A program made the translations under genes and the position numbers. 43,591 nt of DNA from an uncultured Candidatus Peribacteria bacterium. Lineage in GTDB: Bacteria > Patescibacteriota > Gracilibacteria > Peribacterales > Peribacteraceae. Below the pieces are notes generated by a model. The model saw only the letters and a list, made by a program, of their open reading frames with translations. It ran no database searches and was not told the origin of the DNA. The stretch's first letter is position 1; the number at the start of each line of letters is the position of its first letter. Below are positions 1 through 43,591 of the stretch, one piece after another. The stretch covers positions 4,841 through 48,431 of the forward strand of contig CAYUWH010000002.1 in assembly GCA_964448615.1 (NCBI GenBank), read 5' to 3'.

Positions 1-257
1 GCACAATACAACTCGAAAATCGCGACGTTGATCTCATCGAGGTCGATACCCTCGATCTGCATTCGTCCTTCCTTGACGCTAATCTTCGGTTTGGCGGCTT
101 CGCTCTTAGCCGCAAACTCGTCGAGGTCTCGGAGGACCTTGTCGATCTTTTGCAGGAACTCCTGCTCGCGCTTCTGCGTGAACGGGTCTTGCGCCGGGAC
201 GCTTCCCGTGAGGCCGAACAGAACGAACAGAACGACGCCGAACGTGATCTTCTCCAT
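1..257 (-). CDS. Hypothetical secreted protein, 3' end truncated by window edge (not in ORF track)
   Basis: Manual translation MEKITFGVVLFVLFGLTGSVPAQDPFTQKREQEFLQKIDKVL... is open to base 1. It has a signal-peptide-like N-terminus, a GGAGA SD at 265-269 and an upstream sigma70 promoter. Confidence 0.75.
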   Translation of the reverse strand, partial: MEKITFGVVLFVLFGLTGSVPAQDPFTQKREQEFLQKIDKVLRDLDEFAAKSEAAKPKISVKEGRMQIEGIDLDEINVAIFELYC

Positions 258-374
258 GCTTATCTCTCCGTTGCCGGGATGGCTGCGACGGAAGTGCTGC
301 AGCTCTACGGCGCTCTAATCACAAAAGTATGACCAGGGCGCCGTATCCGGACTGGTACCAAAGAACGTAGAGAT

Positions 375-403
375 AATATAAAACTTCCTATGTTATTTGT
401 CAA
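375..403 (-). promoter_or_regulatory. sigma70 promoter TTGACA-N17-TATATT
   Basis: tgtcaa at 398-403 and aatata at 375-380 on the plus strand, 17-bp spacer. Confidence 0.75.
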
Positions 404-458
404 ACTAAACCTCAAGAGAAATATATGGCAAATAGCCCATTAGAACCACTTTATAGGC

Positions 459-1907
459 TTAGCCAATGGCCTTCTTCAGGATCTCCTGCACCTTACCCGG
501 ATTCGCCTGTCCTTTCGTTTGCTTCATAATCCAGCCGACAATCGCCCCAAGAGCGGCTTCTTTGCCCGCCTTGAACGATTCAATGGCCTGTGGATTCGCC
601 TCAATGGCCTGCTTTACCAATGCCTCAAGCGCGCTGTCATCGCTGATCTGGCCCATGCCTTCTTCGGCAATGATCGTCTTTGCAGATTTGCCGGTTTCGA
701 TCATCTTCTCCAGCACGGTTTTCCCCGCATTTCCCGAGATCGTGCCGCTTCCGATTGCTTCTGCGAGTTCCAGCATCGCCTCCACGCTCGGACCCTGAGC
801 CACTTCTTTGTTATCTGCTTTTAAGAAGCCTAGCATCTGCGTGAGAACGATTCCGGAGGCGCGCTTCGGATCCTTTAGTTTTTCCGCAACAGCATTGAAG
901 ATTGCGCGGAGCGTGCCATCGTCCATCAGTTGCATCGCTTCGGCTTCGGTCAGGCCCATCGCTACATAATCCTCGCGCAACTGTTTCGGAAGTTTCGGCA
1001 AATTGCGACGCACTTCCTCCACCATCGCGGTATCAAAGTGCAATGGGGGAATATCGGGTTCCGGGAAGTAGCGGTAGTCGGCGGCTTCTTCTTTGTCGCG
1101 GAGCATGCGCGTCTTTTCCTCATCGTCCATCCATCCGACCGTGATATTTCCTTTCAACGGGCCGCCGGTTTCCTCCCAGAGTTTGCGCAGGCGCTTTTCC
1201 TCATACTGCAGCGCTTTTTCCAGGGCTTTAAACGAGTTCAGGTTTTTGATTTCACTGCGAGGATTCAATTTTTCCGTACCCACTTCACGCAGGGAAATCG
1301 AGGCATCGAAGCGCATCATCCCTTTAAACATGTCGGCGTCGCTGGAGCCGACTGCGATCAAAATGCGGCGGAGTTCTTGGGCGAAGGCGACTGCTTCATC
1401 GAAAGAACGCAGATCGGGTTCCGTCACGATTTCCATGAGAGGCGTGCCCGCGCGGTTGTAATCGCAGAGGGTTTTGTGACCGCGGTGCGTCAGTTTTCCA
1501 GCATCGTTCTCCACGTGCAGGCGATGAATGCGGCAGAGCTTGTCGCCGACTTTCGCGCCGCCGTGATCCATCATGTCGTACCGCACTTCGCCATGGCTCG
1601 CGAGCGGAAAATCGTACTGCGAAATCTGGTAGCCCATCGGCAAATCCGGATAGAAGTAGTGCTTGCGGTCGAAGTGCGAATCCGGGTTGATCGTGCAGCC
1701 GAGCGCGAGCGACATCTTCACGGCCTTGAAAATCGCCTCGCCGTTCGGGGCGGGGAGCGTGCCGGGATGCCCCATACAGATCGGGCATACCGTGGTGTTC
1801 GGCGCTTTCAAGAAGGCATCGTTGTCACAACCACAGAACATTTTCGTTTTCGTGTTCATCTGGGCGTGAACTTCAAGGCCGATGATGGTTTCGAGCTGCA
1901 TTGCCAT
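459..1907 (-). CDS. gatB: Asp-tRNA(Asn)/Glu-tRNA(Gln) amidotransferase subunit B
   Basis: IGLEVHAQ, FDRKHYFYPDLP.GYQISQ, DYNRAGTPLMEIVTEP, DYRYFPEPD motifs and C-terminal Yqey-like domain. Confidence 0.98.
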   Translation of the reverse strand: MAMQLETIIGLEVHAQMNTKTKMFCGCDNDAFLKAPNTTVCPICMGHPGTLPAPNGEAIFKAVKMSLALGCTINPDSHFDRKHYFYPDLPMGYQISQYDFPLASHGEVRYDMMDHGGAKVGDKLCRIHRLHVENDAGKLTHRGHKTLCDYNRAGTPLMEIVTEPDLRSFDEAVAFAQELRRILIAVGSSDADMFKGMMRFDASISLREVGTEKLNPRSEIKNLNSFKALEKALQYEEKRLRKLWEETGGPLKGNITVGWMDDEEKTRMLRDKEEAADYRYFPEPDIPPLHFDTAMVEEVRRNLPKLPKQLREDYVAMGLTEAEAMQLMDDGTLRAIFNAVAEKLKDPKRASGIVLTQMLGFLKADNKEVAQGPSVEAMLELAEAIGSGTISGNAGKTVLEKMIETGKSAKTIIAEEGMGQISDDSALEALVKQAIEANPQAIESFKAGKEAALGAIVGWIMKQTKGQANPGKVQEILKKAIG

Positions 1908-1910
1908 ATG

Positions 1911-1988
1911 GAGTATTTCGTATTTAGTATTACGTATTTAGAAGCAGAAACCAACCCTTAATGCTCAATACTAGATACTACATACTCA
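1911..1988. repeat. Inverted heptamer tandem array A, (NNGTATT)4 ... (NNATACT)4
   Basis: gagtatt tcgtatt tagtatt acgtatt, spacer, then taatgct caatact agatact acatact. Confidence 0.85.
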
Positions 1989-2438
1989 TTTCCCGTTTTC
2001 TTTATAATCCACGATTAAGAGTCCGTTTAAGTGATCCACCTCATGTTGCACGATTCTCGCCTCCAGATTCGTCAATTTCCGCTCTTGTTCTTGGCCTTTG
2101 GCATTCAAAAACCGCACGGCGATCGATTTGGCTCTCGGCACATCGATCCACACATTCGGCAGACTCAAGCAGCCTTCCTCCGCAATTTCCACGCCGTCTC
2201 CTTTCCAGAAAATTTCCGGATTGATGAGAGGAGTCAGGCGTCCGTTTAGGCGCACCAGGCAAAGCCGAATCGATTGTCCGACTTGCGGTGCCGCCAAGCC
2301 GAGTCCGTCAGCTTTCTTCGTTGTTTCCTCCATATCTTTAATGAGGGTCAGCAATTCCTTCGTCACCTTGGGAATGGTGCGATTTTTTGCACGCAAAAGT
2401 GGGTGGTTTGCTCCTGTGAGAATTGGAAGAACGGACAT
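1986..2438 (-). CDS. def: Peptide deformylase
   Basis: GLGLAAPQ, EGCLS and QHEVDHLNG motifs; start moved to MSVLPIL because the extra upstream codons are heptamer repeat. Confidence 0.96.
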   Translation of the reverse strand: MSVLPILTGANHPLLRAKNRTIPKVTKELLTLIKDMEETTKKADGLGLAAPQVGQSIRLCLVRLNGRLTPLINPEIFWKGDGVEIAEEGCLSLPNVWIDVPRAKSIAVRFLNAKGQEQERKLTNLEARIVQHEVDHLNGLLIVDYKENGK

Positions 2439-2440
2439 GA

Positions 2441-2528
2441 TAGTATTTAGTATAAAGTATTTAGTATTTAGCGGTATAGACAAAGCAAAGAGGCGGGCTT
2501 GTCTTCAATACCAGATACTAAATACTTA
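2441..2528. repeat. Inverted heptamer tandem array B
   Basis: tagtatt tagtata aagtatt tagtatt ... caatacc agatact aaatact. Confidence 0.85.
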
Positions 2529-3119
2529 TTACCTCGCTCCAATTGGAGAGCCTAACCCGGCCTTGCTTCGCAATTCATCCATCGAGCGGATCTGGAATTT
2601 TTCCGCCATCGACACCAAGGCTTTGGCCGTTAAGAGCACATCCGGCAGCGCGCGATGACGTTCCTCCGGTGTGGGCAATGGCAGTCCGAGGCGTTCGCTG
2701 AGCGAATCCAAATTATGGCGGAAGGCGGTGGGATACAAACTCTGGCTGAGTTTCATCGTGCACAAGCAAGTGGGCAGTTCTACGTAGCCCCAACAAAATT
2801 CTTTTTCATGCTCCAAAAAGCTCATGTCGAAGCCGGCGTTGTGGGCAATGAGGAACGTACCTTGTGCAAACTGCAAAAATTCCGGCAGTACCGTCATGAT
2901 CGTCGGCGCGTCTTTGACCATATCGTCACTGATGTGGTTGATCTGCTTCACCTCCCAGGGGATCTCACGCTCGGGATTCACGAGACGGGTAAAAGCGGCC
3001 TGCTCTTGAATAATCCCGTTCTCGATACGTACTCCTGCTATCTCCACGATACGATGTCCTTTTTTGGGATCCAATCCCGTTGTTTCCACGTCGAAGACTG
3101 TCAGGGAGGGCAGCGGCAT
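2529..3119 (-). CDS. DEDDh 3'-5' exonuclease (DnaQ/Pol III epsilon-like)
   Basis: FDVETTG, AHNAGFD, HRALPD motifs; TACAAT -10 box 7 nt before the ATG at 3119. Confidence 0.93.
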   Translation of the reverse strand: MPLPSLTVFDVETTGLDPKKGHRIVEIAGVRIENGIIQEQAAFTRLVNPEREIPWEVKQINHISDDMVKDAPTIMTVLPEFLQFAQGTFLIAHNAGFDMSFLEHEKEFCWGYVELPTCLCTMKLSQSLYPTAFRHNLDSLSERLGLPLPTPEERHRALPDVLLTAKALVSMAEKFQIRSMDELRSKAGLGSPIGAR

Positions 3120-3217
3120 GGCGGCGATTGTAGGTGATTTTTTTGCGGGGACCAACGGGGATTGTGGAAATTTTCTGCGGAACGAATTATGGATGCGGAA
3201 AATGTTCGTCGTAATCG

Positions 3218-3271
3218 TGTAGAGACGTGCAAACTTGTGGTGAGTACGCCGAACCATCGCACGTCTCTACA
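3218..3271. repeat. GTAG-type REP-like palindrome with nested second element
   Basis: Perfect 13-bp inverted repeat tgtagagacgtgc (3218-3230) / gcacgtctctaca (3259-3271) enclosing ttgtggtgagtacgccgaacca. Confidence 0.7.
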
Positions 3272-3308
3272 GTTCGTCATCCATAGGCGGTCAATCTATA
3301 ATAGGTGT

Positions 3309-4007
3309 ATGCATCGCAAAGATGGTATTCCGCTGGATACGGCGCTGGAGGAGCTGGGCAAGCTCTATACGCCGCCCAAAACGTTTCTGCACTATCGGAC
3401 ACCGCTGGATTTGATGGTCGCCGTGATTCTCTCTGCGCAATGCACGGATGCACGTGTGAATATCGTCACGGAAACCATTCTCTATCCCAAGTATAAAACC
3501 GCAGAAGACTATGTGAACGTCTCTCGGCAGGAATTGGAAAAAGATATTCAGACTTGCGGCACGTTTCGCATGAAGGCGCGCGCGATTCAGGAAGCGTGTG
3601 CGATGTTGATCGAGAAATTTCACGGAGAGATGCCCCGGACCATGGCGGAGCTGACACAACTTCGCGGTGTCGGACGAAAGACGGCGTCAGTTATTTTGGC
3701 GGCTGCCTTTGATATCAACGAAGGCATCGCTGTCGACACGCACGTGCAGCGTCTTGCGCAGCGATTGGGTCTGAGTACGCATGATGACCCCACGAAAATC
3801 GAACAGGATTTGATGGTTCAGGCACCACAGAAACGTTGGCGTGATGTAACGGTGTATTTGATCAGCCACGGTCGTGCGGTGTGTACGGCGCGGGGGAGAA
3901 AGTGTGGTGCGTGCGTGTTCAAGAACGAGTGTCCTTCGTCATTGGTGATGGATAGGTCCGATAAAGCGAAACCGAAGAAAAATGGCATGGGGAAGCGGAA
4001 AAATTGA
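3309..4007 (+). CDS. nth: Endonuclease III
   Basis: VILSAQCTDARVN, HhH motif LRGVGRKTA, AVDTHV, and 4Fe-4S motif C-x6-C-x2-C-x5-C; TATAAT 6 nt before ATG. Confidence 0.96.
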   Translation: MHRKDGIPLDTALEELGKLYTPPKTFLHYRTPLDLMVAVILSAQCTDARVNIVTETILYPKYKTAEDYVNVSRQELEKDIQTCGTFRMKARAIQEACAMLIEKFHGEMPRTMAELTQLRGVGRKTASVILAAAFDINEGIAVDTHVQRLAQRLGLSTHDDPTKIEQDLMVQAPQKRWRDVTVYLISHGRAVCTARGRKCGACVFKNECPSSLVMDRSDKAKPKKNGMGKRKN

Positions 4008-4031
4008 CATTTTTCCAAAAATCTTTACAGT
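4004..4031 (+). promoter_or_regulatory. sigma70 promoter TTGACA-N16-TACAGT
   Basis: Overlaps the nth stop codon and precedes a structured leader. Confidence 0.65.
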
Positions 4032-4141
4032 TCCTGAGTTCAGAACGGGGTGTTCTGGCGTTCCTTCACACGAGGACGGTCATGCTCAGGATGTATATCT
4101 GTATTTTCACGATTCCAAACGGGATCCGGAGGCAACAAGCT

Positions 4142-4219
4142 GTGACGGATACAAGTATGTGGCTCACAACATCTACGGACTCTCCATTTGCGGGGGCCGC
4201 ATGTATCGCTGCCGCGTGA
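4142..4219 (+). CDS. Possible 25-aa leader peptide (GTG start)
   Basis: GGAGG at 4128-4132 lies 9 nt before GTG; the stop TGA overlaps the next ATG (TGATG). Confidence 0.35.
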   Translation: MTDTSMWLTTSTDSPFAGAACIAAA

Positions 4220-4854
4220 TGGGGGAGCGCAAGAGCATCAGATTCGTCGGATTTCATGAAGATCTGACCCAGACCTGCGATCGCCGCCGCGCCGATTTCT
4301 TGCTGGCACTGAAAAGCGCGCAGATGTCCGGCACCACGGACGGCAACATCGAATTTTCGCTTCGGCCATGGCTTGCACCGGATGTCATGCCCGGGGTTGA
4401 CGACCAGGGGCGGCTGCTCATCGATCGTTGGCACGTTCATCTCTACTGCGGCGATCCGTACAGGGAGGTGTGGTTTCACCGGCACTGTTTCTGCGACGAT
4501 GTGGCGGCCCAGCGCTGGCCCGGTTTCACGGCGCTGGATGTGCTCGCTCCGGTTGCGGCTCCGTCTCGGGAGTTGCTGCGGGAGGCCGGCGGCCTGCTGC
4601 TCAGTCACTGGCTTGCCGGCAATCCCTGTCCCGCCCGGTACCTGGACGATGTCCGGCGCGGCCGCAGCCAGATCGGAATGATGAAGGATCGCAGCGATCT
4701 GCTCACCTGGATCGGTCAGCACGTGCCAACGGACGCTCGATCCCTCGATGAGCTTGTCTCGCGAGCGGTTGACAGCATGCAGAGGGGTGTGCGCCGCTCC
4801 GCCTCGGCGAGCCGTAACGGCTACGTGAAACACAACCGCATCAGGCATCTCTGA
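4219..4854 (+). CDS. Hypothetical protein (ORFan-like, His/Cys-rich); start uncertain
   Basis: Long GC-rich ORF between a promoter and an intrinsic terminator; contains WHVHLYC and WFHRHCFC; no recognised family. Confidence 0.6.
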   Translation: MGERKSIRFVGFHEDLTQTCDRRRADFLLALKSAQMSGTTDGNIEFSLRPWLAPDVMPGVDDQGRLLIDRWHVHLYCGDPYREVWFHRHCFCDDVAAQRWPGFTALDVLAPVAAPSRELLREAGGLLLSHWLAGNPCPARYLDDVRRGRSQIGMMKDRSDLLTWIGQHVPTDARSLDELVSRAVDSMQRGVRRSASASRNGYVKHNRIRHL

Positions 4855-4874
4855 GATGTCTGATGCATCGCCAA

Positions 4875-4912
4875 GACCTCTCCGCACTCTACCGCGGAGA
4901 GGTCCTTTTTTT
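4875..4912 (+). terminator. Rho-independent terminator
   Basis: gacctctccgc-loop-gcggagaggtc followed by T7. Confidence 0.85.
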
Positions 4913-4936
4913 GTGAACGATGATGTGTCTGTTTCA

Positions 4937-6139
4937 CTAAAATGCGTAGGCTTCCTCTCCATGCAGCGCTTTATCGAGACCTTCTTCCTGTGCTTGCGGA
5001 TGCACGCTGACATTCATCACAAATTTCAGAATGGCGAGAATCACGTATGTCGCGACGAAGGCAAAGACGGCCGTGATCGCCGTTGCTTGCAGATTTGCGA
5101 TGAACAATGCGCTGTTTCCTTCCAGTAATCCTGCAAATCCTCCGATTTGTTTCGAAGCGAACACGCCAGTCAGGATTGAGCCGATAATGCCGCCGACTCC
5201 ATGGCATCCCCATACATCGAGTGCATCATCCCAGCCGCGCGCGATGCGGAACTTGATTGCGTAGAAACATCCCACCGCTGCCACTGCGCCAATGATGAGG
5301 GCCGCGAAGGGTGTTACGTAGCCCGCTGCGGGCGTGATAGCCACCAGTCCTGCGACTGTGCCGGTGAGTGCGCCGACCATGCTGGGTTTTTTGTCGACGA
5401 TCCAGGAGAGGAAGAGCCACACGACCATGGCCATTGAGGCGGCGATATCCGTATTGGCAAAGGCCATTGCGGCTTGCCCGTTTGCCGCCAGCGCGGAACC
5501 GGCGTTGAACCCGTACCACCCGAACCACAGCAGGCCCGTTCCCAATGCCACGGAGGTGATGTTGTGTGGAAGATGCGTGGTGTTCTTGCGCTTACCCAGA
5601 ATGAAGACCGAAGCGAGCGCCCCCATTCCGGCACTAATATGCACGACCGTGCCGCCCGCGAAGTCGATGGCGCCAAGCTTGGCGAGGAAGCCTCCGCCCC
5701 ACACCCAGTGTGCGAGCGGCGCGTACACGAGCACGCTCCAGAGAATAAGGAAAATCAGATAACTCTTGAAGTTCATGCGCTCCGCGAAGGCACCGGTAAT
5801 GAGAGCCGGCGTGATGATGGCGAACATCATTTGGAAGACGAAGAATGCGGCAAAAGGAATGGTGGTTCCGTAGGTTGGGGAGGGTGCAAGGCCGATGCCG
5901 TTCATCATCATGTAGTCGAGGCCGCCTATCAGTCCGTTGATATCCGTGCCAAAGACCAGCGAGAACATGAACGTTGCCCAGAGTACGGTTACGAGCCCCA
6001 TTGAAATGAAGCTTTGCATCATGATCGTCAGCACGTGCTTGCGCTTCACGAGTCCGCCGTAGAAAAAGGCGAGGCCAGGGGTCATGAGCGCGACGAGCGC
6101 TGAGGATAGGAGAACGAATGCGGTGTCACCGGTGTTCAT
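4937..6139 (-). CDS. amtB: Ammonium transporter (Amt family)
   Basis: MTPGLAFFYGG, DFAGGTVVH, WFGWYGFNAGS, DDALDVWGCHG. Confidence 0.97.
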   Translation of the reverse strand: MNTGDTAFVLLSSALVALMTPGLAFFYGGLVKRKHVLTIMMQSFISMGLVTVLWATFMFSLVFGTDINGLIGGLDYMMMNGIGLAPSPTYGTTIPFAAFFVFQMMFAIITPALITGAFAERMNFKSYLIFLILWSVLVYAPLAHWVWGGGFLAKLGAIDFAGGTVVHISAGMGALASVFILGKRKNTTHLPHNITSVALGTGLLWFGWYGFNAGSALAANGQAAMAFANTDIAASMAMVVWLFLSWIVDKKPSMVGALTGTVAGLVAITPAAGYVTPFAALIIGAVAAVGCFYAIKFRIARGWDDALDVWGCHGVGGIIGSILTGVFASKQIGGFAGLLEGNSALFIANLQATAITAVFAFVATYVILAILKFVMNVSVHPQAQEEGLDKALHGEEAYAF

Positions 6140-6177
6140 GGGATATGGGGAGGGGGATAAAGGGGTGAATCGGAGAT

Positions 6178-6271
6178 AGGTAAGGAACGTAAGGAAGGTC
6201 AGGCAGGTAAGGCAGGTGGGGCAAGCGTTGTACCTTCTTTACGTTTCTTGCCTTCAATACCTGCTTTACCT
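6178..6271. repeat. Inverted nonamer tandem array, (AGGTAAGGA-like)5 ... (TCTTTACCT-like)5
   Basis: aggtaagga acgtaagga aggtcaggc aggtaaggc aggtggggc / gttgtacct tctttacgt ttcttgcct tcaatacct gctttacct. Confidence 0.75.
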
Positions 6272-6274
6272 GCA

Positions 6275-7687
6275 TCAAACATCGAAGTATTTAAAGAACT
6301 CATGCGGAGTCGGCCGCTTGCGCTCTTCGACGACCTCGACGCGCTTCACCGCGATAAAGTCATCGAGAAAGTCTTGGGTGAACACCCCGCCTTCGACGAG
6401 GAACGTATGATCCTTCTCCAGTGCATCGAGTGCGGAGGAAAGATCATGCGGCGCATGCGGGATTTTGGAGAGTTTCGCTTCCTCCATTTCGTAGAGATTT
6501 TCATCGGTCGGCTTGCCCGGATCGATCTTGTTTTTTACCCCATCAAGACCGGCAAGCAGCATTGCGGCGAAGCAAACGTAGGGATTGGCGGCTGGATCGG
6601 GGGAGCGGAATTCGATGCGTTTGGCCTTGGGATTATTCGAGTACATCGGAATGCGGATGGCAGCCGAGCGGTTGCGTGCGGAGTAGATAAAGTTCACCGG
6701 TGCTTCGAAGCCCGGGACCAATCTCTTGTAGCTGTTGGTGGTCGGATTGCAGAGGGCGCAGAGCGCCTGAGCGTGTTTCAAAATACCGCCCATGTACCAC
6801 ATGGCCATCTGGCTGAGACCTGCGTATTTGTCACCGGCAAACAAGGGTTTGCCGCCCTTCCATAAACTCTGGTGCGTGTGCATGCCTGAGCCGTTATCCC
6901 CGCAGATGGGCTTGGGCATGAAGGTCGCCGTCTTGCCGTAGCGATAGGCCACGTTGCGGACGATGTACTTGTAGCGCATCATCGCATCGGCCATTTTCAA
7001 GAGTTCATCGAACTTCATGTCGATCTCCGCTTGTCCGGCGGTCGCCACTTCGTGGTGGAATGTTTCGATGGTGATGCCGGCCTGCTCCATCGCAATCACC
7101 ATCGCGGCACGCACATCCTGGTGTTTATCGGCGGGGGCGGCGGGGAAGTAGCCCTCTTTATGGCGGATCGCGTATCCAAGATTTCCTCCTTCTTCACAGC
7201 CACTGCCACAGTTCCAGGCTGCCTCGATCGAATCCACTTCAAAGTGTGCAGCACCCGCAGAGACGTCGTAGCTTACGTGATCGAAGATGAAAAATTCCGC
7301 CTCCGGTCCGAAGTACGCTTTATCCGCGAGTCCGGTCTTTTTCAGGTAATCCATCGCACGCTGGGCAATGGTGCGAGGACTGCGCAGATACATCTTGCGC
7401 GTAAGCGGCTCCAGGACGTCGCACATCATCGAGAGCGTGGGCTCTTCGGTGAAGGGATCCATGTACGCCGTATTCGGGTCCGGCATCAGGAGCATGTCCG
7501 ATTCCTGAATCTGCTGGAAGCCGCGGATGGAACTTCCGTCGAAGCCCGCGCCGTCTTTGAGTACGTCCTCCAGCTCATGAATGGGCTTCGAGGTGTGATG
7601 CATCGTGCCCGGTACGTCTACAAAGGTGAGGTCCAATACTTTCGCATTCTGTTTTTTTGCAAGATCCAAGACGTCTTTGGCGGTCAT
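6275..7687 (-). CDS. glnA: Glutamine synthetase type I (GSI-beta-like)
   Basis: FDGSSIRGF, HHEVATAGQ.EI, KTATFMPKP..GDNGSGMH.H, RIEFRSPD, and adenylylation-site-like NLYE; start set at MTAKD. Confidence 0.98.
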   Translation of the reverse strand: MTAKDVLDLAKKQNAKVLDLTFVDVPGTMHHTSKPIHELEDVLKDGAGFDGSSIRGFQQIQESDMLLMPDPNTAYMDPFTEEPTLSMMCDVLEPLTRKMYLRSPRTIAQRAMDYLKKTGLADKAYFGPEAEFFIFDHVSYDVSAGAAHFEVDSIEAAWNCGSGCEEGGNLGYAIRHKEGYFPAAPADKHQDVRAAMVIAMEQAGITIETFHHEVATAGQAEIDMKFDELLKMADAMMRYKYIVRNVAYRYGKTATFMPKPICGDNGSGMHTHQSLWKGGKPLFAGDKYAGLSQMAMWYMGGILKHAQALCALCNPTTNSYKRLVPGFEAPVNFIYSARNRSAAIRIPMYSNNPKAKRIEFRSPDPAANPYVCFAAMLLAGLDGVKNKIDPGKPTDENLYEMEEAKLSKIPHAPHDLSSALDALEKDHTFLVEGGVFTQDFLDDFIAVKRVEVVEERKRPTPHEFFKYFDV

Positions 7688-7924
7688 AGGAAGCGAGGGG
7701 AGAAAAGTACATCGCATCTCTATGCATTGCTTGATGAGTCCTTTCAATCTTTTCCTGAGCAGATAAGTTGCACTGTTCATTTTTTAAACAACAAAATTAC
7801 CTTTCCTGTTTTTGTTCCTTTTCAAGCCGTGTTTACGCCGCTACGATGCGCCCGTGTATGGGCCTGGTGCCATAAGGCTGTTGTATCGTATTACATCTTG
7901 CCGTTTACCACTCTTCCTGACGTT

Positions 7925-8698
7925 ATGACGAAAGATCTTCTCCATGTCCTGCGCTCGGCCGGACTCGATGATAAAGAGGCGCCGCTCTATTTGTCCGGAC
8001 TCCAATTGGGATCCGCTCCCGCTTCGGACTACGCAAAGGCCACGGGTCTCAACCGCATTACAGCCTATAACACGCTGGAATCCTTGGTGCGTCGAGGACT
8101 CTTCACGCTTGAGAAAAAAGTACGGGGCAAATCGTATGCGCCGGTCCCGCCGGAACATCTCGCAATCGAAGTCCGCAAGAATGCAGAAGCCGTTCAGCGC
8201 ATGTTGCCCGAGCTTCGTTCCTTGCAGGGGAGCACCTACCGCAAGCCGCATGTCCGCTTTTTCGAGGGATGGGAAGGCGTGCGCCGCGTGTATGAAGACA
8301 CGCTGACGGCCAAGAGCGAGCTTCTGAACTTCGCAAACTCCGCGGTCGTGCGCAAATTTTGGCCGAATTACGATGAGGAATATGTGGCGGCCCGCGTGAA
8401 GCGCGGCATTCATCTGCGCGGCATTGCTCCCGACGATCAAATCGGACGCAAAGTGCATGGCGAAGACCGCAAGCAGCTGCGCGAAATCCGTCTCGTCAGT
8501 TCGAAGGATTTTGACTTCACCAACGAGATTAACGTCTACGATTCCAAGGTGGCGATCTGTTCTTTCGGGGCGGGAAAGAAGAGCGAACAGGAGATGTTCG
8601 GGGTGATCATCGAAAGCAAAGAAGTCGCCGAAACGCAGCGTCAGATCTTCGAGATGGCATGGCGGTATGCGGGTGGAAAACTCAAGCGCTGGTTGTAA
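7925..8698 (+). CDS. TrmB-family transcriptional regulator
   Basis: N-terminal HTH (GL..KE..LY..LQLG...A...A..TGLNRITAY..L..L..RGL), KPHVRFFEGWEG, effector domain ending FEMAW; divergent from glnA. Confidence 0.88.
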   Translation: MTKDLLHVLRSAGLDDKEAPLYLSGLQLGSAPASDYAKATGLNRITAYNTLESLVRRGLFTLEKKVRGKSYAPVPPEHLAIEVRKNAEAVQRMLPELRSLQGSTYRKPHVRFFEGWEGVRRVYEDTLTAKSELLNFANSAVVRKFWPNYDEEYVAARVKRGIHLRGIAPDDQIGRKVHGEDRKQLREIRLVSSKDFDFTNEINVYDSKVAICSFGAGKKSEQEMFGVIIESKEVAETQRQIFEMAWRYAGGKLKRWL

Positions 8699-8723
8699 CG
8701 GACCTTACGTAAGGTCCGTTACA
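8694..8723. repeat. Perfect 30-bp palindrome P1
   Basis: tgtaacggaccttacgtaaggtccgttaca equals its own reverse complement. Confidence 0.95.
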
Positions 8724-8739
8724 CGGGTATAGTTTCTTT

Positions 8740-10536
8740 ATGCTCTCTCTGTTCATCACATTGTTTTTCGCAGGACTCCTCACCATTCTCCTGCCGTGCA
8801 TTTTGCCATTGTTGCCGATCGTGCTCGGCGTGAGCGTGACAGGGCAGAGCAAGTGGCGACCGTTCGGAACGGTGCTCGGGATGGTGGTGAGCTTCGTGGC
8901 GTTTACGTTTTTGCTGCAGGTCGCCCTCAATCAGTTCGTTGTTCTGGCAGACATTCTGCAAGTCGGGACGTACCAAATCCTCTTTCTCTTCGGCATTGGA
9001 TTTGCGCTCCGGAATGCGCCATTGCAGTTAGTTGCAGCCGCCATCTCAGGATTGTTTTTCTGGGAGAAAGGTTGGGTTGGCGCAGCGCTTGCCGCACTGT
9101 TCGGGATTATCGCGATGCAGCTTGGCAGCTCAATCGGCGCCCGCGTTCAGCAGTGGGGATCGGACTTGCAATCGCAAACGCGGAACACGTTCGGGTCATC
9201 TTCGTTTCTTTCCGCATTTCTGATAGGCCTGACGCTCGGATTGGTCTGGGTGCCGTGTGCCGGACCCGCGCTCGGTTTTGCGCTCGCCCTTGTTCGCAAT
9301 GAGCCGGGATTCTTGGCGCTGGCCTATTTGCTGACGTACGCGTTGGGAACGGCCGTGCCGCTGTTGATTGTGGGATATGGCGGACAATGGGCCGTTCATT
9401 CGGTGCGATCGATTTCGGCGTACAGCGGAACCATCAAGCAATTCGCCGGATATCTCCTGATGCTGACCGCGCTCGCATTGCATTTCGGTTGGCTTGAGCG
9501 CTTGCAGACGTATCTCGTGCAAAATACGAGTTACGGAACATTTGCGAATCAACTGGAACAAAATTTCTTTCAGCCCGAATCTTCTACCCAATCTCCTATG
9601 GATGTCTCCTCACTTCCCAAGATTGTCCGTGCCCCAGAATTTACAGGTCTTGGTCGGTGGCATAACTCTGCACCATTCACGATGGCTGATCTGAAAGGAA
9701 AGGTGGTGCTGATCGATTTCTGGACATACAGCTGCATCAACTGCATCCGCACGTTGCCGCACATTCAGGGGTACTGGGACAAATACCGTGACACGGGGAA
9801 GTTCGTGCTTCTCGGTGTGCACACTCCCGAGTTCACGTTTGAGAAAGATGAAGGCAACGTCGCCGATGCCATCAAGCGTCATGGGCTGACGTATCCCGTC
9901 GCGCAAGACAATGATTTCGGCACCTGGGGTGCGTTTGCGAATCGCTACTGGCCCGCGAAATATCTGATCGATGCGGAAGGCTATGTCCGCTACACCCACT
10001 TCGGAGAGGGGCGTTACGACGAGACGGACCGCGCCATTGCGGCGTTGCTAAAAGAAGCGGGCGTTGATGTTGCCATGCCCGCGGGAGCGCCTGAACCGAA
10101 GCCGACGAGTTTGGGGCGCGGCAGCACGCCCGAGACGTATTTGGGTGCGCGAAGCTGGCCTGCGCTCGGGAATGCGCAGGGAATCCCCGTAGATGACGTG
10201 ATCGACTACAAAGCTCCCGAAACTCTGGAACTGCACAAATATTACTTGGACGGGCAGTGGGAGTTGATCGATGGCGAGCATCAATTGCTTGTCAGTGACC
10301 AGGGCGAAATCCGCATGAAATTCCTTGGCAGTGAAATGAATTTGGTGTTAGGTCTTGCTGAGGGGATTACGTCCGTGAAGGGGGAAGTGTGGATTGATGG
10401 CAAGCATTCCTCCGATATCACGATTGACCGCCATGATCTTTTTAACCTCTTTACCGGGGATTATGGCCAGCATGAGATGGTCTTGAAGCTGAAAGGGCGT
10501 GGCGTGCAGGGATTTGCCTTCACCTTTAAGAACTGA
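8740..10536 (+). CDS. dipZ: DipZ-like protein (CcdA/DsbD membrane domain + TlpA thioredoxin + C-terminal domain)
   Basis: PCILPLLP and WVPCAGP membrane cysteines; DFWTYSCINC, GVHTPEF, NRYWPA, TPETYLG. Confidence 0.88.
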   Translation: MLSLFITLFFAGLLTILLPCILPLLPIVLGVSVTGQSKWRPFGTVLGMVVSFVAFTFLLQVALNQFVVLADILQVGTYQILFLFGIGFALRNAPLQLVAAAISGLFFWEKGWVGAALAALFGIIAMQLGSSIGARVQQWGSDLQSQTRNTFGSSSFLSAFLIGLTLGLVWVPCAGPALGFALALVRNEPGFLALAYLLTYALGTAVPLLIVGYGGQWAVHSVRSISAYSGTIKQFAGYLLMLTALALHFGWLERLQTYLVQNTSYGTFANQLEQNFFQPESSTQSPMDVSSLPKIVRAPEFTGLGRWHNSAPFTMADLKGKVVLIDFWTYSCINCIRTLPHIQGYWDKYRDTGKFVLLGVHTPEFTFEKDEGNVADAIKRHGLTYPVAQDNDFGTWGAFANRYWPAKYLIDAEGYVRYTHFGEGRYDETDRAIAALLKEAGVDVAMPAGAPEPKPTSLGRGSTPETYLGARSWPALGNAQGIPVDDVIDYKAPETLELHKYYLDGQWELIDGEHQLLVSDQGEIRMKFLGSEMNLVLGLAEGITSVKGEVWIDGKHSSDITIDRHDLFNLFTGDYGQHEMVLKLKGRGVQGFAFTFKN

Positions 10537-10621
10537 AAAAGGCCGTCATTTTCTTTACTAAATTGAGTAATTAGTGTAAAGTATTGTTTACGATCAGATC
10601 TTTCACAAGGAGGATTTCGTT

Positions 10622-10957
10622 ATGAATCCGTGGGTATTACTGGTCGCCGCAGGCGCTTTCCTGCTGGGCGTGGGGCTGCTCGGCGCAGCCCTGTATTACC
10701 TGATGCTTTGGCAGAACGCCAAGGCGTCAGAATCCGACCCGAAGGCTTCGCTCGAGGAGCTGATCCGGCAATGGTGTGAGCGAGGATTCGATAAGCACCT
10801 CGCCTCGCAGTTCGCCGGCGAAGAGTTGATGGAGCAGCGCAAGACCGAGCAGGCGCTCCAGAGTCAGCTCGTAGAGTCGCCTCTCATGCAGAGGCTGTAT
10901 TTCGCAGGAGCTATCTTCTTTGTAGCACTCGGCGTGCTACTGATGTGGCTCAAATAA
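10622..10957 (+). CDS. Hypothetical membrane protein (2 TM)
   Basis: AGGAGG SD, hydrophobic segments at both termini, own promoter (TTTACT-N17-TAAAGT) and terminator. Confidence 0.75.
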   Translation: MNPWVLLVAAGAFLLGVGLLGAALYYLMLWQNAKASESDPKASLEELIRQWCERGFDKHLASQFAGEELMEQRKTEQALQSQLVESPLMQRLYFAGAIFFVALGVLLMWLK

Positions 10958-10970
10958 CGTCTGATAGTGA

Positions 10971-11000
10971 GGATGACGGTTCTGCCGTCATCCTTTTTTT
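10971..11000 (+). terminator. Rho-independent terminator
   Basis: ggatgacggt-tct-gccgtcatcc followed by T7. Confidence 0.85.
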
Positions 11001-11029
11001 GTGTATTTTACGATGTATTTCCCTCGTGA

Positions 11030-11121
11030 CCCTCACCCCTGGCCCCTCTCCCACGGGAGAGGGGAAACGACTCGTTAATTCGTCCCCCTTCCCCCTGTAG
11101 GGGAAGGGCTGGGGATGAGGG
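11030..11121. repeat. REP-like CCCTCTCCC/GGGAGAGGG palindromic doublet
   Basis: ccctcacccctggcccctctcccacgggagagggg and an inverted unit cccttccccctgtaggggaagggctggggatgaggg. Confidence 0.75.
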
Positions 11122-11563
11122 TGGATGTGCACTGTGGACAACGCGTTGCAGCCAAAGGAATTTTGGAGATGCAGAACGGACAATCTTTCGTGGCAGGAGC
11201 GGTCGCCGCTTCTTTTTTCTGACCAAGCTCTTTCATCTTGTTGATCTGTTTTACCAAGAGAAAGACAGCCAAGCCTACAATGAGAAATTCAATGATGATA
11301 TTGAGAAATGCGCCGTAATTGATCGTGGCTGCGCCAGCGCTCTTGGCATCGGCCAGTGTTTCATAAGCTGTTCCTGAAAGATTCAGGTAGAGGTTGCTGA
11401 AGTCGACTCTGCCGAGCAGTAATCCCAGTGGTGGCATGATGATGTCGTTCACCAGTGACGTGACGATCTTGTTGAACGCCGCGCCGATGACGACACCGAC
11501 CGCGAGGTCGATCACGTTGCCTTTGACGGCGAATTTTTTGAATTCCGCGAGAAATTTTGGCAT
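11075..11563 (-). CDS. mscL: Large-conductance mechanosensitive channel with C-terminal zinc ribbon
   Basis: [40 protein letters not shown]; CPFC...CPQC tail. Confidence 0.96.
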
Positions 11564-11635
11564 GGGAATACCTTAATAATTTTTCGATTTTTGTCAATGA
11601 TGTTGAGCGGCATGCCGATGATGTATATTTCGCCC

Positions 11636-12478
11636 ATGCAGCAATATCACGATCTCCTCACTCGCGTCTTAGATACCGGCCACCAGAAGGGAGATCGCAC
11701 CGGAACGGGGACATTGAGCGTATTCGGGCATCAAATGCGGTTTGATCTCGCACAAGGATTCCCGATGCTGACCACGAAAAAACTGCACACGCGTTCGATT
11801 TTTCATGAATTGCTGTGGTTCCTGCGCGGCGAGACGACCATCGATTATTTGCATGCGCATGGCGTGACGATTTGGGATGAATGGGCGACGGAAGAGCAGT
11901 GCGCGCGCTTTGGGCGGAAGGCAGGGGATTTCGGGCCGATCTACGGTCACCAGTGGCGGAATTTCGGAGCGACGCTGATGCCGGACGGCTCGTATGGGCG
12001 CGACGGGAAAGACCAGATCACATGGCTCCTCAATGAGATTCAGCGCAACCCCAATAGCCGTCGCCTTATCGTTACGGGATGGAATCCGAAAGAGGCCGAT
12101 CAAGTCGCGCTCCCACCGTGCCACACGCTGTTCCAATTTTACGTAAACGACGGAAAGCTTTCTTGCCAGCTCTATCAGCGCAGTGCGGATATTTTCCTGG
12201 GCGTGCCGTTCAATATCGCATCGTACGCACTGCTCACCCATATGATCGCGCATGTCTCCAATCTTGGTGTTGGAGAATTCGTGCACACGATTGGCGATGC
12301 GCATTTGTATCTTAATCACTTGGATCAGGCACGCGAGCAGCTCACGCGGGACTTCCGTCCGCTGCCTACTCTCAAGCTCAATCCCGCCATCAAATCGCTC
12401 TTCGATTTCCAGTACGAAGATATTCTCATCGAGAACTACGATCCGCATCCGAGCATTAAAGCACCGATTGCGGTTTAG
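11636..12478 (+). CDS. thyA: Thymidylate synthase
   Basis: [36 protein letters not shown]; TATATT 6 nt before ATG. Confidence 0.98.
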
Positions 12479-12563
12479 TGTCATGGTTCGACCCTTCGGT
12501 TCCGCTCAGGACAGGCGGGCTCACCATGACATTTTTTGTGTCACCCTGAGCTCGCCGAAGGGT
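12479..12563. repeat. REP-like GTCA..CTGAGC..CGAAGG cluster with nested unit
   Basis: tgtcatggttcgac[ccttcggttccgctcaggacagg]cgggctcaccatgaca followed by tgtcaccctgagctcgccgaagggt. Confidence 0.65.
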
Positions 12564-13090
12564 TACCACCACACCTCTTTATAGCCCAATACATACCCGA
12601 CGACGTTCGTGAGCATGTGCAGCACAAGCGTCAGCGGAAACGCAATCAGGACGACTGGGAGCGGGAGCGTGTAAAAGGGGACGAGGCAGAGAAGAGCTCC
12701 GAGCAGGAAATCGAGTTGATCAAAGGGAATCCAGGCACTGCCTTCTTTGAACCCCAACCTGCGCTTGAAGAAGGATTTCACCGTGTCCCCCAACATGGCG
12801 CCAATGCCCATCAATACTGCGATAAACCAAATATTATCGACCTGATAATCGATCAGCCGGATTGATTCGAAGATGCCGTTTTTCTGTAGCAGTCGTTGGA
12901 TCCACAACATGACAAGAGCGGCTATGTAGGCCGTATAGAATCCTTTGTACGTTTTATGTGCGCCGAACCAGTGCTTGGAAATCGGCGTGCCGAGCGGCAG
13001 CCATGACAATTTCTTGGCGATCACCGGTGCCATGTTTGCCACGTACATCGGCAAGAGTACGTAGAAAGTGGAGAGGAAGAAGCGCAGCAT
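12563..13090 (-). CDS. CDP-archaeol synthase-like (CarS/DUF46) membrane protein
   Basis: P.YVANMAPV, FG.HKT..G, GAMLGD.VKSFFKRR.G...G.....FDQLDF, N..GY.LG.K.VWW. Confidence 0.88.
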   Translation of the reverse strand: MLRFFLSTFYVLLPMYVANMAPVIAKKLSWLPLGTPISKHWFGAHKTYKGFYTAYIAALVMLWIQRLLQKNGIFESIRLIDYQVDNIWFIAVLMGIGAMLGDTVKSFFKRRLGFKEGSAWIPFDQLDFLLGALLCLVPFYTLPLPVVLIAFPLTLVLHMLTNVVGYVLGYKEVWW

Positions 13091-13162
13091 GGGTCCGCTC
13101 CAGGATACGCGCTTCCCCAAAAAACTGAATATCACGTCTTCTTCCGCTATTATGGTCGGGTC

Positions 13163-13651
13163 ATGGTGCTTTCCCTTATTGCAGCGGCCAGCGAGAATAA
13201 TGTGATCGGCAAAGGCAATACGCTGCCCTGGGACCTTCCCGATGATTTGCAGCATTTCCGCACAGTGACGAAGGGCTGCCCGGTCATCATGGGACGCAAG
13301 ACGCATGAGTCCATTGGGCGCGTGCTTCCGGGGCGCCGGAACATTGTCATTACCCGTCAGCAGCGATCATTTGAGGGTTGTGACACAGCAGCATCTCTGG
13401 AACAGGCAATGGAGATTGCAAAAGCCGATGATCCGCGCGAAGTATTCGTGATCGGGGGAGAGGAAATTTTTAGAGCAGCGCTTCCGCAGGCAGATCGTAT
13501 TTACCTCACGCGCGTTCGGGCAGATATCGAAGGAGATGTGCATTTTCCGGAATTTTCGTCAGAGGAATGGAAAGAGGTCAGTCGTACGAATCACGCTGAA
13601 GATGAGCGACATGCACATGCATTTTCGTTTCTTCTCTTTGAGCGTAGGTAA
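13163..13651 (+). CDS. folA: Dihydrofolate reductase
   Basis: VIG.GN.LPW.LP.DL.HF, IMGRKT.ESIG..LPGRRNIV, IGG..I. Confidence 0.97.
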   Translation: MVLSLIAAASENNVIGKGNTLPWDLPDDLQHFRTVTKGCPVIMGRKTHESIGRVLPGRRNIVITRQQRSFEGCDTAASLEQAMEIAKADDPREVFVIGGEEIFRAALPQADRIYLTRVRADIEGDVHFPEFSSEEWKEVSRTNHAEDERHAHAFSFLLFERR

Positions 13652-13692
13652 GTTGGTTGACAGAATATTAATTGCTCCAGAATAATGCATTC

Positions 13693-14676
13693 ATGTCTAC
13701 TGATACCCCTGGTCACGAGCGCGAGGAGGTGAATGTTGATGCGCAGGAAGAACATGAGATACGGCCTTTGGATACGAAACGAGTTCCTCAAGCAGTGGCG
13801 TGTGTCCTCGATCCGGAGTTAAAGAAAAAAACGGAAGCGTGGGAACGCGCCATCGATCCAGCAGTAATGTTCAAGGAACTGGAAACGTTGCATCTCGTGA
13901 CGCCGCGCAAGAGACGTCTCTTTGCGGTTGCGTGCGCGCGGCGTGTTCAGCATTTAATGAAATTTCCAGAGAGCATTGCAGCAATAGACGCTGCCGAACT
14001 TTTTGCAAACGGCAAGATTGATGTGGATACTTTGGCAGGCTTTGAAAGGGGGGCGCGACAGGCATCCTCGCGTGCAGTGAAAGAGGCTCATAGTGTGTGG
14101 GCGTTAGGACCTTCTGCTCCTGTAGCTCGTGCTGCGTGGGTAGCTGTATGGGCTTCCTGTGCGGCGGAAAATACGTGCGATCGAGACAACTCGGCTGCGG
14201 TGCCCGGCTCACCCGAGGCTGGATTTCAAGGATGTTTGGCGATTCGCACGGCTCAAGTGGCATCTTGGGCGCAGTCTGTTGCACAAGAACTTGTAAATGC
14301 TCCTGAAGAGACACCAGAAGCCGATCCTGCACTCTTTTTCTCCTTTTTGCGTAGTCTGAAAAATACGGTTCAGAGGACAGAACAGGCTATGAAGGATGGC
14401 GATCCGCTTTGCGAAACTGTTGTACAGGCACAGCTTGTCCGTACTATGTTCGGAAATCCGTATAGCCAGGGATATGTGCTTCCGGCATGGCGTACGGAAA
14501 CCGTCATGCAGATAGCACTGGCAATCGAGCAGGATAAAAGTTATGGAGATCTACCGATCTTAGGGGATGCATTGGAAGATGCCGGCTGCACATCGACCAT
14601 CTTGCTGTCTCATCTTCGCAGTGGCGACATAGATGCTCATCCTTGGTCTTTGGATCTTGTATTGAGTAAAGAATAG
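13693..14676 (+). CDS. Hypothetical protein of the Gemmataceae-type RK.RLFAVAC / PILADAL.DAGC family
   Basis: RKRRLFAVACAR, R.MFGNP, WRTETV..IA, LPILGDALEDAGC, W.LDLVL.KE terminus; family recognised from memory. Confidence 0.75.
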   Translation: MSTDTPGHEREEVNVDAQEEHEIRPLDTKRVPQAVACVLDPELKKKTEAWERAIDPAVMFKELETLHLVTPRKRRLFAVACARRVQHLMKFPESIAAIDAAELFANGKIDVDTLAGFERGARQASSRAVKEAHSVWALGPSAPVARAAWVAVWASCAAENTCDRDNSAAVPGSPEAGFQGCLAIRTAQVASWAQSVAQELVNAPEETPEADPALFFSFLRSLKNTVQRTEQAMKDGDPLCETVVQAQLVRTMFGNPYSQGYVLPAWRTETVMQIALAIEQDKSYGDLPILGDALEDAGCTSTILLSHLRSGDIDAHPWSLDLVLSKE

Positions 14677-14694
14677 GAAATTCAGGAAGAATAC

Positions 14695-14722
14695 TTGACC
14701 ATCAAAGCGGAGAGAGCACAAT
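14695..14722 (+). promoter_or_regulatory. sigma70 promoter TTGACC-N16-CACAAT for a leaderless gene
   Basis: -10 box 6 nt before the ATG at 14729. Confidence 0.6.
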
Positions 14723-14728
14723 AGGGCC

Positions 14729-15337
14729 ATGAGAGAAGCCCTCCCAGTCTCCGCGGAAGAATGTATTAACGAAACTGTTGAGCAGGCCGCCGGTTCGCCG
14801 GATACGTTTTTACAGGACGTAAAGGGTAATGCGGAACATTTGGAGCAGCAGGAGAAGGCCAAGGTCTATCAGTACATTGATGGCGTGCGCGGTGCGATTC
14901 AGGGGGCGGTGATCGCGGATTTGCCGACTGGCATAGGAGGAACATGCTCTGACCAGCATATTCAAATTGCGGAAGATGCGTTGGCGGTCGGCGATTCCAT
15001 TGAGATGACCATTGCGAAAGCGCAAGAGATCGGCGATCACGAAAAGTATCATCGTGATAACCATCACAGCGCACCGATGAAAGTAGGGGCGTCCGCGAAA
15101 GGGGACACGGTGGCGACTATTGGAAGAGAGAAATTCACGGATAAACGTCTTGTTGAGGCGTTGACGGTCCATGAAACAGGTAACCGCTTCGTCGCGCAGT
15201 CATACATCGAACACGTCGAGCACACAACGCGCGCGCTTGTTAGGGCGAATCTTGATTGGAATGATCTTGCGGAGGCGATCAATGAGAAGAAAGACTACGG
15301 CTTGGTCGATGACCATAGTCGTGCGATGGCCGCTTAA
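14729..15337 (+). CDS. Hypothetical protein, possible zincin (HExxH...E)
   Basis: HEKYH plus downstream LVEALT; has a promoter. Confidence 0.65.
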   Translation: MREALPVSAEECINETVEQAAGSPDTFLQDVKGNAEHLEQQEKAKVYQYIDGVRGAIQGAVIADLPTGIGGTCSDQHIQIAEDALAVGDSIEMTIAKAQEIGDHEKYHRDNHHSAPMKVGASAKGDTVATIGREKFTDKRLVEALTVHETGNRFVAQSYIEHVEHTTRALVRANLDWNDLAEAINEKKDYGLVDDHSRAMAA

Positions 15338-15954
15338 TAGGACGCCGGTTTCGCAAGATCTCTCAACATCTGATCAATGACGGCGGTGTATTGCTCGAGG
15401 GGTTGAGCGCCTGCAATGGTCTTTTGGTTGCGTCCTTTTCTGTTCACAATAAATACCGTTGGCGTTCCTTGTACGCCCGCCTTGGTGCCGCCCTTCGCTT
15501 GGTCATTCACTTTCTTTTCGAAGATCTTCCGGGTCATGCAGTTATTCAGCGCAATGGCGTCGACGTCATAGCGTTTTGCGATCAGCGCGTAGTCCGACGT
15601 CTTGAAAGTCTTTTGCGTCATGAGGGCATCGGCAAATCCCCAGAAGGCGGTATTCCCTCCTAAATAGGCTACGCACTCCGAAGCCTCGGCGGCGCTCTGC
15701 GCCAAAGGATGATTGGGAAGAGGATAATGGCGATACATCCAGTTCACCTTTCCGCGATATTTACGGATCAATTGCTTGAGGGTCGCATGTTGCTGCTGGC
15801 AATACGGACACTGAAAGTCGGCGTATTCGACCAGCGTGATTGGCGCGGTTTTTCTCCCGAGCGTATGCTCGCCACTCTTGATGGTTTCGGCAGCGAACGC
15901 AAAAGAGGGCAGTACGATCAGTGATAACAGCAAGCCACGAAGGAGGTGTTTCAT
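15334..15954 (-). CDS. dsbA: DsbA-family thiol-disulfide oxidoreductase
   Basis: Signal peptide, EYADFQCPYC, RHYPL..H, GVQGTPT, GAQP. Confidence 0.92.
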   Translation of the reverse strand: MKHLLRGLLLSLIVLPSFAFAAETIKSGEHTLGRKTAPITLVEYADFQCPYCQQQHATLKQLIRKYRGKVNWMYRHYPLPNHPLAQSAAEASECVAYLGGNTAFWGFADALMTQKTFKTSDYALIAKRYDVDAIALNNCMTRKIFEKKVNDQAKGGTKAGVQGTPTVFIVNRKGRNQKTIAGAQPLEQYTAVIDQMLRDLAKPASY

Positions 15955-16050
15955 ACTATAGGGAGGATAGCAGGTATGAGGACGGACGAAGCAGGGAAAA
16001 CTGTGAAAAGTTATCTGAAAAAATACAGCGAAATCGCTGTGTCATCGAAG

Positions 16051-16080
16051 CGAAACGGAGACGACGTCGTCTCCGTTTCG
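16051..16080. repeat. Perfect 30-bp palindrome P2
   Basis: cgaaacggagacgacgtcgtctccgtttcg equals its own reverse complement. Confidence 0.95.
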
Positions 16081-16102
16081 GCAAGCATGACGAGAGAGAT
16101 GT

Positions 16103-18550
16103 TTACTTTTGTCCTTGTCCCGCAGATCCCTTCTGCATTCCTGGGAACAATGCCGGATTATTGGCCAACGGCGTGGTGGCGATTCTGCGCGCGAGCCAGC
16201 GGACGATGATCATGCCCGTAAACATCGAGATCAACACGCCCAGACCGAGCGTGACGGCAAAGCCGCGAACGATCGATGTGCCGATAAGGAAGAGGAGTGC
16301 GCAGGTAATGAGCGTGGAAATGTTACTGTCGCGGATGCTGGACCAAGCACGGTTGAAACCGACTTCGACCGCGGTCTTCAGCAATTTTCCTTTCTGCAAT
16401 TCTTCTTTCATACGCTCGAAGACGAGGACGTTCGTATCAATCGCGAGACCGATCGAGAGGATCATACCGGCCAATCCTGCGAGTGTGAGGACGATATACT
16501 GATCGGAGACCAAGAAGAGGGGGAGCTTGAGCATTGCGATGAAGATCAAGCAGTACACCGTGAGGCCCGCCATGGCGAGCACGCCGAGGAAACGGTACAC
16601 GAAAATCATAAACAGCATGAGCACGATGAGTCCGTAGAGAGCCGCTTGCACCGAGGTTGTCAAAGCCTGTGCGCCGAGCGTGGCTTCCACCGTGCGTTGG
16701 CCACTCAGGTAGATGGGGGCTGGGATCGCTCCCGTATTCAAATCTTGCGTCAACTTCTGGGCTTCATCGATATTATTGCTACCCGTGATGACTGCGACTC
16801 CCCCCGTGATTTCCGCCTGGACGGTGGGGGCGGAAACCAATTCTCCTCCGACGAAGATGGCGATGCGCTTGCCGATATTCTTCTTCGTCAGTTCTTGGAA
16901 GAGCAGGCCGCCTTCGGTATTGAAGGTGATCTGCACGATCGGACGGTTGGTCGTCGGATCCAAGACTGTCGTGGCAGTGCGGAAATGCTGGCCGTTCAGC
17001 TCCGTATCCTTCCAGCCTGTCGGAGCCAAGGAGAAGAAGAGTGTGCGCAGCGTGATCGCTTCTTGCAGGTCTTTTACTTCTCCCCGTTGCAGCTTTGCGA
17101 TGATGTCTGCCGCGCGTTGGGCGGCATCCTGACCTTTGATGGTGAGCGCGTCGAAGCTGACGACATCGGAAGTCATGTGAGCGACTTTGTCGACTTTGAC
17201 GATGAAATACCCGAAGGGGGATTCAAGCGGATCGCTGATCTGTCCGTCTTTTGCGGAAAAGGCGTAGGCCTCATAACTGGGGACGAGACCGGAGCCTTTG
17301 GTTACTGCGCCGATGCGGCCGCCACTGAGTTTTGACGGGCCATCGGATTGTGCGCGAGCGAGTTCCTCGAAGTTTGTGCCAGCGGCAAGCTGACTCTTCA
17401 AATCCTGTGCGCGCTTCAGTGCCTCCTCCTTGGTACGGGTGACGCCCGGCTCCGCTTGATTTGCTCCTTTGTAAGAAACGAGAATATGGCTGACTTCCGC
17501 TTCTTGTTGCCCCGGATTCAGTAAGCGCAGGAAGAGCACTTTCGCGGTGCCGTCTCCCATGTCGATGCTCTTCAATTCTCCCGCACGCATTTGGCGCAAT
17601 GTTGCCACTGCGATTGCAGGCAGGTTATCGCCGAGCGGTTCTTCCTTGTGCAGTTCGTAGCTCAAAGTTTGATCGGTTTTGGCAAGTGTCTCGAATGCGA
17701 CTGATGCCTCTTGAATCACGCGGCCCGTTTGGGTGCGCGGCTTCAAGACCTGCGTGAGCATGATGCCTTTGATCGTTTCTTCCACCGTTTGGCCCTGATC
17801 ATTCGTGACGGTCGTCGGGACGGTCACGGTGCGTTCTACGACGTTGGTTCCGGCGGGCAGGTTCCACACATCCTCCATGCCCTGGGGCAGTTGGTCTCTA
17901 AAGAATGCCTGCGAGTCGCTGTACGAAACGCCGAGTTGTGCCAAATCCTGGCCAAGCACCTGCAAGCTCGCTCCGCTCTGCACCATACGCTGTTTTGCGG
18001 CAGCCACTTTGTCTTTCACGGATTGTTCATACTGAGCGGTCGCCTCGGTGAATTCCTCTTTGAATTCTAACTGAATGGTTTTTCCCACGGTTTCGATGCA
18101 TTTCTGCACGTCGACCACACCCGGACATTCCACAAGCAGGTGCTTCTCGCCGCCGATATACGAAGGCGTGATCGTCGCCTCGCTCACGCCGAGCGAGTTG
18201 ATGCGGCGCTCAAGGACGGTACGAATCGCTTCGACCAACTTTCCGCTTTGTTCCACGATGGCGGCGCGATCGGCGCGCAACTTATCGATCTCCTCTCCGG
18301 TTGTTCCTTGTGCTTCCATCTCCGCGATGCGCGCATCGATGGCCGTGATTTGCTGCTGAATTTCCTGTTCGGAAATGCGGAAATCCAATTGCGTGCCACC
18401 GGCAAGATCGAGCCCGAAGTGATAATCCGGCTGTTGCAGGAAGGCGGGCGCCCATTGCTTATATTCTGAAGGCAGAGCGATGATTGCGATGAACAATCCT
18501 GCGATTGCGGTGGCAGCGGGCCAGAGATACGGAGTGCGAGAAGAAGCCAT
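16103..18550 (-). CDS. secD: Protein translocase subunit SecD with inserted parvulin-type PPIase domain
   Basis: GLDLAGG, ERRINSLGVSE, LTLAGLAGMILSIGLAIDTNVLVFER.KEE, I.DSN.ST; rotamase motifs SHILVSY, FEELARAQSD..S...GG, SPFGYFIV. Confidence 0.95.
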   Translation of the reverse strand: MASSRTPYLWPAATAIAGLFIAIIALPSEYKQWAPAFLQQPDYHFGLDLAGGTQLDFRISEQEIQQQITAIDARIAEMEAQGTTGEEIDKLRADRAAIVEQSGKLVEAIRTVLERRINSLGVSEATITPSYIGGEKHLLVECPGVVDVQKCIETVGKTIQLEFKEEFTEATAQYEQSVKDKVAAAKQRMVQSGASLQVLGQDLAQLGVSYSDSQAFFRDQLPQGMEDVWNLPAGTNVVERTVTVPTTVTNDQGQTVEETIKGIMLTQVLKPRTQTGRVIQEASVAFETLAKTDQTLSYELHKEEPLGDNLPAIAVATLRQMRAGELKSIDMGDGTAKVLFLRLLNPGQQEAEVSHILVSYKGANQAEPGVTRTKEEALKRAQDLKSQLAAGTNFEELARAQSDGPSKLSGGRIGAVTKGSGLVPSYEAYAFSAKDGQISDPLESPFGYFIVKVDKVAHMTSDVVSFDALTIKGQDAAQRAADIIAKLQRGEVKDLQEAITLRTLFFSLAPTGWKDTELNGQHFRTATTVLDPTTNRPIVQITFNTEGGLLFQELTKKNIGKRIAIFVGGELVSAPTVQAEITGGVAVITGSNNIDEAQKLTQDLNTGAIPAPIYLSGQRTVEATLGAQALTTSVQAALYGLIVLMLFMIFVYRFLGVLAMAGLTVYCLIFIAMLKLPLFLVSDQYIVLTLAGLAGMILSIGLAIDTNVLVFERMKEELQKGKLLKTAVEVGFNRAWSSIRDSNISTLITCALLFLIGTSIVRGFAVTLGLGVLISMFTGMIIVRWLARRIATTPLANNPALFPGMQKGSAGQGQK

Positions 18551-18556
18551 AGGCAG

Positions 18557-19213
18557 CTACGGTAGCGGCTTAAAGATCACATGCAAGCCGACATTCAGGT
18601 CGTCGACGAAAATTTTTGCCAGCTCGGGGGAAGGAATATCGCGGATCACGATATCGGTCTGTCTTTCGTCAGTTTTGACCGTTAATTTGCTGATCAAGCG
18701 ATCGCGCACGAAAATACCGATGTCTTTGTCCTTGCTCTCGGCGAACAGGGTTCCGAGTTTTGTTTGTCCTGCTGGCGTAAAGAGAATGTGTACGGCTCCC
18801 TTTTTCTTGTCATCTTCCGCGGCTTCGGCCCACATCAAATCTTTTTCCGTAATGCCTGTTTCCTTGAAATCTCCGTGTCCCTGCACATTGATATCTCCTT
18901 GCCCTTCCGGCACGCCTTTCATAATGCGCAGCTTGAAGGGGGCGGTCAGCTCTTCGGTAAGCGGTTGCAGAACGCCTCCGTCTTTCACTTTCACGGTCAG
19001 GATGGCACCGCTGCCATTCGGTTCTATACTTTGATCTTCCATTGTCGTTTCAAAGCGTTCGAGCCTTCGCTCGACCACTTTCACGCTTGTGAGGGTCAGC
19101 GCATTGCGCATGGTGCTGTTCGTGGTATCGAAGAGCAGCTGATAGCTGGCGCTTGTCGACCCGCAGCCTGCCAATATCAAAGGAAGAGCCAAGAGAAATG
19201 CAAAACGCTTCAT
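18557..19213 (-). CDS. Lipoprotein with SecDF periplasmic P1-like domain
   Basis: LAGC lipobox; VVERRL, I.FTPAG...L..L......K.IGIFV, DDLNVG resemble the P1 segments of the adjacent SecD. Confidence 0.75.
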   Translation of the reverse strand: MKRFAFLLALPLILAGCGSTSASYQLLFDTTNSTMRNALTLTSVKVVERRLERFETTMEDQSIEPNGSGAILTVKVKDGGVLQPLTEELTAPFKLRIMKGVPEGQGDINVQGHGDFKETGITEKDLMWAEAAEDDKKKGAVHILFTPAGQTKLGTLFAESKDKDIGIFVRDRLISKLTVKTDERQTDIVIRDIPSPELAKIFVDDLNVGLHVIFKPLP

Positions 19214-19277
19214 AGGCTTCGTAAAGTGTAGGGGAGGATTGCCATATGCGCAATTTATTTGGATACCGCACTCCGCT

Positions 19278-20234
19278 TCATGGCCGCTCTAACATCGTGC
19301 CCGCGCGGATCATCTTGCCGGTCAAATCTGCCCGCGTTAAGACAGAATCGCTGTCGATGACGCAATTTTCCAAAATACAGTCATCGATACGGCAATCCTC
19401 GAAGATCACCGTGTTCCGGAGCACGCTGCCTTTTACGTAGGTGCCTGTTCCCAGCACCACGCTTCCTTCATGGGTGCTATCCTCAAACGTCGCCAGACTT
19501 CCAAGCATCCGGTCGCCGACGAGCATCCGGGTTGCTTCCAGATATGCTTCAAAAGATCCGATATCGAACCAGGGTTCCTGAAACTGAAAGCATTCCACCG
19601 GCAATTGGCGGCGCAGGAGCTCTTCGAAGATTCCTCCGATGTTATCAGGTTTCACCTTGGCGAATTCTTGGAGAATGGGGAGCGTGCTTGCGGGGAGAAT
19701 CGAGACGCCAGTGCTGATGAGCGAGGTCTTGGGTTCGGATGGCTTTTCTTCAAACGCTTCGATGTGTTTGCCGTCTGCGGCAAGAATCACGGTGCCGAAG
19801 GCCGATGCTTTGCTGCGATCGCCGATGTCGTGCGCCGCGAGCAGCGCCGTTCCCGGATGATACTGTTCTAAAAACGCCGTCATCGAGAAGCCGAAATAGT
19901 TGTCGCCCGCGATCAGCAGAAGATCGTCGGTGTTTCCCGTCTGTTCCAGCCACTGTGCCACGGCACCGAGTGTTCCGAGTTTCTGATCATCACTGATCGT
20001 GCGTTCGATCACCAGTTCCACATTGCCGCGCCCGCGCATCGTGGTTTCCCATTCGCGGAAGACGTTTTCAAATGCGGCGTTGGTACTGACGGTGACCGGC
20101 ATCTCCGGCGGCAGTGCATCGATGATATGATTCAACGTCGGTTTTCCCGCAAGCGGCAACAGCGGCTTCGGACGTTTTTCCGTGAGGGGCCAGAGTCTGG
20201 TGGCGAATCCGCCTGCGAGGAGAAAGGCACGCAT
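19278..20234 (-). CDS. Sugar-phosphate nucleotidyltransferase (NDP-sugar synthase)
   Basis: LLAGG.ATRLWPLT...PKPLLP, AGDN, FEEKP, WFDIG, C-terminal hexapeptide beta-helix. Confidence 0.92.
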   Translation of the reverse strand: MRAFLLAGGFATRLWPLTEKRPKPLLPLAGKPTLNHIIDALPPEMPVTVSTNAAFENVFREWETTMRGRGNVELVIERTISDDQKLGTLGAVAQWLEQTGNTDDLLLIAGDNYFGFSMTAFLEQYHPGTALLAAHDIGDRSKASAFGTVILAADGKHIEAFEEKPSEPKTSLISTGVSILPASTLPILQEFAKVKPDNIGGIFEELLRRQLPVECFQFQEPWFDIGSFEAYLEATRMLVGDRMLGSLATFEDSTHEGSVVLGTGTYVKGSVLRNTVIFEDCRIDDCILENCVIDSDSVLTRADLTGKMIRAGTMLERP

Positions 20235-20237
20235 AGA

Positions 20238-21044
20238 TCAATTGAAGAACCATTTCCACCACGCTTCCGGCGGATGAATGGCTGTGACCGGCTGTCCTTC
20301 GAGTGACTCGATTTTTTCATCACCTTCAATGATGCCGAGCACGGATGGAAGCAGGAGATACGTGATGCCTTTGGCGCGGCATGCGGAGAGTAGATTGATC
20401 GATTGTTCCAAGTCGCTGCATTGAATGAGATGCGTGATGCGCAGTTTTTCAATCGTCTCGTCCAGCTTATGCAACTTTCCGGCAACCGGGACGCCTTCGA
20501 GTGATGTTTCTTTCGTACCGCGGCCATCGAGGATGGCGACGGGCGCAAGCGGGCTCTTTTGCGATTGCAACAAGCGGATCAAGTGTGCGGCCTCACGCGT
20601 GGCACCGATAATGAGGGTTGGATACATCGGTGTTCCGATACGCAGCCATGCACGCATGATCTGTTCCCATGCCATATGCCAAGCCCAAGGCAGAACCCAC
20701 GAAAGTGCCAAGGCATAGATCAGCAGCAATCGACTGAAAAATAGCCCGAAGATGAAGAAGTAGGAGAGGGCAAAGAGCGAAGTGGCGACGATGGCGCTTA
20801 CCAGGAGATACGCGCCGACGCGCAGGCTCTGCTGACGACGCATCAGGCTGAATGTTCGCAGGAGAATCAGCATCACCAGCCACGGTATGGCGGCCAGTGC
20901 CGCGATACTCAGGAATTGCTTGAAGGGAAAATCTGAGGAAAAAATAAAGCCGACACGCAAAAAGTACGCGAGTACGAAGCTGGCGATGAACAGGGCAAGA
21001 TCGCTCAGAAGCCAGATCCACAGGGCGAGGGTGCGGCGGGACAT
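20238..21044 (-). CDS. Membrane + CoA-binding (Rossmann) N-terminal module of a WcaJ-like sugar transferase, catalytic domain absent
   Basis: SDL...ASF.LAY.LR, 4 TM, TLIIGA, GVPVAG....L; protein ends where the phosphoglycosyltransferase domain normally begins. Confidence 0.75.
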   Translation of the reverse strand: MSRRTLALWIWLLSDLALFIASFVLAYFLRVGFIFSSDFPFKQFLSIAALAAIPWLVMLILLRTFSLMRRQQSLRVGAYLLVSAIVATSLFALSYFFIFGLFFSRLLLIYALALSWVLPWAWHMAWEQIMRAWLRIGTPMYPTLIIGATREAAHLIRLLQSQKSPLAPVAILDGRGTKETSLEGVPVAGKLHKLDETIEKLRITHLIQCSDLEQSINLLSACRAKGITYLLLPSVLGIIEGDEKIESLEGQPVTAIHPPEAWWKWFFN

Positions 21045-21063
21045 GCGATCAGCATAAAGGACC

Positions 21064-21939
21064 TCATGATTGTGTGCTACCTATCCACTTGTATCCCAAT
21101 CTCGTGATATCCCACGGCGGTGTGCCGTTCCAGCGATATTCGCTGACGGAGATGGGATTTGGCATCGGCAAGTGCGTGCGCATCCAGGCAAGTTTCTTGG
21201 CGACGATCACGCTGGTCTTTGCCTGTTCTTCCATTGCATCCGGGTGCAGGGCATAGGCAGCGAACGTTTCTGCAAAATCTTCGAATACACCGCTTTGCGC
21301 ATATTCGGACACGAAATCCTGTTCGCGTAAGCCACTCTTCAGAACCTTCTCATTCGCCCACGATAAGGAGAAGAATGAAACGATGGGGGAATCCTTGTAG
21401 AAGACCATGTTACCATCCTTGAATCCGCTGGCTCCGCTTGAGGGCGTGCCGGGGAGATTGCTGTGGATCACGTGACCGCATTCGTGCGTGATGAGTGCCA
21501 TCACTTCCGCATCCCCGAACGAGCCGTCGACGATAATGGTTGTCTTGCCGCCGAGTCCGCGGTTTTTGGGATGATCATAGCGGATATAGAAATTTTTCAG
21601 GTTATCGCGGCAGCCTGCAGGAAGTGCACGCAGTAATGCATCCGCCAAACGTTGATGCTGCGGGCGTATATCTTCTTTCTTCACCACTGCCAGCAATGGA
21701 TGCTCCGCCGGAGCGGTCGCGGGAAGCAGTGCGACGATTTTTTGTTGCTTCGGAGCGGTAAAGGCTCGTTGCGTCCGCATCCAGCCAACCAGGTTCCACG
21801 ATCGCTCCGAAGAGCTTTGATGCAGGGGTGGAGCGCTTGTCAATCGGGTGCTGTCTGCTATGCTTCCCGGCACAAGCAGGAGCGTAAGGGTAGAAATTGC
21901 CGAGAAGAGGCAGATGAGGCGAAGGTGGAGAGTTCGCAT
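21064..21939 (-). CDS. Putative secreted zinc-binding metallopeptidase
   Basis: N-terminal signal/anchor, HECGH, FVSEYA....EDFAE. Confidence 0.8.
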   Translation of the reverse strand: MRTLHLRLICLFSAISTLTLLLVPGSIADSTRLTSAPPLHQSSSERSWNLVGWMRTQRAFTAPKQQKIVALLPATAPAEHPLLAVVKKEDIRPQHQRLADALLRALPAGCRDNLKNFYIRYDHPKNRGLGGKTTIIVDGSFGDAEVMALITHECGHVIHSNLPGTPSSGASGFKDGNMVFYKDSPIVSFFSLSWANEKVLKSGLREQDFVSEYAQSGVFEDFAETFAAYALHPDAMEEQAKTSVIVAKKLAWMRTHLPMPNPISVSEYRWNGTPPWDITRLGYKWIGSTQS

Positions 21940-21984
21940 TGCTTGAAAGCAGAAAGTAGTACTTTTTATCACATTTTATATAAG

Positions 21985-23436
21985 ATGTCAACAATTCCCG
22001 AGACCTCAGTTCATGGGGGTCAGCACTATACGGTCACCATTGAGAAGGTTACGCACGGGGGCTCTGGATTGGCCCATATCGACGGTTTACCCGTATTTAT
22101 CCCAGGTGCCATTCCGAGTCAGGAGGTGGAAATCGTCATTACCAAGCGCAAAGACCGCTTTGCCGAAGGAAAGGTGCAGAAAATCATTCGAAAAGCCAAA
22201 GATGAGATCATGCCTCGCTGTCAGCACTTCCTCTCTTGCGGAGGCTGCACCTGGCAAAACCTGCCGTATGACCGGCAGTTGAAATACAAAGAAGATATCG
22301 TCCGCGAGACCCTTGAGCATCTGACTCCCATTGATGAAGAAGCCCGTAAACAGCTCCCGGGCCGCGTGCTTAAGATCATCCCGAGCCCGCAGGTGTTTCA
22401 CTATCGCAATAAATTGGAGATGAGTTTTGGCTATGCTTCAATGCGCAGCGAAGAGAAGAACGGCAAGCGCATCTATTTCGATGAAAACCCGACGATCGGC
22501 TTCCATCAGCCCGGAGAATGGTCGACCGTGCTGCCGATCAGCGAGTGTCATTTGTATGACGAACAAATCGGTACGCTGCTCTCCGATGTCCGCCGCTTCA
22601 TGCAGGATACGAAGTTGCCGGTCTACAATCCGAAGACGCATAAGGGGTTACTCCGCACGCTCTTGTTGCGTCGCGGCATTCATACCGGTCAGCACATGAT
22701 CGGCTTCATGGTGAACGCGAAAAAGAAAGAACTTGAGCCACTGTTCCAGAACTTCATGCGGTTCGCGGGCCGTCCTGGGTTGGCATCGCTGCTCATGATC
22801 GAAAGCACTGGCCTCAATGACAAACCCGAAGCGCCGAAGATCCACACGCTTGTCGGCAAGGAAACAATCACCGAACGTTTGTTCGATCTTGAATTCGAAA
22901 TTTCTCCGTTTTCGTTCTTCCAGACGAACACGCTCGGTACCGAGAAGTTGTATCAAGCGATTTTGCAGTCCGCGGACCTCACGTCGCGCGACACGGTGCT
23001 CGATGCCTATTGCGGCATGGGAACGATCGGTCAGTATCTCGCGCGCTTCTGCCAGAAAGTCGTCGGTATCGAGAGTCATCCTTCCGCGGTGGAAGATGCG
23101 CTCAAGAGCGCGGGAAAAAATCGCATCGGGAATATCAGTTTCTACAAAGGCCGTTCCGAGCAAATTCTCAAGGATCAGCTCAAGCCCGGTGGCAAGTATG
23201 TGTTCGACGTGATCGTGCTCGATCCTCCCCGCGCGGGGCTGCATCCTGCCGCAACCGAAGCGGTGATCGCCCATGCGCCTCGCAAGATCGTGTACGTATC
23301 CTGCAACACCGCGACTTTCGCGCGCGATCTCGGCGAATTCATGAAGAAGGGGTACGAATTGCGATCGGTGCAGCCGGTCGATATGTTCCCGCACACCGCG
23401 CACATCGAAACCGTGAGCGTTTTGCAGAAAAAGTAA
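21985..23436 (+). CDS. rlmD: 23S rRNA (uracil-5)-methyltransferase RlmD family
   Basis: TRAM domain, C.HF..CGGC, YRNK, SFFQTN, DAYCG.GTIG, DPPRAG, YVSCN, DMFPHTAHIE. Confidence 0.95.
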   Translation: MSTIPETSVHGGQHYTVTIEKVTHGGSGLAHIDGLPVFIPGAIPSQEVEIVITKRKDRFAEGKVQKIIRKAKDEIMPRCQHFLSCGGCTWQNLPYDRQLKYKEDIVRETLEHLTPIDEEARKQLPGRVLKIIPSPQVFHYRNKLEMSFGYASMRSEEKNGKRIYFDENPTIGFHQPGEWSTVLPISECHLYDEQIGTLLSDVRRFMQDTKLPVYNPKTHKGLLRTLLLRRGIHTGQHMIGFMVNAKKKELEPLFQNFMRFAGRPGLASLLMIESTGLNDKPEAPKIHTLVGKETITERLFDLEFEISPFSFFQTNTLGTEKLYQAILQSADLTSRDTVLDAYCGMGTIGQYLARFCQKVVGIESHPSAVEDALKSAGKNRIGNISFYKGRSEQILKDQLKPGGKYVFDVIVLDPPRAGLHPAATEAVIAHAPRKIVYVSCNTATFARDLGEFMKKGYELRSVQPVDMFPHTAHIETVSVLQKK

Positions 23437-23437
23437 G

Positions 23438-23902
23438 ATGCAACGCGTGACGCTTCTCACGATCGGCAAACCGAAAGAGCAGTGGGTGAAGGAAGCGTGT
23501 GAGCAGTATCTGCAGCGTTTGCGTCCGCAGATTTCGCTGACTGTGTTGGAATTGGGGCCGAGTCGCGGTAAGGACGGTGTGGTGCAGCAACTTGAAGAAT
23601 CGGAGCGGCTCCTTCGATCGCTCGAGAGCATGCAGGGGGATATTTGGGTGCTGGACGAAACAGGAAAGGGGATGACTTCGATGGAATTTGCGAAGCATCT
23701 TGGTGCTGCGCGCGATCAAGGCACGCCGAGTATTTTCGTGCTTGGCGGCGCCTACGGTCTGACCGATGCCGTTCGCAAAAAAGCGCGCGTCGTAGTGCGT
23801 TTAAGCGATATGACGCTGCCGCATGAACTCTGCCGCGTGCTCTTTTTGGAGCAACTGTATCGCGCCTGTGAAATCAATCGCGGGAGCGGGTATCATCATT
23901 GA
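23438..23902 (+). CDS. rlmH: 23S rRNA (pseudouridine1915-N3)-methyltransferase
   Basis: LDE.GK, F.LGGAYG, LS.MTLPH...R..F.EQLYRA, GYHH terminus. Confidence 0.96.
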   Translation: MQRVTLLTIGKPKEQWVKEACEQYLQRLRPQISLTVLELGPSRGKDGVVQQLEESERLLRSLESMQGDIWVLDETGKGMTSMEFAKHLGAARDQGTPSIFVLGGAYGLTDAVRKKARVVVRLSDMTLPHELCRVLFLEQLYRACEINRGSGYHH

Positions 23903-23922
23903 AACCGCAAAGGTGACGTCGC

Positions 23923-23954
23923 AAAAAATCCCCTCGTACGTGACGAGGGGGGTT
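23923..23954 (-). terminator. Rho-independent terminator for the minus-strand cassette
   Basis: A6 run followed by cccctcgt-acgtg-acgagggg hairpin. Confidence 0.8.
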
Positions 23955-24011
23955 AAGGAAGTGGGAAACGATCATTCGTGTGCGGTACCTTTCTGGTTGG
24001 GAGAGTGAGCA

Positions 24012-24218
24012 TCATGCAGTAAAGGGCGGAGCGCGTGGTAAGGGTGCCCGGTAGTAGAGCGCCCAGGCGTAGCCGAGCAGTCGTAGAGTCTGCGGAAGAA
24101 AGGGGTGTATGAATGGCAGAATCCATGCGAAATCATCGCATGTGTCGGGATCATCCAATACCAAGCCGGCTTTTTCGGTATCGATGTGATCCTTTGATTC
24201 GCCTTCCTTCCGCTTCAT
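24012..24218 (-). CDS. Possible 68-aa small protein ending in RAPP motif
   Basis: ATG overlaps the upstream stop (ATGA); C-terminus YRAPLPRAPPFTA. Confidence 0.45.
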   Translation of the reverse strand: MKRKEGESKDHIDTEKAGLVLDDPDTCDDFAWILPFIHPFLPQTLRLLGYAWALYYRAPLPRAPPFTA

Positions 24219-24622
24219 GCTTCCGGGCGGGGTGTTTCCTTTTCCGGCCGGTTTGTTCCCGCTTGAACGGCGGGCAGAAGCTCTGCCAGAACTGTAGGAA
24301 GCGTTGCCTTGAGAACATCCGGAATCAGCTCGCTGAGCAGCTCTTTCGTGCGTTCTCTCGCGAGACGATCGGCCTGTTCCTGTTGATAGGCGGCTATCTG
24401 AAGATAGAGCTGGCGTAGCAGTGCAGCCGCGACACTTGAGCCATAGATGCCGAGAATCCATGCTCCGGCATACTGGACCCAGCGGATGAAGACATCGACG
24501 TGCTGGAGATTGAGGACTTCGGTGGCCAGCAGTGTGATCATGAAGATGCAGAGCAGGCCGAAAGCGGCAAGCGCATAGACGCCGCCTCGAAGCAACATTC
24601 GTCCGAACTTGCCTAAACGCAT
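24215..24622 (-). CDS. Hypothetical membrane protein (2 TM)
   Basis: AAAGGAGG SD 8 nt before ATG, two hydrophobic helices, putative promoter TTGCAC-N17-TAGGGT. Confidence 0.7.
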   Translation of the reverse strand: MRLGKFGRMLLRGGVYALAAFGLLCIFMITLLATEVLNLQHVDVFIRWVQYAGAWILGIYGSSVAAALLRQLYLQIAAYQQEQADRLARERTKELLSELIPDVLKATLPTVLAELLPAVQAGTNRPEKETPRPEA

Positions 24623-24842
24623 GTTCGTAGCCTCCTTTCAGAGTCGGTACCCGTGATGTGAACGACCGTTCGTTGTTGGTACCTCCTCCGATCGCACACC
24701 CTATGCCTGGTGTCTCCTATGTGCAATCAACAAAATCCAATTTTCTCTCGCTTCCTCCAGAGAAGATGCTGTTCTGCTGCCAAAGCGCTCCTTCTCTTGA
24801 AGAATTGCTGTTTTGGGCTATACTCCGCGCACATTCTAACTT

Positions 24843-24917
24843 GGGGTCATCGTCTAACGGTTAGGACAGCAGGTTCTCATCCTGCAAATCGGGGTTCGAT
24901 TCCCCGTGGCCCTGCCA
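24843..24917 (+). tRNA. tRNA-Glu (CTC)
   Basis: Acceptor stem GGGGTCA/TGGCCCT, anticodon arm GCAGG-TTCTCAT-CCTGC, T-loop TTCGATT, encoded CCA. Confidence 0.96.
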
Positions 24918-24927
24918 GCACCAAGCA

Positions 24928-25602
24928 ATGACTATGCGCCCCCTCGCCACTATCTGGGATATGGACGGTACGTTGCTCGATACGGAAGAACTCACGCTGC
25001 GGTGTTGGGAGCAGGCATGTGCCAAGCATGGGTATTACAAAGTGAGGACAGTGTTGCTGAAGCTCATTGGACGAACCGCACGTGATGCTGATGAAGTGTT
25101 ACGACAGGAACTGGGAAATGATTTTCCTGTGGAGCTTGTACGTGCATCGAAAAACCAGATGGCACAGGCACATTTCCATGAACACGGAGTACCGGTGAAA
25201 GCAGGTGTTCTCTCAGTGCTCTCGTGGCTACAGGAGCGCAGGGTTCCCTGTGCCGTGGCAAGCTCCACCCAGCGCGAAAAAGTGTTGGCCCACCTCAGCC
25301 GTGCCGAGCTCATGGAGTATTTCCAGTGCATCACGGGAGGGGATGAAGTCACGCGCAGCAAGCCAGATCCTGAAATCTTCCTTGCTACTGCAGACAGGCT
25401 TAATGTGAATCCTCAAGATTGTGTGGTGTTTGAGGATTCCTTCAATGGTGTCACTGCCGCGCATGCTGCGGGAATGCATGTGGTCATGGTGCCTGATCTC
25501 ATTCAGCCTACATCCGAAATTCTCCAACTTACGCATCACACATTACGATCCTTGGAAGACGCGATGCCCTTGTTGCATCAGCTCTTGCGCCAAGAGGGAT
25601 AA
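24928..25602 (+). CDS. HAD-family phosphatase (beta-PGM/CbbY-like)
   Basis: DMDGTLLDTE, VASS, KPDPEIF, FEDS.NG. Confidence 0.93.
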   Translation: MTMRPLATIWDMDGTLLDTEELTLRCWEQACAKHGYYKVRTVLLKLIGRTARDADEVLRQELGNDFPVELVRASKNQMAQAHFHEHGVPVKAGVLSVLSWLQERRVPCAVASSTQREKVLAHLSRAELMEYFQCITGGDEVTRSKPDPEIFLATADRLNVNPQDCVVFEDSFNGVTAAHAAGMHVVMVPDLIQPTSEILQLTHHTLRSLEDAMPLLHQLLRQEG

Positions 25603-25618
25603 ATGGACGCTGATTTCC

Positions 25619-25794
25619 TTATAGTCCTTCCTCCTTATCCTCAGCACCATCCGTACCGCGGCAGGACAATGATGATGAACGTCATGCCGGTCCAGATCAT
25701 CCACGAATGCTGCTCAGAGAAGCGGTTATCGACGCCGTCGTTTTCATCATCTTCGCGCGCATCACCGGCCTTATCGCCGTCGTGGTGCCAGAAT
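25619..25794 (-). pseudogene. Decayed 3' fragment of a TSP3-repeat gene homologous to 31022-32821
   Basis: Translates as [40 protein letters not shown] and then frameshifts (7-nt and 1-nt deletions); the intact gene reads [39 protein letters not shown]. Confidence 0.85.
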
Positions 25795-26334
25795 GAACAG
25801 AGTCATGATTGAATTGATAATGATCATTGCTATGGAATGCAAAGTGGTGGCGATGTTGTATGCATCCAATGAAAAAAGCGTCAGAACATGACGGAGCACG
25901 TTCATGGCATACAAGATGGGTATTTCGGTTTTGGGGAGCTTCCATGTTTTACGTAGCGTCGGAAGAAATGCGATGACATCGATGCTGACAACGGTGATAA
26001 CCGAAATAGTGGGATCATTCGTCATGGCCCACGGAATGAGTCCGAGAAGCGCGATGATGAGAAAGTAGGTGTCTCGTTTTTGGATATTCCGGAAGCCGTA
26101 TCGCAAAGAAAAAATGAAGATGATGATCGTCAGCATTTCGGCGACTCCGGTCGGAATAGACCCCATGCCTCCGCCTTTTGCGACTTGCCCGAAAAACGTC
26201 ACCCCTGAAACGATGGACCACACGAGCCATGTGTACGGATGAGGTTGGATTCTATTCTTGATGACATCTCGCAAATACGGGGCATTGCCCACCAGCGCCA
26301 ACACAACCGCGGCTGCAACAAAAACTTCCTGCAT
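25771..26334 (-). CDS. Hypothetical multi-pass membrane protein
   Basis: About 6 hydrophobic helices, PY..D.....QPH.YTW.VW and FLPT.RK.W..P.TE; TACTAT 6 nt before ATG. Confidence 0.85.
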   Translation of the reverse strand: MQEVFVAAAVVLALVGNAPYLRDVIKNRIQPHPYTWLVWSIVSGVTFFGQVAKGGGMGSIPTGVAEMLTIIIFIFSLRYGFRNIQKRDTYFLIIALLGLIPWAMTNDPTISVITVVSIDVIAFLPTLRKTWKLPKTEIPILYAMNVLRHVLTLFSLDAYNIATTLHSIAMIIINSIMTLFILAPRRR

Positions 26335-26375
26335 GCTGCCATAGTACTCTTCTCAAAGATCGCTATCATGCAGGC

Positions 26376-26519
26376 ATGAAACTAGGACAAAACACGGCGG
26401 TCTTCGTCTTGTTTTTCGGTGTTGCCGTTATCGAGGCTCTTCAGACGCAGGATTGGCTTATGGTTTTGATGTGGGCCGCCATCGGCTTGGTCTTCTTGTG
26501 GGGCGACAGGAAGAGATAA
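26376..26519 (+). CDS. Small 47-aa 2-TM membrane protein (below ORF-track cutoff)
   Basis: MKLGQNTAVFVLFFGVAVIEALQTQDWLMVLMWAAIGLVFLWGDRKR*; TATCAT 6 nt before ATG. Confidence 0.7.
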   Translation: MKLGQNTAVFVLFFGVAVIEALQTQDWLMVLMWAAIGLVFLWGDRKR

Positions 26520-26655
26520 AACTAGATGGTTACGACAGTTGCGATATTTTTCAGGACTTTGTACCACTCCACTAAAATCTCGATGACAGAGTTTGCGTCG
26601 AGAGCCTTCTGGTTTACCAACATTCACCTCAGACGATTCAATCTCGTTGTATTGC

Positions 26656-28926
26656 CTATAGCCGCACCCTTCTCAGGCGCAAGGCATTGCCGATAACAGA
26701 TACCGAACTAAAGCTCATGGCAGCAGCGGCAATCATTGGATTGAGAAGTAGTCCCCACAACGGGAACAGCACTCCTGCGGCCACGGGGACGCCAACTGCG
26801 TTGTAGATAAACGCAAAGAAAAGATTCTGGCGAATGTTGCGCATTGTTTTTTGGCTCAATGTTCTCGCGCGCACGATCCCGCGCAAATCACCTTTGAGAA
26901 GAGTGATACCCGCGCTTTGCATGGCGATATCCGTCCCTGTGCCCATAGCGATGCCAATATGCGCTTGCGCCAGTGCGGGTGCATCGTTGATGCCATCACC
27001 GGCCATGGCCACGGTGTAGCCTTCGCTCTGCAAGCGTCGCACCACTTCATGCTTGCGCTCTGGCAACACGCCCGCTTCCACCTGTTCCAATCCAAGCTTT
27101 CGCGCAACGGCCATTGCCGTCGTACGGTTGTCACCCGTGAGCATGACTACTTGTACGCCTGCCTCTTGCAAGGAACGGATGGCCTCAATGGATGATTCTT
27201 TAATAGGGTCTGCCACGCCGATCAGCCCCATCATCTTCGTATCAACTGCAAGAAACATGACAGTCTGTCCTTCCTTGCGCAGCTTTTCCGCTTCATCGGA
27301 AGCCACGTTGCTGTCCACGCCTGACTCATCGAGCAGCTGCTGATTCCCGAACAGAACAGCATGTCCGCTGACTGTCCCCTGTATGCCTTTGCCTGTTACC
27401 GAACGGAAGTCCGATGCTTTTTCCGGTGAAATGCCGCGCTCACGCGCCCCCGCAATAATCGCCGTCGCAAGAGGATGTTCACTGCCCTGTTCAATGCTGG
27501 CGGCCATCCGCAGCACATCGTCCTCGCTGCTTCCGTTGAATGTTCGCAGTGAAGCCAAGCGTGGCTTTCCTTCAGTGAGTGTTCCCGTTTTATCCACCAC
27601 TAACATGTTCACGTTCTCCATGATCTCCAATGATTCTGCATCCTTGATCAGAACACCCGCTCCTGCGCCTTTGCCTACGCCGACTGTGATGGACATAGGT
27701 GTGGCAAGTCCAAGCGCGCACGGACATGCGATAATCAGGACGGATACGGCATTGACGATGGCATAGGCCAAACTAGGTTCCGGACCAACTATGTACCACG
27801 CGATGAATGTCAGGATGGCGATCACCACAACGACGGGCACAAAATAACCCGAAACACTATCAGCCAACCGCTGAATAGGTGCGCGAGTACGCTGCGCGGC
27901 GCTTACCATTTCTACGATATGCGAAAGCAACGTGTCACTGCCGACTTTTTCGGCGCGCAGAATAAAACTGCCCGTTCCATTGAGCGTGCCGCCAATGACG
28001 TTGTCTCCCACAATCTTCTCCGATGGAATGGATTCGCCGGTCACCATGGATTCATCAATGGCGCTGCTACCTTCAAGGATGACGCCATCCACAGGAATCT
28101 TTTCACCCGGACGCACGCGAAGCCTGTCGCCCTTTTGCACCTGTTCCAAAGGCACATCTTCTTCCGTACCGTCTTCTCGTACGATTCGCGCCGTCTTTGG
28201 TGCGAGACCAAGCAGCGATTTGATCGCATTACCCGTTTGATTGCGCGCCCGCAGTTCTAATACTTGCCCTAGCAAGACAAGCACGGTAATCGTCGCCGCT
28301 ACCTCGAAATATCGTCCTACGTGTCCATGAGCATTCTTGAAAGAATCAGGAAACGCATCAGGGAAGAGAATGGCAACGATGCTATAGATATAGGCAACCG
28401 CCACCCCGAGTGCGATCAGGGTAAACATGTTGAGAGAACGATTGTTGAGCGACTCCCATCCACGTACGAGCAGTGGCCATCCGCACCAAAGCACCACAGG
28501 TGTTGCCAGCAGCAATTCCAGCCATGGCATCAAGGACATGCCGATCATCTGCGCAAAGAAACCTTCAAGCATCGCTATAGCCAGCAAAGGCAGTCCCAAA
28601 ACTGTTCCAACCCAAAAACGCAGAGTCATATCTTTCAATTCGGGATTCTCTTCTTCATCGAGAGAAGGGCTCATGGGTTCCAGAGCCATGCCGCAAATCG
28701 GGCATGATCCGGGTTGATCCCGAATAATCTGCGGGTGCATCGGACAGGTGTAGCGCGTGGGAGCCGCGGCAGGACTTTTCTGTATGCGCTCCAAGGACAT
28801 TCCGCATTTTGGGCAGTTTCCGGGTTTACTCTGCCTGATTTCGGGGTGCATCGGACACGTATATTCCGCAGTGTCATTCAATGCATGATCTTGCGGATGA
28901 GCCGAGTGATTGCAGCATTCTTTCAT
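26656..28926 (-). CDS. copA: Copper-translocating P1B-type ATPase
   Basis: Two YTCPMHP...CP.CGM domains, [32 protein letters not shown]. Confidence 0.96.
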
Positions 28927-28931
28927 GGAGA

Positions 28932-30611
28932 TTATTGAACGGTAAACATGCCCATCATCCCGTTTGAGAGATGTTCGGCAATGTGGCAATGAAACATCCA
29001 ATCTCCGACATTACTCATTTCAATAAGGATTTCGGCCGTAGAGCCAGAAGGGACCAGTACCGTATCTTTCCAGACAAGGTTGTCCGTTTTCTTTCCATCC
29101 ATCGAGAGGACAAGGAACCGTTGCCCGTGAAAATGAATAGGGTGTTGCATCGGGTGGGCCGAGCGTTCGTCGTTATTGATGCGAACCTTTACGAGATCGC
29201 CCTTCTTGAACATCCAGTGGATATCCATGTTCTTGTCGCCCGTTGCCTCGTCCACAAGCGCCCAATCCATTGCCTCGTTGCTCATCATGGCATTCATCTG
29301 CGGCATCGTGTCCTCCCATTCAATGCCATCATCGGAATGCATCATGCCGCCGTGATTCATCATGCCCATGCCACCATGCATATCTATGGTGAGCCGCAAT
29401 TTCTTGTCCACGGGTTTATCAAAATACGAACGAACAGTATCAATGTCTGCAATGACATCTGCGTTCTCCTGCAATGTTCCAAAAGAGGCGGCATACGATG
29501 GCTGTGCGGGGGTATCCGTTACACGAATCGTTGCAAGGGCGATGTTTCTTCCGCCAGCAATGTGGCGCAATTCATACTGACCGCTTTGCGCGAATTGTAC
29601 TTCGATGATTGCTCGTTCTGCTGGCGCGAGAATCACGGCATCTGCCCATTCTTCTTTCTCATAGCGACCAACGTCGGAGCCGATCAATTTTATGTTGGCA
29701 TTTGGAATTTGTAAGCGGAAGGTTCGCGTATTCGCCACATTCGTGATGAAGAAGCGGACAACAGATCCCTTTGCAAACTCCATGGAGTAATCCGTTTTTC
29801 CGTTGGTAAGCATGACATTCCCAAAGCGACCCATGAGCGAAAAATTCACGTTTTTCTTGCCGTACGCTACTGGCTTTCCGTCCTGACCGAGTAAGAGGTC
29901 ATCCACCACAAGAACCTGCTCGGCATTGACTGGCTGATAGATGCCGGTCGTCGGTTCTACAAGCAAATTGCCGTATAGCCCCATGTCCTGCTGAATATCC
30001 TCGCGTACATGCGGGTGATACCAGTAGATTCCATCGTCGGGCATTGTCACGGTGTACGTGAACGAGCCATTGGGAAGAATCGCATCCTGCGTGACGTCTG
30101 GTATGCCATCCGAGCCATTATCCAAGCGCAGGCCATGCCAGTGTATCGTCGTTTCCATGTCTATTTTATTCTGTACGCGTACGGAAATCGTTGCCCCTTT
30201 TGGCGCTTTGATAAGCGGTCCGGGAATCTGTCCGTTGTATCCGTACATCGCAAATTGCTTGCCATTGATCGTTTTGCGTACGAGAGTGGGATTCAATTCG
30301 ATGGTATCACCATCTTTGACCTGAATGGTTTCGGTTGCTTTTGCTTCCGGCAGACTATCAATGTCCGTTCCCAATCCAGGCAAAAAGCCCGATGTATTTG
30401 ATGCGGCGCGAGAGGTATTTGTTTGCTGGCCGTTCATCATGTGCTGCATCATCTGCATGTGTTCTTGAGGAGTCTGCTTACGGAGTTCCTCAACGGTTAT
30501 GCCCATCATTTCAGCCATGCTAATCTCTCCTTGGGTGGCATCGGACGGTGTCCCTTGCGTGGAGCAGGCTGCAAGTGTGAGGCAAAGAAATGCGAGAATT
30601 GTGCGCTTCAT
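28932..30611 (-). CDS. Multicopper oxidase lipoprotein
   Basis: LAAC lipobox; HWHG, WYHPH, HPIHFHG, HCHIAEH....M; Met-rich segments. Confidence 0.95.
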
Positions 30612-30625
30612 AGTGTGGGTGGTAA

Positions 30626-30898
30626 TTAACGAGTAGAGAGGCCGATTACTTTGATAAGTTCCTGAATGAAATCTTCTTTTCCTGTGCCGCTTGCCAACTT
30701 TTTAGGCGCGCATGTATTCAGATGGCTTTCCAGTACCTGTGCTTGGACATGATCGAGATGGCCTTTCATGGCCAGCACATTGCGCAGGATTTCCGGGCAA
30801 TACGCATCGCCTTCGTGCAGCATCTGCTCGACCTTTTTGCTTAAACCATTGAGGCGCTTGAGAGCAGCTAACGCTTTTTCGGATTGTTTCGGCAACAT
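30626..30898 (-). CDS. csoR: CsoR/RcnR-family metal-sensing repressor
   Basis: LKRLNG, YC..IL, LESHLNTC (Cys/His/Cys ligands); first gene of the copper operon. Confidence 0.85.
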   Translation of the reverse strand: MLPKQSEKALAALKRLNGLSKKVEQMLHEGDAYCPEILRNVLAMKGHLDHVQAQVLESHLNTCAPKKLASGTGKEDFIQELIKVIGLSTR

Positions 30899-30903
30899 AG
30901 ATA

Positions 30904-30952
30904 TAGTGGTAGTGGGTAGTGGTACTTTATTCCTTCGTCATGAAACAGTCAA
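30904..30952 (-). promoter_or_regulatory. Promoter TTGACT-N17-TAAAGT of the copper operon, followed by CCACTA direct repeats
   Basis: agtcaa 30947-30952, acttta 30924-30929; TAGTGG three times at 30904-30922. Confidence 0.65.
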
Positions 30953-31021
30953 CAACTGCATAACGTCCTCTCCGTTCCAAGGAGAAATGGCGGCATGAGT
31001 GATGCGCATGCACTACGGGCG

Positions 31022-32821
31022 TTACAGCCCTTCCTTCTTTATTTTCAGCACCATTCGTACCACGAAGGAAAGCAGGACGATCATGATGAAGGTCATGCCG
31101 GTCCAGATGATCCAGGGATGCTGTTCGGAGAAGCGATCATCGGTGGTATCACAGATATCACCCAGTTTGTCGGCATCCAAGTCACCCTGGTTATAGTTTT
31201 GCGCATAACGGCAGTTATCGTTGGCATTCAGAATGCCGTCGCCGTCGTCATCTTCGCAGGCATCACCAAGGCCGTTGTTATTGTGATCAACTTGATCGGG
31301 GTTAAAGACAGTCGGGCAGTTATCGAGCGGAGGGAGTAAGGCATCGCCATCGAGATCCGTACACGCATCGCCCTGTCCGTTCTTGTCGCCATCCTCTTGA
31401 TCACGATTCTGAATCGTTGGGCAGTTGTCGCACGTATCACCGAGACCGTCGCGGTCGCGGTCGACCTGATCCGCATTCGGAGTAGCTGGACAATTATCGC
31501 GCGCGGTAGGCGTGCCGTCTCCATCCGGATCAAGCACAGCTCCCTCGCAGGCATCACCAAGATTGTTGCCGTTGCGGTCTTCCTGTCCCGGGTTTTTGGT
31601 ATCCGGACATGAGTCGCAACTGTCACCGATGTTGTCCTGATCGCGGTCCTCCTGTTTCGCATTCGCCGTGCTGCGGCAGTTATCGACCGTATCGGGAAGA
31701 CCGTCGCTATCGCGATCGAGTTGGCACGCGTCGCCCACCCCGTCACCATCGCTGTCTTTCTGATCCGCATTGCGGATGCCGATGCAGATATCATTTCCGT
31801 TCATCACGCCATCTCCGTCAGCATCGTCGCAGGGATTTCCGATTCCGTTGATATCGTCATCCTTCTGATCCGGATTGAAGACGTTCTGACAGTTGTCATC
31901 GCTATCGCCAACGCCATCATGATCCTGATCGTGTTGCGGCAGATTCGGGACGGCGGGCGCGTTGTCGCAGGCATCACCAAGACCATCACGATCCTTATCG
32001 CTTTGATTCGCGTTCGCGACCGAGGGGCAGTTATCGCGTGCGGCGACTATTCCATCTTTATCCGCGTCTTCTTCCAGTACGCGTTCTCCGCCCACTACCG
32101 CATACGCCGTTGTATTCGTGGCGGAGAGGGAAGCGGGAGCAGGGGGAAGCGCGGGAGGATTCGAGTCATCATAGACCAATCGGTAGGCCGTGCCCGGAGA
32201 CGCTTCAAACAATATGCGCGCAGGCTGCATGCCGCCGACGGTGACTTCGCGCAGAGTCGGGACCGTTTCATACGTGAATTGCACGCGGATGCCATCGGTC
32301 ATGACGGACGAAAAATCGGCCGACTGACTTCCCTTCACTTCCCGCAGCTTCACATAGCCGTTGGTGCTGCGCGCGGAAATGATCAGCGAAGAGAATGTTT
32401 GATCTGCAACGACATCGATCGCATCAACGCGCACAGGCACAAGAAAGCCGATCGTGATGGTGCAGGAAGAAGGATTGCGGATCGGATCCGGGCGTAATGA
32501 TGTCGCCGTGCTGCCATCATGCAGGGCTTGGGTTTGTCCGTTTCCTTCCACTGAACATACTGAAACATCTCCGATGATGCCTCGTAATTCTCCCGCTCTT
32601 TCCGGTGCGCTCTTCTGTGCGATCACCGTGCTTCCTTGCATGACACGAAGCGAAGCCAGTGGCGATACCTGCAGTACCGATTCCGGAACGGCGATGAAGA
32701 CCGGTTGTGACGATCCGATGCCGCGCGTATCAATCGGGCGTTCATACGCAGGAGCCGCGAGCGCGGCTACCGTCCAGAGCGAACCGGTGAGAATGGCGAG
32801 AGAAGAAAGGCGGAGGCGCAT
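31022..32821 (-). CDS. Surface protein with about 10 thrombospondin type-3 repeats and C-terminal TM anchor
   Basis: Signal peptide, repeated DNCP..N..Q.D.D.DG.GDACD, C-terminal TM plus basic tail; DUF3999-like LF.A.PG..Y.L.Y. Confidence 0.9.
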
Positions 32822-32823
32822 GA

Positions 32824-34851
32824 TTAAGGGTGGGAGCCGAACAAAGATTTCAGCGTTTCTTTTTTGTGCTGATACAGGAAGGATGCTGCGACAAGCACAG
32901 CTCCGAGGATAGTAAAGCCGATGACGCGGTAGCCTGTTCCAAGGCTGAAGAAATCAATGAGGGTAAGCTTTGCCGTGGCGATGATGAGGATGATGAGGCC
33001 GAAGACGCGCAACGGTTTCCAATTCCGCATCGCACCGAATACGAGCACTGCGGCGGCGTACAATGCCCACAGGATCGAGATGCCGACTTGCAGCACCTGT
33101 CTCGGTCTCTCGAAATTGGCGAAGAGGCGTCCGTCATCCACGGCGCGCGTGAATTCATTGGTGAGGTAGACGAGCGTCACAATCTGCACGGCGACGCCGA
33201 GAATCGAAAACATCTTCCTTTCTTCTTCCGTCAGCGTGGTCCAGCGCTTTCCCGCCTGCAATAAAATGAAGTAGCTGCCGCCGATCAGGGCCGCCGCCTC
33301 GATGAAGCGCTGGAATCCCGTCAGCGTCGATTGGTGCCCCATGATATTCATCCCGAAGGAACCCGCAAGCACGGCAAGTCCCACAAAGGCGAAGAGCAAG
33401 GTTTGCTGCTCTTTCCGGTCGCTACGCAGCAGGCCAAGCGTTGCAATAACCGCGAACATCACGGTCCAAACCAGGAAGAGATAGAAACCCTTGGTGAAAT
33501 ACAGAAGCGGAATGCTGGCGCCCATACCCAAGTTCGCCGATGATGTATCTGCGGGGATAAACAGATACCAGAAATACGCTGCGAGCATCACAAGCCACGC
33601 GAAACGCTGGATGCGAGGATCATGCAATTTCAGGGCGATCCACAAAAGGAACACGCCTTCCATGCTCCAGGCCAGTGGCACCCACACGTTCCCGAGCTGT
33701 AACGGAATCGCCAATGATGTGAAGAGGACGACCAGCGAAAGACTGCCGAGCACCAGCGGCGTATCCGTTTTATTTCTCTTGTACACTTCGCCGCTGAAGA
33801 TCAGGAAGATCACCGCGAGGCCAAGCGAAACCATGGCATCGTAGCTCTCGCGCAAGCCGGGAAATTTGCCAAGCCACCAGAGCACCAGGACAAAGTGCAG
33901 CAGCGCATTGCCGATCAGGATCATCAAATCGGGACCTTCGGACTTCTGCTGCTTCAGCAAATTGTAATAGAGAGGAACGAGCAGGTAGATCACGAAGAAT
34001 GCCGCGATGAAGACGAGGGCCGTCGACATCCCAAAAGCGGGATCGTCGAGTGCGAGAATTTCGTACACGGCGGTTCCCATGAGGCCGAGCGCATTGAGCA
34101 TCCTCCATTGTCGTGCCCGTCCGAGCGCGAAAATGCCGCAATCGAGAATGAGGATATACAGCAGAAGCGAGAACGTGCTCCCTTCATCGCCCGTCAGTAT
34201 TGGGGTTAAGAAGCCGCCGATGATGCCGAAGGCCGCGAGTGGCAGTGCACCGTAATATCCCGCAAGCAGACAGGTGACAGCAGTCGTGAGAATATAGATC
34301 GCAAAGGCGACCGGAGAGGGGAAGAGGTGATACGTATGCAGGGCGATCCATGTCACGATGTATGAGGCAAGCGCGCCGCCGCCCGTAAACGTGAGAGACC
34401 AGATGCCATAACGCTTTCGCAGTCTGTCTCCCGCAATGATTGCGCATCCCGCGAGGATATAGCCGATGAGCGTTCTGCCGGTAGGCCCGATCAAGCCGTT
34501 ATCGAATGACCATTTCAGGAAGAAAATCAGCGCGGCGACAAGCACTGCCGTGCCGATCCATTGCAGCCAATGTGCGCCGACTTTTTCCTCAAGCGATTGG
34601 AAGTCGGTTTTTGCAGGAGCAGATTTTTGTACTGCTTGCGGCTGTTTGGCTTCAGCGCGTGCGGGTTTCTCCTCTTCTTCTGGTTGGGGTCTTGCGGCGC
34701 GCTTTTGTGGAGTGGGTGCCGACTGCGCGTTGCGTTCCAGTTTTTTGACGCGGTCCATCAAGCGGAAGAGCAAGATCGGCGTGACGATAAAATAAAAAAG
34801 ACCAAGCAATAGGGAGATTGGTCCCAAGTCACCCAGGATGGAAAACCACAT
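32824..34851 (-). CDS. DUF2339-family membrane protein
   Basis: LE.K.G..W..WIG, F..WSFDNG.IGP.GR, G..GGFLTP.L, K....D...L...YR...F..LG; start set at MWFSIL. Confidence 0.88.
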
Positions 34852-35090
34852 ACGGAAAGAGAAGAAGAGGTAGTAAGCGCAGTATAGCAGGCTTGTCACA
34901 CATCGGGAGAGCGGACACATCTGTCGATTTATTTCCAGGATTTGGATTGCGGGCCGCGCTTCGGCATCGGCGAGTACGATACATTCGCGCCCGCCAGCTT
35001 GATGAAGTTTCCCTATCTTGATTTTCTTTTTGCATGCCGCCGACTCGAATCCGGATATCCCTGCTTGGAATTTATTCTATACTCTCCAGT

Positions 35091-36674
35091 ATGAGTCGGC
35101 TGCTTGTTATTGTCGCTGTCGCGATGTTCGCCAGTGGGGCGCATCCTGCGCTTGCCCAACAAACAGGATCCGGAGGAGCTGCCGACGAACCACAGACAAA
35201 ATCTTCGGAAGCATCGAGCGTCCAAGGGGAGTCATCCGGCGGTATTCCACTTGAAAAGGGAGCAGGAGATATCATCTCGAGTGCCGCGGCACGTGAAGAA
35301 GTGCATTCATCACAGCCGTCTTCGCGTGAATCCGTGCAACGTTCCTCTGCGCCATTGTCCTCATCGTTTGCACGTTCATCCATGGCACCTTCCTCTGCGC
35401 CCGTTCTTTCGTCGAGTGTCGGCACGATGCGCGTATCGTCATCTCCAGTCGTGCGAAGTTCTTCCGCCCGCACTTCTGCAACCGCGACCGGGACTGTGGT
35501 ACAGCAAGACATGATCTCTCCTCGCGCATGGTTAGGGTACAACACGCCGGTGATTGATCCATCCGGCATCCGCTTTCCGGCAACCATCTCGCGCTCGCCG
35601 CAGACAATCGGAACGAATCTGCTATTGGCGATTCTTATCGCATGTGCCGTGTGTTGTACCGGTATTGCCTTCAGGCATCTCAAGGTAGCGCATCCGAAGC
35701 GGCTGTCCGTGATTCTTTCCCGGTTGCCGTTGCAAGCGTTGCTGACCGTTCTGTTGATATGGCTCATTGATCTCCTGATTCCCCAAGCGTTTGCACAGGA
35801 AGGGGGAGTGCTCCATGTAGCATCCACTCTGATCATCCCGCTCTATGCCGTTGTCTTTTTCGTGGTCGTCGGCACGTCGAACTATCTCTTCAATAATATT
35901 CTAAATAGTGACGGACAAACTGCGCTTGCGCGTTTCACGGGGAATGCGCGTGTGTACGAACGGGCATGGTTCATGTTGCTGCTCCTTCTTGGGTACGGCA
36001 TCATCGGGGCGCACATCAATCCAGATTTCAATCTGCTGCCGGGGCGTGAGTTGGGGATTTTGCTGATTGCCGTTGTGTGTATCATTGTTTCGGCATGTAT
36101 CAAAGATACCGGTCTCTCGATTCTTGCGCGGACATGGAAGATGCCCGGGCGTTTTCGGGCGAATGTGGGAGGGTTTGCCGTGGCGGTTGTCTGCGTGCTG
36201 CTGAGTCGCGAACTCCAGCTGAATCCCGGTTATTTGTACGGCGTCCCGTTGGTGTTGCTCATCGCATCGTCGCTCTTGAAAGAGCGTGAGGGGTTCTTCG
36301 AATTCCTCGGCATTCTCTGGATTATGCTTCTTGCAGGTGTGGTATGGATAGTAACTCCTGCCCTGAGTGCGTATCCCGTTCTCTTCGATCTCTGCTGCGT
36401 GCTTTTTGTCCTTCTGGCGGAAGATGCCTTCTTCGAATTGCTGCCATTGCCGTACCTCGCGGGTGGCACGATTTTTCAGTGGAACAAAGCGCTGTGGTTC
36501 CTGCAGTTCGTTGCCGTGATGTTCTTCCTGTTGCATACGCTCTTCAATCCGCAGGGCACGATCGTCAATCTCGTTGAATCGCCGCCCGCCGCTGCGACGT
36601 TCTTATTGCTGGGATGTTATGCGATCGGCGTGTTCTTGTTATGGGCGTACTTAGTTTTGCGAAAAAAGCATTAG
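35091..36674 (+). CDS. Membrane protein with Ser-rich extracellular N-terminus (FGLLP-motif-like C-terminal domain)
   Basis: Signal peptide ALA-QQ, Ser-rich stalk, many TM, PGYLYG and FELLPL.YL.G; TATACT 7 nt before ATG. Confidence 0.8.
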   Translation: MSRLLVIVAVAMFASGAHPALAQQTGSGGAADEPQTKSSEASSVQGESSGGIPLEKGAGDIISSAAAREEVHSSQPSSRESVQRSSAPLSSSFARSSMAPSSAPVLSSSVGTMRVSSSPVVRSSSARTSATATGTVVQQDMISPRAWLGYNTPVIDPSGIRFPATISRSPQTIGTNLLLAILIACAVCCTGIAFRHLKVAHPKRLSVILSRLPLQALLTVLLIWLIDLLIPQAFAQEGGVLHVASTLIIPLYAVVFFVVVGTSNYLFNNILNSDGQTALARFTGNARVYERAWFMLLLLLGYGIIGAHINPDFNLLPGRELGILLIAVVCIIVSACIKDTGLSILARTWKMPGRFRANVGGFAVAVVCVLLSRELQLNPGYLYGVPLVLLIASSLLKEREGFFEFLGILWIMLLAGVVWIVTPALSAYPVLFDLCCVLFVLLAEDAFFELLPLPYLAGGTIFQWNKALWFLQFVAVMFFLLHTLFNPQGTIVNLVESPPAAATFLLLGCYAIGVFLLWAYLVLRKKH

Positions 36675-36683
36675 TTCTGATGA

Positions 36684-36752
36684 TAGTATTTAGTATCTTC
36701 GTCATACTAAATACTAAATACTAGATACTAAATACTGAATACGTAATACTTA
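36684..36752. repeat. Inverted heptamer tandem array C
   Basis: tagtatt tagtatc ... tcatact aaatact aaatact agatact aaatact gaatacg taatact. Confidence 0.88.
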
Positions 36753-37139
36753 TCACGGTTTCTCCAAGCGTGCCGCCTTCCATCGTTTCTCCATCTTTCC
36801 GATACGATCGTGATCCAGTCCGAAGTGATGGCCGATTTCGTGGAGGAGCGTTTCGCGGATGACATGGGGAATTTCATCCGGTGACTCGGCAAATTCCTCG
36901 ATGTTCTGCTGAAAGAGCGTGATCTTATCGAGGAGTTTGCCGCTGAAGTCGCGATTCCATTCCGTAAACGGCACTCCTTCATAGAGACCTAAAAGAGATC
37001 TGCTGCCCTTGCGTACGCCATGGTGTGACCCGGGAAGTGGTTCGACGCAGACGGCAACGCCCTCCAGCTTTTCCCGAAATTGCGGCGGGAGCGACTCGAT
37101 CGTTTTGTCTATGAGCCTCTGAAATTCCTGCGTCTCCAT
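36753..37139 (-). CDS. Zincin_1 (DUF1025) minimal metallopeptidase
   Basis: LLGLYEGVP, DKITLF..NI, HEIGHHFG. Confidence 0.9.
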   Translation of the reverse strand: METQEFQRLIDKTIESLPPQFREKLEGVAVCVEPLPGSHHGVRKGSRSLLGLYEGVPFTEWNRDFSGKLLDKITLFQQNIEEFAESPDEIPHVIRETLLHEIGHHFGLDHDRIGKMEKRWKAARLEKP

Positions 37140-37175
37140 CTTCTACAGTATAGACCTCTCATTTGTACATACATT

Positions 37176-37212
37176 AAAAAACCGCCCCTCGATTTCACTC
37201 GGGGCGGTTTTC
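37176..37212 (-). terminator. Intrinsic terminator downstream of hcp (bidirectional form)
   Basis: aaaaaaccgcccc ... ggggcggtttt. Confidence 0.8.
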
Positions 37213-37224
37213 ATTTTTACCGTA

Positions 37225-37815
37225 TTAGATCTTCTTATTTGCTTTCACATCGTACCCAGCCTTTACGGGTGCAGCTGCTGATCCATCGGCCCTGGTCGGT
37301 GTGTACTCAAATTCGATTTTGCCGAAGTTCAGCGAGAAGCTGTCCGTCGGAACTGCTCCCGAGCTGCCTCCGCTCTGATACGAAGAAATCAGGACATCTT
37401 CGAGTTTGACTTTGTAGAACTCCACCTGCTTATCGCCCGATTTGCGGACCGTAAGCGTGGCGCTCTTGATATGCTCTCCCGTCGCAGCCTTGAGCATCAG
37501 CATCGGGGAAGATTTGTCGGCGTTTTTCATAAAGTGAAAGTCGTGCACAGACACTTTACCTGCACCACCACCACCGGCCCTAGGCGATCCTCCCATGACG
37601 ATGCCGGGATTCGTCGCACCCCAGCTGAAGGACGAGATTTCGATTTCTCCCTTGTGTTTGCTATCCGAGGACTCTCCTTCCACTCCATCGAGCTTCAGGA
37701 AGTAGTCAACCGAAGCAGCACCTGCTGTCGGCACGCTCTGCTCAGCAGGAACATTTGCCAAAACCAATCCTGCGATCAGCGTGCTGCCGAGCAAGATGCC
37801 TAACAATTTTTTCAT
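37225..37815 (-). CDS. hcp: Hcp-family (type VI secretion tube) protein with N-terminal signal peptide
   Basis: YFLKLDGVEGES.D.KHKGEIEI.SFSWG, GGGAGK, DKSSP.L, GEHIKSA.L.VRK, L.DVLISSYQ, SLNF.KI..EY, GYD.K.NK; preceded by MKKLLGILLGSTLIAGLVLA. Confidence 0.93.
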   Translation of the reverse strand: MKKLLGILLGSTLIAGLVLANVPAEQSVPTAGAASVDYFLKLDGVEGESSDSKHKGEIEISSFSWGATNPGIVMGGSPRAGGGGAGKVSVHDFHFMKNADKSSPMLMLKAATGEHIKSATLTVRKSGDKQVEFYKVKLEDVLISSYQSGGSSGAVPTDSFSLNFGKIEFEYTPTRADGSAAAPVKAGYDVKANKKI

Positions 37816-37875
37816 GGTATGAAAAAAGTAAGAAATAAAGAATGGCAAGGTACATCAGAATTTGTCCCTATACAA

Positions 37876-38133
37876 CTATCTGATCTTCTTTTTGCGCTTG
37901 AGCCAATCCATCAATTTCTTGCCGTACTCTCTCAGGCGTTTGGGAATCAGGAACCCGAGACCAAGCAATTCCAGGCCCACGATGATGAGCCAGGCGCCGG
38001 GCGTGAGGGGGGTCACCAGCGCAAAGAGACCGATCAGCAGGCAGAGTGCGCCGAGGATGTTCTTGAGCACGCGAAGCACCTGGAATTTTTTCGGTAAAGT
38101 GGCTGGGATCGGCACCCGGAGCCCGCTTTCCAC
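37876..38133 (-). CDS. Small membrane protein (PGPGW-like); start uncertain
   Basis: ILG..CLLIG...L.TP.TPG.WLI..GL.LLG plus basic tail. Confidence 0.7.
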   Translation of the reverse strand: MESGLRVPIPATLPKKFQVLRVLKNILGALCLLIGLFALVTPLTPGAWLIIVGLELLGLGFLIPKRLREYGKKLMDWLKRKKKIR

Positions 38134-38193
38134 ATAGAAAGCACAATGTCCATGCAGGGGGATGCGCGCTGAGTATACACGCTCTCTTTGTGT

Positions 38194-38781
38194 TTACAGT
38201 ATCTTGAACGATTCCATCATGCGTTCGACCACCGGGTACAGGATTTGCGAATCAAAAGAATTAAGATGATCTTGCCCGCACGCGGTTCCCTGCTTGCAAA
38301 GACGTAAGGACAGCATCAGGTTATAGCATCGCTTGTCTTTCGATGTGCCATAGGCGATGTAGCGTTGTTCTTGGCGCGACCCAACCGTCGTACTGGTCCC
38401 TTTATAGAATTTTTTATCGCCCAGGGTGATAGTTTTTGCATTTACGAAACGCGCACACGGAGCATAGCTCGTCTCGATAAAGAGCAGGCCGCTCAAAAAA
38501 GTCGTGCCTTTCGCAAAATTTTCAGGCGTGATGATCGCCGTCCCGGCACGTTGGCGATAGGTCAGCGGAGAACGTGCGTGCTCCTCGACGGTCCATCCTT
38601 CCGGATACTTGATGGAATATCCTTCTGCGGTATTGGTATAGGTCTGCGTGAGAGCATTGCGATCCGGTGCAGGAGAAGAAGCCACGGAAGAGGCGGCGGT
38701 TGTTTCTTTTGGCGGTATCACTTCCGCGTTGCAGGCAGTTAGCGCAAAGGGGAGCAACCAAAGGATGAATCGTCGCTTCAT
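38194..38781 (-). CDS. Lipoprotein with PsbP-like domain
   Basis: LTAC lipobox, Y.N...GYSIKYP.GW, M.ESFK terminus; extended -10 TGCTATACT 6 nt before ATG. Confidence 0.8.
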   Translation of the reverse strand: MKRRFILWLLPFALTACNAEVIPPKETTAASSVASSPAPDRNALTQTYTNTAEGYSIKYPEGWTVEEHARSPLTYRQRAGTAIITPENFAKGTTFLSGLLFIETSYAPCARFVNAKTITLGDKKFYKGTSTTVGSRQEQRYIAYGTSKDKRCYNLMLSLRLCKQGTACGQDHLNSFDSQILYPVVERMMESFKIL

Positions 38782-38922
38782 ACGATGAGTATAGCAGTTA
38801 TCACTCGTTCTCATAAAAACAAGGACTTCTGACACATCCCCGCATGAGAAGCGTCAAACATTTCGGATGCAGTGAACGCATCTTTATCGTTCATTCTCGC
38901 TTATTTCTTCCCCATCTTCTTT

Positions 38923-39504
38923 ATGAAATCATCATTCCTTGCTTCAAGAGCTGCACGCATAGGCGTCTCGCTTGCCACGGGGGCGCTTGCCCTCACGACT
39001 TCGGGAGCGGCACTTGCCGGAAATTACTCCGGCACGCAGTTCGGCGGTTATAACAATAATGATTGCGGTACGCAGCAATACAGCGACTGCAACAATAACA
39101 ACAACTTCGGCGGTTATAACAATGATGACTGCGGCAACAACAATTCTCACTGGTTGAGTGGCTTTAACTTCGGCGGCTCCGATTCGTGTGGCAATGGCAG
39201 CAATGTCGGTGGGTTTGATTTCGATGACTATTGCCAGAACGGTAATGGCAATCATGTCGGCGGTTTCGGCGGCTTCGACTTCAATCCGTTCAATGACAAT
39301 AATGGCGGCTCCCAGAGCGCAAATGTCGACGCAAATGCCAACACCACAGTAAACAGCGAAATCAATGCGGCATCTGTGAATGACGTGAATGTGTCGCAGG
39401 ACGGAGGATTCCTCCAGGATGCAGATGTTGATGCTAACGCTGAGACCAATGTGAACAGCGAAATCAATGCAGCCTCGGAGAACAATGTGTCCGTGAGCCA
39501 GTAA
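38923..39504 (+). CDS. Secreted Asn/Gly/Asp-rich repeat protein
   Basis: Signal peptide ending ALA, FGGYNN.DCG repeats, two V.ANA.T.VNSEINAAS.N.V.VSQ repeats, followed by a terminator. Confidence 0.85.
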   Translation: MKSSFLASRAARIGVSLATGALALTTSGAALAGNYSGTQFGGYNNNDCGTQQYSDCNNNNNFGGYNNDDCGNNNSHWLSGFNFGGSDSCGNGSNVGGFDFDDYCQNGNGNHVGGFGGFDFNPFNDNNGGSQSANVDANANTTVNSEINAASVNDVNVSQDGGFLQDADVDANAETNVNSEINAASENNVSVSQ

Positions 39505-39522
39505 ATCCGATTATTGCCGGAA

Positions 39523-39554
39523 TAAAGGGGAAGGGTGTAGGCCCTTCCCCTTTA
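39523..39554. terminator. Hairpin terminator between convergent genes
   Basis: taaaggggaagggt-gtag-gcccttccccttta. Confidence 0.8.
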
Positions 39555-39621
39555 GTATTGAGTATATGGTATTAAGTATTTAGCACGCCTAATTTCCCAG
39601 ATACTAAATACTTAATACTCA
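39553..39621. repeat. Inverted heptamer tandem array D
   Basis: tagtatt gagtata tggtatt aagtatt ... agatact aaatact taatact. Confidence 0.85.
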
Positions 39622-40803
39622 TTCCACCCACAGCAACATGCTCTTCAGATAGTCCACTTCCGGGTGATAGAGATTTACCGGATGGTCGAGCGCTTGGCGG
39701 TGCCGTTGCAGGATTCTGACCTCGCGCTTCGCTTGGCGTGCGGCATGGAACACGATGGTCTGGAACAGTTGTGCGTCCACTTGGTATGAGCAGGAACACG
39801 TGAGAAGCAAGCTGCCGGAGGGCAGCGACTGCAACGCAAGGCGGTTTAAGTCCGTGTAGGCATGTTGCGCCTGCGAGAGGTCGCTGGAGCGTTTGGCAAA
39901 AGCGGGAGGATCGAGAATGATGAAGTCGTAGTTGTGCGGGAAGGGCGTGCTGCGAAGGAAATGAAACGCATCCTGCACATAGGTGCCGAATTGATCTTCT
40001 CCGAAATTATTGAGTTTGCGATGCTCCTGGGCGCGCTCGATCGCGGCATGGTCGTAGTCCACCGCATCGGCATGCTTCGCGCCTCCCGCGAGTGCGGAAA
40101 GGGAGAAGCCCGCGACGTAGCTGCAGCAATCGAGGACGGTTCGGCCTTCCGCAAATTGTCGGACGAGCGACCGCATTTCCCGCTGATCCAGAAAGAGTCC
40201 CGTCTTCTGACTTCCTTCCAATTGGATCAAATACTTGAGCCCGCGTTCCGTAATGGGAATCACGGGTTCGGCCTGGCCCTTCGCCCAGCCCTCGATGGCA
40301 TCGAGTCCTTCTTTCTTGCGTGCGGGTCCGGTCGATTTTTCAAAGATCGCGCGCGGCTTGCAGAGCTCCTGCAGCGTCTCGATCACCCAATCTTTCAAGC
40401 GCTCCATGCCTAAGGTCGTGATTTGGATTACCAGAATATCGGCGTATTGATCCACGATCAGGCCCGGTACGCTGTCTCCTTCGGCATTGATCAGGCGGAA
40501 GCCCGTCGTCTCTTCTTTGGCGAAGAACGCTTTGCGCATCCCGATGGCCTGCGTCATATGCCGCTTGAGCGTCTCTAAAGGATCACCCTCTTCGAATGCG
40601 ATCGCACGGGCGGAGATGTAAGCTTTCGTATTGAGCGTGGCGTAGCAGAGGAACTCGCCGTCATGCGCTCGCACCTCGACGATCGAGCCGTTTTTGATCT
40701 CCGGCAGTTTGTCGAATGCGTTCTGATAAATGGCGTGATGCCTGTTTTTCAGGTGCACCTCGCGACCGGCTTTGACGGTGACAATGGGGTAGAGTGAAGC
40801 CAT
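39619..40803 (-). CDS. rlmI: RlmI-family SAM-dependent rRNA m5C methyltransferase
   Basis: PUA-like N-terminus, RLINAEGD..PGLIVD.Y, QKTGLFLDQR..R, ILDPPAF, TCSCS, DHP, YLK. Confidence 0.9.
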   Translation of the reverse strand: MASLYPIVTVKAGREVHLKNRHHAIYQNAFDKLPEIKNGSIVEVRAHDGEFLCYATLNTKAYISARAIAFEEGDPLETLKRHMTQAIGMRKAFFAKEETTGFRLINAEGDSVPGLIVDQYADILVIQITTLGMERLKDWVIETLQELCKPRAIFEKSTGPARKKEGLDAIEGWAKGQAEPVIPITERGLKYLIQLEGSQKTGLFLDQREMRSLVRQFAEGRTVLDCCSYVAGFSLSALAGGAKHADAVDYDHAAIERAQEHRKLNNFGEDQFGTYVQDAFHFLRSTPFPHNYDFIILDPPAFAKRSSDLSQAQHAYTDLNRLALQSLPSGSLLLTCSCSYQVDAQLFQTIVFHAARQAKREVRILQRHRQALDHPVNLYHPEVDYLKSMLLWVE

Positions 40804-40886
40804 AGAGGGGGAGTATACCAGAGTTGTGTGTTACAGCGGAAAGCCATGGCTTTCCGCTGCTCGAAGGTTGTGCCAAACTGCAGAGC

Positions 40887-41912
40887 ATGGCAGTCAGGCT
40901 TGTCCGCACTACCGATATCTCGCCAGGCATCCGGCGCCTCAAGAAGGGCAAAGGATTCACGTATGCCGATCCCAAAGGAAGGCCGGTCCGCGATGCTGCG
41001 ACGCTCAAGCGCATTGCGTCGCTCGTGCTGCCTCCTGCTTGGAAAGATGTGTGGATCTGCACGGAGCCCAAGGGGCATCTCCAGGCGACCGGCATCGATG
41101 CGCGCGGACGCAAGCAGTACCGGTATCATCCGCAGTGGCGCATCGATCGCGATCTCGAAAAGTACGAACGGATGATTCCGTTTGCCAAAGCTCTGCCCAT
41201 GATCCGCGCACACGTCGAACAAGATCTGACGAAGAAAGGACTGCCGCGCGAAAAAGTGTTGGCGACCGTCGTGCGCTTGCTGGAAGAAACGCTCATTCGT
41301 ATCGGCAACGAGGAATATATGAAAGCCAACAAGAGTTACGGACTTACCACCATGCGCAACAAACAAGTGAGCGTAAAAGGCTCTCGCATCGAGTTTAACT
41401 TCAAGGGGAAAAGCGGGAAGTACCACGATATCAAAATCGAAGACCCGCAGATCGCGCACATCGTCGCGCGCTGCAGAGCGTTGCAGGGGGATGAGCTTTT
41501 TGAGTACATCGATGACGATGGCAGGACGCACGATATTACGGCTGCCGATGTGAATGCTTACTTGCGGGAAATCAGTGGTTCGACGTTTACAGCGAAAGAT
41601 TTCCGCACGTGGTCCGGCACCGTTCATGCGGCGCTGCTTTTGAACAATTTGCCATGTGCCACAACCAAAGAAGCGAAGCGCAGCATCGTGCGGGCGATCG
41701 AAGAAGTGGCCCGGAAGCTCGGCAATACGCCCGCCGTCTGCCGCAAGAGTTACGTGCATCCTGTGATTTTGGATCACTACCTGGAGCAGGATTTGCATCA
41801 TGGTTTGCGCAAGCACATGCGTGCCGCCAAGGGTATGCCCGTCGGACTGACACTTGGAGAACAGGCGGTGATGCAGTATCTGGAGGAATGTCTCTTCCGT
41901 GGCAAGAAATAA
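40887..41912 (+). CDS. DNA topoisomerase IB (bacterial/poxvirus-like)
   Basis: PPAW.DVWI, G.DARGRKQYRYH, IRIGNEEY, FKGKSG, AKDFRTW, LGNTPAVCRKSYVHP (catalytic Tyr). Confidence 0.95.
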   Translation: MAVRLVRTTDISPGIRRLKKGKGFTYADPKGRPVRDAATLKRIASLVLPPAWKDVWICTEPKGHLQATGIDARGRKQYRYHPQWRIDRDLEKYERMIPFAKALPMIRAHVEQDLTKKGLPREKVLATVVRLLEETLIRIGNEEYMKANKSYGLTTMRNKQVSVKGSRIEFNFKGKSGKYHDIKIEDPQIAHIVARCRALQGDELFEYIDDDGRTHDITAADVNAYLREISGSTFTAKDFRTWSGTVHAALLLNNLPCATTKEAKRSIVRAIEEVARKLGNTPAVCRKSYVHPVILDHYLEQDLHHGLRKHMRAAKGMPVGLTLGEQAVMQYLEECLFRGKK

Positions 41913-41963
41913 TTGCATGGCAATCGCTTGCGGAAGAAAGAGCGGGGCTTCATGCTGTCCGAC

Positions 41964-42878
41964 GTGCGTCGCTCCGATATCGCTTCCTGGATTCTTGGTT
42001 GTATCTTCGTCGCGTTGGCGGGCGGGTTCGTCGCCAGTCAATGGAACCGGCTCTTTCCGTGCTCGTTCACCATTGCCTACAGCATCGGTGCGATCGATCC
42101 GAGATTTTCCATTTCGCGGGAGGAATTTGCAGCACAAGTCGAGGCCGCAGCGAACATGTGGGAGACGAGCGTGAAGAAACCCCTGTTCAGGGAAGTCCCG
42201 TCTGGAGGAATGGTGGTCAGCGCCGTGTATGATTATCGCCAGGAAGCGCAGGAGAAAATGAAGGAGCTCGGCATCAAGGCTGATGAAGGAAGGCAATCAC
42301 TGGAACAATCCAGGCAAAAATACGAGAGCCTTCGGCAAGAAGTCGATATGAAGCAAAACGCGTACCAGGCCTTGGTTGCTGCCTATGATACAAAGAAAGC
42401 GGAATACGACGCGCTCCTCCGTGCGGCCGAAGCCCGTGGCGGCATGACCTCCGATGAGATAGCGCGCGCAGAGTCGATGCGTCAATCGTTGAATGCATCC
42501 GCGACGACCATCAACACGCGGCGCGAGGAATTGAATCAGATCATTGCACAATTGAATGCGCTCGTGACGGTGCTCAATGCACTCGGCCTCGAAACGAATA
42601 GTACGATTCAAGATTACAACGCGGTGGGAGACGTACTGCATGATCAATTTGACGCAGGATTGTTCACGCGGGATTTCCTCCATACGAAAATCGAAATATT
42701 CGCCTTCAATGACCAGGAAGAACTGAAGCGATTACTCATGCACGAACTGGGTCATGCGCTGGGCGTCGAGCATGTCGCGGATAGCGGTGCGGTGATGTAC
42801 TACCTCAATCTCAGAGATAATCCGACGCTGACGCCCGCGGATATCGATGCGCTCAAGGGACAGTGCAACATCCGATAG
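41964..42878 (+). CDS. Matrixin-family metalloprotease with coiled-coil insert; start may be 41913/41952
   Basis: N-terminal TM, HELGHALGVEH, Met-turn AVMY; TTGCGG-N17-CATGCT 7 nt before GTG. Confidence 0.88.
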   Translation: MRRSDIASWILGCIFVALAGGFVASQWNRLFPCSFTIAYSIGAIDPRFSISREEFAAQVEAAANMWETSVKKPLFREVPSGGMVVSAVYDYRQEAQEKMKELGIKADEGRQSLEQSRQKYESLRQEVDMKQNAYQALVAAYDTKKAEYDALLRAAEARGGMTSDEIARAESMRQSLNASATTINTRREELNQIIAQLNALVTVLNALGLETNSTIQDYNAVGDVLHDQFDAGLFTRDFLHTKIEIFAFNDQEELKRLLMHELGHALGVEHVADSGAVMYYLNLRDNPTLTPADIDALKGQCNIR

Positions 42879-42928
42879 GCCAGATTCTTTTTTTGCACTC
42901 CGAGGCAAAAGAGCACAGAATAGATTGC

Positions 42929-43591
42929 ATGGCATACGTTTCGGAGCTTCCGAAAGGGTTTTCCGTCGACGAGGGTATGATCGGGTATGCCCAGGTGCAT
43001 CGGTTGTTCGCGGCGAGTAATGTGGGGCAGGAATTGAAAAACAGGACGCGCTTTTTGACCTTCAAGCCATCAGCGGTTCCCGAAGCGGAGTGGGGAGCCG
43101 AATTGGGCGCACAGGGAAATGGGTTGCAGCACTTGTGGGAATCGCATCGTGCCGCACGCGAGATACTGCTTCATGAACTGGAAGGTGACGCGCAGTGGCC
43201 GCAGGCGGATTTAGAGGCGATACAACTCGTGGCCCTGATGCACGATTGGTCTGCACTGGAAACCGATCACTTGATGGCGGAGGTGCCGGTCTTCCATCCC
43301 AAACTTCCCGATACGTTACGAGCATTACTGCCGTCGATCATCACCGATGCTGCCATGCGCAGCAGCATGGAGCGAGCGATTGATCGCGTCTTCGATGATC
43401 CTTCCAATGGTTTACTGGAAATGGTGCAGGCGGCTGAAGCGCTCGGTTACGGCGAGCTTATGCACTGGGCCTGGAAAAAGGGGAGCGCGATCAAGGGCGG
43501 ATTCCAGGAGCATCTCCGCTACTTCGCACTACGTCTCTTTCTTGCGGCGATGCCGGGACTCTTTGCCGGCTCGCGCTTTGCCGCAGTCCGC
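42929..43591 (+). CDS. Hypothetical HD-like protein, truncated by window edge (not in ORF track)
   Basis: Open frame MAYVSELPKG...LQHLWESH...VALMHDWS... to the window end; promoter TTGCAC-N17-CAGAAT 7 nt before ATG. Confidence 0.7.
   Translation, partial: MAYVSELPKGFSVDEGMIGYAQVHRLFAASNVGQELKNRTRFLTFKPSAVPEAEWGAELGAQGNGLQHLWESHRAAREILLHELEGDAQWPQADLEAIQLVALMHDWSALETDHLMAEVPVFHPKLPDTLRALLPSIITDAAMRSSMERAIDRVFDDPSNGLLEMVQAAEALGYGELMHWAWKKGSAIKGGFQEHLRYFALRLFLAAMPGLFAGSRFAAVR

Follow-up and report, generated by a model that had tools for sequence, protein, structure and literature searches.

An Hcp protein with a predicted export signal in a Peribacteria genome

The hcp gene and its product

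The window, by which we mean the whole 43,591-nucleotide stretch of DNA analysed here, comes from an uncultured Candidatus Peribacteria bacterium and carries a gene that, read from its ATG, encodes an Hcp protein (Table 1). The protein matches the Pfam profile T6SS_HCP (PF05638) over residues 39-171 and over the entire model (positions 1-129 of 129), with an E value of 8.5e-39 and a score of 133.2 bits (cut-off 23.5). In a PDB sequence search, chain residues 3-162 of Pseudomonas aeruginosa Hcp1 (1y12) pair with residues 33-193 of the window protein (E 4e-37), and because this alignment begins at residue 33, about 33 residues precede a full-length Hcp. The NCBIfam model of the TssD subfamily (TIGR03344) gives 58.3 bits, against a trusted cut-off of 58.9. 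Residues 1-33 consist of MKK followed by LLGILLGSTLIAGLVLA and NVPAEQSVPTAGA, and they contain two candidate cleavage sites, VLA/N after residue 20 and AGA/A after residue 33. The initial annotation had described a full Hcp domain with some 33 extra residues made of MKK, a hydrophobic core and these two sites; the Pfam match and the 1y12 alignment confirm the architecture, and every element can be located in the translation. The ASVDYFLK start of the mature domain resembles canonical Hcp after removal of Met. There is no cysteine anywhere in the protein.

Table 1. Features of the hcp locus, in window coordinates
Feature	Position	Strand	Details and basis
CDS of signal-peptide-bearing Hcp (predicted)	37225..37815	-	196 aa; TAA stop 37225-37227; Pfam and PDB search
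n-region, M1-K2-K3	37807..37815	-	net charge +2; read from translation
h-region, L4-A20	37756..37806	-	17 uncharged hydrophobic residues, ends V18-L19-A20 / N21; 10-mer mean 2.4 Kyte-Doolittle
Polar spacer and c-region, N21-A33	37717..37755	-	ends P-T-A-G-A / A at Hcp boundary; boundary -3/-1 rule in homologues
Mature Hcp1-type domain, residues 34-196 (predicted)	37228..37716	-	N-terminus ASVDYFLK; Pfam, PDB search, AF2, Foldseek
Intrinsic terminator	37176..37212	-	stem of 7 G-C pairs lengthened by A-U pairs, with a U6 tail; -23.8 kcal/mol, z -5.14
Promoter candidate TTGTAT-N17-TACCTT, weak (rejected)	37847..37875	-	3/6 + 3/6 consensus matches

The AF2 model of the window protein has a mean pLDDT of 85.4, with values mostly of 87-98 over residues 31-196 except in the glycine loop (71-90). 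The N-terminal 30 residues are unstructured in the model and of low confidence, so the h-region is not part of the fold. The top listed Foldseek matches are either Hcps or Hcp1 fusions, with TMt 0.89-0.97 to 1y12, 4tv4 and 8yun, and the only Protein Atlas matches are Hcp clusters of 180-187 aa. By homology, we infer that the mature domain (163 residues) forms hexameric rings. The predicted complex of four copies of residues 34-196 scored 0.21 against a mark of 0.42, a result that bears neither way on ring formation; the multi-domain relatives, 39 of whose 65 representatives are single chains with exactly six Hcp domains, we count in favour of the ring as the unit.

The terminator noted in the initial annotation is real: its hairpin begins 13 nt past the stop codon, and none of 200 shuffles was as good. 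The hairpin is also listed on the plus strand, so the terminator may be bidirectional. The promoter proposed in the same annotation did not survive. Its -35 element lies directly against the TAG stop (37876-37878) of an upstream PGPGW gene, it was absent from the output of a consensus scan (1 site found, 1.5 expected), and we rejected it as no better than chance. Since the upstream gene on the same strand ends 60 nt away, co-transcription is possible. The ACC-ATG context of the start codon suits a genome that favours C at -1 and -2, and the lack of a Shine-Dalgarno motif is normal in one that scarcely uses them (12.6% versus 9.6% in shuffles). Recent transfer, as judged by composition, was ruled out, since gene and genome have the same GC content (52.8%); the GC3 lies inside the range of the neighbouring genes. 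The stretch was found only in DNA runs of one freshwater study, two of which are possible sources of it, and no RNA runs containing it were found.

The N-terminal extension and its likely processing

Our signal-peptide call is based on rules for charge, hydrophobicity and the residues at -3 and -1. The extension has the build of a Sec/signal peptidase I (SPase I) signal, with MKK as the positive n-region, L4-A20 as the h-region, and small -3/-1 residues in both V-L-A/N and A-G-A/A. The genome encodes signal peptidase I (TIGR02227 on contig C11, 151.9 bits with a cut-off of 47), and SecD is encoded in the window itself (16106-18550). Other kinds of signal or anchor were considered and set aside: a lipoprotein (SPase II) signal was ruled out by the absence of a lipobox Cys, sortase anchoring by a C-terminus that has no LPXTG-like motif, and a type IV pilin-like (class III) signal by eye, with no conserved G/F-or-A motif or +5 Glu across homologues.

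The extension recurs among homologues. It is at least 20 aa long in 63 of the 121 closest sequences (the query included) and is present in 61 of 85 single-domain cluster representatives, fractions that are not family-wide frequencies, since the query included the signal peptide and the homologue rankings tilt to extension-bearing matches. Of the 63 extensions, 59 contain a 10-mer with a hydrophobicity of 1.9 or more, and 56 of the 61 are hydrophobic. Among 110 extension-bearing homologues, 98 have an n-region with net positive charge and 88 have a small-x-small motif exactly at the Hcp boundary (57 with exact A-x-A), compared with 24.5% at other linker positions. About 17 of the 110 have a classical short signal peptide that abuts the same A-x-A/A-x-V-D-Y-F boundary. 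Three homologues (P0193, P0263 and P0266) have twin-arginine (Tat) signals by eye, and these putative signals would represent a second export route converging on the Hcp domain. Among the carriers are Patescibacteria and Nitrososphaera archaea, including the cultured Nitrososphaera viennensis (P0025), and the pattern is kept in several phyla. One homologue, P0002, is 95% identical to the window protein and has an identical signal peptide, the changes being confined to the glycine loop. Contig scans returned few such forms: a scan of genome contigs gave 31 loci, with a signal-like extension only in L015 and L030, and a scan of metagenome contigs with the extension-bearing alignment gave 80, comprising 74 extension-less loci, 3 cut at a contig end, 1 without the motif and 2 signal-bearing loci (L062 and L094), both short contigs; this second set was of no use for comparing the gene surroundings of exported forms.

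On the phylogenetic tree, the extension label requires 5 changes, versus 40.5 in shuffles, and the window protein falls in an 11-row clade with 98% support whose members all bear the extension. Extension-less Hcps from Acidobacteriota, Pseudomonadota and other groups (P0023, P0043, P0050; L002, L005, L016, L020), which begin directly with M-A-x-V-D-Y-F, are interleaved with the exported forms. A difference in cysteine content follows the same division: one particular Cys is kept in 58 of 58 extension-less relatives but only 24 of 63 extension-bearing ones, and cysteine is missing altogether from 38 of the 63 extension-bearing domains versus 0 of 58, although the extension-less group may be phylogenetically narrower, which would inflate the apparent invariance of the residue. 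The window protein is among those that have no such Cys. We count the apparent loss as support for a change of compartment or of constraint. Given its conservation, its boundary site and the breadth of its carriers, the extension is not an accident of annotation.

How might the protein be processed? The positive N-end would stay inside while the Sec translocon moved the Hcp domain across the single membrane, and signal peptidase I would then cut the exported protein. The distance from the end of the h-region to an SPase I cleavage site is usually about 3-7 residues. VLA/N lies within this range; the boundary site, 13 residues past the core (family median, 17.5), lies outside it, so that cleavage there is uncertain and an uncleaved anchor is possible. 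A cut at the conserved P-x-A-x-A/A boundary still appears the likelier outcome, and it would leave the same N-terminus as that of canonical Hcp after Met removal. A cut after VLA20 would be the less probable course, and a protein left uncut and tethered to the membrane seems quite improbable.

Permanent attachment also defines the most serious competing explanation, in which an uncleaved signal-anchor and a linker of 13-25 residues would allow six helices to hold the hexamer on the outer face of the membrane. Such a ring would fit the long spacer between core and domain and the length of the core in the family (median 20 residues, and about 22 in Nitrososphaera forms, by a crude measure). It would also fit the geometry of Hcp1, whose N-termini all lie on one ring face, as engineered N-terminal fusions indicate; judging by titles and alignments, the N-terminal Hcp1 fusions 4kss, 7o42 and 6ap1 are still hexameric. 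However, the core of the window protein is short, at 17 residues, and a good VLA/N site comes after it, the 3-fold enrichment of small-x-small at the boundary relative to the linker is hard to explain without cleavage, and relatives with short signals put the same site directly after the core. We consider a tethered ring unlikely.

Distribution of Hcp and of T6SS genes

The genome (1.38 Mb, 92% complete, 61 contigs) has GatB relatives at 73-77% identity in Peregrinibacteria/Peribacteria/Peribacteraceae, which supports its attribution to the CPR. The initial annotation had stated that the window has no tss, vgrG, PAAR or sheath genes, and Pfam and NCBIfam searches of 20 neighbouring ORFs returned no T6SS gene. 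The whole-genome search that it had suggested gave the same picture: profiles for contractile systems and T6SS (PF05591, PF05943, PF05954, PF04965, PF05947, PF05936 and phage sheath) found no TssB, TssC, VgrG/GPD, TssK, TssF, gp25/TssE or phage sheath, an absence that rests on a 92%-complete assembly in 61 contigs, and no complete T6SS locus was found elsewhere in it. TssC turned up in none of the 401 genomes sampled from the phylum and in none of 5 further genomes with an extension-bearing Hcp, versus 4 of 5 genomes with extension-less close relatives. Hcp itself is rare, occurring in 5 of the 401 genomes of the phylum after one false match was dropped and in 6 of 121 genomes of the Nitrososphaera MAG's order, where it is multi-copy and includes broken copies. 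The gene is accessory and patchily distributed, not a housekeeping gene.

The surroundings of the gene offer few clues to its partners. The initial annotation had proposed collecting signal-peptide homologues with their neighbourhoods; the homologues are indeed there, but no conserved partner was found, since the window shares no neighbours with 6 other extension-bearing loci, and the one case of synteny (L040/L041) involves two close relatives. Hcp and its 5 neighbours have no match among the PADLOC defence models. In PHROG, Hcp matches phrog_27303, whose function is unannotated (1.5e-34), and the neighbouring genes have no match. The genome has no match to Omp85 or LpxC, and the host cell appears to have a single membrane.

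A defensive decoy, one of the uses proposed in the initial annotation, would be an exported ring that shields the cell from neighbours or phages by capturing incoming effectors that a T6SS delivers loaded in Hcp, or by imitating a phage tail tube on the cell surface. It would account for the patchy, multi-copy and partly broken occurrence of the gene, which is typical of conflict genes, and Silverman and colleagues are said to have reported in 2013 that Hcp lumens bind small effectors. We nonetheless think it very unlikely, given the negative PADLOC result, neighbours among which no conserved immunity-like or toxin-like gene was found, and a host whose apparently single membrane and wall would make it a poor target for T6SS. 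Passages of a published account of a Peribacteria genome (PMC4736985) describe peptidoglycan, S-layer genes and sortase A.

A further explanation holds that this is an ordinary cytoplasmic Hcp with a mis-called start, serving a T6SS or contractile system that either is encoded in the 8% of the genome missing from the assembly or comes from a host or partner cell. In its favour, the assembly is incomplete, extension-less Hcps of Acidobacteria and other phyla share 50-66% identity with the Hcp domain, and there is a GTG codon at V28. A start at that codon, however, would keep an 8-residue extension. The initial annotation had named a true start at the Hcp domain as evidence against its own reading, but the boundary contains no ATG, GTG or TTG by sequence inspection (V36 is GTT), and the frame is open upstream of the ATG as far as a TTG at 37848 in the ORF listing of the window. 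With signal-like extensions kept in homologues of several phyla, seven contractile-system families absent and no TssC across the phylum sample, a cytoplasmic role has little to recommend it. Least probable of all is the idea that a horizontally acquired gene is decaying here and no longer has a function. Its rarity in the phylum and its far closer relatives elsewhere would fit, as would a relative in one archaeal genome (G501) that is in three pieces, but here the ORF is intact, the terminator is strong, GC and GC3 match the surroundings, the signal peptide of P0002 is unchanged, and the fold-critical residues are conserved.

The explanation we favour, with a probability of roughly 0.7, is a T6SS-independent, exported Hcp. 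Export by the predicted Sec-type signal, independent of any T6SS, is well supported by the conserved signal, the boundary site, the presence of SPase I and SecD, and the failure to find any sheath, baseplate or spike gene in the genome. In this respect the initial annotation's proposal of an orphan, Sec-exported Hcp is supported; none of our results favours any one of the uses it suggested (stacked rings for host contact, a channel or a decoy), and its interpretation as a whole is partly supported. The Hcp ring protein probably works outside the cell. Rings would be located in the cell-wall zone or the medium, where they may act as a binding or scaffolding module (a lumen cargo holder, a surface scaffold or a short tube) without sheath, spike or baseplate. 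As to the external job, our leading guess is that the ring would carry or hold other exported proteins or serve surface contacts.

Relation to known tube proteins and significance

Hcp1/TssD of the P. aeruginosa H1-T6SS (PA0085, 1y12, PF05638) belongs to the same family and has the same fold over the 160-residue domain. The two proteins are 38-42% identical in Foldseek alignments (TMt 0.89-0.93), and they share a glycine-rich extended loop and a C-terminal strand. Unlike Hcp1, the window protein has a predicted 33-residue N-terminal export signal, and searches of its genome and phylum yielded none of the sheath, spike or baseplate genes sought. Components of a T6SS are recognised by co-occurrence with TssB/TssC, VgrG and TssE/F/K and by the lack of a signal peptide, and the window protein departs from both patterns.

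The tail-tube proteins of phages and eCIS (T4 gp19 class) are distant homologues of Hcp and share its ring-forming beta-barrel tube fold. The window Hcp differs in its setting: neither its surroundings nor the rest of the genome yielded a phage or eCIS gene, and genome searches for phage sheath and gp25 were negative. Specialised or "evolved" Hcps (Hcp-ET) carry C-terminal toxin domains and are T6SS substrates without signal peptides. They resemble the window protein in that the Hcp domain is a module joined to other sequence, but the module here gains a putative N-terminal export signal and no toxin domain. Passages of PMC3482391 likewise describe N-terminal HCP1 domains fused to toxins.

The best-scoring relatives in the 50%-cluster library are the single-chain six-domain Hcps of Planctomycetes-like organisms (P0122-P0136; L022), with 30-49% identity per domain. 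These pack six domains into one chain of 1000-1500 aa, whereas the window Hcp would use six separate subunits. An N-terminal "Planctomycete extracellular" motif scores above the cut-off in P0136 (26.0 versus 25.5) and below it in P0123 and P0125, and from this motif the six-domain Hcps are probably also extracytoplasmic.

We found no description of a signal-peptide Hcp in the literature searched, a scope that excluded subscription journals and supplements. Hcp is a textbook T6SS marker, and its presence in a genome or culture supernatant is routinely taken to mean that a T6SS is present and active. Many Hcps with apparent Sec or Tat signals come from organisms without the machine, such as CPR bacteria and archaea, and for these the label "type VI secretion system tube protein" is a misnomer. 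Signal-bearing Hcps without T6SS machinery suggest that the ring fold has been put to another use, outside the cytoplasm. It is tempting to go further and to imagine a widespread extracellular Hcp ring or tube system without a contractile machine, shared by single-membrane CPR bacteria and archaea that oxidise ammonia, with Planctomycetes using covalent rings of six domains. Its subunits would be exported by Sec or Tat, trimmed to the native Hcp N-terminus, and stacked or docked on the surface for cargo or cell contact. We regard this broader scheme as speculative and rather doubtful. If true, it could serve, for example, where an episymbiotic CPR cell touches its host, and it would give the phage-tail-tube fold a second, sheath-free life. 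The cultured carrier N. viennensis makes the localisation, processing site, oligomeric state and partners of such proteins directly testable. For CPR biology, the window Hcp is a candidate component of the cell surface or extracellular space in a lineage whose members are thought to spend their lives attached to other cells.

A complete Hcp domain behind a signal-like extension

Homology and predicted fold establish P0001, the Hcp protein encoded in the window, as a member of the Hcp/TssD family. Its residues 39-171 cover the whole Pfam T6SS_HCP model (8.5e-39; 133 bits, cut-off 23.5), and it scores 58.3 against the narrower NCBIfam TssD model, which has a cut-off of 58.9. The top natural sequence match in the PDB is P. 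aeruginosa Hcp1 (1y12; E 4e-37), with P0001 residues 33-193 aligned to chain residues 3-162, so a complete Hcp starts at about residue 34 and is preceded by 33 residues. The AlphaFold2 model built from a 60-sequence alignment (A1) has a mean pLDDT of 85.4, with values of about 44-54 for residues 1-20, about 70 for residues 21-30 and mostly 87-98 for residues 31-196, save a low-confidence glycine-rich loop (71-90). The leading Foldseek matches to this model are all Hcp (4tv4, 1y12, 8yun; TMt 0.89-0.97).

The first 33 residues read MKK / LLGILLGSTLIAGLVLA / NVPAEQSVPTAGA, a positive n-region followed by a 17-residue uncharged hydrophobic core and then a polar stretch with Pro. All the elements of the extension described in the initial annotation are present, including two small-x-small sites, VLA-N after residue 20 and AGA-A after residue 33, at the boundary between extension and domain. 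P0001 has no C-terminal sorting motif and no cysteine, hence no lipobox. A true start at the Hcp domain would remove the signal, and no start codon lies there: V36 is GTT, and the closest alternative is a GTG at V28. No Shine-Dalgarno motif lies upstream of the ATG. Across the source genome, SD-like 4-mers precede the first ATG in 12.6% of 767 ORFs of at least 250 aa versus 9.6% in shuffles, and C is enriched at -1 and -2 of starts, in agreement with the ACC-ATG context of P0001. The weak SD signal and the C preference suggest SD-independent initiation in this Peribacteraceae genome.

Features of the window around the Hcp gene and at the secD locus
Feature	Position	Strand	Length (aa)	Remarks
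SecD protein	16103-18550	-	815	PrsA/SurA-like peptidyl-prolyl isomerase at about residues 350-470; SecD at 514-792
Thrombospondin-repeat protein	31022-32821	-	599	six thrombospondin type-3 (calcium-binding) repeats
DUF2339 membrane protein	32824-34920	-	698	adjoins the thrombospondin-repeat gene
P0001 (Hcp), CDS	37225..37815	-	196	ATG start, TAA stop
Start of longest ORF form of P0001	37848			TTG; 11 residues more than the ATG form
Promoter proposed initially	37875..37847			TTGTAT-N17-TACCTT
PsbP-like protein	38194-38835	-		MKRRFILWLLPFALTAC, a lipobox, when read from an internal Met start
Secreted protein	38872-39504	+	210	Asn/Gly/Asp-rich, repeats '...NSEINAAS.N.V.VSQ'

Thirteen bases past the TAA, a -23.8 kcal/mol hairpin (z -5.1), equalled by none of 200 shuffles, is followed by U6, which makes a convincing intrinsic terminator, as initially proposed. 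The gene's own promoter did not hold up: the proposed site matches the sigma-70 consensus at only 3 + 3 of 12 positions and was omitted by a consensus promoter scan, the site total of which was no greater than in shuffles. Only 60 nt separate P0001 from the end of the preceding same-strand gene, which encodes a PGPGW membrane protein of 85 aa, and given this short gap P0001 could be co-transcribed with it.

The other neighbors encode the DUF2339 and thrombospondin-type-3-repeat proteins, a 546-aa membrane protein, a Zincin_1 protein, the PsbP-like lipoprotein, the Asn-rich secreted protein and an RlmI-like methyltransferase; at the other extension-bearing Hcp loci examined, none of the P0001 neighbors turns up again. 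The PsbP-like and 210-aa genes form a divergent pair that immediately precedes the Hcp operon region, and neither product has a Pfam match above cut-off. The thrombospondin-repeat and DUF2339 proteins are both envelope proteins in one gene run. The P0001 gene has a GC content of 52.8% and a GC3 of 60%, similar to neighboring genes, which argues against a very recent arrival.

Conservation of the extension among Hcp homologs

A word-indexed protein search with P0001 returned 5118 relatives. Of 121 sequences, the query and its 120 best matches, 63 carry at least 20 residues ahead of the D-Y-F-L-K strand (extension-bearing), and 59 of these 63 have a strongly hydrophobic 10-mer; of the remaining four, two have weak cores (P0027, P0029) and two look N-terminally truncated (P0034, P0072). 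Among the named sources are a Patescibacteria MAG (P0005), Nitrososphaera viennensis (P0025), N. evergladensis (P0039), a Nitrososphaera MAG (P0032) and a SAR202 MAG (P0029). Searching the 50%-identity cluster representatives exhaustively produced 12136 matches, 513 of them below 1e-30. Single-domain proteins (<330 aa) make up 85 of the best 150, 61 with an extension (56 hydrophobic) and 24 without, although the query included the signal peptide, so that rankings favor extension-bearing matches and these fractions are not shares of all Hcps. The extension-bearing class is nonetheless large.

The best matches of both searches, pooled, comprise 110 extension-bearing single-domain proteins, 98 with a net positive n-region. 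Directly before the canonical Hcp N-terminus, 88 of the 110 satisfy the -3/-1 rule (exact A-x-A in 57), versus 24.5% (437/1787) of the remaining linker positions. The signal suggested for P0001 is conserved in homologs. The gap from the hydrophobic core to the boundary has a median of 17.5 residues; in about 17 of the 110 it is at most 7, like textbook signal peptides (...A-x-A/A-x-V-D-Y-F; P0173, P0242, P0254). By eye, the extensions of P0193, P0263 and P0266 resemble twin-arginine (Tat) signals instead: S-R-R-x-x-L-K is followed by a hydrophobic stretch and then A-x-A. Because the substrates of Tat are exported folded, these three may have folded before they cross the membrane.

In a maximum-likelihood tree of the 121 Hcp domains with extensions trimmed off, the extension label changes 5 times versus 40.5 in shuffles, and P0001 falls in an all-extension clade of 11 (SH-aLRT support 98%) in which the boundary is P-x-A-x-A/A nearly throughout. 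A cut at this boundary in P0001 would leave A-S-V-D-Y-F-L-K, the canonical M-A-x-V-D-Y-F-L-K minus its Met. The backbone is poorly resolved and neither shows nor excludes a single origin of the extension.

Extension-less Hcps share 50-66% domain identity with P0001. At the P0001 A110 column, all 58 close extension-less relatives have a Cys, within the domain's single helix (L-x-C-A-T-G-x-H); only 24 of 63 extension-bearing forms keep it, and most have T or A instead. Domains without any cysteine number 38 of 63 versus 0 of 58. Extension-bearing forms are also relaxed at K53, Q130 and Q174 (invariant in canonical Hcps) and at K55 and E132 (nearly invariant), and position 159 changes from Q to S. 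These differences fit a change of compartment and a loss of T6SS-specific contacts, as supporting evidence only, because the canonical Hcps compared may come from a narrower phylogenetic range.

Hcp is accessory and patchy in distribution. Matches occur in 6 of 401 genomes sampled from the phylum (those listed span 0.7-2.0 Mb), one of them false and read as ribosomal protein L3, and in 6 of 121 genomes from the order of the Nitrososphaera MAG. The four other Hcps of the phylum (31-36% identity) each have a hydrophobic segment at the N-terminus. In the Nitrososphaera MAG's order, signal-peptide Hcps occur in 1-5 copies per genome (loci L128 at G506:C10, L130, L133, L135, L132, L125, L127). One genome has five copies, one of which is a 673-aa fusion of a signal-Hcp with Ig-like repeats and an Asn-rich tail; further forms carry C-terminal W-x-x-D-G repeats or C-terminal cysteines, and in genome G501 one copy is split in three adjacent pieces (L129, L131, L134).

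Host, export genes and the T6SS search

The source assembly (1.38 Mb, 61 contigs, GC 52.8%, 92% complete, 1.5% contaminated) belongs by sequence to a CPR lineage: named relatives of the window GatB, 73-77% identical, are Candidatus Peregrinibacteria, Peribacteria or Peribacteraceae, except one labeled just "Patescibacteria group bacterium." The accessible text of the Peribacteria genome paper reports peptidoglycan, S-layer genes, sortase A and type IV pili and contains no mention of Hcp (PMC4736985).

P0001 is the only Hcp match in the genome. The initial annotation had noted no T6SS genes nearby, and this extends to the whole 92%-complete genome, which has no match to TssC/VipB, TssB/VipA, Phage_GPD/VgrG, TssK, TssF, phage tail sheath or gp25/TssE; an E. 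coli positive control matched every time. TssC is found in 0 of the 401 phylum genomes and in 0 of 5 other genomes with an extension-bearing Hcp (three CPR, one Nitrososphaera MAG, one gammaproteobacterial MAG); it occurs in 4 of 5 genomes with extension-less close relatives. The exception is a Thermoleophilia MAG (actinobacterial; G405, 4.1 Mb), whose canonical-looking Hcp (MAVDYFLK..., locus L010) is an orphan of another kind. A T6SS-component Hcp is found together with its machine and is cytoplasmic without a signal, whereas P0001 has a signal-like extension and no machine match in its genome; it thus lacks both features that define Hcp as a T6SS component.

Omp85/BamA and LpxC also have no match in the genome, consistent with a single-membrane envelope. 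Signal peptidase I is encoded (151.9 bits, cut-off 47), as is, within the window, a SecD with a PrsA-like isomerase region, as if a post-translocation foldase had been fused to a translocon accessory subunit.

Proposed export and external roles

We propose that P0001 would be exported by Sec with its N-end inside, and that signal peptidase I would cut it, probably at the conserved boundary site, with a cut after A20 or no cleavage as possible alternatives. The 163-residue domain would then assemble hexameric rings outside the membrane. Such assembly is inferred because solved Hcp hexamers are homologous and because 39 of the 65 multi-domain proteins within the best 150 of the 12136 matching representatives have exactly six Hcp domains per chain. 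Pfam found six Hcp domains in each of six such chains examined, and six tandem domains could form a single-chain hexameric ring. These proteins (P0122-P0155 and others) have about 1000-1600 aa, and many begin with an 'LE.R.LL' motif, the Planctomycete extracellular motif PF07595, for which P0136 scores above cut-off and P0123 and P0125 below. A 1082-aa open frame in a Pirellulaceae MAG (approximately L022:6870-10115) is of this class. Our literature search found no paper on six-domain Hcp chains.

Outside the cell, the ring might use its lumen as a carrier or holder, provide a surface scaffold or tube, or act as a decoy; our results favor none of these roles. The full-text literature searched, with subscription-only papers and supplementary tables such as the N. 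viennensis proteome outside its reach, contained no description of a signal-peptide-bearing Hcp. P0001 adds close archaeal relatives and a single-membrane CPR host, in which "exported" would mean outside the cell.
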